DNA from: an uncultured Candidatus Binatia bacterium
Lineage (GTDB): Bacteria; Desulfobacterota; Binatia; UBA9968; CAXXLF01
NCBI GenBank assembly: GCA_965218425.1
Contig: OZ244621.1
Location: forward strand, 4,384,001 to 4,448,000
Reading direction: 5' to 3'
DNA: 64,000 bases
The notes beneath the pieces are model-generated. The model was not told the origin of the DNA and did no database searches. It saw only the letters and a list, made by a program, of their open reading frames with translations. The position numbers were made by a program, and so were the translations under genes. This document shows, one piece after another, positions 1 to 64,000 of the stretch (within the stretch, counting starts at the first letter, position 1; each line of letters opens with the position of its first letter).

Positions 1-10
1 AAGACGCCGA

Positions 11-166
11 AAAATCAAAATCCGAAATTCCAAGCTCGAAATCTCAGACAATCCGAAATACCTAAATCTAGAAATCGAAACCCAAAACGAAAATGTATAT
101 AGTTTTTATGATTTTTGAGCATTCGGATTGGTTTCGAGTTTCGTATTTGAATGTTATTGATACTTG
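11..166. repeat. Heptamer-periodic imperfect palindromic intergenic element (A/C-rich arm then T/G-rich arm)
   Basis: AAATCC/AAATCT/AAATCG-like units at about 7-nt period (11-95) followed by a complementary-type arm (TTCGGATT, TTTCGAGTTTCGTATTT); related copies at 10902 and 44917. Confidence 0.6.
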
Positions 167-263
167 GCATCCTTTGCTCAGCCCGAGGCTGATCCGTCCT
201 CTGGCGGAGCCTTTGCGCGAATCGTTGTTTATCCGACTTCTCTAAACGCGTAGTCGAGTTCAA

Positions 264-1274
264 ATGCAGCTCCCACCCCTTGCAACCACCACCGTTGGTA
301 GCTTTCCCTGCCCGAGTTGGCTCGCCACAGTGGTACGAGGCGAGTCCACCTTTCGATTTGAGGGCGATACCCTACGAGAATCAAAGGACGATGCTACCAT
401 CATCGCCCTTCACGACCAGGAGGACGCAGGACTGGATCTGCTCACCGATGGAGAGCAACGGAGATCCAATTTCATCCATCATGTTATTAGTTGTTGGGAC
501 GGGATTGATTTTGCAAAGTTTGGCCTAAAGCACGAGTATCGTCGCCGGGTCCAAGAACGCATGCTGCCCCGTGTTATGGGGAGAGTCACGCGCCGAAACC
601 CCGCCGCATTAGACGACGTTCTCTTCGCAAAAGCGCATACGAGCTGGCCCATCAAGATGGCCGTGCCGGGTCCCATGACCGTCGTCGACAGTACGGTGGA
701 TGAAGCCTATGGCGATGAGGAGGCTCTGGCAATCGATGTGGCTGCGGCCCTCAATGCAGAGCTTCTCGATTTACAGGCGGCGGGCTGCGACGTTTTGCAG
801 ATCGATGAACCGGCTATGACCCGCTATCACAAAAAGGTGGCCGCCTATGGAGCCGAGGCACTTGATCGTTGCCTGGAAGGAATAAGTGTCCCGACCATCG
901 TTCATCTGTGCTACGGTTACCCCGGAGGGCAGAGTTTACAACACCATTTCGAATACCCCGAGTTGCTGAAATTGCTTTTGCAAACGCGAATCGGAGGTTT
1001 CGCCGTAGAGTTTGGCAGAAGCAGCTTTGACCCAGCCGTACTAGGGGTTTGCAAAGACCGTATCGTGATGTTCGGATGTGTGGACCCGGGAGACACACCG
1101 GTACCGCCCGTGCGTCAGGTGGTGAATCGGGTGCAGGGAGCATTAAAGCACCTGGACGCAGCAAAGGTGTGGCTCGCCCCGGATTGCGGCCTGATGACCA
1201 CTAGCCGTGAAATTGCCCGTGCTAAGGCCCGATTACTGGTGGGAGTTGCGCGGGAGATACGAGGGGCTCTCTGA
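264..1274 (+). CDS. Cobalamin-independent methionine synthase II (MetE C-terminal-like) family protein, Cys form
   Basis: TTVGSFP, TDGEQRR, QIDEP, HLCYGY and APDCG zinc-ligand motifs; single-barrel length, 336 aa. Confidence 0.85.
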   Translation: MQLPPLATTTVGSFPCPSWLATVVRGESTFRFEGDTLRESKDDATIIALHDQEDAGLDLLTDGEQRRSNFIHHVISCWDGIDFAKFGLKHEYRRRVQERMLPRVMGRVTRRNPAALDDVLFAKAHTSWPIKMAVPGPMTVVDSTVDEAYGDEEALAIDVAAALNAELLDLQAAGCDVLQIDEPAMTRYHKKVAAYGAEALDRCLEGISVPTIVHLCYGYPGGQSLQHHFEYPELLKLLLQTRIGGFAVEFGRSSFDPAVLGVCKDRIVMFGCVDPGDTPVPPVRQVVNRVQGALKHLDAAKVWLAPDCGLMTTSREIARAKARLLVGVAREIRGAL

Positions 1275-1340
1275 GAAACTATCCTCTTATCGACTCAGGC
1301 CTTCAAATAAATAAGGAGGCGACCTTGACCTAAGCCGATA

Positions 1341-2150
1341 TCAATTTTCCGCGACGTCGATGAGCACCCCGTCTAAATCAGCAAGATGGAACTTCCCCAA
1401 CTTACATTGAGAGAAGAGGTTCTTTCTCGCCTCTCCCTCTGGTCCTAACGCCAAGGGACCGGGAATCAGGAAATGATTCCTTGACTGCACCTCAGCCATA
1501 TCGGCCTTAAATGCCTCAATGCTTTCCACCTTGAAACCGATATGATCCAAAGCGGGTCGTTCAATCCCCATGCCCTTGAAGTCGTTTATCTTCCAAGGGC
1601 ACACCACCAAAGTCACCCTCCCATCCGTGAGGTAAGAGTTGGGATCATCCGCGGGTTTTTCCATCTCCAGAAGGTCAAATACCTCGCGATAAAAACGGGC
1701 CAAGCTTGTAGGTTCGACTGCGCGGAGTGCGAAATGCTTGATATAGCGCTTCTCATTAACGGGGCCACTATCCTCATAAACATCTTGTCTGTTCTCCATA
1801 CCTCGCTGGGAAAGGTCGAATACGTTTCCTGCTGGGTCATGGGTGCTGAGACCGGCAAAGGGCCTATTGCCGGGCCTCTTTACCACCTCGATGGCGGGGT
1901 ACATTTCCCGCAACCGCGCAAACACGACCTCAACATCTTCAACCTCAAACCCAAAATGGTCGAAACCTGCTTGACGCCCTGGGCGTCTACCATTGATGTT
2001 CAATCCCACATAACCATTGCCCACAGCGACCGCACTGACTTCGCGTCTTTGTTTTTCGTGAACCTTCATACCAAACATGGCCTGATAAAATCTTGCCTGC
2101 ATTGAATAGTTCTCACTGACGACGGCCAGGTGCTTAATTTTGGCAAACAT
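1341..2150 (-). CDS. VOC (glyoxalase/dioxygenase) family protein, two-domain
   Basis: KIKHLA, DHFGFEVED, HDPAGNVFDLS, DHIGFKV motifs; SD GAAGGAGG upstream; paralogue of 3591-4421. Confidence 0.85.
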   Translation of the reverse strand: MFAKIKHLAVVSENYSMQARFYQAMFGMKVHEKQRREVSAVAVGNGYVGLNINGRRPGRQAGFDHFGFEVEDVEVVFARLREMYPAIEVVKRPGNRPFAGLSTHDPAGNVFDLSQRGMENRQDVYEDSGPVNEKRYIKHFALRAVEPTSLARFYREVFDLLEMEKPADDPNSYLTDGRVTLVVCPWKINDFKGMGIERPALDHIGFKVESIEAFKADMAEVQSRNHFLIPGPLALGPEGEARKNLFSQCKLGKFHLADLDGVLIDVAEN

Positions 2151-2295
2151 AGAAATCCTCCTTCATTTGTGAGGGTTGATATTAGGCCCGTCCACCATCC
2201 ATCGCTCTGCTTCGCACGTTATTAGGTAAGCCCAACTCTGTCAATTCATAAGGAAGCAGCCGGGTAGACCTGCTAAATATTTTCATTCATTTTTC

Positions 2296-3396
2296 TCAGT
2301 GGATGAGGTGGTTGAGCCAAACGTGACGCCCTGGGTCGAGAGTTTTGTCTCTGAATCCGGAAAAATTGGGTCCGTAACGATAGGTCCGAAAGACTTGATT
2401 CACTCGGCCATTCTCCCCGTCAATAAAAAAGGGGCTTACGAACTCCCATACCACTTCCCTTTCCCGAGTAACCTCGAATAGACGTCCCTTCACCCCCTCG
2501 CAGATCAGAGTATTTCCGTTGGGTAATCGCTGTGCTCCGCTAACATGGCCGCTAAAGAAGTCCCATTGAGGACGAGCCTCGTAGCTCCACTCGATCTGAT
2601 TGGTTGTGGGATTGACCTCTACGATCCTGGATCCAGGAGAGTTGCCATAACGAGTAGAATGAAATCCATTGTCAAAGATCAACACGTTTCCATTATCGAG
2701 TAAAGAGGGATCGTGCTGATGGGCGAGCTCTCCTTTTCCCCACTTCCAGCGAAACCTTCCACTCCGTTTTTCAATAATCGCAACTGTGCTGATGACTCGA
2801 AAACTGGTCAAAATATCTCCGTCGGGGAGCACCTTGCAGGCGTTGGCATGGGTCCATTCCCGCCGCCCGCCGAGGGGGCAGATGACATCCTCCTCCGGAT
2901 CAAGGTGCTCGTGGCCGTGCCACTCCCAAACTGTTTTTCCATCAGGAGTAATCTCCCTGAAATAATCGGACCAGATGCCCTGGGGGTGCTCCGTGCCAGG
3001 AATACCTCCCTTGACCCGTTTTACCATGTCAGAAGGGATAAGCTCCCAACCCAATACCATGGTATTGCCGTTTGGCATACGACAAAAATCGTGGTGGAGA
3101 GTGGGTTCTTCATAGGACCAAACGACCTCACCTTCCCAGTTCATCTCCATAATCACGCCGCCGTTGCCACCGAATTGTACTGGACCCTTCTCCGTCCTAC
3201 CGGCCACGAGTAGACAACCATTTTCCAGTAGATAGCCATAGTCAGCCGGTAGGTATGGCAGATCCCAATGGTGAACCACGTTTCCGAGCATATCAATCAG
3301 ATAAACGTCGCGACCGCGCTGTGGAGCAAACAACGTGTAGCCATCGTAGGCTTGTCCGCGCTTATACCAGGTGAGACCTAACTTTTGCCCTGCCAT
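2296..3396 (-). CDS. Arylsulfotransferase (ASST)-like beta-propeller protein
   Basis: HHDF, WTHAN, HQHD, FDNG and SGAQRLPNGNTLICEG motifs; SD GAGGT. Confidence 0.85.
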   Translation of the reverse strand: MAGQKLGLTWYKRGQAYDGYTLFAPQRGRDVYLIDMLGNVVHHWDLPYLPADYGYLLENGCLLVAGRTEKGPVQFGGNGGVIMEMNWEGEVVWSYEEPTLHHDFCRMPNGNTMVLGWELIPSDMVKRVKGGIPGTEHPQGIWSDYFREITPDGKTVWEWHGHEHLDPEEDVICPLGGRREWTHANACKVLPDGDILTSFRVISTVAIIEKRSGRFRWKWGKGELAHQHDPSLLDNGNVLIFDNGFHSTRYGNSPGSRIVEVNPTTNQIEWSYEARPQWDFFSGHVSGAQRLPNGNTLICEGVKGRLFEVTREREVVWEFVSPFFIDGENGRVNQVFRTYRYGPNFSGFRDKTLDPGRHVWLNHLIH

Positions 3397-3590
3397 AAAA
3401 CCACCTCAATATTTGTTTTCTCCCGCTTACTACCTAATGTTAGGGCAATTGTCCAACTCTTAATGAAATGATTGTTTCTGTTTTCGTTTTCCTATATACC
3501 GAGGTCGAAGCATCAAGGGGCTTCGCTCGGTATGACTGCTGGGAAGGTTAGAGTATGTTAATTTTGAGGTCTATCTTTTAAGGAGGTGAC

Positions 3591-4421
3591 ATGATGAAAG
3601 CAATGTTCAAGCACCTTGCTACTATGACTGAGAACCCCCCGCGTTTAGCCAAGTTCTACGAAGCAGCCTTCGGGATGAAGGGGGGCAAATCCGGCCCAGA
3701 GCCTGATGATCCCTCTCGGCAAGGGAGACCAAGAGCCAGGACAGTGAGTGATGGATACGTAGGATTCAACTTCAATCCCAGAAGTCCCGGGCGACCAGCA
3801 GCACTGGATCATTTCGGTATCGAGGTGGAGGATGCAAAAGCTGTCTGCAATCGTATCCGGGACAAATATCCCAAGATCAAGATCCTCAAGAGACCTTCCA
3901 ATCGTCCCTTTGCCGCCATAGGAACCCATGATCCCGCAGGAAATATTTTCGACCTCTCGCAGAGGGACATGACAAACAGGCGAGGCATTTACGCCATTGA
4001 CGGTTGGTCCGCCCAGCGCTACGTGGATCACTTCGTATTGCGCGTTCTTGATCCGCCGACCATTGCTGAGTTCTATCAGGAAATCTTTGAATTGGAGGAT
4101 GAGGAAAAAGCTTTGGAGGATCCAAACTTTTACCTAACCGATGGCAGGGTAACCATGGTGATTGCTCCTTGGGATATCACGAACTTCGAAGGGACAGGGA
4201 TCGAAAGACCCAGCATGGACCACGTAGGCTTCAAAGTAGAGAGCATCAATGCTGTGAAAAAGGATCTCGAAAAGCTAGAGAAATCTGATCCAGCTGGCGC
4301 TGCAAAACCAATAGGGGTGGGGCCGGAAGGAGAGGCAAGAGTAGCCCTGCTGGCAACTTGCCGTTATGGGAAGTTTCACCTGTCCGACCCCGACTGTGTA
4401 TTCATCGACGTTCATGAGTAG
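3591..4421 (+). CDS. VOC family protein, two-domain
   Basis: DHFGIEVED, HDPAGNIFDLS, DHVGFKV motifs; SD AAGGAGG. Confidence 0.85.
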   Translation: MMKAMFKHLATMTENPPRLAKFYEAAFGMKGGKSGPEPDDPSRQGRPRARTVSDGYVGFNFNPRSPGRPAALDHFGIEVEDAKAVCNRIRDKYPKIKILKRPSNRPFAAIGTHDPAGNIFDLSQRDMTNRRGIYAIDGWSAQRYVDHFVLRVLDPPTIAEFYQEIFELEDEEKALEDPNFYLTDGRVTMVIAPWDITNFEGTGIERPSMDHVGFKVESINAVKKDLEKLEKSDPAGAAKPIGVGPEGEARVALLATCRYGKFHLSDPDCVFIDVHE

Positions 4422-4611
4422 ACGATTGATGCTTGGAAGCCGGGGATAAGGCATCCATATGATCCAATAGTTCTCTGAATCAGAAAAAGGTGGCGGTCAT
4501 GGTGGAGCTTTTGAACTACGAAAAGCGACAACCACTTATGGCTACAGCTCTGCCTTAGCAAACCCTGATTCGAGCTGCTCACTCTAACGTTTCCACGAAA
4601 GGACAAAGGCT

Positions 4612-5772
4612 ATGGTAAAGAACTCCAAGAAACCCGTGGTTTCTTTAGGCTTCCTGGCTTTTTTGCTCATACTCCCGCAAATTGGGTTTGTCGCTCCAAT
4701 TCCGAATTCAACGTTGGAATTGCTGGAGCGATTCAAGCTTGACCGTTCCGTTCTGGACGGGATTGATCAGGAGCTCAAACTACCGGAAGATTGGATCCTG
4801 CAGGCGAAAAAAGAGGGCAAACTAAAGGTGCGTGGTAGTCCAGCGACCCCCAAGGAACTAAAGAACCTCTTAGGTTCTTTTAAAGATCGGTACCCGTTTA
4901 TTAAAGTGGATTATTTTGGAGCCAATCGACAAGGTCGGACGATAAAGACTCTCATGGCGTATCGAAGCGGTAGACTGCTCGCGGACATGGTGATGTCCGT
5001 TGGAACTTTTGCGAACGAATTCAACAAGATCAGGGGAGTCGAGAACTTGCTTGGTCTTCCCACCCTAAAAAATGTCCCAGAGGGGATGAAAGACGAAAAT
5101 GGCAATTGGGTCGGCGTAAATCGGAACTACTGGTGCATGTCGTATAACACTGCATTGGTCGACAAACAGGATCTACCCAAGAAATGGGAAGACATTCTAA
5201 CCAACCAAAAGTGGCGTGGTGGGAATCTGGCACTGGGAAACCGCCCCAATTTATGGGCGGTGAACCTGTGGCTCGCAAACGGAGAGGATTGGACCAAAAA
5301 ATTCCTGACCCGCCTATTTACGGAGGTCAAGCCACAGCTACGCAAAGAAGGGATGAATGCGCTGCCTCAACTCCTCGCGGCGGGTGAGTTCCATGCTGCC
5401 ATCCCGTCAAACTACAAGCGACCTTATCAAATTGCTTTGGCAGGCGGCCCTGTCAGCTTCACCTGTCCTGAGCCTGTCCCCGCTTCTCCTGGAGATCAAA
5501 CGATCATCCTGAAAGGGGCACCCAATGTACATGCTGCTAAAATCTTTTTGAACTGGCTAATGAGTAAAGAAGGTCAGATTGCCCAATACGCACACGAGTA
5601 TGCCGCTCCGCTTGATGATATTCTCGGCCCAAAACTTCTTCCCTATGCGGATCAAATTTTAGGAAAGAAGGCGAGCTTCAGGAATCCCAATCTTGACAAG
5701 GACGTTATGCCAAAGCTGTTCGAGTTTTGGAACGCGCTTTGGCTTAAAGGCGGCGGAACACCGCGTAGATAG
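4612..5772 (+). CDS. ABC transporter substrate-binding protein (Fe3+/extracellular solute-binding type)
   Basis: Signal peptide; YNTALV..LPKKWEDI and APNVHAAKIFLNWLMSKEGQ motifs. Confidence 0.8.
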   Translation: MVKNSKKPVVSLGFLAFLLILPQIGFVAPIPNSTLELLERFKLDRSVLDGIDQELKLPEDWILQAKKEGKLKVRGSPATPKELKNLLGSFKDRYPFIKVDYFGANRQGRTIKTLMAYRSGRLLADMVMSVGTFANEFNKIRGVENLLGLPTLKNVPEGMKDENGNWVGVNRNYWCMSYNTALVDKQDLPKKWEDILTNQKWRGGNLALGNRPNLWAVNLWLANGEDWTKKFLTRLFTEVKPQLRKEGMNALPQLLAAGEFHAAIPSNYKRPYQIALAGGPVSFTCPEPVPASPGDQTIILKGAPNVHAAKIFLNWLMSKEGQIAQYAHEYAAPLDDILGPKLLPYADQILGKKASFRNPNLDKDVMPKLFEFWNALWLKGGGTPRR

Positions 5773-5870
5773 GTCAAAACAATTTCGATTACAGAAAAGA
5801 GGTCATCGTCCCTTCGACCCTCATTGACGTATTGCCGTCAAAGGCAATTGGGGCTCCGGATGTCCGTAGA

Positions 5871-6302
5871 ATGAAAATCCTGTTCGTCTGTCGCGCCAAT
5901 GCGGGGAGGAGCCAGGTGGCTGAAGCCTTATTCAACAAGATTTCCCAGCACAGTTCAGAAAGTGCCGGAACTCAGGTGGAGGCGCTGTTGGCACAAGAAA
6001 AGCCGTCCACTAGAACCGTCAATCACGCCACCGCAGGCCAGCCCGTAATCGACTACATGAGAGGCGAAGGAATCGACGTGTCTGACAACACGCGTAGCCA
6101 ATTGACCCCTAAGATGGTTGACGAGGTGGACCGAGTCGTCGTCATCACATCGAAAGAGAGCTGGCCAAAATATCTGCTAGAAAGCGAAAAGGTCGTCTTC
6201 TGGGACATTCCCAACGCCGTGGCGATGACCCCTGAGGCCGCAAGTTTGATATACGACCAGGTCAAAGAACATGTTAAAGAATTTGTGGATGAAATTGGGT
6301 GA
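5871..6302 (+). CDS. Low-molecular-weight phosphatase/arsenate reductase (ArsC-like) family protein
   Basis: ILFVCRANAGRSQ P-loop (CX5R); start moved to ATG 5871. Confidence 0.8.
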   Translation: MKILFVCRANAGRSQVAEALFNKISQHSSESAGTQVEALLAQEKPSTRTVNHATAGQPVIDYMRGEGIDVSDNTRSQLTPKMVDEVDRVVVITSKESWPKYLLESEKVVFWDIPNAVAMTPEAASLIYDQVKEHVKEFVDEIG

Positions 6303-6339
6303 GTCGGAAGAAATCCAAGCGACACGGAAGAAATAGGAA

Positions 6340-6537
6340 TTGCTATCCGTGAATCAAACGAAAAGACTGCTTATACTTTTTCTCTTTGTCGCGTTCACGG
6401 TCTCAGGTTGCTCAACCCTGAGAAGCAGAGCAGGACAGGCAAGAACCAAAAACAAAAGTCGCGATCGGCTCTGTTATTCCGCTTGCATGATGCAACTCAA
6501 CGCAACCGCATTCATGTGTGATCGCACCTGCGGGTAA
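6340..6537 (+). CDS. Small putative Cys-rich lipoprotein
   Basis: Hydrophobic signal with lipobox-like VSGC; two CX3C motifs. Confidence 0.4.
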   Translation: MLSVNQTKRLLILFLFVAFTVSGCSTLRSRAGQARTKNKSRDRLCYSACMMQLNATAFMCDRTCG

Positions 6538-7396
6538 CGTCGAGCCTTATCCTCTGTTGCACCCCTTGCCAAATTTCTCGGCTTCCTTGAACCCTTCCTC
6601 CACTCGTCAATGAGTTGTTGGACAGGAATCTTACGGCGCATCAGTTCTTTCATGAGACTCTTATACTGAACGGCCGAATCGGTCTGAGCATTGACGGGGC
6701 ATACGGTAAGACAGACCTTGCAGCTTTCGTAGTCTTCAAAATAAGGCCGGCAAGCCGGGGTATCTATATGCCGGCGAAGGGCTCCGAACATCTTTCGTTT
6801 CTTGGGTACAACGGCATCATCCGGATAGAAGTTCGCACATGCGTTGCAACGCAAGCACAAATCGTCAAAGCCGTAATTGGCAGGCACTGACTCTGCTATG
6901 AGGGGCATCTCAGTGGTCACCACACCAAGACGCACGCTGGGACCATATTCTTTAGTAATCAAGGAACCATGGCGGCCTAATTCCCCCAGTCCGGCCTTCC
7001 AGGCAATGGGTATAAAAAGAGCGGACCCCTCATTGGGATAGCCCACGGCATGGCCACCAAAGGAGGGAATGAATTGAGCCAATCGAACCGATAGATCCGA
7101 AAGCCTGTAATAAACTCTGTGAACTTCCATTTGCGATGTGGACCCAAGCGCTTCATTTCGTCAAAATCCATATGGATGGCAAAAGAGATCCCGCAGCCGT
7201 GTCCTTCGGGGGGCTCAGTTCCCCGCACGAAATCAAATCGATCCACGGGCGCAATGCCCACAAGATCGGCACCTATTTGTAGGACAGTCTCCTTGACGAA
7301 GCGAGTGACTCCTTCCCAGTCCTTGGTTTCCAGTTTTTCCAGGTTCACGGGACCGTCGTAGAGGCCACGTTGATCATGCCCAGCTCTCATGAACAT
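6474..7396 (-). pseudogene. Reductive dehalogenase/epoxyqueuosine reductase-like Fe-S protein, frameshifted
   Basis: GADLVGIA in one frame, AGLGELGRHGSLIT..YGPSVRL and CxxCxxC motifs in another (shift near 7130); first cluster motif reads CLRCNACANFYP with the last Cys replaced. Confidence 0.75.
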
Positions 7397-7492
7397 GAAA
7401 CGGCGAGTTTGGGGGTGGCGCTTTGCCTTTTGCGCCCCTTGAAATCTGAATTAACGCAATGATTCTAGCTAGATGGCGTATGTATTTTTTGC

Positions 7493-7521
7493 TTGTTATG
7501 TCCGGTCAGGCTTTGTATAAA
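7493..7521 (+). promoter_or_regulatory. Putative sigma70 promoter of the asnB operon
   Basis: TTGTTA-17 nt-TATAAA. Confidence 0.45.
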
Positions 7522-7682
7522 ACTCGTTGATCGCGCCTCACACCAAAAAACCCACTAAGGGATGGACAGGGGTCGGACGAAAATGGTATGGGTTTGAAGT
7601 TGAAAAATTCAGGTTCCTATTTCCTATAAATTATTAATCTCTGCCGAAGGAGAAGAGAACTGATTCCAAATTCAGAATCCTA

Positions 7683-9212
7683 ATGTGTGGCATAACAACA
7701 TATATTGGGCGCCAATCGACTTCCGTAGCCAGGACCATCGATGAGGTGGCGGATAGACTCCAGCACCGGGGACCCGATGATTTTGGACACCTCCACACTG
7801 GTTCGACGGTCCTCGCACACAGGCGCCTCTCCATAATCGACGTTAATGGTGGGAAACAACCCCTATCGAACAAAAAAGGCGACCTGGCACTGGTGTGTAA
7901 TGGCGAGATCTACAACCACGAGGAATTGCGCCGTCAATTGAAAGATCGGCACCACTTTCAGACCAATTCAGACTCTGAAGTCATTCTTCACCTCTATGAA
8001 GAAATGGGCCCACAGTGCGTCACAAAGCTGGACGGCATGTTTGCCTTCGTAGTCAGTGACGGCGAAAAAGTCTTTGCCGCCCGCGATCCCCTAGGTATTA
8101 AACCGTTATACATGGGACACGACGACGATTATGGACTTTGGTTCGCCTCCGAACTTAAAGCCCTAATTGATAAGTGTACCAACATCGAGGAAGTCCCAGC
8201 AGGGTTCACTTACGCAAATGGGTCGTTTCACAAGTGGTTTCATCCTGAGTGGCTCGAAACACCGGAACCGAACTCGTCGCTCAACCCCGGCGCCATTCGG
8301 GAAAGTCTTGAAACCGCTGTCACCAAGCGGCTCATGAGCGATGTTCCCCTAGGTGTGTTTCTCTCAGGCGGGCTGGACTCGAGCATTATCGCGGCATTGG
8401 TCCGACAGCATGTCCCAGAGTTGCACAGCTTTTCAGTGGGTTTGGAAAGTTCACCGGATATTCTGGCGGCCCGAGAGGTAGCTCGGCATCTCGGCACGCA
8501 CCACCATGAATACGCATACACGCCGGCCGAGGCCACTTCCGTGCTCGAGGAGGCCATCGCCCACCTGGAATCCTACGATCCAGCGCTCATGCGCAGCGCC
8601 GTGCCATGCTATTTTGTCTCGAAGATCGCCTCGGACTACGTGAAAGTGGTGCTTTCGGGTGAAGGCGCAGACGAAGCCTTCGCGGGCTATCTGTACCTAC
8701 GTAGCATCAATGATCCGGTCCTCCTCCATCAGGAGTGCGTCCGCCTGCTTACCGGTCTTCACAACATGAACCTGCAGCGGGTGGACCGTATGACCATGGC
8801 CCATTCCATAGAGGGCCGTGTTCCTTTTCTCGATATTAATTTTCTTAACGCCGTCATGGCCATTGACCCACGCGAGAAGCTCCACCGGCCGGATTACCCA
8901 GAGAAGTGGCTGCTACGGAACGCCGTAACGGATCTGCTTCCGGAATCCATTTTATGGCGTAAGAAACAGGAATTCGCACAGGGCTGTGGGTCCGAATGGA
9001 CTCTGCGGGAGCATTGCGATGAGGTGGTCAGCGACGAGGATATCAGCGCAGCCGCCCAGCGATTCCCCGCCGATACACCACAGACCAAGGAAGCGTATCT
9101 TTACCGGAGAATATTCGAAGATATCTTCCCTGGGGATACCCCGCGTCAGACCGTGGGACGTTGGCGCGGCGCATTCGCTTCATCAAATGAACTGGAGGGA
9201 CCCAATGTCTGA
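7683..9212 (+). CDS. asnB: Asparagine synthase (glutamine-hydrolysing) family amidotransferase
   Basis: N-terminal MCGI, HRGPD, RLSIID, NGEIYN, SGGLDSS, SGEGADE motifs. Confidence 0.9.
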   Translation: MCGITTYIGRQSTSVARTIDEVADRLQHRGPDDFGHLHTGSTVLAHRRLSIIDVNGGKQPLSNKKGDLALVCNGEIYNHEELRRQLKDRHHFQTNSDSEVILHLYEEMGPQCVTKLDGMFAFVVSDGEKVFAARDPLGIKPLYMGHDDDYGLWFASELKALIDKCTNIEEVPAGFTYANGSFHKWFHPEWLETPEPNSSLNPGAIRESLETAVTKRLMSDVPLGVFLSGGLDSSIIAALVRQHVPELHSFSVGLESSPDILAAREVARHLGTHHHEYAYTPAEATSVLEEAIAHLESYDPALMRSAVPCYFVSKIASDYVKVVLSGEGADEAFAGYLYLRSINDPVLLHQECVRLLTGLHNMNLQRVDRMTMAHSIEGRVPFLDINFLNAVMAIDPREKLHRPDYPEKWLLRNAVTDLLPESILWRKKQEFAQGCGSEWTLREHCDEVVSDEDISAAAQRFPADTPQTKEAYLYRRIFEDIFPGDTPRQTVGRWRGAFASSNELEGPNV

Positions 9213-10485
9213 CCTCAATATACTCCAACAAGCAAACGAAGCACCCGGGCTAAAAACCTATAGCGATACAGTGGCCAGGGGATATTACGGCAAACACGTG
9301 GGCGGGCTGTTCGGAAAACATGACAACGTACGCACCTACTGGGAGGATCAACTGACCCGGCTCATCCTCAGACCACACGTCAGCCGCATCGCCTCCAAAT
9401 GCCGCAGCGCAAATCGTGGCACACGAGTCTTGGATCTGGGATGTGGCGCCGGACAGGGGTATGAACTGCTAACGCGTATCAACGAGAAAGACCTAAGCAT
9501 GGAAGACGAGTTGCGCTTTGTACTCTCGTCCAAGGAGATTGAACTATTTCTCGGTGTGGACATCAGCGACGCCATGGTTGAACAGGGGCGTCAGAATTAC
9601 GCGGGGGTTCCCAACGTGGCCTTCGAACAGGCAGATCTTTCCGAGGGACTCGGGGCACTCAAATCGGAATCACCCTTTGATATCTATTTTTCATCCTATG
9701 GTCCCCTATCTCACCTAGATACAAAGTCTCTCACTCATTGTCTAAGCGATATTCTACACAACGCTAGGCCGGGTGCATTGATCGTGCTGGATTTGATGGG
9801 ACGTTACTCGCCGGAGTGGCCCCTTTACTGGAGCGCGGCCGATCGTCCGGATCAAATGCTCCCCTACTCCATGAGCTACATGTACGAAGAAGAGGAACAA
9901 CATAACGGTGAGGTGGAACAATTTCCCATTCGCTTCTGGACTGGCGACGAAGTTCGCCAGCTTTGTCGGATGTTGACCGCCGAGAATGGAGTTGCGGTGA
10001 AACCCCTCGATTTGCTCGATCGCTCCATATTCGTGGGGCGTCACGTGGACACCCGGGAATACGCCTGCAATCTCCCACCGCTACGCAGCATGGTCAACCA
10101 CCTCTATGAGCTAAACGTACGAACGAAGTTGGAGCAACTCCGAGTGGACTATCGGCCCATGAACGACCACGGGGAACTCGACCGATTCTTCGCTGAGCTT
10201 GCCTTATGCTGGAATACCATCGTCGACTTTACCCTAGAGCGCCTTCAAGGAAATCGTATTGACCTTGTCGCCCTCGACGGCTGGCGGGATTTTCCCCCAC
10301 AGTTACAAACTGCATTGATGACCATGGACCGGGTTATCGATAGCGTTTCCTGGATTGACCTGGGAGATGTCCGAGCCAACGTGCTGGAACCGCAGCTAGC
10401 CTACGTATTGCGACGTCTGGAATTTACTTTGCAACGCGGGAGAGGTTGTGGCCACAGCCTGGTGGCTGTACTGCAGGTGGGATAG
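9205..10485 (+). CDS. Class I SAM-dependent methyltransferase, 426 aa
   Basis: VLDLGCGAG and GVDIS motifs; ATG 9205 with SD GGAGG overlaps the end of asnB. Confidence 0.8.
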   Translation: MSDLNILQQANEAPGLKTYSDTVARGYYGKHVGGLFGKHDNVRTYWEDQLTRLILRPHVSRIASKCRSANRGTRVLDLGCGAGQGYELLTRINEKDLSMEDELRFVLSSKEIELFLGVDISDAMVEQGRQNYAGVPNVAFEQADLSEGLGALKSESPFDIYFSSYGPLSHLDTKSLTHCLSDILHNARPGALIVLDLMGRYSPEWPLYWSAADRPDQMLPYSMSYMYEEEEQHNGEVEQFPIRFWTGDEVRQLCRMLTAENGVAVKPLDLLDRSIFVGRHVDTREYACNLPPLRSMVNHLYELNVRTKLEQLRVDYRPMNDHGELDRFFAELALCWNTIVDFTLERLQGNRIDLVALDGWRDFPPQLQTALMTMDRVIDSVSWIDLGDVRANVLEPQLAYVLRRLEFTLQRGRGCGHSLVAVLQVG

Positions 10486-10647
10486 AATCCGTAACGCTAA
10501 TCTTGTGAATCCCTCAGAAGCAGCATCCGGGAAGCTCGCTGAAACACCGGCACACCCCGACACCTCCTGGACCCAGGCTCCCGACTCACCATGGTTTAAT
10601 CGCCAGGCATCACAATTACAGCGGTAATCCTCCTTACACTTCTTCAC

Positions 10648-10869
10648 ATGATTGAGTTAAATAACGTCACCAAGTAGTATGGAGAAACGGTCGTAGTCGA
10701 TGGTATTTCACTGGCCGTTTCCGAGGGAGAGATCCTGGTTCTGCCGGGAGACTCAGGGTCAGGGAAAACCACGACTCTAAAAATGATTAACCGTTTGATC
10801 GACCCCACCTCCGGGTTGATTCAAATAAACCTAGATTTTACCGAGAGAATGTTCGACAGAACGAATTAA
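10648..10869 (+). pseudogene. Truncated osmoprotectant ABC ATPase (OpuA/ProV-like) fragment
   Basis: Hand translation MIELNNVTK*YGETVVVDGISLAVSEGEILVLPGDSGSGKTTTLKMINRLIDPTSG; Walker A present, TAG at codon 10, truncated. Confidence 0.75.
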
Positions 10870-10901
10870 ACACAGCATTTCACTCCAAGACTTTGCCGAA
10901 T

Positions 10902-10983
10902 TAAAATCCTAAATCCCAAGCTTGAAATCTCAAACAAACCAAAACACTCAAATCTAAAACTCAAAATTCAAAACGAATTTGTT
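10902..10983. repeat. Heptamer-periodic element, A/C-rich arm
   Basis: AAATCCTAAATCCCAAGCTTGAAATCTCAAACAA resembles 19-51. Confidence 0.55.
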
Positions 10984-11062
10984 TGGAGAGCTTCATGAAA
11001 TGTTGCCGCCGTGGGAAAGCCCTTTCTCTCCATTTCGACTCCCCCATTTCCATGAATTTGAG

Positions 11063-12295
11063 TTATTCGGTCATGCGCTCAGCGAGGCGTTGCTCGGCCG
11101 ATACTGTGGCAGGCAACTTTTCTGAAATGGTAACCAGGTGTCGAAATGAATTATTGGCCGAGTCCCTGACAATATGGGGAGGTTCCTCTCCCGCCTGGAA
11201 GGATTTTACCGCCTTGAGGAGAAATTTTCGGGTTGCAATCACAGTCTCGTCGCTCGCGGCCAGGTGCTCCTTGCTACGGTCATAGATGGGGCCCATGGTT
11301 TCGGTGGCGCAGGCGTCATGAACGAAAAAGCTAGACCCGACTCCCACAAAGGTCCGGGTCTTTTGAGCTTCCCTATCCTGACCGTAATGGTTCTGGAGAT
11401 TACGGACCTTTTTGTAATCTTGATCAACGTCATTCCCCAAGGTCCGCTCCTCTTGGCTGAGAGGCCCGCTCCGCTTGCAAACGATATAATATTTCCACAG
11501 ATGGGTATCGTTAATGGGTACCCAATAATGAACCGTCATCCCGTCCATCCCACCGGGTATGAACCCCTGGCACGGCATCACGAAATTGGTCACGCGAAAG
11601 AGGTTGGTGTCTACCCTTGTCTTCCGGAGCGAAATCATCCTAACTCCGTAATCTGTTTCGGCAGCCTCAAGCTTCGGCGCGCCGTCTGCCGCATAGCCTT
11701 CGTTTTCGAACCCCACAGCCCCAGCATGGAAGGATCTGTGAAGATAGGAAAGATGAGATGAATCACAGTCTCCCTCGAGACCTTGAAGGTAATTGCAATC
11801 GAGCAATACTTTAGTTACATAAACGTGGTCCTCGGGCATCGCAGCCCACTCATAGTTGGGAAATAGAGGTATCTCTTCTTGCGGACCCATATAGGCAAAC
11901 ACGAGGCCCGCCACTTCTTTGCAAGGATAGGCTTTATGGTGAATCTTCTTTCGAAAATCGCTTCCTGGCGGTTCCGCGGGGGTCTCCAGGACGTTCCCTT
12001 TCACATCGTATTTCCAGCCATGATAGATACATCGCAGGCCGCAATCCTCGTTGCGCCCATAATAGAGGGATGTGCCTCGGTGAGAACAGTGCTCGTCTAG
12101 GAGTCCCACCCTTCCCTGGCTGTCTCGAAAGGCCAGGAGCTCCTCACCCAGCAACCTCACCTGTACCGGCGGGCAGTCTGGCTCGGGAATTTCTTCCGAC
12201 AACACTGCCGGGATCCAATAGCGCCGGAACAATCCACCCATAGGTGTACCGGGCCCGGTGCGAGTTAAGAGTTCATTTTCTACATTTGAAAGCAT
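11063..12295 (-). CDS. Rieske non-heme iron oxygenase alpha subunit (phthalate 4,5-dioxygenase-like)
   Basis: CSHRG and CIYHGW Rieske motifs; DSSHLSYLH iron site; TGPGTPMG N-terminus. Confidence 0.9.
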   Translation of the reverse strand: MLSNVENELLTRTGPGTPMGGLFRRYWIPAVLSEEIPEPDCPPVQVRLLGEELLAFRDSQGRVGLLDEHCSHRGTSLYYGRNEDCGLRCIYHGWKYDVKGNVLETPAEPPGSDFRKKIHHKAYPCKEVAGLVFAYMGPQEEIPLFPNYEWAAMPEDHVYVTKVLLDCNYLQGLEGDCDSSHLSYLHRSFHAGAVGFENEGYAADGAPKLEAAETDYGVRMISLRKTRVDTNLFRVTNFVMPCQGFIPGGMDGMTVHYWVPINDTHLWKYYIVCKRSGPLSQEERTLGNDVDQDYKKVRNLQNHYGQDREAQKTRTFVGVGSSFFVHDACATETMGPIYDRSKEHLAASDETVIATRKFLLKAVKSFQAGEEPPHIVRDSANNSFRHLVTISEKLPATVSAEQRLAERMTE

Positions 12296-12387
12296 CGATG
12301 CAGGACTAAATCACTCGCTTGGATTTTCAAGAACCTCTCGAAATTATTTCCTCTTCTTAAAACCGGTTATTATTTGTAGATCCTCTA

Positions 12388-13400
12388 TCATTTTTGGAGG
12401 CAGCGAATGAATTTGTTCAACTCCCTTCTCGACCTGCCGCCATGTACATGGGTAACATTCAATCTGGATTTTTTGGCGTCTTTCAGAAACTGTGGATCTT
12501 TCATGGTGGCCGCAAAGGCCTTGCGCAGGATATCCAGCCGATCCTTAGGCGTCCCCGGAGCCACCGAATAGGGCTTGGTTATCTCATTCTTCGCATTAAA
12601 AGCATTCCATTGGGTTAATGTCCTCTCATTCTTGATGACCTCATGAAAGAACGGGATATTCTTGACCTCCGGATCGTTCCATTTTTTCGTCATTACAAAG
12701 GGGATGAACTTGTCCTCACCCTCCGCACCCAGCATGGACTTCGCTGTAACCCTCATGGACTCCCAGGTCCAACAGGCCGCGTCCGCTTCCCTTGATTGCA
12801 TGGCCAAAGGCATCCTGGCTGTTCCTGCGTACCCGGTGATTACTCTAAACTTTGTTCCCAGGGCTCGGTTCAGGAACTTGGGCGGCTCCGTCGTGTTCCC
12901 AGGCGCCCTAGTGGCAGGGACCTCAGGGTCCTACCTGACTTCACGATGTCGTCGAGGGATTTTAGGCCTGTGTGACCCATAATGCCACAGGTAATTGTCT
13001 CGGTCGTGGGGGTGCCAAGCCAGCCCAGCTCCCGTGGATCAAACTTTACCTTCTTGTCCCCCAACGCATGACCAAGAATAATCCCTGGAGTCCAAACTGC
13101 TACAGTTAGCCCGTCTGGCCTGGCTCGGTCGGCGTTATAGTTCGCGGCGATCAGACTTCCTGCTCCAGTCATGTCCATCACCACAGGGGTAGGATTTCCC
13201 GGAGTATACTTGCCAATATGACGGGCAATAGCCCGTGTGTAAGTGTCGTAGCCTCCACCTGGGGAAAAGCCCACAATGAAGCGCCTGGTCTTGCCTGCAT
13301 AAAAGTCAGCACCGAACGCCGGGGTCGAAGCACCGAAAACTAGCACCAGGCCAAGTAGAAAGTAGGAAAATTTCGCATTCGTAATATATTCCTTCTTCAT
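12388..13400 (-). pseudogene. Tripartite tricarboxylate transporter substrate-binding (TctC/Bug-like) protein, frameshifted
   Basis: IVGFSPGGGYDTYTR and TGAGSLIAAN in one frame; PGTPKDRLDILRKAF in another. Confidence 0.75.
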
Positions 13401-13672
13401 ATCATAAAATGGCAAAAAAACCAGCGCACCCTAACGGCACACAATTGCAGAGTGACTGGTGTTAAGTTTTTTTCTTCATTGTCCCCTTCACGGAACAAAT
13501 ACCATCCGTTAAGCCTCACATCGGGTTAGATGCTTTAGAAATAATGATGGAGAACTGACATGCTACGAGCTAAGGGGCCCTATATCAATCATAGAAATTT
13601 GTGTCAACGGGGGCTTTGAATTGTTGGGAGGAAGTAATCTAGAAACCATAGAGCCGAAGCCAGCGCCTTAAG

Positions 13673-14905
13673 TTACCCCAGAAGGTTCTTGCCGCGAATT
13701 CGTGGGACCCGTAACAGAACCAGCGCAGCCAGGAGAACTACCATTGAACCCATTACGGTAACGGTGATGGGCGCACTGAAATAGTGCGCTGCGACTCCTG
13801 CGGCAAAGGATCCCATCGGGGTAAGTCCCCGTTCAAGCAAGAAGAGGCTATTCACACGCCCCCGGAGCTCATCCGGCACGGTCAATTGTACCATGGTGTT
13901 TTTGATGGCCCCGAACAGGGCATGGAACCCTCCTACCCCCATAAGAGCCACTAAGGCAAGCGACAAGGAAGTGGATTGGGAAAAGAAAATTAGCGAAAGA
14001 CCCAAAAGCGTCATACAGCCCAGTAGAAACAAGCCCTTCCGTACAATGCCGCTTGCGATGGTGGCTAATAATAGCATTCCCCCCACGGCCCCCAAGCCGG
14101 GTGCGGCAACCATAAAACCGAGTCCTTCGGGGCCCACCCCCAACACGTCTTTTTGAAAGATCGGCATCAAAGCCTGGTGCGGCATGGCGAAGACCGCAGG
14201 AACCAAAGCCACAACCATGATGGTCACCACCATAGGATTGGACCACAGATAACCAACCCCTTCTCTAAAATGCGTTATGACCGACGATTTTTTACCTACG
14301 GCTTTTACCGGAGCTAGGCGCAATGAATAGGTCACCAGCGCGGCACACGCGGTCACTGCGCTTTCAACAAACAAATTCCCAGCGGCACCGAACAAGGGAA
14401 TCAAAAAACCACCCAACACAGGCGCAATGACCCTGGTGGTGTTAAAGGCACCGAAATCCAATGCCACTGCGTTCATGAGTTCTTCTCTGGGCACCGTGTT
14501 GGGTATGATGGAGTGTTCTACCGTAATGAGAAACGAGGCCATAACTCCTGTGATCGAAACGAAGACAAAGAGATGCCATATTTGCACTATTCCTAGGGCC
14601 ACCACGCTCCCCATGCTCAAGCTCAGAAGCGAGAACAGGCAGTAGAGACTTGTAATGAGTTTGCGTCGGTCCACACGGTCCGCAATGACACCGCCCACCG
14701 GACCGAATATCAAGAAGGGCAACATTCGAAGGGCGCTTAACGCTCCCAGCAAAACGGCAGAGCCGGTCAGATCATAGACCAACCACCCCAAGGTAAGTTG
14801 CTGGATCATCATCCCCGCCCCTCTAAAGACTGTGCCAGCCCACATGAGGCGGAAATTCCTATGTCGAAGGGAGGAAAAGGTTCCCCCGTTAAACAGATTG
14901 ACCAA
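13673..14905 (-). CDS. MFS transporter
   Basis: About 12 hydrophobic segments; GGVIADRVDRR motif A; VPDELRGRV. Confidence 0.9.
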   Translation of the reverse strand: MVNLFNGGTFSSLRHRNFRLMWAGTVFRGAGMMIQQLTLGWLVYDLTGSAVLLGALSALRMLPFLIFGPVGGVIADRVDRRKLITSLYCLFSLLSLSMGSVVALGIVQIWHLFVFVSITGVMASFLITVEHSIIPNTVPREELMNAVALDFGAFNTTRVIAPVLGGFLIPLFGAAGNLFVESAVTACAALVTYSLRLAPVKAVGKKSSVITHFREGVGYLWSNPMVVTIMVVALVPAVFAMPHQALMPIFQKDVLGVGPEGLGFMVAAPGLGAVGGMLLLATIASGIVRKGLFLLGCMTLLGLSLIFFSQSTSLSLALVALMGVGGFHALFGAIKNTMVQLTVPDELRGRVNSLFLLERGLTPMGSFAAGVAAHYFSAPITVTVMGSMVVLLAALVLLRVPRIRGKNLLG

Positions 14906-15138
14906 TGCTTACTCCAGATTTCTTCCCTCAATGGGTAGGAAGGTTGTTCGATGCGTCGCTCTCTCTGTTAGCACAAAGGAAAAGGAGGGGTAAAGCCCGT
15001 ACTGCAAACGCACCTGTAAAGGAAGCGCTAACCCGCCTGACGCGCGTCTCAAGACGGCCATTCTTAGGTCAATTCAAACCACAGGAAAGTTCGAACCAGC
15101 CGGCAATGGCAAATGGACGGAGTCGATTTCTTTGCGCT

Positions 15139-16590
15139 TTATTGAGTTCCCAAATTTCCGCCGGCCACGGTGGCAGCCCTTGCTGGGAGTATCGAGAATT
15201 CGACACGCCGGTTTTCTTGCTGCCCCTCTGGGGTGTCATTGCCAGCTATGGGTTGGTGAAATGCATACCCAGATGCTGATAACCGAGTGGGATCAATCCC
15301 TACTTCATCGACCAAATAACGAACGATGGTGGCAGCCCGGGCGGTGGACAATTCCCAGTTGGTGGGATACTTGCGTTGGAGATCCCACCTGATGGGCCGG
15401 GAATCGGTGTGGCCCTGTACTTGGATATGTTTGTCTTTGATCTGTCGCAGAGCTTCAACTACCTTTTTTAAAACGCCAAATCCGGAATCCTTTATGGTAG
15501 CCCGGGAGGAATCGAACAGGATTTTGTCCTCCAAGTGTACCGTAGTTAAGCCGGCAAGCCGTGCGATTTTCACCTGACCAGCATCAATTTCTTTCTTGAG
15601 TGATTCTATCAATTGTTGCCGGTCTCGAAGGGCTTGTTCTCTATCTCTCTTGGCCTTGGCGAGTTCCTCGGCCTCAGCCGATATACGCTGCAGCTTACCT
15701 GAAAGTTGAGACTTGGCCCGCGCGAGCTCCCGAGCCTCAGCGGAAACAAGCTCCAGTTGATCGGAAAGTTGATTCTTACCGGCCAATAACTCCTGGCTTT
15801 GTTTTTCGGTCTCTCGCATGTCCAATAAAAGGGATTCGTTTTGCCTTTGAAGACCCCGGCGGGCCTTGCCCAGTTCGGCAACCCGAAGCTGTTGCTCAGC
15901 GATGATCTGCTCCCGCTCCAGGAGCACCGCTTTCATCTCTCCGACACTGGCTTTCAATTTTGCGATCTCCTGTTCTTGTTCAGCGGAAACAAGCTCCAGT
16001 TGATCGGAAAGTTGATTCTTACCGGCCAATAACTCCTGGCTTTGTTTTTCGGTCTCTCGCATGTCCAATAAAAGGGATTCGTTTTGCTTTTGAAGACCCC
16101 GGCGGGCCTTGCCCAGTTCGGCAACCCGAAGCTGTTGCTCAGCGATGATCTGCTCCCGCTCCAGGAGCACCGCTTTCATCTCTCCGACACTGGCTTTCAA
16201 TTTTGCGATCTCCTGTTCTTGTTCAGCGGAAACAAGCTCCAGTTGATCGGAAAGTTGATTCTTACCGGCCAATAACTCCTGGCTTTGTTTTTCGGTCTCT
16301 CGCATGTCCAATAAAAGGGATTCGTTTTGCTTTTGAAGACCCCGGCGGGCCTTGCCCAGTTCGGCAACCCGAAGCTGTTGCTCAGCGATGATCTGCTCCC
16401 GCTCCAGGAGCACCGCTTTCATCTCTCCGACACTGGCTTTCAATTTTGCGATCTCCTGTTCTTGTTCAGCGGTAAGGTGCTTGTATTTGACTGCCTCACT
16501 TCTCATCCATAGACCAAAGACCGGTCCAACAACCAATGCGAGCCCCACGACAATCAAGGCCACGTACAGAAACTTCCTATTAATATTCAT
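15139..16590 (-). CDS. OmpA/MotB family peptidoglycan-binding protein with long repeated coiled coil
   Basis: N-terminal TM helix; ILFDS, VQGHTD, NWELSTARA, NRRVE motifs. Confidence 0.9.
   Translation of the reverse strand: MNINRKFLYVALIVVGLALVVGPVFGLWMRSEAVKYKHLTAEQEQEIAKLKASVGEMKAVLLEREQIIAEQQLRVAELGKARRGLQKQNESLLLDMRETEKQSQELLAGKNQLSDQLELVSAEQEQEIAKLKASVGEMKAVLLEREQIIAEQQLRVAELGKARRGLQKQNESLLLDMRETEKQSQELLAGKNQLSDQLELVSAEQEQEIAKLKASVGEMKAVLLEREQIIAEQQLRVAELGKARRGLQRQNESLLLDMRETEKQSQELLAGKNQLSDQLELVSAEARELARAKSQLSGKLQRISAEAEELAKAKRDREQALRDRQQLIESLKKEIDAGQVKIARLAGLTTVHLEDKILFDSSRATIKDSGFGVLKKVVEALRQIKDKHIQVQGHTDSRPIRWDLQRKYPTNWELSTARAATIVRYLVDEVGIDPTRLSASGYAFHQPIAGNDTPEGQQENRRVEFSILPARAATVAGGNLGTQ
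15737..16472. repeat. Three tandem 243-bp intragenic repeats
   Basis: TCAGCGG.. unit starts at 15737, 15980, 16223 (partial at 16466); only one substitution noticed (R vs K). Confidence 0.95.
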
Positions 16591-16834
16591 TTAAGCCCCC
16601 CACAATATCTTGGCAGGTTTTACGGGTTTATTATGCCAACCATCTAGGACGAACGGACCTCCACGTAAGTGCCTAATTTTACAACAGTCGCGGAATCGAA
16701 GGATCAACGCCGCGAAAAAATTCGCAAGCATGCTTTGACAAAAACCGTAAAAATCAATCCATGATAATTAATATCCGCGGATCCCCCCCCGCCACAGAGG
16801 CCTCGGCGAGTCCTGATTCAGGCAAACACGAGTC

Positions 16835-17830
16835 CTATGGAGACGGGAATAGCTCTTCCAAGGGGACCTTTCGTTTCATTAGCCCCTGTTCCACCAGGTG
16901 ATCCATTAATGTATTCAGGGTGTGCCGGTTGGGCTCAAGTCCATAGGACCACCCATCTCCACTGAAAAACTGGTCCAACTGTTCCAGATCATCCCATAAC
17001 CAGGGTAGCATAAACCGTAAAGTACCGCCCTCGCTAATTCGATCCAACACCCAATCTTTCGCTTCGACCATCGCGTTGTAGATACTTTTTGCCACCCAGG
17101 AGCGCTCCCGGTAGAGGCTCTCCTTCAGAACCATGGTGTGCATGATCGGAAAAATACCCGTCCTTCGGTAGTAGTTCTGTTCCACTTCCCGAAAGTTAGG
17201 GAAAAGCCTCTGCACATGGGGGCTGGAGCCAAAAGAGGTAGGTTTTCTGGCGCCGAGCAGGGCGTCCAGCTCGCCATTTCCCAACATTTCGTCCAAACTC
17301 TTGCCCTGGGGAGCAAACTCAAGGGAGAAAGACCCCCCCGGTTTGAGGTCCAGCTCATCAGGAGGCCGCGCAGCATTGATGCCCCCCTCCACCCATCGAA
17401 TGGTGGTCAGGTCAACACCGTAATCATGTTGTAGGGCACCCTTGGCCCATACGGCCGCCGTCTGTCGAAACTCTGGCACCCCCACACGCTTCCCTTCCAG
17501 GTCCTTCGGTTTCTCTATACCCGAGCGGGTGTTTACGAAGATAAACCCGTGGCGAAAGACCCTGGAGGGAAAGACAGGGATTGCAATGAACGGGAACTTC
17601 CCCTGTGAACGAAGGGACATGTAAAGTGCCAGGAACATCTCAGCAATATCGAACTCGTTTTCCTTAACAGCACGATCCACCAGCAGCGGAGGGGGTTCAA
17701 TGGCCAGGTAAGTAAGATCGATGCCCTCTGGCTTAACCATGCCATTGCGCAATGCTTCAGTTCTGTCGTAGGGGCCACAGGCCATGGTGAGGTTTAACCT
17801 ATCCGTCTTCGTATTCGGCGATTTATTCAT
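16835..17830 (-). CDS. 4,5-dihydroxyphthalate decarboxylase-like / periplasmic-binding-fold protein
   Basis: ACGPYDRT, PVFPSRVFRH, GKRVGVPE, TGIFPIMH, YGLEPNR motifs. Confidence 0.8.
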   Translation of the reverse strand: MNKSPNTKTDRLNLTMACGPYDRTEALRNGMVKPEGIDLTYLAIEPPPLLVDRAVKENEFDIAEMFLALYMSLRSQGKFPFIAIPVFPSRVFRHGFIFVNTRSGIEKPKDLEGKRVGVPEFRQTAAVWAKGALQHDYGVDLTTIRWVEGGINAARPPDELDLKPGGSFSLEFAPQGKSLDEMLGNGELDALLGARKPTSFGSSPHVQRLFPNFREVEQNYYRRTGIFPIMHTMVLKESLYRERSWVAKSIYNAMVEAKDWVLDRISEGGTLRFMLPWLWDDLEQLDQFFSGDGWSYGLEPNRHTLNTLMDHLVEQGLMKRKVPLEELFPSP

Positions 17831-18029
17831 GTGGATCTTCGTTATCTCAAATTGCCTAACACCGCAAGAAATCTTTATGACTAATTGTGCAATCCATCAC
17901 AAAGGTCATTGCAATGGAACCTCAGTGACAGTGTATAAAGTTACCCATACTACCTGCGAGAAGGGATGTAGCCCGATCCAATGGCTAAGCAAACAGACGA
18001 AATGACGCCTAACTCGGAGGTGGGTTGAA

Positions 18030-18299
18030 ATGCGGGGCGACGCACATACTCATTTTATCAGCCTCGACTTCATCAAGCATCTGGAAGGTCGTAGCACCCT
18101 TTCCAGCAGTGCCTTGGAGGGGGGCACCTACTTTACCACCTGTGCTCAGGGGTTTCGGCTGCCAATCCTCCCCAGAACCACTGACATGGAAGTGAAGCTT
18201 AAGGACATCGAGGATATGAGCGTTGATCTATCCGTCCTCAGCATTCGCCACTCAGCACTGAGTCTGCTTTGGGCGAGTGGCCAATTATGCGGATTATAA
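18030..18299 (+). pseudogene. Amidohydrolase N-terminal fragment
   Basis: DAHTH metal motif and VDLSVLS, then truncated at 89 aa. Confidence 0.55.
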
Positions 18300-18323
18300 G
18301 GAAAGCTCCTGAATATATTGGGC

Positions 18324-19535
18324 CTAAATAAGTTCGTACAGTTCCTGAGGCCGGCTGCCCAATCGCTCGACACCATTTCTCCGAACCACCACAATCTCAC
18401 CCCAACGGCCATAATCCGGCTTCCCATCGACAAAGACGCTCGGCTTCACGATCATCACGCAACCTTCTTTCAACTCCATTGCTCTCAGTTCATGGGTAAT
18501 GCGAGTTGTAACCAGGGGCCCATCATCGCCTGTCCCACGCCCGTGCATGAGTAGCTTCGCTTCCCCCCGGCCATTCATTCCCTTCACCTCTCCGGCAGTA
18601 AGCAACTCTCCAACGGTGACGCCAGGTTTCATGGCTTCCACCACTCTATTGTAGGACTCGAATATCAATTGCATCCCGTCTTTGAGGTCCTGAGGGGCAG
18701 CCCCGATGGAAAAGGCCTGGTCGATCTGAGCGATATAGCCTCCCCATCGACCTTCGATTTCGATGCCAAGAACATCACCGGTTTCGAATTTACGAAAGGA
18801 CGGCAGTTCTACGCGGTGATAAGTATTGCCCAGGGGCCCGCTGCTCCACCCAAACATAGGGGTAAAACTTCCCCCTTCAACGGCACTGGTGTACATCATG
18901 TGCCCGAACACCTCCCGTTCGGCCACACCAATGCGCGCATGATTCACTACCGATTGAAGAACCTTCTCGGCGATTTGAGCCCCCTTGCGGAGGAATCCAA
19001 TTTCCTCTTCACTTTTTTGGTAGCGCGCTTCGCCCAGGAGGTCCGTGGCAGATACCACCCTGGCGTTGGGAAGAGCCTGCTTGATCAGTTCCACCGACTG
19101 CCAGTTGGCTTCGCCCTCAGTTTCCCGGCAATGACCCAATATTCCTCCGGTGAGTCCAGTAATGCCAACCACACCACGCTCAAACCCCATCTCCTTCAAA
19201 CGAGTCACGACGGTTCGACCTCCAGTACCGCGGGGCGCCGGACGAATGTCCGTGAGCCAGTTGGACGAGGGCCAGACACCCCCCCGTGAGAGCCAAGCGG
19301 TCACCTCATGATCCAAGGGGAAAACGACCGTCACCTCGTCAGAGTTTTCCCCGAGCTGTGTCAGGTAAATGGGATCCGCCTGACCTCGGTTGTGACTGTT
19401 AGTACAGGGAAGGCACACGAGGACGTCTATCCCGTCACCCGCCATCAATTCCCGTACCTTGCGCCACCGCCGGTCCCGTTCCTGTAGGGAGAAAACAGCG
19501 TTACTCCATTCTTGGCTCCATTGTTCAGGCATCAT
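18324..19535 (-). CDS. M24 family (Xaa-Pro peptidase-like) protein
   Basis: KSEEEI, GDVLGIEIEG, MKPGVT, HGRG motifs; start moved to ATG 19535 after SD GGAGG. Confidence 0.8.
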   Translation of the reverse strand: MMPEQWSQEWSNAVFSLQERDRRWRKVRELMAGDGIDVLVCLPCTNSHNRGQADPIYLTQLGENSDEVTVVFPLDHEVTAWLSRGGVWPSSNWLTDIRPAPRGTGGRTVVTRLKEMGFERGVVGITGLTGGILGHCRETEGEANWQSVELIKQALPNARVVSATDLLGEARYQKSEEEIGFLRKGAQIAEKVLQSVVNHARIGVAEREVFGHMMYTSAVEGGSFTPMFGWSSGPLGNTYHRVELPSFRKFETGDVLGIEIEGRWGGYIAQIDQAFSIGAAPQDLKDGMQLIFESYNRVVEAMKPGVTVGELLTAGEVKGMNGRGEAKLLMHGRGTGDDGPLVTTRITHELRAMELKEGCVMIVKPSVFVDGKPDYGRWGEIVVVRRNGVERLGSRPQELYELI

Positions 19536-19754
19536 ACCCCTCCAAATCAAACACAAAGTGCCCACGGGGGCAACGATTCTAAGCACATCCCTTGTCGCAC
19601 AGCGTGGCAACCCATTGCAAGACAAAACGGTCTTTAACGGTACATTACAGCGCATGAAAGTAAGTGGAGAATCAACACGACACCAGAGAAGGGTTTTGCC
19701 CTTGAAGAGGGGTTTCTCAATTACCGTAGTGACGCGGTCTTGTCGGGGGATCAA

Positions 19755-20066
19755 ATGAAAAACATAATTCTCACGTCCGTCTTCTCACTTTTGATGCTAA
19801 GCATTGCGCTGCCAATGAGCACAGCCAGCCAATGGCATGAAGGGAGAAGCCTGCAGGGGGCCCTTGTAGGTCAACGGAAGATGGCTACCGATACAAACAA
19901 ATTGGCTACGGCCGCGGCTTGGATCACGTTTCAACCCAAGATCAAGGACAAGGCTTACTACGCTCGCATGATCAAAGACCTCATGCCCCAAGCATTCCCC
20001 AAGCATTTAAATTGGTCCAATGTGTGGATCGCTCAGCGGCCATTGAAGACCTTTGTATCGTTTTAA
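19755..20066 (+). CDS. Hypothetical exported protein, possibly a fragment
   Basis: Signal-peptide-like N-terminus; GGGGGA upstream. Confidence 0.3.
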   Translation: MKNIILTSVFSLLMLSIALPMSTASQWHEGRSLQGALVGQRKMATDTNKLATAAAWITFQPKIKDKAYYARMIKDLMPQAFPKHLNWSNVWIAQRPLKTFVSF

Positions 20067-20403
20067 AGACGGTGGTGGAGAGCCTTAGCTATGAATGTCT
20101 TATGGCAAGCAACGGTAAAGAGGCTGTGGATATGGCTGCCTCCGAATTACCGGATGTCATCATGATGGATGTGATGATGCCTCAGATGGACGGCTTTACA
20201 GCCGCGGGCCTTATTCGTCAGAATCCAAAAACTGAATCATACCAATCTTGGCTGTAACCGTTTTGAATTCCCATAAAAAGAAGCAACAGTGCCTGGACAG
20301 CGGGGACAACGATGTCATCCATAAGCCTTCGCGCCGTCACAATTGGCTGCCCACCTGGAAAGGCTTTTGAAGGAATCCGGTACTAAAGCCCAGCCGTCCT
20401 AAT
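20050..20403 (+). pseudogene. Response regulator receiver domain remnant
   Basis: ASNGKEAV, PDVIMMDVMMPQMDG, then frameshift to IPILAVT and KP; no proper start. Confidence 0.7.
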
Positions 20404-20456
20404 GTTAGAGGCTACCCTTTTTCTCCCCGCAAATGCGCAAAGCTTTCCTGGACAGA

Positions 20457-20894
20457 TTAAGAACGCACAATGTCTTCGTACGAAGGCTCGGGCATTCCCT
20501 GCTTCCAGGTTGGATCGCGGAGTTCAAGCCTGTTACCGCTGGGATCGTGGAAATAGAGCTCTCTTCCTGTGAAATAGCCCTTTGCCCGGTAAACCATCTC
20601 TATGATGGGAATTTTCTTTTCGTGAAACACCTTACACGCCTGCACAAAGGATTCCGGAGTTACCGTAAAGGAATGATGAATTCGATCCTCTCCTTTGGAC
20701 TCTTTTGGCACTGGGTGCTCTCGTTCACATAGCAGGATATTGTGGTCGCCCACGTTGAAGCAGGTCATCACAGCGTTGCCGAGCCGCCCAACATGCTTAA
20801 GGCCGAGCAAATCGCCGTAAAATTTCTCTGACTCTGGCACACTGTTCACTGGAATGGACCAGTGGGTCACGCCCTCAATTTTCAGTAATCCCAT
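20457..20894 (-). CDS. VOC family protein
   Basis: GVTHWSIPV and YFHDPSGNRLEL motifs; SD GGAGG. Confidence 0.85.
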   Translation of the reverse strand: MGLLKIEGVTHWSIPVNSVPESEKFYGDLLGLKHVGRLGNAVMTCFNVGDHNILLCEREHPVPKESKGEDRIHHSFTVTPESFVQACKVFHEKKIPIIEMVYRAKGYFTGRELYFHDPSGNRLELRDPTWKQGMPEPSYEDIVRS

Positions 20895-21150
20895 ACTCGC
20901 CTCCTTTGTGACATCCTACAATCGCCAATTTTTAACCGTTCGAATGATTATGCGCAACTGGGCCCGCACCCTTTCCCTCACCATACCCCACCTGAAGAGT
21001 TTGGCAGGTTACCCTTCGGCATCTATACCACCGTGCACTATGGTGTCAAGACAGGCAAGGCACTCTTTCAAAAAGTGTCGTGCGAAATGTCTCGTCCGCC
21101 ATGTCCGACCAGGGGAAACAAAGTTTGCATATTCTTCATCCCCGTCAACT

Positions 21151-21370
21151 TAGGGCTTCGGGGTCTTGCTTCGCTTCACGGGACTCCCGCAGCGACCCAC
21201 CGGGCCCACACTCGATGCTACGGGAGCTGCCGTGCCTGAGCGGAAGTTCGGTCCCGGGGCGTGGAAGCCTCTGCGAAGCTGAGGAAAAGCGGCATCGACT
21301 GTTCGAGCAAAGCGAGTTTCGAGGCTGCCCGCCGAGGAGCCCTGAAGCGAGGGACGGCGGCTCCCGTACA
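21151..21370. repeat. Dispersed GC-rich structured intergenic element (REP/MITE-like)
   Basis: 21152-21214 matches the reverse complement of 47239-47300 (34/36 core); 15-bp inverted repeat 21219-21233 / 21354-21368. Confidence 0.65.
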
Positions 21371-21531
21371 AGCATGTTCAATCCCTTACCAGAACTGAGG
21401 TTTTCAACCTGCGGAACCACACTTTTTGCGCTAGAGCCGGTAGGCGGAAGAGCGGGGTCAGTGACGCAGTTTCCGGAGAGCATCTGGAAAGCAGAAATTT
21501 CTTTAAAGGGTCCGACCGACGGCCTCCCACC

Positions 21532-22659
21532 TTAGAGTCGGTAGAGGCTCGCAGCATTTTTCCATAGCACTTTCTCCCGTGTCTCCACCGGGACACCCTG
21601 GAAGCACTGATGGATCGTCTCCTGGGTGTGGGGCCAGGTGGAAGTCGTCAGGGGAACATTGGTGGACCAAAGAATATGCTCCGCACCCACGTGCTGCACG
21701 AATGGCGCAACCTCGTCGAACCATGATGTGAAGCAGCACTGACGGTGGAACATCTCAGAAGGTTTCAACTCGTAACCCTCAGAGGCCAAGCCGTCATGCT
21801 CGAACTGATGGTCCGCCCACTCCATGTAGAGCATACCCCAGCTCAGGGCGCTTTCTGCGAGTATTACTTTTAGACGCGGGTGACGTAACAATACTCGCGA
21901 GAAGGAAAACAGAGAGATGACGAATACACTGGAGACCGGCTTGGTCACTGCTTCAAGGGCTTCCGTTAGGGCAGGAGCCAAGCCTGAATAGGGGGTGTAT
22001 TGCAGCTCAGGAGACGCCCCTGCGTGGAGGCAAACGGGCACGTTGAGCTCTTCACAGGCCTCCCACACTGGATCGTACTCGGGTCCACTGACATGGGGGA
22101 CTCCGCGCAGACTCATGGGTAGTGAAGGAAAGACAACTCCCCTATGCCCCTTGGCGACAGCCCGCTGAATCTCAGCAACGGTGGCCTGGGCCGGCCAGAT
22201 GGGCACGATGCACTGTGGGACGAAGCGCTCGCTGGTGGCTGCCCACTCCTCAATCAGCCAATCGTTGTACGCTTGCACACAGGCAAGCTCCAGTTCAGGG
22301 TCCTCCAGACGGCCGAAGGCCTCCCCCGCCAAGCCCGCAACTGTGGGGTAGAGCACTGAATAGTCGACGCCTGATTCGTCCATCAACTTAAGCCGTTCGG
22401 AGGGCACATAGGCTTGTGGTGGCACCTGATCCCAACGGCTTGGCTCATGGTTACGGTCGGCCATCAAGGCACCCGTCCTCGCGGAGTGACCCTCCACAAG
22501 TACCCGCCCATCCACCACCCACCGCTCGCTACCCTCGGATGTTTGTTCGAGGTGCGGGATACGGTGACCCCATCGGCCCCTGGAGAGACGATCAGCCCAC
22601 AAGGTTGGCGGTTCTTGCACGTGGTCGTCAACACTAATCAGGCCGAAATTTATCTGCAT
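21532..22659 (-). CDS. Amidohydrolase_2 family protein
   Basis: ISVDDH, AYNDW, PVCLH, LWKNAASLY motifs. Confidence 0.85.
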   Translation of the reverse strand: MQINFGLISVDDHVQEPPTLWADRLSRGRWGHRIPHLEQTSEGSERWVVDGRVLVEGHSARTGALMADRNHEPSRWDQVPPQAYVPSERLKLMDESGVDYSVLYPTVAGLAGEAFGRLEDPELELACVQAYNDWLIEEWAATSERFVPQCIVPIWPAQATVAEIQRAVAKGHRGVVFPSLPMSLRGVPHVSGPEYDPVWEACEELNVPVCLHAGASPELQYTPYSGLAPALTEALEAVTKPVSSVFVISLFSFSRVLLRHPRLKVILAESALSWGMLYMEWADHQFEHDGLASEGYELKPSEMFHRQCCFTSWFDEVAPFVQHVGAEHILWSTNVPLTTSTWPHTQETIHQCFQGVPVETREKVLWKNAASLYRL

Positions 22660-22673
22660 ACAAGCTTACCCCC

Positions 22674-23690
22674 TCAATGCTCTTTCGCCACTACGGCAGC
22701 CTCCATTTGGTAGACGCGCAGCGCGTTCTCGTAGAGCACCTTGCGACGGTCTTCCTGCGGCACCCCCTTCAGTACACGCTCAACCGAATCCCAGGATCGC
22801 GGATAGAAGGAAGCCACATGCGGGAAATCCGACTCCCACATTATGTTATCGATACCGATAAGGTGTCGGAGCTTAATTCCTTCTACCTCGAACCAGAAGT
22901 TCACGTACATCTGCCTTCGCACCGTTTCGCTCGGACGGCTGGAAATTCCTTCCGTCCATAGATGGCGACACTCCCACTCGTGGTCGCATGCGGCCAGCAC
23001 GTAGTTGAATCCCCCAATCCCGGCCTCGGCAAACACGCACTTGAGAAGTGGGAAGCGCTCTGTAACACCGGAAAAGATCAACTGTGGGATGATCTGAGCC
23101 GGTGTTACCGCAGATGTGGCGGTCATTGCCGAGTGGGCCTGCCTCGGCGAGTAACCACTCCACTTTCGCACGGACGCTCCTGCGCGGAGATTTGCTGAGC
23201 CGTGAAAATGAATAGGAAGACCCATTTCCTGGCAAGCACTCCAGATGGGGTCCCAGTAAGGGTCGCTGGTCTGCGCCCACTCGGCGAGGGAGTCATTGTA
23301 GGCTTTCACCACATCGAGCTCGTACTCTTTATCGCCGAACTCGAAGTACGCGCCGCCCGGTGGATTAGGAAAGAGCACTTCCGCATCAACTCCATCAGTA
23401 TCCAATGCCCGTAAACGTTCCTTGGGGACATACGCGGTCCGAGGAATATCCTCCCACCGCTGGGGATAGGTGGGAAATGGATCCCCCATCACTGCTGGGC
23501 AATTGCCAACGTTATCGCCGCGGGCGTTGCCATAGACCGCCCAACGGTTAACCTGGCGCCCATCCTTCTCCACCTCCACTACTTGGGGAATCCGGTTCCC
23601 CCACTTTTGCACCGACATCCGGGAGGTAAAAGCGTCACGGTCAAACCCCGCATGGGAGTCCACGCTTATGAGGCCGTAGTTAATTTCCAT
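22674..23690 (-). CDS. Amidohydrolase_2 family protein with an apparent in-frame internal deletion (possible pseudogene)
   Basis: ISVDSH and WESDFPH motifs; lacks about 50 aa present in the adjacent paralogue. Confidence 0.75.
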   Translation of the reverse strand: MEINYGLISVDSHAGFDRDAFTSRMSVQKWGNRIPQVVEVEKDGRQVNRWAVYGNARGDNVGNCPAVMGDPFPTYPQRWEDIPRTAYVPKERLRALDTDGVDAEVLFPNPPGGAYFEFGDKEYELDVVKAYNDSLAEWAQTSDPYWDPIWSACQEMGLPIHFHGSANLRAGASVRKWSGYSPRQAHSAMTATSAVTPAQIIPQLIFSGVTERFPLLKCVFAEAGIGGFNYVLAACDHEWECRHLWTEGISSRPSETVRRQMYVNFWFEVEGIKLRHLIGIDNIMWESDFPHVASFYPRSWDSVERVLKGVPQEDRRKVLYENALRVYQMEAAVVAKEH

Positions 23691-23828
23691 CTCTGCTCCA
23701 AAACATTTTTTAAAAACCGTGGATCGGACAGCAAAATGCCCAAACAACATACCAAACTTGCGTGTCTTCGCAACCGTAAGCACATACGGAAAAACTTTTG
23801 CCTGCACCTGGTGGTGCACGGGAACAAT

Positions 23829-25001
23829 CTAAACTTTGGACTTGCGCCTGACGGCCCAGGTTCCCAACAGAAAAACCATGGTCGAACCGAGAGGCCCAAT
23901 CACAAAGACGCCGCCCAGACTGGTAACCTGTGCAATGAATCCCCCCAGGACCGGACCGAGAATATTGCCCAAGTCACCCGCAGCATTGAAGATCCCCGTG
24001 GCTACTCCACGTGGCACCTTGTGCTCGGGCACCTCCTGTACCAGTCCAACGGTGTTGGCCACGATCACCACGGCACGGGTGAAACCCACCACAACGTAAA
24101 CGGCTAAAATCGTACCAAAACCGGTGAACAGTGGGATCAACATAAGAATGGCAGACTGCAATGGCAGCCCAAAGTAAGACAAACCTCGATGCCCCACCTT
24201 GTCCACCACATGACCACTGATGGGCCGGGTGATGGCATTGCACCCCGCGTAAGCCGCACGCATCACCCCGATCTGCGTAAGACTCATTCCCACAGCCAAC
24301 CCGTATAGGGAAATAAACACGCTACTCATCTGATGCAACAAATTGAGGAACATGGCCACAATGACCACAATGGCCAGTTCGGGCTGCAAAATCGCCTTCA
24401 ACGTTTCTCTAGAGGTTAGTGTTGAGTGTTCCCGCACCTTGCCACGGTTTTCTCCACTGGAACCACGCAACAACCACAAAAGAGCGACAGGGAGTAACGA
24501 TACCAAAGCCCCTACCTGGAACGTCAACCTGTAACCAAAATGGTCCGCAATAAATCCGCCTAAAAAACCCCCTGTGGAATAACCCACCGCCAGGCTACCC
24601 ACATAATACCCCATGGCGTGGTTGCGGTTCTCGCTCGATGGCAGAGAATCAACGAAAAAGGCCATGTACAATGTCGTTACCGCGCCCAAGGCAAGTCCGT
24701 TGAAAGAATGCACAACGGCAAAGGTTACATCATCCGTAGCGAAGCTATATGAGTAAATGGTCACGCCCACCATCAAGATCGCGCCAGCAATGAGCATTCG
24801 AGCCCGACGTTGGCTGTAAACCATTCCCACGGGTAACCGTGAAAGCAGGGCGAAGATGGGACCGAGTGAAATCAAGGTGCCGATGGCGGCAACCGGAATG
24901 GACAACTCTTTAAGGTACGGGGGGATAATCGTCGACGCCATGTTGTTTTGCACCGTAATGGCAACCACAGGAACCAGGAGTTTTAAGGTCTGAAGGTTCA
25001 T
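23829..25001 (-). CDS. MFS transporter
   Basis: About 12 TM segments; GGFIADHFGYR and SGHVVDKVGHR motifs. Confidence 0.85.
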   Translation of the reverse strand: MNLQTLKLLVPVVAITVQNNMASTIIPPYLKELSIPVAAIGTLISLGPIFALLSRLPVGMVYSQRRARMLIAGAILMVGVTIYSYSFATDDVTFAVVHSFNGLALGAVTTLYMAFFVDSLPSSENRNHAMGYYVGSLAVGYSTGGFLGGFIADHFGYRLTFQVGALVSLLPVALLWLLRGSSGENRGKVREHSTLTSRETLKAILQPELAIVVIVAMFLNLLHQMSSVFISLYGLAVGMSLTQIGVMRAAYAGCNAITRPISGHVVDKVGHRGLSYFGLPLQSAILMLIPLFTGFGTILAVYVVVGFTRAVVIVANTVGLVQEVPEHKVPRGVATGIFNAAGDLGNILGPVLGGFIAQVTSLGGVFVIGPLGSTMVFLLGTWAVRRKSKV

Positions 25002-25262
25002 TTGGGTTTCGTATCGAAGGTTTCAAACAGAACCGTCAATTTTCTATTGGTAAAGGTATGGCTGCATTGGAAATAGGATGCGGTTAAGTGTAACAGGCGC
25101 TCCATGGTTGTACAAAACGCGCAGCTTGAACTCAGAGGGCTGGTAAAGTCTTGTGCATTGTGGAGGTGGTGAGACGGTTTGCGGCCGGCGCGGGATCTGC
25201 CGTGGCAAGGTCAATCAATCACAGGATCAGTTAAGAATGGAAGGCTATTCACACAGCGCTTT

Positions 25263-26168
25263 TTAGCTATCCACCGCTTCTTCGTAGGAGGCCCCGGCAT
25301 TTGTCTTAGTGTCGAATAGATTTCGCGCGCGCATCCAGTTCTGGGTCTTTTCAAAGATTTCTTTAGTGTACGACTGCGGCACCACGCGTTCGCCGATCCC
25401 GAAACGTCGAACGTCCACTTTGTCGTGAAAGCGCTCAGGGATCTCATTGAGAAAGTAGTGCTTGTATCGCTCCGGTTCCACATCAATGTCGGTTTGTGCC
25501 CAGACCAAGCAACCCATATAGCGCTCTACATTACCTGCATCTGCCTCGCGGGGGAACATAAAGGCCATCATGAACGTCGTGGAGAGGATCCTTCGAAATC
25601 CATGTTGCTCCAGCAGGTACAATTCCGGTCCCCATACATTCACCGCGGGTGTCTTCCCCGCCAGCGCGGCATCAACCCGAGCCCAGGAGGTGCCAATGAA
25701 TTTAAGCGCAATGTCTTTGGGGGATAAAAAGACCTCCAACGCCTGCAGAGCCGAATAATGGCTCCCTGAATGATAACCCACGGCAACCTCGATTCCCGCC
25801 AGTTCTCCGGGCTCCGAAACCTTTGAATCACCGGGGACCACAATGGCAGATTCGCAAACACTGTATGCCTTCCCCCACATAATTCCTTCTTTAACCTTCG
25901 CAGCCTGGTTAACCGTCCAATGGCAGGCACAGCTTACATCTCCAGCACCTCCACCCTTTCGGCCATGTCCTTCCGCATAGCGTTCAAATGCACCAAACAA
26001 GTTATCTTTGAGTGGAGTTGACGAATCGACACCGGTGAGCTCGGGAGTGCTTTTACGGCTTCCCTCCACATTGAACGCGTACTCGAGACCCGCGTCACGA
26101 AAATAGCCTTTTTCGTCCGCAACCCAATCGTTAAGCCTACCATGCGGTTGAATGATAAATTTTGCCAT
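25263..26168 (-). CDS. ABC transporter substrate-binding-fold protein (NMT1/SsuA-like)
   Basis: VADEKGYFRDAGLE and ELAGIEVAVGYHSGSH motifs; no signal peptide. Confidence 0.65.
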   Translation of the reverse strand: MAKFIIQPHGRLNDWVADEKGYFRDAGLEYAFNVEGSRKSTPELTGVDSSTPLKDNLFGAFERYAEGHGRKGGGAGDVSCACHWTVNQAAKVKEGIMWGKAYSVCESAIVVPGDSKVSEPGELAGIEVAVGYHSGSHYSALQALEVFLSPKDIALKFIGTSWARVDAALAGKTPAVNVWGPELYLLEQHGFRRILSTTFMMAFMFPREADAGNVERYMGCLVWAQTDIDVEPERYKHYFLNEIPERFHDKVDVRRFGIGERVVPQSYTKEIFEKTQNWMRARNLFDTKTNAGASYEEAVDS

Positions 26169-26438
26169 GGGAATTGCCCCCATTAAATTTTTATAGCCGG
26201 ATGGCACCCCACCTGGTCACTCATCTCCCGCCACCACATTATTGCACTTATCACAACAATGAGCGCGCCAACAATAGCCCGACTTATCAAAACAGGACAA
26301 GAGCCTCCAGTTAGATAGGCATGAATCCGCCGATTGCTCTCGTGGCGCTCAATTTCCTGTCTCGTAGGCCGGTCTATTGCCCTATCCTAAGAAACCATCT
26401 GCAGTGAGTGAAGAGTATCAGCCCCTCTATCTGAAATC

Positions 26439-26480
26439 TGGAGCCATCCATCGCAGTCGAACCGGCGGCCTACTGATAAT
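26439..26480 (-). other. Degenerate 3' half of a tRNA (Thr-like), probable att-site remnant
   Basis: Minus strand ATTATCAGTAGGCCGCCGGTTCGACTGCGATGGATGGCTCCA: GGTTCGA T-loop, acceptor 3' strand and CCA; no 5' half. Confidence 0.55.
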
Positions 26481-26613
26481 GAGACGAAAGAAGGTCCGCA
26501 CCAGCACCGAGTCGCACCTGGAAATGCGGGATAGAACATATGCGCGAACTTTGCGCCAGAAAGGATTATTGCCAGCGCTGCTTCGAATTGTGGCCATCGG
26601 CTCTGACCTTCTC

Positions 26614-26658
26614 AACTAAAGGAAGGGGCAACCCGACCAGTTGCCCCTTCCTTTAGTT
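26614..26658. terminator. Perfect 19-bp inverted repeat downstream of the RRM gene
   Basis: AACTAAAGGAAGGGGCAAC-7 nt-GTTGCCCCTTCCTTTAGTT. Confidence 0.7.
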
Positions 26659-26675
26659 ACTTAGGAGTGAGAAAA

Positions 26676-26984
26676 CTACCAGCGATTGCGCTCGCCGCTT
26701 CTGTTTCCACGACCTCCCCCATCATTGTCGCGCTTTACCATAGGTTTAGCCTCATTGACCACCAGGGAACGACTATCCAGCTGGGTGCCGTTCAGGCCAT
26801 CGATAGCTTTCTGCGCCTCACCTCCGGAACTCATCTCCACGAAGCCGAAGCCCCGGGACTGGCCGGTCAATTTATCCGTTATTACTCTGGCGGTTTCTAC
26901 GGTTCCGTGAGCGGCGAATATTTCCTACAGTTTCCCTTCCGTTACAGAATATGGCAAACCGCCAACATACAATTTATTATTCAT
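26676..26984 (-). pseudogene. RRM RNA-binding protein with premature TAG
   Basis: MNNKLYVGGLPYSVTEGKL*EIFAAHG..RGFGFVEM (RNP2/RNP1); TAG at 26925-26927; SD AAGGAGG. Confidence 0.85.
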
Positions 26985-27018
26985 GTTCTCCTCCTTAATG
27001 AGAGAATGTTAGTGTCTT

Positions 27019-28219
27019 TGACCTGCTCCCCTTTTTGTCCTCACCTATAAGTTAGTGGTGTTTCGTTGTGGTCCGCTCCGGACCGGGTTGCAAACTCCAT
27101 CGGTGTGAGTCCGTTAAGGCTCGTGTGTGGTCTTCTGGCGTTGTAGTCGACCCTCCAGTCTTCGATGATCTCTCGCGCATGGCGGTAGCTGATGAATATG
27201 TGCTCGTTCAGGCATTCATCACGCACACGCCCGATGAAGCTCTCCACCAACCCGTTCTGCATGGGCTTGCCCGGAGCGATGTCGTGCCACTCTACCCGGC
27301 GACCCTGCTGCCATCGCAGCATCGCATTCGACGTGAACTCGGTGCCGTTATCGGACACCACTAGGAGGGGATCACCGCGCCGTTGAGCGATGTGGTCCAG
27401 TTCTCGGGCAACCCGCTCTGCGGTGATGGAGTTGTCTACGATGGTGGCCAGGCACTCCCGTGTGAAGTCGTCGATCACGCAGAGCACACGGAAACGCCGG
27501 CTGTCGACCAAGGCGTCGGATGCGAAGTCCACCGACCAGCGCTGATTGGCCCCTTGCGGGATCGTCATCGGCGCCCGGCTCCCAAGCGCCCGCTTGCGAC
27601 CGCCCCGTTTGCGCACCGCCAACTTCTCCTCCTTGTAGAGCTGGTAGAGCTTCTTGCGATTCACCACCACGCCTTCCCGCGCCAGCAACAGGTGCAGGCG
27701 CCGATACCCGAAACGACGGCGTTCCGCCGCCAGCTCCCGCAGCTTCTGCCGTAACTCCCCGTCATCCGGTCTCATCGACCGATAACGGTAGACCCGCGGC
27801 TCGATGCCCAACAGACCACAAGCCCGCCGCTGCGAGTCACCCTTTTCCTTCATCGCCCAGTCCACGGCTTCTCTCCTGGACCTGGGCGTCAGAAGTCTTT
27901 TCCCACCATCTCCTTGAGCGTCGATACGTCCAGTATCGCGTCCGCCAAAAGACGCTTCAGCTTGGCGTTCTCCGTCTCCAGGCTCCGAAGCCGTTTCGCC
28001 TCAGACACCTCCAGCCCGCTATACTTCGAGCGCCACTTGTACAACGTCGCGTCACTGACGCCGTGCTTGCGACACAGCTCCGTCGCCCCCAGCCCCGCCT
28101 GGTGCTCCTTCAGAATCCCGACGATCTGTGTTTCGCTGAACCTGCTCTTGCGCATGCGTGCCCCTCCTCTTCGGTCAAAGACTAACCTCTAGGTGAGGAC
28201 AATCAAGGGGAGCAGGTCA
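27019..28219 (-). mobile_element. IS3 family (IS407-like) element, 1201 bp
   Basis: IRs TGACCTGCTCCCCTT / AAGGGGAGCAGGTCA; 4-bp target duplication TCTT (27015-27018, 28220-28223). Confidence 0.95.
27041..28155 (-). CDS. IS3 transposase OrfA (27889-28155) / OrfB, joined by -1 frameshift
   Basis: HTH OrfA; DDE OrfB (WSVDF, SDNGTEF, VESF); slippery G GGA AAA at the end of OrfA. Confidence 0.9.
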
Positions 28220-28397
28220 TCTTTTACCCTGAGAATCTGAATGCTAATGGGGGGAGAACATGGGAGACTCAGCAATGGCAACCACGCTCTGGTCGGTTCG
28301 TCCTTTAGATATCCTATCGCAAGGAAAGACTGATTTAGGCCTTCACCAATGTGCTATCCTCTTTCAAAAGGCCCTATACTGAAGTAGGATCTTGGCA

Positions 28398-28877
28398 CTA
28401 TTTTTTCCTGTTTCCGGGTAATCCAACCTTTCTCTTCTGGGCGGCTAGCTTTCTGAGTAGACGCTTTCTTTCCTTTAGGCATGAGGGCTGCCCAACCTTA
28501 GCACCTTCCATTTCCAGACTTCCGCAAGCTAAGCAGGACGGACAAATCCATGCGCCGCATTGACAGCGACCCCTTGGCAAGTCCTTCAGGCCAGGCTTGC
28601 TTATAAATGAGCAATGACAACGTGAGCAAACCACCGTTACAACCCCGTCCAGAATCTCCAAATCCTCGGGGGGGGCAACCCGCCGTATGGACTCCCCCTT
28701 AACTGCCACACGATATTGGAATATCTGCTTCGTGTTAGCCATTTGCAGCAACTCTCCTGCCACGGTGAAGCAGGCCTTAATCTCAGTTATGCCGTCTATC
28801 TGTCCCTCGTAGCCCACCACGTTATGACGTATCAGCGTTCCGTCTTGTAGTTTGAGTGGCTCTGTTCTCTCCGACAT
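28398..28877 (-). CDS. Hypothetical protein with C-terminal Cys-rich zinc ribbon
   Basis: CSRC, CQCG, CPSC motifs; SD GAGG. Confidence 0.6.
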   Translation of the reverse strand: MSERTEPLKLQDGTLIRHNVVGYEGQIDGITEIKACFTVAGELLQMANTKQIFQYRVAVKGESIRRVAPPEDLEILDGVVTVVCSRCHCSFISKPGLKDLPRGRCQCGAWICPSCLACGSLEMEGAKVGQPSCLKERKRLLRKLAAQKRKVGLPGNRKK

Positions 28878-29058
28878 GTCAACCTCGCTAAATCAAATTT
28901 TAAAAAAACCCTGCCCTGTTCAGCTTTCGCCTTTCAAGCAGGGAGTCATTGGGTCTAAAATAACAATGCAATCTGTCCTTCTTAACCTGAATGAGGGAGC
29001 CAAAACGTTTCATTTCCCAATCTCTCTCTCCCTAAACCGCAAGCCTTACCCCTTGACC

Positions 29059-30585
29059 TTAAGTGTTATTTACTGTGCCGGCTCTAAGGGCGGCGATTCT
29101 CTGCGAATCCCGGAGTTTTTTTAGGGCTGTGGCCTCAATTTGGCGAATTCTTTCCCGGGTGACACCGAAGACCTTCCCCGTCTCCTCGAGCGTATAATCC
29201 GAATTTTCTCTGATCCCAAAACGCATGCGTATAATCTTTTCTTCCCTAGGGCTGAGAGTTGTCAAGATTCGTTGTGTCTCCGCTTGAAGGTTAAGATCCA
29301 TAATCGTTTTCTCAGGATCAGGAGAATGCTCATCCCTGATGAAGTCCCCTAGACAGCTCTCTGCCTCATTGCCCATGGGCGCTTCGAGAGAGACGGGTTC
29401 TTTTACCAGGTTGAAAATTAACCGCACCTTGTCCACGGGTATTGTCATTGCAGCGGCAATCTCCTCAAGAACGGGCCTACGACCTAATTGGTGATTGAGG
29501 GCACTGACCGTCTTGGTAAATTTGTTAGCGATGTCAACCATATGGACCGGGATGCGAATGGTACGAGAGTAATCAGATAGGGCCCGGGTGATGGCCTGAC
29601 GTATCCACCAGCTTGCATAGGTAGAAAATCTAAATCCTAACCGATAATTAAACTTCTCCACGGCCCTCATGAGTCCAATGTTACCTTCCTGGATCAGATC
29701 GAGTATGTGGAGGCCTCGACCGCAATACTTTTTCGCTATGGTTACTACCAGACGGAGATTGGCCTCGGCGAAGTGATTCTTTGCCCGAGCAGCTTGGGCT
29801 TTTTTCTCAAAGATGGTCCCAACCCTCCGAGCCACTTCCTGCTCAGACATGCCTATTTCCTTTTCTATCGTCCGTATCACGTTTTTTGATTTTGTCTTTC
29901 CCCGGGCTATTCGTTCAAGCCCCTTGAGCCTCTCGTCAGTCTGTTTGTGCTCCTGAATAATAATCTCGATCTGGTAGCGATTGAGTTGAAGGGCTTTAAT
30001 AATGGCAGTAATCTTTTCCCTCTGCCGGAGGATTTTTACATCCAGATGCTTTCGACCCAGTTCGCTCGATTGCTTGTCCAGACGTCTCATCATGTCTTCA
30101 CACGTCCTGGCCCGATACTCGAGTTTCCTCATTTCAGCCAAAAAGCGAGTTTTAAGGATTTTTTCATGTGCCAAGACGTCCGCCGATGCCTCCCCTGAAT
30201 GCTTGACCACATCAAGCACGCTCACCGACCCTTCAGCAATTTGTTTTCCGAGACCGAGCGTCCAACGCATGGTAAAAAGAGAAGATAGGACCGCTTTGGC
30301 AATCTGTGCCTCACACTCCTCGATCTCCTGGGCCAATTTTACTTCTTCTCCATGGCTCAGGAGAGGGACAGATCTTAATTGCTGTAGATAAACAAAGACG
30401 GGGTCGTTTGAGTTACCTGCGGCATCGTTCTCGAAGTCAGTTTCCGCCTCTCCTTGATCCGACACTTCATCCGCCTGGCTCTCTGGAATGATAGGCAGTG
30501 AATCCTCCATTCCCTCTAGGAAAAGGTTGGGATTCTCCCCTTTAACGGTATCACTCTCAATCATCTTTCGAGCTCGGTCAGACAA
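29059..30585 (-). CDS. RpoD-like sigma-70 factor paralogue (region 1.1 not evident)
   Basis: DPVFVYL (1.2), [38 protein letters not shown] (4.2). Confidence 0.9.
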
Positions 30586-30590
30586 ACCCC

Positions 30591-30881
30591 TTATTGACGC
30601 CCAGCGGAAGGCAAGAATCTTGCGGAAAGCATCCGGGCAACCGACACTAGAGTCACAGAACCGAGGACCGCCGTAGCATATCTGCTAATCAAGCCGGTTT
30701 CCCCTATACCGGCCCCAAAAATTAGATAGCCGCCAATGGAGGCACCTGCGATTCCGATGATGAAATCCAACCAATAGCCGGCGGAACTACCTAAAGCTGT
30801 TCCATAGCCGTGGTCACCAATTATCTTTCCTGTGAACCAACTGGTAGCCCCTACAGTTAGAACCCAAAGTAATCCGCCCAC
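30591..30881 (-). CDS. GlsB/YeaQ/YmgE transglycosylase-associated membrane protein
   Basis: Small three-TM Gly-rich protein; [15 protein letters not shown] and AVLGSV; SD GGAGG. Confidence 0.7.
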
Positions 30882-31097
30882 AAGAACCTCCTACTATTTG
30901 CCGTTACGACCAACCTTCCGGGTTAGCTGGTTTAAAGGAGGCTTACTTGAAGAATTTCGAATAACCGAGGTGTGAACCCTGCGTTTGCTATTCAACTTGT
31001 ACACTCTAATCTACTTAACTAATTTTGTCAAGTCAATTCTTTACAGACGGCACAAAAGGTGATATAAATAACCAGATCAGTTAACTCAGGGAAAAAG

Positions 31098-31973
31098 ATG
31101 TTAAATATCATAGGCTTAATAAGGCATCGTCTTGAAGAGTTGGGCTATGAGCAGAGGGATTTGGCGGTGGCGGCTGATGTTACCGAGTCTTATATCTCTC
31201 AGTTACTTACCGGCAAGAAAGCTCTACCCGCACCTAATCGGTCGGACATTTATGATAAAATGCAGGCCTTTCTTAAACTCCCTTCGGGAGAGCTAGTAAA
31301 GCTCGCAAATCTGCATCGCAAAGAAGAGATCCAAAGAACAATCGACGAACCGGCTAGACCTTTGTTTCAAGAGATCAGAGAACTGATCCTGCAAAAGTGC
31401 CAACCCGAGAAGGCAAAGCAACTGCTCCCGATTTTTGAGAAGGAACCCTTCGGCGAAATCGAACGGCTTATTACACAAAAACTTTTAGATGTGGCCAAGG
31501 GGATAGCCAAAGAGAAATGGAAGAACGAGAATTGGCTTCGGGTGGTGGCACGGATAAACGACAAAAGCTATGAGGAAATGCGGGTCATCGTCCTGGAGTT
31601 CCTCGATACCGATATTTTCAACCTATCGGTACCGAACTTTATCCACTTCCTGGACCCGCTCATTGAATCCTGGGACGTGGATCTGGTGACTCTAGGAATG
31701 AAGATTGTTTTGGCTCCTGGATTGGGCCGTGAGCGGATCAAACAGTTTGAGTTTGTCGAAAAACAGTCTGACCCCGAAGCCCGGGAAGAGCCCGGGCTCA
31801 GAGAGTTTCTCCAGGATACCGCCATGAGCGGAAACATATCCCCAGAGGAACTCCACTTTATCAAGCAGCTAACATTTAGATTTAAGGGCAAGAGGCCCAC
31901 GGCGCTTTATTTCTACCGGGAACTGCAGAACTTAAGAGACCCCCTCCATTTCCAATCTGAGGTGTCTAGATAA
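31098..31973 (+). CDS. XRE-family HTH regulator with long C-terminal domain
   Basis: QRDLAVAADVTESYISQLLTG helix-turn-helix; divergent from the sigma operon. Confidence 0.75.
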   Translation: MLNIIGLIRHRLEELGYEQRDLAVAADVTESYISQLLTGKKALPAPNRSDIYDKMQAFLKLPSGELVKLANLHRKEEIQRTIDEPARPLFQEIRELILQKCQPEKAKQLLPIFEKEPFGEIERLITQKLLDVAKGIAKEKWKNENWLRVVARINDKSYEEMRVIVLEFLDTDIFNLSVPNFIHFLDPLIESWDVDLVTLGMKIVLAPGLGRERIKQFEFVEKQSDPEAREEPGLREFLQDTAMSGNISPEELHFIKQLTFRFKGKRPTALYFYRELQNLRDPLHFQSEVSR

Positions 31974-32016
31974 GGAAAGTGGGGCCCCTGGGAGCCGGAA
32001 AGCTGGAGGTAATTGA

Positions 32017-32796
32017 TTGTCTGTTCCAGTTGTTATTCTTTTAATCGTTATTTTCGCGGTGGGTCTGACTGGCATCAAGATATTCCAGGAATACCAAAGA
32101 GGCGTGGTGTTCCGTTTGGGGCGACTCGTCTCCTCTCGCGGGCCCGGGCTTAGCTTTGTCATTCCCTTTATTGAAAAGATGGTTCGGGTGGATTTACGAG
32201 CCGTCGCCATGCCGGTGCCGCCTCAAGACGTCATCACGCGGGATAACGTATCCGTGAGGGTGGCTGCCGTGGTTTATTTTCGCGTGGTGAACCCAAATAA
32301 CGCAGTCGTTCAAATTGAGGAATATCTTTTTGCCACCTCGCAATTGGCCCAAACCACCCTGCGTAGTGTTTGCGGCCGGGCGCAATTGGACGAAATCCTA
32401 AGCGAAAGAGAGAGGATTAACGCTCAGATTCAGGAGATAATTGACTCGCAAACCCACCCGTGGGGGATCAAAATAAGTCTGGTTGCGGTCAAGGACATCG
32501 ATCTTGCGCAGGACATGCAGCGGGCTATGGCAAAACAGGCTGAGGCAGAAAGAGACAGACGCGCTAAAGTGATCCATGCGGAGGGCGAGTTTCAAGCGGC
32601 GCAGAAACTCTCCGATGCGGCGGAGATCATGGCCACGCATCCCGCGGCCATTCACCTCCGATTCCTGCAGGTTCTTTCCAAAGTTGCCGTTGAACAAAAT
32701 GAAACAATCATAGTTCCAGTTCCAATTGACCTGCTGGGACCGCTACTTGACAAAGCACGGAGCCTCGATAGCAGAAATAACGGGAAAGGAGCGTAG
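32017..32796 (+). CDS. SPFH/stomatin (slipin) family protein
   Basis: [31 protein letters not shown] motifs. Confidence 0.9.
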
Positions 32797-32803
32797 GAAC
32801 ACC

Positions 32804-33112
32804 ATGATGGACACTGAAAACAATCGACTATTTGTGGGCATAAAGGTTTCCTCGAAGCTACAAAGGGAATTGGACCATTGCGCCCGGGGGGCGGAGCACT
32901 ACTTTAAGGAAGATCATCCCGAGTCGCTGCGGATTGTAACCTTAGGCGAGGAGAAGGTCATCGGAAGGTTTTTACGCGATGGGTATCCCGTTACCGACAT
33001 TGACAACGTGAGCAGAAACGTCCACAGCATCATAACGCTGATCACAGGAGGCTCACGAATCGAGGAGGATTCCATCCGCATATATGCCGCCGACTCAACG
33101 ACGCCTATTTAA
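32804..33112 (+). CDS. Hypothetical protein
   Basis: ORF directly after the SPFH gene, AGGA upstream. Confidence 0.5.
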   Translation: MMDTENNRLFVGIKVSSKLQRELDHCARGAEHYFKEDHPESLRIVTLGEEKVIGRFLRDGYPVTDIDNVSRNVHSIITLITGGSRIEEDSIRIYAADSTTPI

Positions 33113-33428
33113 CCTCGTATGCCGGCATCACACCGCAGAAAAAGAATACACAGGACGACTCGCATATCCCATGGACCCGATGGGCAATGTGCCGACACGG
33201 GGCACCCACAAAATACCCCTTGTTATAATGGCCGCGACGCTATAGCGTCGCTTTATCAAGAGACTTCCTTCGTATTATTGGCGCGCAAGAGGCAGAAGGC
33301 TAGACCACACCTCAACGATTGCAAGGACTTCGGCTGTAGTGTTCCCGCGAATGTATTGCTTGTAGATCCTGCCCCTCTCCCTCTTCCTAAAACCAAGGGC
33401 ATTCAAAAGCCCAAAAAAGGAGAACCTT

Positions 33429-33968
33429 ATGCACCCAGTTATTGTGATTGCCATACCGTTGGTGCTGCTCATCGTAGGCATGATATTGAACAGCATCCGA
33501 ATTTCTTTTGATCAACCTGCGAGTTCGCCGGAACAAGATCCCGCAAAAAGGCTCGAAGCTGAAAGACAAGCTTACCATCGGTACTTCAACCTCCAGAGGA
33601 TACGAGAGTTGAAAAGGCAGACAAGGGTAGGCCAGTATGCCTGGCTGGTGCTGATCGCGTTTATTGGGTCCCACATGTGGATGTATTTCGACACCGTAAA
33701 GAGGACAACGGCCCGGAATAAAATTGCCGCGCTCCAAACAATGCCGACGGAAAAAGGGAAAGAGACGGTTCTCTCCGTAACCCTAAATGACGGGAGCAAT
33801 GAAAAATACCTCATCAACTCGACCAAAGCCGACCCCTCGAATGAAACTGCAAAAGAAGGAATTTCGAAAGAAACGGTCCCGTCTTGGGAGATGTCAGGAC
33901 TAGCAACGGCTTTGAGCATTGGCGATAATTCATTACCACTTGGGGTCGCGCTGACAATTTCCAACTAA
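33429..33968 (+). CDS. Hypothetical membrane protein
   Basis: Two hydrophobic segments; SD AAGGAG. Confidence 0.55.
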   Translation: MHPVIVIAIPLVLLIVGMILNSIRISFDQPASSPEQDPAKRLEAERQAYHRYFNLQRIRELKRQTRVGQYAWLVLIAFIGSHMWMYFDTVKRTTARNKIAALQTMPTEKGKETVLSVTLNDGSNEKYLINSTKADPSNETAKEGISKETVPSWEMSGLATALSIGDNSLPLGVALTISN

Positions 33969-34009
33969 CGAGCGACAAAACTCGATCCCCGCCCTAGATC
34001 CACACAATA

Positions 34010-34040
34010 AGGGGCACGCCGCAGGTTGCGGCATGCCCCT
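34010..34040. repeat. REP-like / terminator hairpin
   Basis: AGGGGCACGCCGCA-GGT-TGCGGCATGCCCCT. Confidence 0.5.
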
Positions 34041-34282
34041 GGCCAACTACCGGTTTGCCGCCCAAAGGTCATGAAGCGGGAGTGGATGGCTGAACGGGAA
34101 AGAAAATAGAAAAGTCCCGGGGGTTAAAGACCCTACTCCATTTTTTAAGGAATTCATACGCCACTAGACATAATTTTGCAGCGTAACGAATTCTGTCTGC
34201 CATAAAAATGTGCGGCTATAGCTTGGTTCAGATTCGAAGATAACTTGGCATCTGACTGGGGAAGGAGACTGAAATGCGCCTA

Positions 34283-35096
34283 GGGCCTGTTAACACTAGC
34301 GTAACGCCTCGATGATGAGCGAGAAGAGGATGAAACCGAGGAAGATCACATCGAGCTTCTCGAAGCGGGAGAAGACTCGCCGGAAACCCTTCAGACGACG
34401 AAACAACCTCTCGATTTCGTTGCGTCGCTTCTACATGTGGCCATCGTACTGCCAAGGGTCGACTCGCGTGGCCAACGGCGCCACCACGGGTGTGAACCCC
34501 AGAGCCAGAGCCAACTGGCGTGTCTCGTTACCTTCATACGCCCGGTCCATGACGAGCGAGGGATTGTCGTGCTGCTGACCAGGGCGATTCAGCAACTTAC
34601 GTCGTTCTGGAGCGTCGTGGGCCTGTGCGGGGGAAAGCGAGAAGGTGATAGCCGTTCGAGCATCCGCGGCAACCATATGAATCTTGGTGCTCCACCCGCC
34701 GCGGGATTTGCCGATGGCTTGGGGACCGTTTTTTTTAGTGCCCCGGTCCCGTCGGGATGGACCTTGACGATGGTGGTGTCCATCGACACGGCCTCGATCT
34801 TGATGCGCACCATCTGCTCCCTCTGTAGTTGCTCGAAGACCTAGTCCAGCACCCCGTTCTTCGACCAGCGATTCATTCGAGTGTAGATCGTGTGCCAATT
34901 GCCCAACCGAGACGGTAACCCACGCCACTTGCAACCATGCTCCGCTACATACAAGATAGCGTTCAGCACCTGGCGGTTCGAAAGGCTGACATTACCCCAC
35001 TGCACCGCAAGCTACGGCGCAATACGGTCGTACTGGGCTTGAGTCAGTTCCATCCCCAAAGTGTAACGTATTTCCAGCATTAGTGTTTACAGGACC
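34283..35096 (-). mobile_element. IS5 family (IS427-like) element, 814 bp, degenerate
   Basis: IRs GGGCCTGTTAACACTA / TAGTGTTTACAGGACC flanked by TA (CTAG context). Confidence 0.85.
34296..35053 (-). pseudogene. IS5 transposase with A8 frameshift site and nonsense codons
   Basis: GCKWRGLP, DTTIVKVH, SRGGWSTKIH, MDRAYEG, RNEIERLF; TAGs at 35012, 34841, 34431. Confidence 0.85.
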
Positions 35097-35353
35097 TAGT
35101 CGATCTCGGCTATGGTCACTTCCGCGTCGATCATTGCAAGGAGGAGTTCACCAAGGGGGCCGTCCATATCAACGGCATCTAGGGCTTGTGGGCTCTGGCG
35201 AAGGTCAGGCTGGCAAGGTTCAAAGGCCTGCCCAAACACACCTTGCACCTCCATCTCAAGGAAACCGAATGGCGATACAACCGTCGAGGTTCCAACAAGT
35301 ATCGAACCCTGCTACAGTACCTACGCGAAAACCCACTCTGCTAGGCATGACCC
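35097..35353 (+). pseudogene. IS1595 family transposase C-terminal remnant
   Basis: LVDLGYGHFRVDH..HINGI*GLWALAKVRL..LHLKETEWRYN; the catalytic Glu position is TAG (35180). Confidence 0.75.
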
Positions 35354-35526
35354 AAAAATATATAGTGAATGAGGTATAGCCGGACAGGATCCCACTGGTT
35401 ATATCTTCCCCCTAGGATCTTTTTGTGGTTGCTATAGATCTATCCAGACTGATATATTGTCGGGACAGTAATTCTCCGGAGCCGATTCAGGAGGAACAGG
35501 GGCCGAGGCTAGCGGCCATCTCAGGA

Positions 35527-35925
35527 ATGAAAGATAAGGTCCATAAATCCGACGAGGAGTGGAAAAAGCGACTCACCCCTGAACAGTTCTACGTCTGCCG
35601 ACAAAAAGGCACCGAGGCGCCCTTCTCGGGAGAATACTGCAACTCCAAAGAGAAGGGAGTTTACCAGTGCACCTGCTGCGGCAACGATCTTTTCAGCTCA
35701 GACACAAAATTTGATTCCGGCACGGGCTGGCCAAGCTTTTGGCAACCCATCGCACCGCAGAACGTCGATACGGAAACCGACAACAGTCGTTTCATGGAGA
35801 GGATTGAAGTGATGTGCAGCGCCTGCGGCGCCCATCTCGGTCATGTGTTCGACGACGGCCCAAATCCCACGAACCTGCGCTACTGCATCAATTCCGTTTC
35901 CCTGAAACTCGCAAAGGATAAATGA
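35527..35925 (+). CDS. msrB: Peptide-methionine (R)-S-oxide reductase
   Basis: [29 protein letters not shown]; start moved to ATG 35527. Confidence 0.95.
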
Positions 35926-35994
35926 TAGACCCCGACCTCCATCCACCATCGACAGGTTCCCTAAACTTCCTCACTACCCTTCTAAGAGGACACT

Positions 35995-36735
35995 ATGATT
36001 GTTGAACATCTTCCGCCAAAGTTCGAGAAGAATTTGAACGGGTTCGTTCTGACCGTACGCAATCTGCTGGGCGCAGACTTGAAGAGCGTCATCTTATACG
36101 GCAGTGCGGCCCGCGGTGAGTTCGATGTCAAGAGATCCGACCTGAACCTACTGGTGGTTCTTGAACAGGTGGATTTCCAACATCTCGCCATCATGGCCCC
36201 CATGATAAAGAAATGGTACCGGCAACGCATTGCCACACCCTTGATGGTGAGCCCTCAGTATCTCTCCAGCGCCCTGGATGTCTTCCCGCTAGAGTTCCTG
36301 GAGATGCAAGCGGCCCGACGGGTCCTGTTTGGCGATGACGTTCTGGCGAAAATCACGCCCCCCATTCAGGCCATCAGACACCAGTGCGAGCAGGAGGCTA
36401 GAGGCAAACTCCTGCACCTGAGAGAGATTGTTCTGGAAACGGCCCTGAAACCGAAACAGCTGCGGCAGGCCATGATCCTCTCGGTGCCGTCTTTTGTGAG
36501 GATCGGAAGGTACATCCTCCAATTGCTCGAGCAACCACCGCAACTACACGCAAAAGAGGTCATTTCAGAGCTACGAAAGGCCACCCAACTCCCTCTCGAG
36601 GGCCTGGAGATTGCATGGAATATAAAGACGGGAGAGCGCACGGTGCCCCGTAGCGATATCATGTCGTTCTTCCAGACCTACCTGCACGATGCGGTGGCCA
36701 TCACAACCTTCGTGGACAACTTGAAGGTCGCCTGA
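35995..36735 (+). CDS. Nucleotidyltransferase-domain protein associated with LemA/TPM
   Basis: LYGSAARG, SDLN, DVFPLEF motifs. Confidence 0.75.
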   Translation: MIVEHLPPKFEKNLNGFVLTVRNLLGADLKSVILYGSAARGEFDVKRSDLNLLVVLEQVDFQHLAIMAPMIKKWYRQRIATPLMVSPQYLSSALDVFPLEFLEMQAARRVLFGDDVLAKITPPIQAIRHQCEQEARGKLLHLREIVLETALKPKQLRQAMILSVPSFVRIGRYILQLLEQPPQLHAKEVISELRKATQLPLEGLEIAWNIKTGERTVPRSDIMSFFQTYLHDAVAITTFVDNLKVA

Positions 36736-36767
36736 TCCCCAAATCCGGATCTCCACTCAAACCAACC

Positions 36768-37589
36768 ATGCAAATTGCCGCCATGACTCGTCTATTTCGT
36801 GCTCCATATCCTATGCTCCGTCCTATGGGGCTTAACTTTGCAGCGGTGATGTTTTTTTTGATGGCCATGGTCCCCCCGACGGTCCTCGCTCAGATCAACG
36901 TGGTCCCGCTTAAAAATTACGTCAACGATTACGCTGGGATCCTACCACAAAACGTTCAGAGCCAACTCAACAGCTTGCTGAAGCAACTAGAAAATCAGAC
37001 CGAGGCGCAGATTGCCGTGGTTATCATCGACTCCACTGAAGGGGTGGCACATTCCGACTATGCCGTGGAATTCGGGCAGAAGTGGGGGGTGGGAAAGAAA
37101 GGCAAAGACAATGGGGTGGTGTTCCTCGTGGCGGTCAAAGACCGTAAGACGTTTATCGCCACGGGATACGGTGTGGAGGGCATCCTGCCCGATGGAAAGG
37201 TTGGCCGCATTCGCGACCAGGCGATCCTCCCACACTTCCGAAAAGGGGAAATGGGAAACGGTATCATCAACGGGACCCTCTACCTGGCCCAAGAGATTGC
37301 CAAATCCGAAGGGATATCTCTCCAGTCCCTGGCCCCGGGAGTTCGCAACCCCCGGCTGCTGCGTCGGCGGGGAACATCGTTCCTTGGATTTCTTCCAATC
37401 TTGCTGATCTTCATGTTGTTTATGGGCAGAGGGTTTTTCGGGTTCTTTCCCCTACCCTTTTTATTTGGAGGCTACGGCATGCGTGGCGGCAGCTTTGGCG
37501 GCGGCTTCGGCGGTCACGGGTTTGGCGGGGGATTCGGCGGCGGCATGGGCGGCGGCTTCGGCGGCGGCGGTACCGGTGGAGGCTGGTAA
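36768..37589 (+). CDS. TPM domain (YgcG-like) protein
   Basis: VNDYAGIL, WGVG..DNGV, GYGVEGILPD, Gly-rich tail ending GGGW. Confidence 0.9.
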   Translation: MQIAAMTRLFRAPYPMLRPMGLNFAAVMFFLMAMVPPTVLAQINVVPLKNYVNDYAGILPQNVQSQLNSLLKQLENQTEAQIAVVIIDSTEGVAHSDYAVEFGQKWGVGKKGKDNGVVFLVAVKDRKTFIATGYGVEGILPDGKVGRIRDQAILPHFRKGEMGNGIINGTLYLAQEIAKSEGISLQSLAPGVRNPRLLRRRGTSFLGFLPILLIFMLFMGRGFFGFFPLPFLFGGYGMRGGSFGGGFGGHGFGGGFGGGMGGGFGGGGTGGGW

Positions 37590-37621
37590 CGTAGCTTAAT
37601 TCCCGGAGAGGAGATCAAGAA

Positions 37622-38197
37622 ATGAAAAGAGGACTTTTGATAGTCGGCATCACCCTTGGGCTGCTGGTGGTGGTGGGCATCGGGAGCTGTGGTTACGTGG
37701 TTTCCAAACGCAACCGCTTCATTAACATGGACGAAGCCATCACCGGACAGTGGGCTCAGGTGGAGAATGTACTGCAACGCCGGAGCGATCTCATCCCCAA
37801 CCTCGTAAATACTGTGAAAGGCTTTGCCTCCCAGGAAAAAGAGATTTTTACCAACATTGCCGAGTCCAGGGCGAAGCTGAGCGGTGCGACCAAAATCGGG
37901 GACAAAATCAACGCTGCCAACGGGATGTCCGCGGCCCTGGGGCGATTGCTGGTCATCGTGGAGCGGTATCCGAATCTCAAATCCAACCAGAACTTCCTGG
38001 CTCTCCAGGACGAGCTGGCGGGCACTGAGAACCGTATTGCAGTGGAAAGGAAGCGCTACAATGACCGGGTACGGGAATTTAATGGAGGCATACGCCGGTT
38101 TCCAGGAAATCTGATTGCGTCGTCCATGGGGCTTGCCCGCTACCCCTACTATGAGGTGCCCACAGAAAAGAAAGAGGTTCCCCAGGTCAAGTTTTGA
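37622..38197 (+). CDS. lemA: LemA family protein
   Basis: QRRSDLIPNLV, YPNLKS, ELAGTENRI motifs. Confidence 0.9.
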   Translation: MKRGLLIVGITLGLLVVVGIGSCGYVVSKRNRFINMDEAITGQWAQVENVLQRRSDLIPNLVNTVKGFASQEKEIFTNIAESRAKLSGATKIGDKINAANGMSAALGRLLVIVERYPNLKSNQNFLALQDELAGTENRIAVERKRYNDRVREFNGGIRRFPGNLIASSMGLARYPYYEVPTEKKEVPQVKF

Positions 38198-38254
38198 ACA
38201 CAATGCGAACAGACTTCATCGCACTGAACCCGAAGGACAGGTCATATAAAGGAA

Positions 38255-38884
38255 GTGAACCCACCTAAAGATCCTATTCTCTCGGCCATCCTGTCGGTCC
38301 TGATGCCAGGTCTGGGGCAATTCTACTGCCGGCAATGGGGTAGAGGGGCCATGTTCTTGGTGGGTGCCATCTTCACTGGCGCCCTGTTCCCTCCCATAGG
38401 ATTTCTTTTATCCGGCGCAATCTGGATCTGGGGCATCGTGGATGCTTACCGAATCGCCCAAGAAGAACAGGGCTACGAAAGCGGTGCCGAGGGACCCATT
38501 ATCGATGTGGGACGGCCCCGATTTTCCAACATAGACATCCGGCCTGCTCTCACCTTAATAGGCGTTCCCGTAGCCATCGTTGTCATGATTGTGTTGACTT
38601 TGGCCTTACTTCTCACCCGGTATGGGTTTTGGCGTGATGGTTCTTCCAGCGAAGCTGGAAAATCAATCATGGAGAAGATTGAGGCTCACAAGACAACCAC
38701 CGGATCCTATCCGCGTTCATTGAGTGTCCTCATAGACCCAACCGATCCCATAGAGAAAAAACGAACCCTTGACCCCTGGGGAAACCCTTATATCTATCGA
38801 ACCACCCGGGGTGGTTTCGAACTTTTCAGTTCCGGTAAGGACGGCATTGCGGGCACTAAGGACGACATTCGTTACCATCCCTAG
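38255..38884 (+). CDS. Membrane protein with TM2-like N-terminus and GspG-like C-terminal domain
   Basis: [32 protein letters not shown] motifs. Confidence 0.65.
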
Positions 38885-38904
38885 GTCCTCCTGCAGGCAG
38901 CACT

Positions 38905-39057
38905 ATGCTTTATCCGGGTTGCTTACCGCTCATCGGTGCTGACTTGTTCCATTTGCGGGATATCAGAACCGTTGCCACCGCAATGGCCAGCATCGGCGGG
39001 ACCGGCACATTCGACGGCATTGTCCTGTCGGGGCTGATGGCAGCCTTTCTGGCATGA
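38905..39057 (+). pseudogene. DUF1614-like membrane protein C-terminal fragment
   Basis: [29 protein letters not shown]. Confidence 0.5.
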
Positions 39058-39102
39058 CGGCTAATCCAATGAATCGTTTCGGCAACAGAGAGAGGAAACC
39101 TC

Positions 39103-40362
39103 ATGAGCCTATTTGAGATCGCGGCCATTCTTTTAACCCTCGCCGCCTTGTTCAGCTATTTCAACGAGCGTTATGTGGGAATGCCCACCACCATTGGGCT
39201 CATGTTTATCTCCCTTGTGATCTCCTTGGCCCTGATTGGCATAGCGAGTATGGGCCTGGATGTGGAAAGCAGGGCCGAGTCGGTTCTCGCTGAGATCGAT
39301 TTCAGCGACCTCCTTTTGCACGGCATGCTGGGCTTTCTTCTCTTTGCCGGCGCCCTGCACGTCAACCTAGGGGACCTGCTACAACAGAAATGGGTCATCA
39401 GCTCCCTGGCCACCGCCGGTGTCCTGACCTCCACCCTCATCGTGGCCTTTTTAACCTGGATTCTGTCGCGTGTTCTGGGACTGGAGCTCCCCTTTATCTA
39501 CTGTTTGCTGTTTGGAGCTCTCATCTCTCCAACAGATCCCATTGCAGTGCTGGGAATTCTCAAAAGCGCCAACGCCCCCAAGAGCCTGGAAACCAAGATT
39601 ACCGGTGAGTCGCTGTTCAATGATGGGGTTGGTGTCGTGGTGTTCATCGTCCTTTTGGACATTGTCCGTGGTGGCCATGAACTGGATGCGTGGGAGGTGG
39701 TTGTTTTCTTCCTGCAGGAGGCCGTGGGTGGTGCGGTGTTCGGCCTGGCCACGGGGTTTTTGGTTTACTGGATGCTAAAGAGCCTGGACAACTACCCGGT
39801 GGAGATCCTTCTAACCATGGCTCTGGTCACCGGCACCTATGCCCTGGCAGAATCGCTGCATCTTTCCGCGCCCATCGCCGTGGTAGTGGCGGGGCTTTTG
39901 ATCGGGAACAAAGGACGTTCCCTGGCCATGTCGGAGAAGACTTGCGAGCACCTGGACTCTTTCTGGGAGCTGGTGGATGAGATTTTGAACGCCGTGCTGT
40001 TCGTCCTCATCGGCCTTGAGATCCTGGTACTTCAATTCAACGTGAGTTATCTACTGGCAGGTCTGGCGGCCATACCCATTGTACTGGCGGCACGATGGGT
40101 GAGTGTAGGTATTCCCATCAGCCTTCTCAGGCTACGCCGGGAGTTCTCTCCCAATGTGGTAAAGATCATGACCTGGGGCGGGTTGCGAGGCGGGATCTCG
40201 GTGGCCCTTGCTCTTTCCCTACCTACAGGTCCCGAGCGCGCTGTGATCCTGGCCATCACCTATACCGTGGTGGTCTTCTCTATTCTGGTGCAGGGTCTGA
40301 CCATCAGCCGACTCTTTCCTACCACCGCTGAGGACTCCGAAACAGACGTGGAAACTCACTAG
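39103..40362 (+). CDS. CPA1 Na+/H+ antiporter (NhaP-like)
   Basis: SPTDPIAV, GESLFNDG, WGGLRG motifs. Confidence 0.9.
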   Translation: MSLFEIAAILLTLAALFSYFNERYVGMPTTIGLMFISLVISLALIGIASMGLDVESRAESVLAEIDFSDLLLHGMLGFLLFAGALHVNLGDLLQQKWVISSLATAGVLTSTLIVAFLTWILSRVLGLELPFIYCLLFGALISPTDPIAVLGILKSANAPKSLETKITGESLFNDGVGVVVFIVLLDIVRGGHELDAWEVVVFFLQEAVGGAVFGLATGFLVYWMLKSLDNYPVEILLTMALVTGTYALAESLHLSAPIAVVVAGLLIGNKGRSLAMSEKTCEHLDSFWELVDEILNAVLFVLIGLEILVLQFNVSYLLAGLAAIPIVLAARWVSVGIPISLLRLRREFSPNVVKIMTWGGLRGGISVALALSLPTGPERAVILAITYTVVVFSILVQGLTISRLFPTTAEDSETDVETH

Positions 40363-40463
40363 TCTCCAATTTCAGGATGCCGAGGGCAAAAAAATAGGGG
40401 GACGGTATTCACCCCGCCCCCCTTTGTTGACTGCCCTGGCAGCGAATAGGGCTGTCTACACTT

Positions 40464-40754
40464 TTATTTCACAGTTACGGCACTTGCTGTCTTGCGATCG
40501 TCGTCCTCGTCATAGGTTGCAGAGACGCTTTGACCTTCCTTGATCTCGAAACGATCACCCACACCGTTGAGCTCCGTGCTGCCGCCGCTGATCCGAACCC
40601 GAACCGACTTACCATCATTCGACTTGATGGTGATATAGCGGCCCTCTCTCTCGATTGCGGCAACCTTTCCTTCCATGTCGGCTGCGAGCACGGAACCAGC
40701 CAATGACAGGCTGAACAGTACCACGGCGATTAAACTAAGTGGCTTCCTGACCAT
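40464..40754 (-). CDS. Small exported OB-fold-like hypothetical protein
   Basis: Signal peptide ending VLA; beta-rich mature part. Confidence 0.55.
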   Translation of the reverse strand: MVRKPLSLIAVVLFSLSLAGSVLAADMEGKVAAIEREGRYITIKSNDGKSVRVRISGGSTELNGVGDRFEIKEGQSVSATYDEDDDRKTASAVTVK

Positions 40755-40992
40755 TGTTTTTCGCGCCCTTTCCCGCTTAAATCAGTATCGGAGCGAATAC
40801 TATGGGATCGAAAATATGTCAAGCGCACACCACCTATGCGAAGGTTCATGGGCAACTCCGAATCTCATGTAATTTCAATTATTTGACTCTAAACGTTTGA
40901 TTTAACTTATATTTTATCTTTCTATTCTGGAAACATTTACTTGGAAAATTTGTTGCCTGGTGGAAGGAAACCCCTGATTTCCACAGTGGATT

Positions 40993-42102
40993 ATGATCAC
41001 TGAACGTGCCGATGTTGTTGGCAGTCTGCTTCGGCCGTCCGGGCTGCTGAAGGCTCAGAAGCAGGTGGCCACCGGGACCATTGACCGGTCCAGTTTTAAG
41101 GCCATCGAGGATCGGGCAGTGGACGAGGTGGTATTGCTGCAGGAAGAAGCGGGACTTGGCATCGTCACCGACGGTGAAATGCGCAGGCAGTCCTTCCAAA
41201 GCCAGATGACGGAAGCGGTTGATGGCTTTGGTGAATATACCATGGATGCCTTCCTCTGGGGTGAATGGCATGGCGACAAGAACGTGGGTGATTGGAGCCT
41301 GGAGCGTCCCAGCACTTTAGGGGTAGTGAAAAAGCTTAGTCGAAAACGATACCTTTCCGTGGATGAGTACACCTACCTGCGATCGCGCACCACGCGGATA
41401 CCCAAGATCACCCTGCCAAGCCCCAGCCTGTTTGCTAACTTCTGGTCTCCAGAGCGTTCCAAACGAGCCTATCCTACACTGGATCATCTCCTGGCTGACA
41501 TTGTCGATATTCTTCGGGGCGAGGTTACGGAGCTGACTCGGTTAGGAGCTACGTATATTCAGCTAGATGCACCCCATTACTGCTTACTGTTAGATCCGAA
41601 AACGAAGTCGTTCTATGAGTCCCGGGGATGGCGTGCCGATCGATGGCTCCAGGCCGGCATCGAAATGGATAACGCCGTGTTGGGCGAGGTTTCTCAGGTC
41701 ACTTTCGGGTTTCATCTCTGACGGGGTAATCAAGGCAGCCGGTGGCTGCTGGAGGGAGGCTACGACCTTCTCGCACGACAGGTCTTTAGGGAAATCCGCG
41801 CAGAGCGACTCTTGCTGGAATATGACGACCCGCGTTCCGGATCCTTTGAACCGTTAAAAGAAGTGCCAGACGGAAAAATCGCCGTTCTCGGACTGGTTTC
41901 CACCAAGGGACCAAGACTGGAGACCCAAGCGGAGTTGGTCAAAAGAATTCACGAAGCAAGCCGATTCCTGCCCCTCCAGCAACTAGCCGTCAGCCCGCAG
42001 TGCGGATTTTCCACATCTGTAATCGGCAATCGGATTTCAGCGCGGGATCAGAAGCAAAAGCTTCGTGCAGTGGTTGAAGCCGCTCATTCGGTATGGGGCT
42101 AA
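40993..42102 (+). CDS. Cobalamin-independent methionine synthase II family protein, probable selenoprotein (Sec243), 369 aa
   Basis: DVVGSLLRP, TDGEMRR, QLDAP, FHL-TGA-RGN (family motif HLCRGN); frame stays open through LLEYD and SPQCGF to TAA 42100-42102. Confidence 0.8.
41734..41750 (+). promoter_or_regulatory. Candidate bacterial SECIS hairpin
   Basis: (G)GCAGCC-GGT-GGCTGC(T); first loop G lies 20 nt after the TGA at 41719-41721. Confidence 0.7.
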
Positions 42103-42223
42103 TCCCGACATGGGCGCATCTCACTTGTCACACAGCACCGAAAATGTTAGATACCACTCAATTCAGAGTTGAAATTACATAAGTGTATCTCCTTCGAAAA
42201 TCCTCACAGAGGGGGAAGGTGTC

Positions 42224-42892
42224 ATGGCAAACCAACAATTTATTGACTCGCTCTTAAAGGATATCATCCAACCAGGCTTGAAGCGTCTCATGGAGACCCG
42301 TTTCTTCACGGAATTAAGGGAGGGAAAGCTCTCCAACAAGAGACTCCAGGGGTTCGCATTGCAACACTACCTCCACAACATCTCCATCAACAAGGGTTTT
42401 GCCCTGTGCATGGTAAAGAACGCTCACATCCCGGAGCTATACGCTCATTTCGAGCACCAGTTTAACGAGGAAGGCCCTCACCCCGATCTGGCAAAAAAAT
42501 TTGGCATTGCCGTTGGACTCAAAGAAGAGGACTTCAAGGCTATTACCCCGGTCTTTGAGTGTTTGGCTCACACCAGCGCCGTTCTTCGGGGCATGCTGTT
42601 GGGGTCCCCCGGGGAGAACCGTGCGGGGGCCCTGGTAAATGAAACCATGGTTTGCCGTTACTCGGAAGAATTTGATACCTACCTGCACAAGAACTACCAG
42701 CTCTCGGACGATGCCTGTGAGTTTTTCTCGGTCCATGCAGTGGCGGACAAGGAACACACTCAGTTGGCGGCGGAGGTGATCATGCGTTTCGCCCAAACTC
42801 CACAGGAGCAGGAGGCTGCACGGGTGAACGCCCTTAACATGGCTCGGTTCAAGGTTGCAAAATTCGACGGTATCTACGAAAGCTACAATTAA
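42224..42892 (+). CDS. Heme-oxygenase-like (PqqC/TenA/CADD) iron-containing redox enzyme
   Basis: EEGPH and FFSVHAVADKEH diiron-type motifs; 222 aa helical protein. Confidence 0.75.
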   Translation: MANQQFIDSLLKDIIQPGLKRLMETRFFTELREGKLSNKRLQGFALQHYLHNISINKGFALCMVKNAHIPELYAHFEHQFNEEGPHPDLAKKFGIAVGLKEEDFKAITPVFECLAHTSAVLRGMLLGSPGENRAGALVNETMVCRYSEEFDTYLHKNYQLSDDACEFFSVHAVADKEHTQLAAEVIMRFAQTPQEQEAARVNALNMARFKVAKFDGIYESYN

Positions 42893-42955
42893 TTTAATTC
42901 GTTCCCGATCCTCTGCCGATCAAATCCTGCTTTATTTTCTTTGGAACCACAGAAC

Positions 42956-44026
42956 ATGCGCCACCGTGACGTTGGAGTCGTTAGTATTGATTCTACGCAG
43001 ACGATGCCCGGCTACACCCTCATCGTGCCGCTGTCGGGCAAGTCCGCATATCTCATCGGCTTGCGAGGAGAGATCCTCCATCAGTGGAGCTTTCCCTTCA
43101 CCCCGGGAAACTATGCCTACCTCCTACCCAATGGCAACCTCCTCTGGTCGGGCCGGACCCCAGAAGGCCCTCCCATCCCACAGGGAAAGGGCGGCATCCT
43201 GCGCGAGTACAACTGGGCGGGCGAAGTCCTTTGGGAGTATCGGGATCCTGGGCAGCACCATGACTTTCGCCGGCTCACCAGCGGGAACACCATTTATATC
43301 GGGAGAGAGCCCGTTCCACAGGACACGGTTTCAAGGATCAGGGGAGGCCTCATTGGAACGGAACACGACGGCCAGGTTTTTGGCGACTACCTGCGGGAAG
43401 TAAACGCCAAGGGAGAGACTGTCTGGGATTGGCACGCTCACCGGGATATGGAGTTGGATCGCTACATGATTTGTCCTTTGTGCGCAAGGGACGAGTTCGC
43501 CCACGCTAACACATGCGCCCCGCTTCCCGATGGCAACATCATGATCAGCTTCCGCCGCCTCAACATGATCGCCGTCATCGATCGAGAGACGCGCCGATTT
43601 TGTTGGGAGCGCCGGGACGACACCTGGGGGCATCAGCATGACTGCCACCTTCTGGCGAACGGGAACATCCTTTTATTCGCCAACGGATTCCATGGCACGG
43701 GCACGTCATTTTCCAGGGTCCTCGAACTAAACAAGGACACAGGGGAAACCGTCTGGGAGTACCAGGGTTGGCCACCATACACTTTCTACAGTCCAAACAT
43801 CAGCGGAGCCCAGCGACTACCCAACGGAAATACCCTCATTTGCGAGGGACGGACTGGCCGGGTCTTCGAAGTGACCCACGGCAAGGAAATCGTTTGGGAA
43901 TATGTCTGCCCTTATTTCGCAGCCTACGGTCCGGAGGGTCCATCCAACGCCTTGTTTCGCTGTTATCGTTACGCGGGTGACTCACTCGAGATTGCTGGAA
44001 GGGTCTCGACTTCGCTGATCCGGTAA
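42956..44026 (+). CDS. Arylsulfotransferase (ASST)-like protein
   Basis: QHHDF, FAHAN, HQHD, SGAQRLPNGNTLICEG; paralogue of 2296-3396. Confidence 0.85.
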   Translation: MRHRDVGVVSIDSTQTMPGYTLIVPLSGKSAYLIGLRGEILHQWSFPFTPGNYAYLLPNGNLLWSGRTPEGPPIPQGKGGILREYNWAGEVLWEYRDPGQHHDFRRLTSGNTIYIGREPVPQDTVSRIRGGLIGTEHDGQVFGDYLREVNAKGETVWDWHAHRDMELDRYMICPLCARDEFAHANTCAPLPDGNIMISFRRLNMIAVIDRETRRFCWERRDDTWGHQHDCHLLANGNILLFANGFHGTGTSFSRVLELNKDTGETVWEYQGWPPYTFYSPNISGAQRLPNGNTLICEGRTGRVFEVTHGKEIVWEYVCPYFAAYGPEGPSNALFRCYRYAGDSLEIAGRVSTSLIR

Positions 44027-44065
44027 GATCATCACACCCGTTTTTGAGCAGGAGGAACAGCCACC

Positions 44066-44857
44066 ATGGAGATCCATTTCATCGGCACCGGGTCGCCTTA
44101 TCCGGACCCAAAGCGGGGGAGTTCGGCCATCCTTGTGGATATAGGATCGGCGAGGATTCTGCTGGACTGCGGCCGTGGCTGTTTGCAGCGCATGGCAGAG
44201 ATGGGAATAGCTCCACACACCATCACCCACTGTATTTTAACCCATGGCCATTACGATCATGTGGCCGACTATGCCCTGCTTGTCCTGACCTCTTGGCGTT
44301 TCGGAAGACACCATACGTTACAGGTCTATGGACCGCCGGGCACCCGGGCCATGTCCGATGCCCTGTTCAATGAAGCCTATAAGATAGACATTGCAGCCCG
44401 TAAGAGCCTTCACAGCGCCGAAGCCGCGGCGGACATTAACATCCAGGTGCAGGAGATCAGTCATGGCCATCAGATCGAGGCCGATGGGTGGCGCGTTCGA
44501 GCCACGGAGGTCAAACACTGGCCTATTCCAGTCTCCCTGGGTCTCCTAGTTGAGGGGGACGGACGACGTATCTTCTTTACGGGGGATACGGCCCCATGTG
44601 ATGCCGTGCGGCAGGACGCCGCAGGTGTGGACCTACTCATCCACGAGGCCATGTACTTTCCAAAAGATTCCGGCCACTATCAAAGCCACACCCATCCAAC
44701 CCATGCGGGAGAGGTGGCCCGTCAGGCGGGGGTTAAACAGTTGATCTTAACGCACCTCCAACCGAAGCGCACCGAAGAGCAGCTCTTGAATGACGCGACT
44801 ACCCAATTCTCACGGAAAATTACAATGGCAACGGATCAGATGCGGATTGTGGTGTAG
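44066..44857 (+). CDS. MBL-fold hydrolase, RNase Z/AtsA-like
   Basis: GTGSP, LDCG, THGHYDH, TGDT, LIHEA, LTH motifs; SD AGGAGG. Confidence 0.85.
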   Translation: MEIHFIGTGSPYPDPKRGSSAILVDIGSARILLDCGRGCLQRMAEMGIAPHTITHCILTHGHYDHVADYALLVLTSWRFGRHHTLQVYGPPGTRAMSDALFNEAYKIDIAARKSLHSAEAAADINIQVQEISHGHQIEADGWRVRATEVKHWPIPVSLGLLVEGDGRRIFFTGDTAPCDAVRQDAAGVDLLIHEAMYFPKDSGHYQSHTHPTHAGEVARQAGVKQLILTHLQPKRTEEQLLNDATTQFSRKITMATDQMRIVV

Positions 44858-44916
44858 CGTCGCGCTGAAGCGAGTCGGATAGAGGATGACTCGCGCAAGG
44901 GCCGCCAAGTACGAAT

Positions 44917-45120
44917 AAAATCAAAAATTCGAAATCCGAAACAAATTCGAATAACCAAAATGCAAAACGAAAGCACCGGCTGGCTTTTCTTAAGGGCTCG
45001 AATTATCGTCTTTGCGAGACATTCCAGATCACCGTTTATAAAATGTTTTGAGCATTAATAATTTGAGATGTTGGAATTGTTTAGGGTTTAGTTCTTTGGA
45101 CTTAGATTGTAACTTGGGGG
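44917..45120. repeat. Heptamer-periodic imperfect palindromic element
   Basis: AAATTCGAAATCCGAAACAAATTCGAAT arm and TTTTGAGCATT..TTGTTTAGGGTTTAG arm; shares TTTTGAGCATT with the element at 11-166. Confidence 0.6.
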
Positions 45121-45185
45121 TGTCTCAGCCCAAAAAACCTTGTTGGAGTCGTTCTGTCAAAGATTCCACCAGGAAGCATCTAGGT

Positions 45186-46301
45186 TTATTGCCCGTGAAC
45201 CTTGAAGACCTTGGCAAACTGCTTCCACGGCGCAGGTGGAACTTGGACCAGTTGCAGATTTTCTTCCACATGGGCAATCTGTTTCATGCCCACCAGGGCA
45301 ACGGTAACTCCCGGGGCGGAGCGCACGAATTGAAGGGCCCTTTGTGCGTCGTTCGATAAACCGTCAAAGACGTCACTAATTCTTTCGGGTAAGTTGCGTG
45401 TGAGCTGTCCCTGCAAAACAGAGGCGCTGCACATGACGGACACATCCAATTGCTCGGCCGCCTCCAGGGTCGTAAGGGTCTCCCCGTCTACTTTCTGATT
45501 CTTCTTGATCAGGGCCTCGGGCATTCCCAGATTAAAGGGAAGCTGGATCACTTTAAAGTGGTGGTTATCTCCTCCCGCCCTCCTGGCGATCCGTTTCACT
45601 TCGGCCAGGGAGAGATAGTCCTTACTTCCCATGTCCACCCGATAGCCGTTCCAGGTGGCTGTCCCGTACATTCGGATCTTTCCCGATGCCACGGCACCCT
45701 CCAGGGCCTCGAAGGCCTTTTCGAGACGGGGGCTAAAATCATCGTGTAACATCTCACCCAGCTGCATTTCCGGGTTGTGGACATAATAGATATCGATACA
45801 GTCCAGACCCAGGTTTTTGAGACTACAATCGATCTGGTTCAAGAGGTAGCGGGGGGTCATACAGTGGCAGCCAGCAACGATCTCAGTGACATCCGCGATG
45901 CCAGGCTTTATAAAGGTCTCGTCAAAATAGCTTCGCACGTCCTTGGGCGGCGCGTTGTCAAAGGGAATGAATCCTCCTTTGCTAGCAACCACAACTCCGC
46001 TTCGCCCGACTCCATTGGCTTCCAGCTCTTTCAACGCGGCACCAATGGAACGCTCGCTCCTTTGAAAACGGTAGTTGATGGCGCTATCGATGACGTTGGC
46101 TCCCATCTCTACCGCACGCATCACCGACTGGCGGTAAAGATCGTCGGTGTCATCGTCATGGCTCCCCAGGTAGGTGCCGATACCGATGGATGACATCCAA
46201 AGCTCTTGCTGGTATCGGAAGTGATTCTCTCCCGCTTTACCGGCAAAACGATTCCGATAGCTGGCGGTCCCTTCCTGTGTGGCCCAAGCCTGCTGATTCA
46301 T
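45186..46301 (-). CDS. Aldo/keto reductase
   Basis: SSIGIGT, IDSAINY, IDIYYVHNP, IQLPFN motifs. Confidence 0.9.
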   Translation of the reverse strand: MNQQAWATQEGTASYRNRFAGKAGENHFRYQQELWMSSIGIGTYLGSHDDDTDDLYRQSVMRAVEMGANVIDSAINYRFQRSERSIGAALKELEANGVGRSGVVVASKGGFIPFDNAPPKDVRSYFDETFIKPGIADVTEIVAGCHCMTPRYLLNQIDCSLKNLGLDCIDIYYVHNPEMQLGEMLHDDFSPRLEKAFEALEGAVASGKIRMYGTATWNGYRVDMGSKDYLSLAEVKRIARRAGGDNHHFKVIQLPFNLGMPEALIKKNQKVDGETLTTLEAAEQLDVSVMCSASVLQGQLTRNLPERISDVFDGLSNDAQRALQFVRSAPGVTVALVGMKQIAHVEENLQLVQVPPAPWKQFAKVFKVHGQ

Positions 46302-46321
46302 AAGCTAGTCCTCAGGATGGA

Positions 46322-47089
46322 TTAGAAGGAGTCCTTGAGCTGGCGAACCTGAGCAAACACGGAGACAGGGTCCAGAGACAATTTCGGGAAGCGGTTTTTC
46401 AGGTTCTGTTGAATCTCTTGGCTGTCCCAGCGGAGAAAGGGGTTGGTTGCCATCTCCTCCTCCATGGTGGAGGGAACGGTGGATTGACCCTTCTCCCGGA
46501 GGGAGCGGGCCCTGGCTAACTTTTCAGTTACCTTCGGGTTGTTGCCTTCAACGCTCACGGTGAATTGCAGGTTGTTCACGGTATACTCATGACCGCAGTG
46601 CACAAAAGTATCCGGCGGAAGCTTCTTCAGCTTGGCCAGGGAACTCTGCATCTGCTGGGCGGTTCCCTCAAAGAGACGCCCGCAACCGGCAACGAAAAGG
46701 GTATCGCCGCTAAAAACATTTCCTGGAAACACATAGGCCACATGACCTTTCGTATGACCGGGAATAAATAAGACTTCCGCCTCCAGCTCTCCTACCTTTA
46801 ACCGATCCCCTTCCTCCATTGGATGGGTAAGCCCGGGAATGCGGTTCTTATCCTCACGGCCACCGTAAACCTCTAGGGTAAAACGTTCCAGAAGTCCCGT
46901 ATTACCGCCCGTGTGATCCCGATGGTGATGGGTATTGAGAATCGCCGCAAGGTTAACTCCTTCCTGCTGGACCTTCTCTATTACCGGATCACTTTCCGAT
47001 GGATCCACGATGGCGGCCTTGTTGGTCTTCTCGCATACCACGAGGTACGCATAGTTGTCCCTAAGACAGGAAACCTGTATGATTTTCAT
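46322..47089 (-). CDS. gloB: Hydroxyacylglutathione hydrolase (glyoxalase II)
   Basis: DNYAYL, THHHRDH, PGHT, GDTLF..GCGR, CGHEYT, TNPFLR. Confidence 0.92.
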   Translation of the reverse strand: MKIIQVSCLRDNYAYLVVCEKTNKAAIVDPSESDPVIEKVQQEGVNLAAILNTHHHRDHTGGNTGLLERFTLEVYGGREDKNRIPGLTHPMEEGDRLKVGELEAEVLFIPGHTKGHVAYVFPGNVFSGDTLFVAGCGRLFEGTAQQMQSSLAKLKKLPPDTFVHCGHEYTVNNLQFTVSVEGNNPKVTEKLARARSLREKGQSTVPSTMEEEMATNPFLRWDSQEIQQNLKNRFPKLSLDPVSVFAQVRQLKDSF

Positions 47090-47238
47090 GGTCTGATTTA
47101 TAACAGATAAAGAAAAAAAGACCAGCTAGTCTTGCCATTTTAGATTTTAGATTGGTGATTGAGGGTTACCCGCCGAGGTCGGCGCCGCATGAAAGCCGCA
47201 GTCCGCCCACGGCTAATCTGAGATCCGGAAGGTTCGTG

Positions 47239-47300
47239 CGAGCGCAGGCCCGGTGGGTCGGTGCGAGAGTCCCGTGAAGCGAGGGGAGTGCCGAAGCCCT
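47239..47300 (-). repeat. Second copy of the dispersed element at 21151
   Basis: Reverse complement contains TCGCTTCACGGGACTCTCGCACCGACCCACCGGGCC. Confidence 0.65.
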
Positions 47301-47315
47301 CATGGTACAGCTCTA

Positions 47316-47492
47316 TTGCCCACGGCCTGAAAACCCGCTCCCCAAGGAGAACAGAGAACCCGGACCCGGGATTTTCGCCACTCACTTAGCCCCGAGGGGA
47401 ATGAGGACGAAGGGCATGGGCATCGAACGTTCCGCTTCAGATATTCACAGGCCTGTTGCCCGCGGCCTGAAGACTCGTTCCCCGAGGACAAC
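47316..47492. repeat. Two imperfect 37-bp direct repeats, starts 140 bp apart
   Basis: 47316-47352 vs 47456-47492, 31/37 identical. Confidence 0.7.
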
Positions 47493-47582
47493 CACCACTC
47501 GAGTTATGGCCTATTTTCAATTGGCATCTCACCCGCGACTTCTCGCTGTTAACGATGGTGGTTAACCGTTAATGAAATACCA

Positions 47583-47612
47583 TTGACGAATCACTCCCCT
47601 TTCGCTTAGAGT
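47583..47612 (+). promoter_or_regulatory. Putative sigma70 promoter for a leaderless FIST mRNA
   Basis: TTGACG-18 nt-TAGAGT-6 nt-ATG. Confidence 0.5.
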
Positions 47613-47618
47613 TACGTC

Positions 47619-48806
47619 ATGCTCAAAGCCGGTGCGGGTCAATCCACGACGCGAACAACCAGTCGGGCCATTGAAGAGGCCGCCGGCCAGGCCATGAGCC
47701 GGGCCGGCATCGACCAGGCAGATCTAGCTCTGGTATTCTTCACGGTTGATCATATCGCGAACCAGCAAGACTTAACCTCCACGCTCCGCCTTGTAACCAA
47801 GACGGACCAGGTGGTGGGATGCAGCGCGGCCGGCGTTCTCACCGGTGAGGGTGAAATCGAGGGAGAAGCCGGGGTCGCTGTCCTGGTTCTGGCATCAGAT
47901 AGCATGAATGCCTATCCCTTTCTCATTCAACCCCTGCGGGAGCGCGAGCCGGAGGTTGGAGGGGAGATCATACAAACCCTGCGCGACGAGTCGGAGCAAA
48001 ATTCCCATCTCGTATTGTTGCCGGACCCCTACAATGGCCGCGCGGACCAGGTGCTTCACGAAGTGGGAGAAAACTACGGTTTCGTACCCGTTGTGGGAGC
48101 AGGTTCCTCCGAGGATGGAAGCCAGGGCAAAACCTTTCAGCTCTGCGGTGAACGGATCACCACCAATGCATTGTCTGGACTGCTGTTGACGGGTTCCTTT
48201 GACAGCTCCATCGGAGTGAGCCAGGGTTGTCAACCCGTCAGTAAACCCATGGTGATCACAAAGGCTCAAGGCAATATCATATTCGAAATTGACCACCGGC
48301 CCGCCTTCGAGGTCTTTACTCAAACCATCAAAGGACCCCTGCTGGAAGACCTCCGTCGAGCTTTGAACTTCGTATTCATTGGTTTGCCCGTGGACACCCA
48401 GAAAAACTCAGTGGCGCCCGGTTCCTATCTCGTTCGCAATATCATCGGTCTGGATTCAGAAAAAAGAATTCTCGCTGTGGGAGAAAACGTATTCGAAGGC
48501 GAAAACATGATTTTCACCCTGCGGGAACCCCAGAGGGCAAGAGAAGACCTGGAGCAGATGCTGCAGCGACAAGTGGAAAGCCTCGCCGGGACAAAACCTC
48601 AGCTGGGTCTTTATTTTAACTGCTGCGCACGGGGAACGTCCCTATACGGCTATTCCGGCATCGATACCGCTTATATCCAGAAATCCTTGGGAGAGTTTCC
48701 GTTGATCGGATTTTTCGGCAGCTTTGAGCTAGGACCGGTGGGGATGAAGAACCACTTGCTGACCTACACCGGGGTATTGGTGTTAATTACTGAAAGAACA
48801 AACTGA
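47619..48806 (+). CDS. FIST N/C domain protein
   Basis: VGCSAAG, SQGCQP, YFNCCARG, GFFGSFELGP motifs. Confidence 0.88.
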   Translation: MLKAGAGQSTTRTTSRAIEEAAGQAMSRAGIDQADLALVFFTVDHIANQQDLTSTLRLVTKTDQVVGCSAAGVLTGEGEIEGEAGVAVLVLASDSMNAYPFLIQPLREREPEVGGEIIQTLRDESEQNSHLVLLPDPYNGRADQVLHEVGENYGFVPVVGAGSSEDGSQGKTFQLCGERITTNALSGLLLTGSFDSSIGVSQGCQPVSKPMVITKAQGNIIFEIDHRPAFEVFTQTIKGPLLEDLRRALNFVFIGLPVDTQKNSVAPGSYLVRNIIGLDSEKRILAVGENVFEGENMIFTLREPQRAREDLEQMLQRQVESLAGTKPQLGLYFNCCARGTSLYGYSGIDTAYIQKSLGEFPLIGFFGSFELGPVGMKNHLLTYTGVLVLITERTN

Positions 48807-48929
48807 TAAAGAGATAGAGACAGGGACAGAGAAGTTATAACAGCAGGCTCACCTCAACAAATTTATAATGGTAATAGCAAATCAAAGAAGATTGGAGAGG
48901 GGTGAAGAGATCAGAGACTCTCTGTCTAT

Positions 48930-50756
48930 TCAGGTTCCTCCTATCCGTTTCCGCTTGTTCGCAATATAGTCCACCACGATGTAGTTACCGATCTGGTCAG
49001 CCGAGGTGTAAAAGACCCGACCGATGTTGAGCCTGGTCAGTTGATCCACAAAACCCCGGCGATAATAATCAGTCCCCAGCATGAAGGTGTTGATCTTGAT
49101 CCCGCTCTGGGTGCAGCGCCGGACTTCCTTTAGGGTCTCCCTAACGATTCTTTCGTGGAGCAGAGCGGAACCCCAACCGCTGTGGATCCTACCTCCTTGA
49201 TCCAGGCAGGCCGCCGTGGGCTCACCGTCCGTGATCAGGATAATTTGCCGGTTGGCCGCCTTCTGCGAACCCAGCAGCTGGCGGGCAAAGCGCAATGCCT
49301 CTTTAATATCCGTCCCATGCTCCATGAAATAAGTAATGGCCACGATAGACGGGAGGTCTTGAGTTTTGATCACCTTGGCATTGGAGCGGAAAGCAACCAG
49401 GTGCAGGGTGTCCTGGGGGAATTTGGTCTCGATCAAACGCTGTAGTGCCAGGGCAACCTTCTTCCCTGCATGCAAGGCGTCGTTCATAAGCATGGAATAG
49501 CTGACGTCGATGAGAAGCACCGTCTCGGTATCCGTGGCGAATTCTTGACGTTGAATGGCAAAGTCGCTAGGCCTTATAGCCACAGGAACTCCCCGCTTCC
49601 CACTTTGCATGGCGTTCCTTACGGTCTCACTGATGTTCACGTTGAGGGGATCACCGAATTCGTACCTTTTGGTCTCTTCCAGCATGGAGCCCTGATTTCC
49701 TTGCTTCACGGTGTTGTGCCCGCCCCAGCGGTTCTTGTTGAGCACCTGGAAGATTTCCCTCAAAGCCTTATCGCCTATTTTTCTCATTCCCTTTGGGGTG
49801 AGCTTTAGGCCCTCGCTGGATTGCATCAGGTAGCCCTCTTCGATCATCATCTGCTCTACGCCCTTGAGGTATTTGAAATGCTCGTAGGCCTCTTCCCCCA
49901 ACAACTCACGAATCTCGGCCAGATCCACGTTGGACATGTCGCCCATGCCCCTTTGTCCCCAACGGAGAAACTGCTCGATCCCCTTCAATTGACCTAAAAT
50001 CTGTCCAGCCTCACCCATGCCCATCTGCTGCGAGCCGCGAAATGGATACTGGTTCAACAGTTGTTCCAGATGCTCCATCTGGGCGAGGGATTCGCTGAGT
50101 TGGTTCAGTTGCTCCTGGCTCAGGGAGTCCAGGTTCTCCAAGAGATTATCCAGGTCCTCCGCTGCGGCATCCAGCATGTTGGGTAGATTTTCCAAGAACT
50201 TGTCATCTTCCAACAGCTTGTTTAAGCGATCCAGCATCTCACCGAGTCCCGGGTAACCCTGCCCCATGGGATTTTGCTGCCCCTGCATACCGCGTTTACC
50301 GATCTGATCTCGTAACCTATCCCTGAGTTCTTGATAGCGCTCTTGGGCCTGCTGCATCTTACGGGCCATCTCATGCATGTCCTGGGAGTAACGGCCGGAG
50401 AGGCGCTCCATAAAATTGCGCATCTTCTCGTGATAGGCCTCAAGTTTTTCTGCCAGGTTGTTGAGCTTGTCACTGAGGGCCTGTTGCTCCTCCGGAGAGA
50501 GTTTGAAGGAATCGGGAGAATACTTTTGTAGGATCTCTTTTTTCTTCTCCTCCGCGTCCCTCAAAAAGTCCCTGATTCCCTTGATGGAGCGCTCGCCGTC
50601 ATCGGATGTAAAGCCGCGACGCATTAGGTCCCTCAGGGCCTTGCGAACCCCGCCTTCATCCAAGAAACGATCTGAAAGGTGTTTGAGGAGATCCTGGGGG
50701 GTAGGGAAAAGGACCTCTTGCGTCCCATCCCAATTGGTGTAGCGATGGACTCTCAT
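48930..50756 (-). CDS. VWA domain-containing protein
   Basis: WDGTQ N-terminus, DVSYSM MIDAS, ITDGEPTA. Confidence 0.88.
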   Translation of the reverse strand: MRVHRYTNWDGTQEVLFPTPQDLLKHLSDRFLDEGGVRKALRDLMRRGFTSDDGERSIKGIRDFLRDAEEKKKEILQKYSPDSFKLSPEEQQALSDKLNNLAEKLEAYHEKMRNFMERLSGRYSQDMHEMARKMQQAQERYQELRDRLRDQIGKRGMQGQQNPMGQGYPGLGEMLDRLNKLLEDDKFLENLPNMLDAAAEDLDNLLENLDSLSQEQLNQLSESLAQMEHLEQLLNQYPFRGSQQMGMGEAGQILGQLKGIEQFLRWGQRGMGDMSNVDLAEIRELLGEEAYEHFKYLKGVEQMMIEEGYLMQSSEGLKLTPKGMRKIGDKALREIFQVLNKNRWGGHNTVKQGNQGSMLEETKRYEFGDPLNVNISETVRNAMQSGKRGVPVAIRPSDFAIQRQEFATDTETVLLIDVSYSMLMNDALHAGKKVALALQRLIETKFPQDTLHLVAFRSNAKVIKTQDLPSIVAITYFMEHGTDIKEALRFARQLLGSQKAANRQIILITDGEPTAACLDQGGRIHSGWGSALLHERIVRETLKEVRRCTQSGIKINTFMLGTDYYRRGFVDQLTRLNIGRVFYTSADQIGNYIVVDYIANKRKRIGGT

Positions 50757-51006
50757 GGTAGCGATAAATATAGCCCAGATAACTCTTGCCGCGCAACCCT
50801 ATTATGAATTTTCATTGCCGTCGCAAGTGGTGGCCAGCTCCAGGGATTCTCGTTCCCGCCGGGCCACCGGTAGCGTCAAGACTTGTGGGTAAATTTCTTC
50901 GGGGTGTTTAGATTCCAGTTTTGGTTCAGGTGATGAAAAACAGCAAAACGATTCTTTGTAAGCTCTTAGTATTTGTTACAAAAGGAGAATAGATGGGTTG
51001 CGATAG

Positions 51007-51335
51007 TTGAATACTTTCAAGATTTCGACATTTGATGATCCGAATCTGAACCGAAAACTTGCCAGCACGACAACCATCGCCAGGGCCAAGCTTTCGGATA
51101 CTCTGTTCGGCTATATCAGGCGATCGCCGGCGTGGATTATCGGGTCAGTGAGCCGTTCACCATCGGGCTCAAGTTGCGCTGGACGGATTTCGGTGAATTC
51201 GAGGATGGGAAAGAGTGGGATCAGCTTCGCAGTCACGAATCCACCAATAACCGAGGCGATCGGGTCCGATACAAAGTGACCACGGATGACATTCAATTCT
51301 GGGGTGTCAGCCTCAACATGAAGTATCAGTTCTGA
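51007..51335 (+). pseudogene. Outer-membrane beta-barrel (opacity-like) C-terminal fragment
   Basis: Amphipathic strands ending MKYQF; frameshift near 51115; no N-terminus. Confidence 0.55.
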
Positions 51336-51520
51336 TCGGTCACTATGGAAAGGGTATGCCCGGTATAAGGAGAAAGCCGAAGAAGAACCGATCGAGGTCA
51401 CGTAAGTCCCCCCTACCCGTCTCCAGAGGAGTTAAAAGTGATTTAAAAGACTGCTTACCCTAAGCTGGAGCGAATGTTCAGTTCTGCCTGCAAACCGGGC
51501 CACCAGTGCCGTTGCTCAAT

Positions 51521-51701
51521 CTACTCATTTTCACTAATCTTGGATAGTACGATATCCCCCTCCTGGACGGCATAATCTTTTCCCGGATACCTGTGCTCGA
51601 AGTTTACCGGCGTTCTTCCGCCCACCGGCGCCAAGATCCATAAGGATATTAAAAAGGGTAGATTTTCCTGATCCCCTGAAACCGACGATACCGACTCTCA
51701 T
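51521..51701 (-). pseudogene. YchF-like ATPase remnant with large internal deletion
   Basis: MRVGIVGFRGSGKSTLFN joined almost directly to AGKLR..GKDYAVQEGDIV. Confidence 0.65.
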
Positions 51702-51980
51702 CTCAATCTCAATGAGTTAACCCTATAAACTGAACAGTCCTGTCCCGTCCATTAACCAAAGCGGCTGAACCAAGGCCTGGCTCAAGCCGCGGGTTGGATA
51801 CGCACTGTCGGCATGGGTCTTGTTGAACAAGCAACTCAACGCCGATTTGGCTAAAGGGGGTCTCGCACCATAATATTATTATACGACTTACGGATGAGAA
51901 TGGCATGTCTTTACCTGGCAACAGGGAAACTTTTGAGATATAAAACGGTTAACTCGGCTCCCATAAAAAAAGGAGGCATC

Positions 51981-52193
51981 ATGAAGATTACGGTTGATCA
52001 AGGTATTTGCGACGGACATGGAAAGTGCGTGGAGGTGGCTCCCAAAGTATTTAAGATGAACGAAAGAATGTGCTCCGAGGTAGCGGATCCCAAAGGGGAT
52101 ACCGACGAGAAAATCGTGTTTGCTGCCAAGCTCTGCCCAGTCAAAGCCATTTTTCTGGAGGAGGAAGGGACAGGAAAAAGGATTTTTCCGTAA
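51981..52193 (+). CDS. Ferredoxin, single 3Fe-4S/4Fe-4S cluster type
   Basis: CDGHGKC..AP..CPVKAI; SD AGGAGG. Confidence 0.88.
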   Translation: MKITVDQGICDGHGKCVEVAPKVFKMNERMCSEVADPKGDTDEKIVFAAKLCPVKAIFLEEEGTGKRIFP

Positions 52194-52207
52194 CCCTGGA
52201 GTGCCAG

Positions 52208-53320
52208 ATGACCTCAGCCCGGTATGTGATCATCGGGGCTGGATTTGCTGGAGCGGCAACCGCCTATCACCTTGCGCGCAGCGGCATACGCGAAATCGTA
52301 GTGGTGGAGCAGGAACGGGTGGCTGGAGTCCATGCCTCCGGACGCAACGCCTCCATGATTCGTCAGATCATTTCCGAGCCTTCCACGGCTTCCCTGGCCT
52401 ACGAAGGAGCAGCCTTTTTACGTAGCATTCCCGCCCACTGGCAAGTCCCCGTTTCATTCGAGCAAAACGGATCCCTCCTTCTTGGCGGGGGAGAAACTTG
52501 GAAAGCTCTGAGCCAAGACGCTGAGGTGGCCAGACAAAGGGGTATTGAGGCGGAATTGTGGACGCCACAGAAGGCAAAGGAATACGTGCCAGTTCTTAAA
52601 GAAGTAAATCTAGACGGGGCGGTTTGGTGTCCCTCAGACGGAGTGGTTGATATTCACGCCCTGCTTACAGGCTACATCAAAGAAGCCATGTCCCTGGGGG
52701 CCGAATTTCGTTACGGCAGCCCCATCCGTGAAATCACCGTCAAGGACCAATGTGTGACGGGCATTGTAGTGGGAAACCAACGGATCGAAACCGAAAACGT
52801 GGTCAACGCCGCCGGGGCCTGGGCCGGTGTGATCGCGCAAATGGCAGGGGCGGCCAAGGTACCTCTGCGTCCCCTGCGTCGGCATCTATTCGTGACCCCT
52901 CCTCTCTCTTGGGTCGACCCCCGCTGGCCTTTTGTTTGGGACGTATCCCATGACTTCTACTTTAGACCCGACTCCGGCGGCCTGCTCCTTTGCCCATGCG
53001 ACCAGGATGAGATGGAACCGGGCATCCCCCCCATCGATGAATCCAAGATGGAGTCGTTGGCTGACAAGGTCAGGCAGCATTACCCGGACCTTTCCGATGT
53101 GCCCATCAAGACGTTCTGGGCCGGGCTTAGAACCTTTACGCCGGACGGCCGGTTCGTGGTGGGTTGGGATCACAAGTGCAAAGGCTTCTTCTGGTTGGCA
53201 GGCCTAGGAGGCCATGGCGTCACTACCAGTGCCGCCGTTGGCGCCCTTGCCGCCAAGCTGATACTCAATGAAGGTGGAGAAAGGGCAAAGGAGCTGGACC
53301 CTAATAGGTTCCAGGCGTAA
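52208..53320 (+). CDS. FAD-dependent oxidoreductase (DAO/sarcosine oxidase-like)
   Basis: IIGAGFAG, ASGRNA, NAAGAW, WAGLR..TPDG, GGHG motifs. Confidence 0.88.
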   Translation: MTSARYVIIGAGFAGAATAYHLARSGIREIVVVEQERVAGVHASGRNASMIRQIISEPSTASLAYEGAAFLRSIPAHWQVPVSFEQNGSLLLGGGETWKALSQDAEVARQRGIEAELWTPQKAKEYVPVLKEVNLDGAVWCPSDGVVDIHALLTGYIKEAMSLGAEFRYGSPIREITVKDQCVTGIVVGNQRIETENVVNAAGAWAGVIAQMAGAAKVPLRPLRRHLFVTPPLSWVDPRWPFVWDVSHDFYFRPDSGGLLLCPCDQDEMEPGIPPIDESKMESLADKVRQHYPDLSDVPIKTFWAGLRTFTPDGRFVVGWDHKCKGFFWLAGLGGHGVTTSAAVGALAAKLILNEGGERAKELDPNRFQA

Positions 53321-53354
53321 TCAAGCTATTTGCTTGATCAAATCAGTCTTCTAA

Positions 53355-54584
53355 CTAGGACTGAAATATCACGCTGGCATAACTGCAAACAGAGCCGGAG
53401 CCATCCATCTCACCATGGCTGTGGGATAAAATCTGTCCCTTTTGCACGCCAATGGCCTTGAGGAGAATATAGATGGGAGACAGGCCACAGATACGCCTCT
53501 TGTCCTTTTCCCGGCTAATATATTTCAAGAAACCCTCCCCATCGACTTTCTCCGTATAGGCCAGCATCTCCAGGTCGGCTTGTTTTATTTTTTCCAACAT
53601 TTCTCCTTCAATCCCCTCACGGTCTCCGTAACGAGGCCCCACGTGGGCCAGGTCAGCACTGGCAATCAAACAAACACGCCGGCCCTCTCTGCCCATGGCG
53701 AGTTTGAGGGCTTCTGCAAACCGTTGGATCCTATGCGCCGTCTCCCCCTGAGTTACCATCCAATGGGCGAAGGAGCAGAGGATCGGAACGATCGGAACAT
53801 TGCTCCCAAACAGCATTTGCAGAAACAAGACTTGGAACTCGATGGTATGCTCAGTACGGTGAGCGAACTCATCCACAAAGAGGTCATGGGGATAGAGGGC
53901 GGTAAGAGTCTCCACGAACTCGGAATCCACGGGAAGTGTTCCCAAGGGAGTGCCAAAGGGTTTTCGAGTTAGAGAAAAATGATTCTTGAGACCGTTGTGC
54001 CCCGTACCCAAGATCACCGCGATGTCTGGTCTCTGAGTTTCCGCCAGTTCTTTGTATGCCCAGGCATAGGTATGCCCGCCAAGCCTCAGGTCAATATGGG
54101 GAACAATCATACCCTGGATGTCCCGTTTACTCCCCGCTTTATTGGGGGAACCTGGACCCTTTGGCTCGGCGAAGAACTTGGATAACGCTTCTTTAAGTGC
54201 AACCGCATCCTTCGGGTAGCCTTGCCCCGCATGAAACGCTTCACGCACATCCGCCCGCTGAAAGGATTCCACCAGGCTGCCGAAGTGGGATTGGTAGGTT
54301 TCGTTGAGCAGGAAGAAGGACTGATCCAACATCTGCACCACCTGTGCCAGGTGACCCCGGGGGAATTCCTGATTCACTCTTTGTTTAAACTCGGCGCAGG
54401 CCTCTTCCAGGGTATGATTCCCATCAAAGAATTGAAGCATGAAAGCAACTTCAAGGGGAAGACAGAGCACATGGGGGCTAATTTGCTGGGGGTCCCTGAG
54501 GCCAAACAGGGGCCTTCCATCTTTTTTTGGCAAAGGAAACACATCGAGATATCTGAGACGTGGACGAAGGTCATTTTCAGCCAT
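53355..54584 (-). CDS. amrB: AmmeMemoRadiSam system protein B (Memo-like)
   Basis: IVPHID, EHTIEFQ, SADLAHVG, ICG motifs. Confidence 0.8.
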   Translation of the reverse strand: MAENDLRPRLRYLDVFPLPKKDGRPLFGLRDPQQISPHVLCLPLEVAFMLQFFDGNHTLEEACAEFKQRVNQEFPRGHLAQVVQMLDQSFFLLNETYQSHFGSLVESFQRADVREAFHAGQGYPKDAVALKEALSKFFAEPKGPGSPNKAGSKRDIQGMIVPHIDLRLGGHTYAWAYKELAETQRPDIAVILGTGHNGLKNHFSLTRKPFGTPLGTLPVDSEFVETLTALYPHDLFVDEFAHRTEHTIEFQVLFLQMLFGSNVPIVPILCSFAHWMVTQGETAHRIQRFAEALKLAMGREGRRVCLIASADLAHVGPRYGDREGIEGEMLEKIKQADLEMLAYTEKVDGEGFLKYISREKDKRRICGLSPIYILLKAIGVQKGQILSHSHGEMDGSGSVCSYASVIFQS

Positions 54585-54592
54585 ATGCCTTC

Positions 54593-55417
54593 CTACTCCA
54601 ACCTCACGTTTTTCGTATAGTCATAGCTGGTGGAAACGTCGCTCTCGAAGTGGGAATAGACCCTCTCCCGTTCCAAACTGCCCTTGAGGGTCTTGCCCAG
54701 GAAATCCAGGAGTAATCGCCAGGCGTCCTGGGCGGCCTCCTTGCGGTATCTACCCGGCATGGTGTCGTTCAGCCACCCATGGGGGGCATCTCGGTAAAGA
54801 CGGATGTGATAGGTTTTTTTAAACTGTTCCAACAGGCCGCGGAAGCGAAGCACGTCGTCAATTGAAATAATATGATCTGCCTCGCCAAAGATTCCCAACA
54901 ATGGACAGGATAGCCGTTCCACTAGACTGCTAATGCTTTCGGGTCGGTGCTCGTTGGTTTGCCATTCTCTGCGTCCCACCGCCCCATAAACCACCACGCA
55001 CCCGGAGATATCCAACCGATGGGCCGCAAACAACAACGAGGAGCGTCCCGTTTGACAAACCCCCACCACACTGATTCTCGAAGCGTCCACCGCCTGAAGT
55101 TTCTTTAAATAATCCACCGATTCGCTCAGGTCATCCATGACCTCATCGTCCCGTAGCTCTACCCTCGCATCACCCCGCTCCAAGGCCTTTCGATCACCGG
55201 TGAAACGCGATAGAAGATCCGGGGCAAGTCCTACATATCCCGCTTGAGCCAGTCTGAAGGCCAGGTCCTTAGTATGCTGCTGGACACCATAGCGCTCGTG
55301 AAGAAAGATCACCGCGGGCCTCTTTCCCTTAACTTTAGGCACAGAACGAAAGGCAGGTATCCCGAAACCAATGCGGACCATGGAAGACTGAACCTTTGCT
55401 GTATTCCATCCCGGCAT
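54593..55417 (-). CDS. Dienelactone hydrolase family protein
   Basis: HERYG, GVCQTG nucleophile elbow, GEAD, PHGW. Confidence 0.85.
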   Translation of the reverse strand: MPGWNTAKVQSSMVRIGFGIPAFRSVPKVKGKRPAVIFLHERYGVQQHTKDLAFRLAQAGYVGLAPDLLSRFTGDRKALERGDARVELRDDEVMDDLSESVDYLKKLQAVDASRISVVGVCQTGRSSLLFAAHRLDISGCVVVYGAVGRREWQTNEHRPESISSLVERLSCPLLGIFGEADHIISIDDVLRFRGLLEQFKKTYHIRLYRDAPHGWLNDTMPGRYRKEAAQDAWRLLLDFLGKTLKGSLERERVYSHFESDVSTSYDYTKNVRLE

Positions 55418-55534
55418 ACGAAACGGAAGCGTAATGGATTATAATTTTGGGGTCAAACAAATGTTGCTGAGCGAAAGGGGGGATAGCTCAAAAGCAAAGA
55501 CTTGCAGAACCCAGCAAGAAGTGGACAGTAAAAC

Positions 55535-55592
55535 GAGTATTGAGGGTTAAGTATGTTGGAGAGCCATTTCGGATACTCAGTCCTCAGCACTC
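55535..55592. repeat. 20-bp imperfect hairpin with CTCAG heptamer periodicity
   Basis: GAGTATTGAGGGTTAAGTAT .. ATACTCAGTCCTCAGCACTC. Confidence 0.5.
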
Positions 55593-55803
55593 ATTGTGGA
55601 CTGACAAAAATAATTGGAAATGAGTTGAGCTGGGTTTTTCTGAGCAGATCTGAGTTGAAACCCTTGTTTTTCAGTGGTTTGAACGCTCGCCCGGTCCCGA
55701 ATTCGGAACAAAAGAAATAACTGGAAATCCGGCCTGAAGCTGTGGATAAGTGGCTGTTAAAGGCTGTTTTTCCGGCTATTGGGGGGGAATTTTTCGAAAG
55801 CCG

Positions 55804-56255
55804 CTATTTCTTGTTCCGGGCGGCCTCGTCGATCTTGTCGGCCTCGTCGGCGGCGAACTCCTCGTCGGACACGTTTGGATCGCGCTCGCCGAAACATCCG
55901 ACTAAGCCGTCCGGTTCCGGCAGTGTCATGTCCACATCCTTGAGCGAATCGGGCAGGATGCCTTCGGACGGATCTTGCAGTCCGAACGTATAGAGCAGGG
56001 TCATGAAATCGGCGGGGTCGTGGCCTGGATCGCGCAGCTCGAAGGGGGCCATTGGTAAAGCTGGACGAGCACATGCCAGCTTTTGAGTGTTTTGTTGAGA
56101 AAAGGCACCCAGCTATGATCCCCGCTGACCGTGGCGGCCACGTCGTCCCAGATCACGGTCCTCAGCTCGCCGCCGGGCGTCGGCTCATCAATGGGAGTAT
56201 TATCGCTCCCCCAGCCCCAATCCGGATATTTGATGTGGTGTCGAGCCATCGTCAC
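55804..56255 (-). pseudogene. Hypothetical protein, probably frameshifted
   Basis: Two overlapping minus-strand ORFs (56001-56255, 55804-56052) with protein-like acidic sequence. Confidence 0.3.
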
Positions 56256-56396
56256 GGATTGTACTTAAAAAGCACGCCGATAATCAAGGCCAGCACTCAT
56301 CACTCCTTGCTCTGTTTGGTGCAAGCCCCCTTCGTCCTCGGACAATTAGCCACAGCAATAACCTCAGGTGGGCTGAAGGCACTCCCTGAGTAAAAT

Positions 56397-56612
56397 ATGG
56401 ACGGAGCAAGAGCCTTTCGAGGCCAGGGGGCTTTTCTCAACAGAGAAAGGATTCAAATGACGAAGGAAGGAAACATAGGAAAAGCCCTCCTGGCCACGGG
56501 TTTTCCCTACAACCGAAGGCAAAAGGTGGATTCTTTATCTGGTCTGATCCACGATTCGATGCTACAAATCATGCAAAAGAACAGGCATGTTGACTCACCC
56601 CAGGGGGATTGA
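56397..56612 (+). pseudogene. Inositol monophosphatase (SuhB-like) internal fragment
   Basis: RGQGAFLN and LLATGFPY motifs only. Confidence 0.6.
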
Positions 56613-56626
56613 TAAAAGACTCTCGG

Positions 56627-56698
56627 GCGCCCGTAGTGAAAAGGATATCACGAGGGTCTCCGGAACCCTAAGTCCGAGTTCGACTCTCGGCGGGCGCA
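56627..56698 (+). tRNA. tRNA-Arg (anticodon CCG)
   Basis: Acceptor GCGCCCG/CGGGCGC; anticodon arm AGGGT-CTCCGGA-ACCCT; T arm CCGAG-TTCGACT-CTCGG; CCA not encoded. Confidence 0.95.
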
Positions 56699-56789
56699 AA
56701 TACCCTACATTACAGGGGAAACTACCAAATTTTTATACCCAAAAATGGTCGTTGTGACCATTTTGTAGCCGAGAGTCGGAAAATCCCCG

Positions 56790-58691
56790 GTGGCTCAGCT
56801 GACCTGCCCCCAGGAGTGGTACCACCCTTTAAGTTAGAGCCGGAATTATCTGGAGTCCAGCCCATGGGGATGAATTCCCAGCCTGCGCTCTGGGCAGAAA
56901 GGCCTCCGGTGCCGGAGAACGATAGCCCAGGGCGCTGTGAGGCCGCCGCTGGTTATACTCTCTTCTCCATCTTTCGATCAGCACCTGAGCTTCCCTCAGG
57001 GTTTCAAACACCTCCCGGTTGAGCAGCTCATCCCTGAGTTTTCCGTTAAAACTCTCCACGTAGCCATTCTCCCAAGGACTGCCAGGCTCGATGTAGAGTG
57101 TCCTGACACCAATGGCCTTGAGCCAGTCCCGGATAGCCTGAGCCGTAAACTCGGGGCCATTGTCGGACCGAAGGGACTGCGGCACGCCCCGTTCCACGAA
57201 TAGCTCCGCTAACCGTTCCAGCACATCCCGGTGATTCATCCGTCTGGCCACATCAATCGCCAAGCACTCCCGGGTGTATTCATCCAGGATGCTCAACAGC
57301 CGAAAGGCCCGACCGTCTTCGGTTCGCTCGTGCACGAAGTCATAACTCCACACATGGTTTCGATGCGCCGGTCTCAGGCGAATGCAGGAGCCATCAGTCA
57401 ACCGGAGCCTCCCTCGCTTAGGCTGACGGCTGAGGACTTTCAGCCCTTCCTGCCTCCAGAGCCTCTCCACTCGCTTGTGGTTGACCTTCCACCCCTCCCC
57501 ACGCAGCATGGCCGTAATCCTCCGGTAGCCGTATCGCCCGTATTCGCTGGCCAGCTCCATCATCCGAGCCACTAGTCTTGCTTCCTCTTCCGGGATCTCT
57601 CGGACTCTTCGTTGCGTCGATCGCGGCTGTCCCAACACTTGGCAAGCCCGGCGTTCGGAGACTCGATCAGGTCCCAATCTTTCTCTGGCCCATATCACCG
57701 CTCGTCTCCTCTTCGCCGGGCCTAGAAGTTTCCCGAGGACACTTCCTTCAGGATCTGGTTGTCCAGCGATAGATCCGCCACCAGCTTCTTCAACCGCGCA
57801 TTCTCCTTGTCCAAGGCCTTGAGCCTCTTGGCCTGATCCATCTTCAGGCCTCCATATTCCTTCCTCCACCGGTAGTAGGTCTGCACGGTTACCCCCACCT
57901 GCTTGCACACCTAGCCCACCGCCTTCCCTTGGGCCAAGCTCACCTCCGCCTCACGCAGCTTGAGGATAATCTGCTCGGCCGTAAATCGCTTTCTTGCCAT
58001 CCTTGCCTCCTTCCTAAAATCAAAATCCCTAACATTTCACCTGGACTCGTTTTAGGGGGCAAGGTCACAGCAGCGTGTAGACATTCAGCTTCACACGTTC
58101 CGCTCTCCCAGGTTCGAGAGCGTAGTTGAAGAAGCTATCAATTTCTTCAACAAGACGCCACTTCATTCACTACCACCAGCAGATAGATTCACCAGCGGTG
58201 GTGTTTATGCGCTGTATTATTCCGGTAACTTTAGGCTCTACAGTCACATTGCTGCGTCGAATCGCCGGCAAAAAAGCCCACAACCAATTTACGTTGGGAA
58301 AGCAGTCCCGCCAGGATGGAGAACCGCTAGGGCGGCAAACGCAACCGAAGCGTCCACATTATTTGGACGGTTACGTGAACATGCTCGCAACATTGATCAG
58401 GCGAATAATCTGGATGCCTCGGATTTTTACACCAGGTTCATGGTCCTAAAAGGACTTGAGAGCGACCTAGTTATACCGGTAGAAGCCGAATTAATCCGGC
58501 GATACAAGCCGCTTTGGAACACCTTCGTAGATGGTTTTGGGAATCACGACCCAGGTCAGGGACGATATAATCAGGCTCGCTCTGAATGGGATGTGTTACA
58601 TGCCGGCCGGCCTTGGGCAGATCGACTTACCGGGTCTTCCCCGCAGATGAAAGACATAGTTAAAAAAATAACACAGTCCAAAAAGACTTAA
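56790..58691 (+). pseudogene. Eco29kI-family GIY-YIG restriction endonuclease interrupted after codon 3 by an IS (body 58068-58691)
   Basis: GVYALYY, PIYVGKA, RLREH, EAELI, PLWN..DGFGNHDPG, WDVLH; removing the IS and one CAGC restores GTG GCT CAG CAG CGT GTA. Confidence 0.88.
56800..58067 (-). mobile_element. IS3 family element, copy 1 (1268 bp), OrfA nonsense mutation
   Basis: IRs TGACCTGCCCCC / GGGGGCAAGGTCA; target duplication CAGC; CAG>TAG at 57911-57913. Confidence 0.95.
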
Positions 58692-60049
58692 CGCTTTTCT
58701 AGCTCTACAACGGCTTCATAGAGCTGGGCGGACTTCTTCGCTCGCTCGACCCGAACCTCTGATTGAATAATGCTATTACCAACGCGAGTAGCACGAGGGA
58801 TATGTATATCTACCAGCTTCAGGCCTGCTGATTGGGCTATTTCGCCAAGGTACTGATCAGTCGGAATCATTACCCCTTGTAGAATACTGTTGCCAATTAC
58901 AACTAACGCCGTACCTCCCCGTTTGAGGACGTACTTGGCTTGCTTGGAAAACCGAAGGCAATCGTTAAAGTAAGAAGCAGCATAGTTAGCCCACCCGCTA
59001 CCGCCATACACGCCCTTTTCTGCATGTAATTGACGAAGTTTCTTTAGGTGTTCACGTATCGCGGAGCCTTGGATCTTAGACTCCAAGTTAACGCATTCGA
59101 GGTCTCGAACTGTTTGCCAAAACTTCCCAAAGTTTGCTTCTTCCAGCGGTCTCATATCATCCGGACACTTGGCAAGCCCGAGCCAATAAAGATGAGGCCG
59201 GGTGTTGCGGTTGTAGTGATAATTGTTGAGATACGGCGGCGAGGTAATCAGTAAATCAACGCTCCCCGGGGGCACCTTCCCTTTAGACAGGAAAAAGGAT
59301 TTCCTGAATACTTTCCATTTAGGTATCCTTCCGGGTAGCTTGGACTGGACCAGTGTAATGTCTTCCGCCATCTCGAAGAGTTTTTCTAGTATAGACTCAG
59401 AAACAGGAAAGTCTTCTATATTGTCCCGTCCTGCACTCTTTCGCTGACCCAAGCTGGGCTCGTATGAATAATTAGAGTAGCTTACCATCGTTGCGGCAAA
59501 AGCGAGCCGGAACAAGTCACGGACTGAGGCGTCTTCGACACTTGTTATAAAATCTTGAAGGATCAGAACCTTTCGTAGAACCTTTTCGCTGTAAAATGTG
59601 CCTCTGGTATGAAAGCCCGGGGGCGGTGTACTTTTCGGTTGATAGTTCCCATATACGTTTTTTGCATAGAATTCTTTAAACTGTGAGACATGACGAAGTA
59701 AAAGGTCAACATCCAGCCGGAAGGCGCTGAGTTTTGTACGGCAAGCCAAAGCCGCATAGGGGTTGATCTCAAAGCCGATTGCCTGGTGACCTGCCAATAC
59801 CGACTCAACCAAGGAGGTCCCTACCCCTGCGAAGGGGTCTAGAACAACCCCTTTCTTGTGTAAATGACTCTCTAAGGCACCTTTGACGAATTCACTAGAA
59901 AAGCCCGCAATCCACGGAACCCACCTGTGCAAAGGAACGGTTTTGTTGCTTGTAAAAGCCGGATCCTTGAAACCCGTCCCGTTGTTGTTGCGATGTACCT
60001 CCCTCTTAGTAGGGGGGAGATCCAGCAATGAAAGCTGGGTGCCTGACAC
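58688..60049 (-). CDS. Amino-DNA methyltransferase, likely N4-cytosine (SPPY)
   Basis: DPFAGVGT motif I before ITSPPY motif IV; convergent with the endonuclease, stop codons overlap. Confidence 0.88.
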   Translation of the reverse strand: MSGTQLSLLDLPPTKREVHRNNNGTGFKDPAFTSNKTVPLHRWVPWIAGFSSEFVKGALESHLHKKGVVLDPFAGVGTSLVESVLAGHQAIGFEINPYAALACRTKLSAFRLDVDLLLRHVSQFKEFYAKNVYGNYQPKSTPPPGFHTRGTFYSEKVLRKVLILQDFITSVEDASVRDLFRLAFAATMVSYSNYSYEPSLGQRKSAGRDNIEDFPVSESILEKLFEMAEDITLVQSKLPGRIPKWKVFRKSFFLSKGKVPPGSVDLLITSPPYLNNYHYNRNTRPHLYWLGLAKCPDDMRPLEEANFGKFWQTVRDLECVNLESKIQGSAIREHLKKLRQLHAEKGVYGGSGWANYAASYFNDCLRFSKQAKYVLKRGGTALVVIGNSILQGVMIPTDQYLGEIAQSAGLKLVDIHIPRATRVGNSIIQSEVRVERAKKSAQLYEAVVELEKR

Positions 60050-60204
60050 GAGCCGTTATCCTTTCTAGATTTTTTTTACCGGGGTACACTCGGTAGTTGC
60101 TGAGCGGTTATCCAGATGTACCAAGCTCCTCAGCCGCCTGGATGTTTTAGAATCCTGTTTAAATGAGGGTTAAATATAAAGGATTCAACGACTCAAGGTC
60201 AAGG

Positions 60205-61472
60205 TGACCTTGCCCCCTAAAACGAGTCCAGGTGAAATGTTAGGGATTTTGATTTTAGGAAGGAGGCAAGGATGGCAAGAAAGCGATTTACGGCCGAGCA
60301 GATTATCCTCAAGCTGCGTGAGGCGGAGGTGAGCTTGGCCCAAGGGAAGGCGGTGGGCCAGGTGTGCAAGCAGGTGGGGGTAACCGTGCAGACCTACTAC
60401 CGGTGGAGGAAGGAATATGGAGGCCTGAAGATGGATCAGGCCAAGAGGCTCAAGGCCTTGGACAAGGAGAATGCGCGGTTGAAGAAGCTGGTGGCGGATC
60501 TATCGCTGGACAACCAGATCCTGAAGGAAGTGTCCTCGGGAAACTTCTAGGCCCGGCGAAGAGGAGACGAGCGGTGATATGGGCCAGAGAAAGATTGGGA
60601 CCTGATCGAGTCTCCGAACGCCGGGCTTGCCAAGTGTTGGGACAGCCGCGATCGACGCAACGAAGAGTCCGAGAGATCCCGGAAGAGGAAGCAAGACTAG
60701 TGGCTCGGATGATGGAGCTGGCCAGCGAATACGGGCGATACGGCTACCGGAGGATTACGGCCATGCTGCGTGGGGAGGGGTGGAAGGTCAACCACAAGCG
60801 AGTGGAGAGGCTCTGGAGGCAGGAAGGGCTGAAAGTCCTCAGCCGTCAGCCTAAGCGAGGGAGGCTCCGGTTGACTGATGGCTCCTGCATTCGCCTGAGA
60901 CCGGCGCATCGAAACCATGTGTGGAGTTATGACTTCGTGCACGAGCGAACCGAAGACGGTCGGGCCTTTCGGCTGTTGAGCATCCTGGATGAATACACCC
61001 GGGAGTGCTTGGCGATTGATGTGGCCAGACGGATGAATCACCGGGATGTGCTGGAACGGTTAGCGGAGCTATTCGTGGAACGGGGCGTGCCGCAGTCCCT
61101 TCGGTCCGACAATGGCCCCGAGTTTACGGCTCAGGCTATCCGGGACTGGCTCAAGGCCATTGGTGTCAGGACACTCTACATCGAGCCTGGCAGTCCTTGG
61201 GAGAATGGCTACGTGGAGAGTTTTAACGGAAAACTCAGGGATGAGCTGCTCAACCGGGAGGTGTTTGAAACCCTGAGGGAAGCTCAGGTGCTGATCGAAA
61301 GATGGAGAAGAGAGTATAACCAGCGGCGGCCTCACAGCGCCCTGGGCTATCGTTCTCCGGCACCGGAGGCCTTTCTGCCCAGAGCGCAGGCTGGGAATTC
61401 ATCCCCATGGGCTGGACTCCAGATAATTCCGGCTCTAACTTAAAGGGTGGTACCACTCCTGGGGGCAGGTCA
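60205..61472 (+). mobile_element. IS3 family element, copy 2 (1268 bp), apparently intact
   Basis: Same IRs; target duplication AAGG (60201-60204, 61473-61476). Confidence 0.95.
60272..61443 (+). CDS. IS3 transposase OrfAB (-1 frameshift)
   Basis: OrfA 60272-60550; slippery G GGA AAC at 60538-60544; OrfB DDE (WSYDF, SDNGPEF, VESF). Confidence 0.92.
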
Positions 61473-61563
61473 AAGGAGATTTGGCGTTCCGCCTCCAAAT
61501 TTCAGGATTGAAAAAGACGCACTTAAGGATTAAAAGTCACTAACAAACCCAAGAGGTCGAATC

Positions 61564-61758
61564 ATGGCAGAAACAATCTTCTGGTGGACCTTCCTGTTTG
61601 CCTGCATTTTCGCCTTTTTCTTCGGCTACGGGATAGTTGAGAATCTGATCCGTAGGTGGGCTAGTAGAGGGCGATCAAGGAAGCAGAGAAACGCTCCAAG
61701 AATAGCCAACAGTCCGGACCCCAGGGGAAACGGACATGCGGACTCGATGCTTCATTAA
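61564..61758 (+). CDS. Small hypothetical membrane protein
   Basis: One TM helix and basic tail; SD GAGG. Confidence 0.4.
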   Translation: MAETIFWWTFLFACIFAFFFGYGIVENLIRRWASRGRSRKQRNAPRIANSPDPRGNGHADSMLH

Positions 61759-61924
61759 AAGTCCTCATCCGGGCCAAAAGTGATGGCAGATAGTAATAAA
61801 AACAGGACGAAACAACCCTCGGATAATAAACTCTACAATTCATTTCTTTCGTACGCCGAGTTTGCCATATCAACTCTAGGCAAGCAGCACACTCTTGGCT
61901 TTTCGTCGACCATTCCCACACACT

Positions 61925-61951
61925 AAAAGCGCCCTACACGGCGCTTTTTTT
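61925..61951. terminator. Bidirectional intrinsic terminator
   Basis: AAAAGCGCC-CTACAC-GGCGCTTTTTTT between convergent ORFs. Confidence 0.65.
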
Positions 61952-62007
61952 CTGTGCTTAAGGATTGTACTGCGGTCCTACGGCGGGGACGATTTCGCAA
62001 AGGCTTA

Positions 62008-63992
62008 TTAAATAGATTTCAATAAATCTTGAAGAGCGGATTCAAGCTCACCAAGTATATTTACCTGCATCGCAGGAAAATGTTCTGGCTCGAATGTGGA
62101 AGGGGTTGGAGACCCTGAATATTTTTTAAACGTCCTACCTATCTCCTTCCTCCTCTTGCTAATTTTTCCCGGCTTCCCGTGATCAACATCATGCTCTAAA
62201 TCAGTGCGAAGATTTCGAATATCCTTAAACACAGTCGGCTCATTCTTTAGACGATTTCCGGATCCCTCCCAAAATACGAAATATAGATCATCAATAAATG
62301 TTTTGTAAGTAGCATAATCTTTTACGGGTTTTCTAAGATTTCTTAAACCTGCCGACGTTTTATTGGTTAATTTGAACAGGTCTATACCATTTTTATGTGT
62401 GACCTGCCCCCAGGAGTGGTACCACCCTTTAAGTTAGAGCCGGAATTATCTGGAGTCCAGCCCATGGGGATGAATTCCCAGCCTGCGCTCTGGGCAGAAA
62501 GGCCTCCGGTGCCGGAGAACGATAGCCCAGGGCGCTGTGAGGCCGCCGCTGGTTATACTCTCTTCTCCATCTTTCGATCAGCACCTGAGCTTCCCTCAGG
62601 GTTTCAAACACCTCCCGGTTGAGCAGCTCATCCCTGAGTTTTCCGTTTAAAACTCTCCACGTAGCCATTCTCCCAAGGACTGCCAGGCTCGATGTAGAGT
62701 GTCCTGACACCAATGGCCTTGAGCCAGTCCCGGATAGCCTGAGCCGTAAACTCGGGGCCATTGTCGGACCGAAGGGACTGCGGCACGCCCCGTTCCACGA
62801 ATAGCTCCGCTAACCGTTCCAGCACATCCCGGTGATTCATCCGTCTGGCCACATCAATCGCCAAGCACTCCCGGGTGTATTCATCCAGGATGCTCAACAG
62901 CCGAAAGGCCCGACCGTCTTCGGTTCGCTCGTGCACGAAGTCATAACTCCACACATGGTTTCGATGCGCCGGTCTCAGGCGAATGCAGGAGCCATCAGTC
63001 AACCGGAGCCTCCCTCGCTTAGGCTGACGGCTGAGGACTTTCAGCCCTTCCTGCCTCCAGAGCCTCTCCACTCGCTTGTGGTTGACCTTCCACCCCTCCC
63101 CACGCAGCATGGCCGTAATCCTCCGGTAGCCGTATCGCCCGTATTCGCTGGCCAGCTCCATCATCCGAGCCACTAGTCTTGCTTCCTCTTCCGGGATCTC
63201 TCGGACTCTTCGTTGCGTCGATCGCGGCTGTCCCAACACTTGGCAAGCCCGGCGTTCGCAGACTCGATCAGGTCCCAATCTTTCTCTGGCCCATATCACC
63301 GCTCGTCTCCTCTTCGCCGGGCCTAGAAGTTTCCCGAGGACACTTCCTTCAGGATCTGGTTGTCCAGCGATAGATCCGCCACCAGCTTCTTCAACCGCGC
63401 ATTCTCCTTGTCCAAGGCCTTGAGCCTCTTGGCCTGATCCATCTTCAGGCCTCCATATTCCTTCCTCCACCGGTAGTAGGTCTGCACGGTTACCCCCACC
63501 TGCTTGCACACCTGGCCCACCGCCTTCCCTTGGGCCAAGCTCACCTCCGCCTCACGCAGCTTGAGGATAATCTACTCGGCCGTAAATCGCTTTCTTGCCA
63601 TCCTTGCCTCCTTCCTAAAATCAAAATCCCTAACATTTCACCTGGACTCGTTTTAGGGGGCAAGGTCAGTCGGATACGTCAGGAGCCAAATCACGATAAT
63701 ACTGCGCTTTAAAGTTCTTTGAAGATTCCGCAGACAACGAAAGAGCGTTATTAAAAAATTCTAAAATCGTTGCAAGACGCTGCTGACCATCAACAACTTC
63801 GAATTCTTCTGGATTATCAGATGTTTTCAAGAAATAAAATTTTGGTAATTTCCACCCTCTTAATATACTGTCTATGAGTTTTTGTTTTTTAGCAGTATCC
63901 CAGACTTCTTCGCGTTGCCAATCAGGGATCTCATAGCGGTGCCGACGCTTATATATTTTGTCCAGAGCTCTATTATTTGAGGAAATTTCCAT
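62008..63992 (-). pseudogene. DUF262 (GmrSD/ParB-like) protein disrupted by an IS; pieces 63669-63992 and probably 62008-62397
   Basis: PDWQR, LIDSIL, VVDGQQRL motifs; open AT-rich frame resumes on the other side of the IS. Confidence 0.75.
62400..63668 (-). mobile_element. IS3 family element, copy 3 (1269 bp), inactivated
   Basis: Same IRs; CAG>TAG at 63572-63574; extra T at 62646-62648; no target duplication. Confidence 0.93.
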
Positions 63993-64000
63993 TACTTTGT

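Follow-up and report, generated by a model that had tools for sequence, protein, structure and literature searches.

An in-frame TGA codon at a zinc-ligand position of a methionine synthase-like gene: a probable selenocysteine-containing enzyme from an uncultured Binatia bacterium

Gene organization and coding frame

The window analyzed here is a stretch of 64,000 nucleotides from contig OZ244621.1 of an uncultured Candidatus Binatia bacterium. The features on which this report draws all lie on its forward strand:

264..1274, +: Cys-containing MetE-like paralogue of 336 aa, used for comparison only (PF01717, 116.8 bits)
40993..42102, +: complete coding sequence of the predicted selenocysteine (Sec)-containing MetE-like protein, 369 residues and then TAA, with the TGA read through
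41713..41715, +: codon for His241, the predicted zinc-ligand His of the HxC motif (H641 in E. coli MetE); invariant, placed by HMMER alignment
41719..41721, +: in-frame TGA, codon 243, the predicted Sec codon at the first zinc-ligand Cys (C643 in E. coli MetE), placed by alignment and conservation
41734..41750, +: SECIS-like hairpin with a 7-bp stem (41734–41740/41744–41750) and a GGU triloop (41741–41743), from folding; it lies inside the codons for G-S-R-W-L-L
41818..41820, +: codon for Glu276, the probable zinc-ligand Glu (E665 in E. coli MetE), from invariance, strand position and spacing
42001..42003, +: codon for Cys337, the predicted second zinc-ligand Cys, in SPQCGF (C726 in E. coli MetE, NPDCGL); invariant, aligned with the C of NPDCGL
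42224..42892, +: downstream neighbour, a haem-oxygenase-like/TenA-PqqC family protein of 222 aa (Pfam PF14518, PF03070)

The 369-codon frame at 40993–42102 (+) contains a single in-frame TGA, codon 243. The original prediction had described an ORF of 242 aa ending in F-H-L and then TGA, the continuation of the same frame to 369 residues with no other stop, a 6-bp hairpin starting 13 nt past the TGA with a loop G about 20 nt away, and a paralogue with Cys at the corresponding site. All of these were recovered: the upstream ORF occupies 40993–41721, the frame runs on to the TAA at 42100–42102, the hairpin core GCAGCC-GGT-GGCTGC lies at 41735–41749 with its first loop G at 41741 (19–20 nt beyond the TGA), and the paralogue, which is 26% identical to the Sec protein, has HLC at the site (VHLCYGY). 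The read-through product, ...FGFHL-U-RGNQGSRWLLEGGYD...LLEYD...SPQCGF..., has full-length homologues of 369 aa which are 66–71% identical to it. A TTG-started ORF of 96 aa is present within the downstream half, at 41812–42102. The 30 codons from the TGA to this TTG (RGNQGSRWLLEGGYD...) rank with the most strongly conserved in the protein and are preceded by no start codon, and a promoter/terminator scan of the gene found neither a promoter nor a terminator-like site between the two halves. Neither the hairpin region (41650–41850) nor the upstream region (40350–41100) matched any Rfam family, and thus neither a curated SECIS nor a riboswitch is present there. We consider 40993–42102 to be one intact gene, most likely encoding one complete methionine synthase-like enzyme with Sec at the position of a zinc-binding Cys.

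Catalytic domain and predicted zinc site

Pfam PF01717 (Meth_synt_2) spans residues 9–364 of the product (56.2 bits; cut-off 21). PF08267 was not matched, and the protein is without an N-terminal folate-binding domain. With the TIGR01371 model of canonical two-domain MetE (approximately 750 residues) it scores 43.2 bits, below the cut-off of 929.95, which places it outside that family. Over its full length it is matched best, despite scores below their cut-offs, by NCBIfam PRK06520 (NF005085; 234.7 versus 313) and PRK06233 (NF004875; 210.7 versus 576). The Cys-containing "cobalamin-independent methionine synthase II family" to which these models and the Listeria structure (PDB: 1YPX) belong resembles the window protein in its 369-aa length, its single PF01717 domain and its motifs, but its members, with 66–71% identity to the window protein, have Cys in place of the UGA/Sec. 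No tested function for this subfamily was found in the literature examined.

The sequence match to 1YPX has an E value of 1.7e-45, and 1YPX was also the top Foldseek match of the AlphaFold model (pLDDT 85), along with MetE from C. albicans and T. maritima and MesD (PDB: 3RPD), all with a TMq of 0.70–0.72. The catalytic-domain fold is shared with MetE (E. coli b3829; T. maritima, PDB: 1T7L/1XDJ; C. albicans, PDB: 3PPF/4L5Z; TMq 0.71–0.72), as are the HxC...E...C pattern and the homocysteine-binding Ser, Glu and Asp. Identity to the C-terminal domain of E. coli MetE is 22%, with Sec replacing C643, and the window protein differs from MetE in having some 10 extra residues between the HxC motif and the Glu, and in the missing folate domain. 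The MesA–MesD enzymes are core folate-independent methionine synthases, described in the available part of Price et al. 2021 (PMC7857596) as single-domain proteins using methyl donors other than methylfolate. The window protein is likewise single-domain, with the same zinc site and a fold match to MesD 3RPD (TMq 0.72), but its sequence similarity to the latter is weak (E value 2.7e-7). That part of the article reports no Sec form of MesA–MesD.

The same source gives the zinc ligands of E. coli MetE as H641, C643, E665 and C726, and its homocysteine-binding residues as S433, E484 and D599 (PMC7857596). The original prediction of zinc binding through HxC...E...C therefore corresponds to the published MetE site. 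HMMER aligned the h-l-c of the family with H-F-C of Candida albicans MetE, and H241, C/U243, E276 and C337 are invariant among the aligned homologues. These putative ligands fall at the C-terminal ends of predicted strands (237–242, 272–276 and 331–335), E276 being the last residue of the second and C337 following the third. Glu276 is probably a zinc ligand, as judged from its invariance, its strand position and its spacing of 61 residues to Cys337, which equals that from E665 to C726 in E. coli; the pairwise alignments are ambiguous at this point. S11, E62 and D192 align with S433, E484 and D599. By its PF01717 domain, fold, zinc-ligand pattern and homocysteine-binding residues, the protein belongs to the MetE-type catalytic domain.

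Conservation of the TGA codon

In each of 10 aligned homologues, Cys stands opposite residue 243. In the host order, an orthologue was detected at an E value of 1e-100 or below in 56 of 123 genomes; 56 of the 57 order-wide orthologue matches contain one TGA and a single match contains none. The orthologue with one TGA is found in 55 of the 123 genomes (58–100% protein identity), and the codon is identical in all 33 of the loci inspected in the order. The same TGA codon also occurs outside the order in eight loci (L042, L043/L096, L056, L059, L063/L101 and L102), from Gemmatimonadales, Dehalococcoidia, Terriglobia and one unclassified genome. Within a set of 27 homologous loci, the codon is TGC or TGT in 21 and TGA in 6. 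A phylum-wide search outside the host order found no orthologue in the 299 genomes sampled, and in the class of the Gemmatimonadales genome the orthologue occurs only in the centre genome (1 of 151). The accompanying tree was a quick IQ-TREE search.

The dN/dS ratio, computable on both sides of the TGA in 7 of 11 pairs, is 0.093–0.233 upstream of the codon, and downstream it is 0.083–0.127 in six of the seven and 0.372 in the remaining, very close pair. The downstream values match those upstream and indicate purifying selection beyond the TGA. The terminal stop is itself TGA in four of nine orthologues, right after the last conserved residues, and any recoding must thus be position-specific; genome-wide, 589 of 1734 long open frames terminate in TGA.

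A SECIS-like stem-loop downstream of the TGA

A G-U pair (41734/41750) lengthens the 6-bp core of the hairpin to the 7-bp stem listed above. E. coli fdhF is the prototype of a bacterial selenoprotein gene with an in-ORF SECIS, and the present gene resembles genes of this kind in having a UGA opposite Cys and a 3' stem-loop whose short apical loop contains G and U; their dependence on selA, selB, selC and selD is likewise matched. The bSECISearch consensus is reportedly a stem-loop directly 3' of the UGA whose small apical loop has a G approximately 16–37 nt downstream, with which the 7-bp stem and the GGU loop 19–20 nt after the UGA agree.

The hairpin of this single sequence is no better than chance: a 47-nt stretch folds with -14.9 kcal/mol as compared to -12.3 ± 2.2 for shuffled sequences (z -1.17), and 25 of 200 shuffles were as good. 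In this it is unlike the conserved in-frame TGA, which exceeds chance. Across 35 distinct Sec-form rows, 95.1% of the stem cells pair, a value reached by none of 500 shuffles. The conserved peptide GSRWL fixes five of the seven stem pairs. At the pair formed by the third positions of the Gly and Leu codons, the Sec-form rows have CG in 27, GC in 3, AU in 1, GU in 1 and no pair in 3, with both sides altered in five cells, i.e., compensatory synonymous changes. The loop is GGU in 33 and GUU in 5 of the 38 Sec forms and is never GCU.

The comparison between Sec and Cys forms, which takes related sequences as independent and draws 32 of its 38 Sec forms from a single order, shows a C as the middle loop base in 0 of 38 Sec forms versus 11 of 20 Cys forms, a median fold energy of -11.1 versus -8.1 kcal/mol, and 83.6% of stem cells paired in the Cys forms. 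Some Cys forms (L044, L045) have the identical hairpin.

Selenocysteine machinery

The genome encodes selA (507.7 bits), selB (413.3 bits), selD (378.2 bits) and tRNA-Sec (76.5 bits), all over curated cut-offs and clustered at G000:C1:1301208-1311984. SelA is over the cut-off in 39 of 41 genomes of the host order. Outside the order, true SelA (E value 1e-124 or below) was found in all five TGA-form genomes tested versus one of five Cys-form genomes. In one TGA-form genome (G005, a 240-contig assembly with a nominal completeness of 100%), no selA, selB, selD or tRNA-Sec was detected over the cut-off. A Sec-type formate dehydrogenase (FdhA) was looked for in the window's genome and was not found.

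Proposed role of Sec at the zinc site

The best explanation, which we hold to be very probable, is that UGA243 is decoded as Sec in a single-domain MetE-type enzyme, with Sec at a zinc-site position and the hairpin serving as the SECIS. The original prediction that the UGA is read as Sec is supported by the conserved TGA opposite the Cys of homologues, the downstream hairpin with its compensatory changes, the presence of selA, selB, selC and selD, and the continued selection beyond the codon; moreover, far from being unique to one strain, the TGA form is shared across the order and with other lineages. The intact frame and the MetE fold and motifs likewise bear directly on this reading.

According to the proposed mechanism, codon 243 would be translated as Sec by SelA, SelB, SelD and tRNA-Sec of this genome, with SelB most likely recruited by the stem-loop beginning 13 nt past the UGA. 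Sec243 would occupy the first Cys position of a catalytic zinc site, His241-x-Sec243...Glu276...Cys337, giving a Zn(His)(Sec)(Cys)(Glu/substrate) center in which selenium would ligate the metal. By analogy with MetE, an amino-acid substrate (e.g., homocysteine) would coordinate zinc through its thiolate or selenolate, which the metal would activate to receive an alkyl (methyl) group from a donor. The softer, always deprotonated selenium ligand might render the zinc-bound substrate more nucleophilic, and improved recovery after oxidation is another possible gain over sulfur.

To our knowledge, almost all selenoproteins described so far act in redox catalysis, and Sec at a Lewis-acid zinc site in an enzyme with an alkyltransferase fold would widen the known uses of selenium. 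According to a 2026 review, the known metal-bound Sec residues ligate Mo/W in FdhA or Ni in the [NiFeSe] hydrogenases and serve redox catalysis (PMC13188914); in the present case the metal would instead be zinc, at a non-redox alkyl-transfer site. The MetE-like family is absent from the 119 prokaryotic selenoprotein families in Table 1 of that review, the nearest entries of which are a CobW-related selenoprotein and the SO_0444 Cu/Zn efflux transporter, both predicted metal binders only (PMC13188914). No MetE-like selenoprotein appears in 12 of the 14 supplementary table files of PMC4807772, and a literature search found no report of this family as a described selenoprotein. Together, the Sec and Cys forms would make a natural pair with which to study the effect of ligand softness on zinc-thiolate reactivity.

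A bolder proposal, which in its entirety we regard as rather unlikely, is that this is the first natural zinc-selenolate catalytic center, that it performs alkyl transfer on organosulfur or organoselenium amino acids (e.g., in ergothioneine/selenoneine or selenohomocysteine metabolism) with Sec either tuning the zinc-bound nucleophile or carrying the alkyl group, and that the enzyme is among the main reasons why the order keeps its Sec machinery. The last part is suggested because no Sec-type FdhA was found in the genome, and the gene bears on the retention of that machinery in the lineage.

Genomic neighbourhood and alternative explanations

The neighbourhoods of 26 loci (the window plus sets of 10 and 15; ORF cut-off of 90–100 aa) are variable and name no pathway, no partner being common to all of them. 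A conserved methionine-pathway neighbour was not found among these loci, nor was a methionine-related riboswitch found upstream. The haem-oxygenase-like neighbour is present in three loci, i.e., the window, G001 (L022) and G002 (L023), and is conserved within the family of the organism. At L059, the gene is flanked by an EgtD-like histidine methyltransferase gene and an EgtB-like gene of the sulfoxide/selenoneine-synthase type, an arrangement seen in this locus only. A TauE/SafE-type exporter adjoins the gene in three loci, and TauD together with OYE does so in two Cys-form loci. No TusA, DsrE or OsmC partner was seen with the ORF cut-off used, which would pass over a protein as small as TusA.

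These neighbours bear on a different role for an inserted Sec, namely that it is the catalytic nucleophile or redox center (through a methyl-Sec intermediate, or a selenenylsulfide with Cys337) rather than a passive zinc ligand, and that homocysteine is replaced as substrate by an organosulfur or organoselenium compound. According to the 2026 review, Sec is the reactive residue of most known selenoproteins (PMC13188914), and the Egt-like, TauE/SafE-type and TauD neighbours, the missing folate domain and the scores under the curated methionine synthase cut-offs all point in this direction. However, each neighbourhood link is confined to a few loci, and the four zinc-ligand and three homocysteine-binding positions of MetE are all retained. 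Furthermore, Cys forms are common in the same orthologous group (21 of 27 loci), and the chemistry must therefore work with Cys at this position too. We consider such a role quite improbable.

Reading of the TGA by another route (a near-cognate tRNA, or insertion of Trp, Cys or Gly), with selenium uninvolved, would fit the statistical weakness of the single-sequence hairpin, its lack of a match to curated SECIS models, and the TGA form kept by G005, in which sel genes went undetected. Against it stand the distribution of SelA both within the order and between TGA- and Cys-form genomes outside it, the hairpin features separating Sec from Cys forms, the position of the TGA exactly opposite Cys, which is the usual Sec/Cys pair, and the use of TGA as a terminator in four of nine orthologues and in frames genome-wide. 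Together these make this route highly implausible. That the gene is dead or split, i.e., a nonsense-mutation pseudogene or two polypeptides (one of 242 aa and one from the C-terminal part), would agree with the ORF end that gene callers would set at 41721 and with the TTG-started ORF, but is barely credible given a TGA retained by 55 of the order's genomes, a dN/dS of approximately 0.1 on both sides, 30 highly conserved codons with no start codon before them, and no terminator-like site between the halves.

With the preferred reading, in which the TGA encodes Sec, gene callers cut these genes at codon 242, so that a conserved protein encoded by 55 of the order's 123 genomes is wrongly annotated, either as a fragment or as a pseudogene. 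One other TGA-containing paralogue in the genome (G000:C1:3089474-3090394) was considered as a second Sec gene and rejected; its residue at the site is Cys (VHLCRGNNRSQW), and the TGA precedes the conserved part and thus marks no Sec site. The selD gene of the genome itself also contains one TGA.

Reading frame, fold and predicted zinc site

The TGA predicted to encode selenocysteine (Sec, U) lies at codon 243 of a MetE-like gene (40993–42102, + strand), and two features were located around it:

40993–41721, + strand: short ORF of 242 amino acids, ending in Phe-His-Leu followed by TGA (41719–41721)
41734–41750, + strand: SECIS-like hairpin with a 7-bp stem including a G-U pair, loop at 41741–41743

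The truncated ORF and the single open frame beyond it, on which the original prediction was built, were both seen: once the TGA is read through, no further stop interrupts the frame before a TAA at 42100–42102, giving 369 residues. The hairpin GCAGCC-GGT-GGCTGC proposed 13 nt 3' of the TGA is present at 41735–41749, and the Cys expected at the aligned site of a second MetE-like gene of the window (264–1274, + strand) was borne out.

Seven of 11 orthologue pairs were usable for dN/dS analysis, with dS unsaturated on both sides of the TGA. Relaxed selection beyond the TGA, which had been named as evidence against recoding, was not seen. The dN/dS ratio was 0.083–0.127 in six of the seven pairs and 0.372 in one nearly identical pair, compared with 0.093–0.233 on the 5' side of the same pairs, which argues that the stretch 3' of the TGA is translated. 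TGA is a normal stop elsewhere, both at the end of this gene, where the last conserved residues are followed at once by a terminal TGA in four of nine orthologues, and in the genome, where it stops 589 of 1734 long open frames by a crude six-frame count; the recoding is therefore specific to the codon-243 position.

The MetE catalytic domain (PF01717) covers residues 9–364 of the read-through protein (56.2 bits; cut-off 21). The top NCBIfam model was PRK06520, a short "methionine synthase", with a full-length match of 234.7 bits that is below the cut-off of 313; another such model, PRK06233, also matched over its full length (210.7 bits, below the cut-off of 576). Relatives number thousands in the protein database, and the best 120 are mostly 369 amino acids long, 65–71% identical and, where named by their source, designated "cobalamin-independent methionine synthase II family protein". 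Among solved structures, 1YPX of Listeria is the nearest (E value 1.7e-45). An AlphaFold model of the read-through protein (mean pLDDT 85, pTM 0.88) gave TMq values of 0.70–0.72 against 1YPX, the MetE of C. albicans and T. maritima, and the core synthase MesD (3RPD). Unlike canonical MetE, which has a folate-binding N-terminal domain, the read-through protein showed no such domain in the comparison with Pfam and NCBIfam profiles. The gene is intact and predicted to encode a Sec-containing, single-domain MetE-like enzyme.

In E. coli MetE, Price et al. (2021; PMC7857596) give H641, C643, E665 and C726 as zinc ligands and S433, E484 and D599 as substrate-binding residues, a numbering that we confirmed against the metE annotation of E. 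coli K-12. The substrate-binding residues align with S11, E62 and D192 of the window protein. Site 243, together with H241, E276 and C337, does not vary among the homologues, even with the distant paralogue and E. coli MetE taken into account, and HMMER placed H-L-C opposite H-F-C and SPQCGF opposite NPDCGL of C. albicans MetE. The TGA therefore corresponds to C643, the first of the two Cys that ligate the catalytic zinc. A zinc-selenolate centre is likely. In the AlphaFold model the ligand residues lie at the C-terminal ends of strands 237–242, 272–276 and 331–335, and it is at the C-terminal ends of strands that TIM-barrel active sites are found. The Glu ligand is the least certain of the assignments, the E. 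coli and Candida Glu being positioned differently by MAFFT and HMMER; E276 is the candidate because it is invariant, stands at a strand end and precedes C337 by 61 residues, exactly the E665–C726 distance in E. coli MetE.

Conservation of the TGA and its distribution

Among 123 genomes of the organism's order, orthologues (E <= 1e-100) were found in 56, with 57 matches at 58–100% identity. Exactly one TGA is present in 56 of the 57 matches and none in the other, placing the TGA form in 55 genomes, of which three (G376, G392 and G374) have not been published; leaving these out gives 52 of 120, and none of the other results depends on them. The anticipated conservation of TGA opposite Cys was found at the same codon in all 33 inspected loci of the order (L021–L029; L068–L092 without L077), within H-[LVI]-U-R-G-N. 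The sole match without TGA, L093 (G379:C376), has TGC and lies on a contig that ends within the gene; the sequence flanking this TGC closely resembles that of neighbouring Sec forms, which suggests a Sec-to-Cys reversion.

A wider scan with one genome per species yielded 27 loci, with TGA at codon 243 in six and TGC or TGT in 21. The six derive from Gemmatimonadales (two), Dehalococcoidia, Terriglobia, an unclassified bacterium and a "Candidatus Binatia" record that is 88% identical and of the same genus as the window; a second Terriglobia genome also carries the TGA form (locus L102). Few genomes beyond the order have the gene: it was found in none of 299 further genomes sampled from the phylum, in none of 150 other genomes of the class of the Gemmatimonadales genome, and in seven of 151 Terriglobia genomes, with TGA in two and without it in five.

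A quick maximum-likelihood tree was built from 56 rows, without L093; in it, one branch (SH-aLRT 89) sets apart all 36 Sec forms together with three Terriglobia Cys forms, and two Sec/Cys changes are needed. This fits a Sec form that arose once, moved between phyla and now and then reverted to Cys, the candidate reversions being the three Terriglobia rows and also L093.

Selenocysteine machinery

The sel genes sought in the window's own genome (G000) were all found in one compact cluster outside the window:

G000:C1:1301208–1311984: selA (507.7 bits), selB (413.3 bits), selD (378.2 bits) and tRNA-Sec (76.5 bits), within 11 kb

The selD gene has an in-frame TGA of its own (...KASGUAAKLG...). 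G000 yielded no Sec-type formate dehydrogenase, the best TIGR01553 match (101 bits) being without TGA. With true SelA defined by E <= 1e-124, SelA is present in all five TGA-form genomes outside the order versus one of five Cys-form genomes; within the order it is near-universal (39 of 41 genomes over the cut-off). One genome of the order, G005 (locus L024, 65% identity), keeps the TGA form; in its 240-contig assembly of nominally 100% completeness selA and selB were not found, and neither selD nor tRNA-Sec exceeded the cut-off. Because the four genes span less than 11 kb in G000, a single unassembled or unbinned contig would explain the whole gap; the alternative is a real, recent loss of the Sec trait.

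The machinery, the conservation of the TGA, the link with SelA and the downstream selection all support the reading of this TGA as Sec, and we consider Sec insertion at codon 243 very likely.

The SECIS-like hairpin

The hairpin alone is weak evidence for Sec: its 47-nt stretch does not exceed shuffled sequences in stability (z -1.17), and no Rfam match was obtained in the region. Its conservation downstream of the TGA, as proposed, was nevertheless evident from 38 Sec forms (alignment A2; 32 from one order) compared with 20 Cys forms (A3), in statistics that ignore kinship. In the Sec set 95.1% of cells pair, and none of 500 shuffles reached that value. Because the hairpin overlaps codons for the conserved peptide G-S-R-W-L, pairing is seen in 83.6% of cells in the Cys forms too, some of which have an identical hairpin sequence. 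Among 35 distinct Sec rows, the Gly and Leu third codon positions form CG in 27, GC in three, AU in one and GU in one, with three unpaired, versus CG in nine, GC in three and eight unpaired among the Cys rows; these changes are synonymous and compensatory. Median fold energy is -11.1 kcal/mol for Sec forms versus -8.1 for Cys forms. In the middle of the triloop, at the third base of the Arg codon, 33 Sec forms have G, five have U and none has C, against 11 of 20 Cys forms with C, and Sec forms keep the peptide Q-G-[SG]-R-W-L where Cys forms also have QAS, QNN and QKN. The comparison does show an added constraint on the hairpin in Sec forms. In selD of G000, a candidate stem-loop GUGCAA-GUU-UUGCAC was read by eye 33 nt after the UGA; the ViennaRNA minimum-energy fold of that stretch is another structure, and the GUU triloop does no more than hint that the two loops are of one type.

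Novelty, function and gene neighbourhood

Neither PF01717 nor a MetE-like entry occurs among the 119 families and subfamilies of Table 1, or elsewhere, in a 2026 review (PMC13188914) whose table is self-styled as the most comprehensive inventory. The nine new selenoprotein families listed in the text of deep-Sep (PMC12013277) include none that is MetE-like. A full-text literature search found no published report of a MetE-like or PF01717 selenoprotein, and no selenoprotein model in NCBIfam release 20 matched the read-through protein.

Judging from the conserved positions for zinc and homocysteine binding, the enzyme would carry out a zinc-activated alkyl transfer onto an amino-acid thiol or selenol, as in MetE. 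Gene context gives no firm lead to function, and no riboswitch was found upstream of the Sec gene. The neighbours are:

Window, upstream: Na+/H+ exchanger
Window, downstream: haem-oxygenase-like/TenA protein, arylsulfotransferase-like protein and metallo-beta-lactamase-fold protein
Window, G001 and G002 (same family): haem-oxygenase-like neighbour common to all three
L024, L027 and L028 (second family of the order): TauE/SafE exporter gene in convergent orientation
L059:1835–5473 (unclassified bacterium): Sec gene between EgtD-like and EgtB-like genes
L054:2092–5478 and L057:2110–5483 (Cys forms): flanking TauD-family dioxygenase and OYE-type flavin oxidoreductase

The L059 flanks, an EgtD-like histidine methyltransferase (PF10017, E value 5e-110) and an EgtB-like protein (PF03781 and PF12867), are of the ergothioneine/selenoneine biosynthesis type, and the L054/L057 arrangement looks like organosulfur scavenging.

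A further paralogue outside the window (G000:C1:3089474–3090394; 39% identity), in which about the first 60 family residues are missing, was ruled out as a Sec gene, having Cys at the zinc site and its TGA upstream of the conserved part; it is a truncated or short copy. About 5–6 kb upstream of the Sec gene lie a DDE transposase fragment (34431–34934, - strand; weak match to PF01609) and an MsrB (SelR domain) gene (35425–35925, + strand). Two arylsulfotransferase-like beta-propeller genes (PF14269/PF05935; 2296–3396, - strand, and 42941–44026, + strand) are 46% identical to each other, and each MetE-like gene of the window has one of them about 1 kb away, a proximity that may reflect either chance or a functional pairing.
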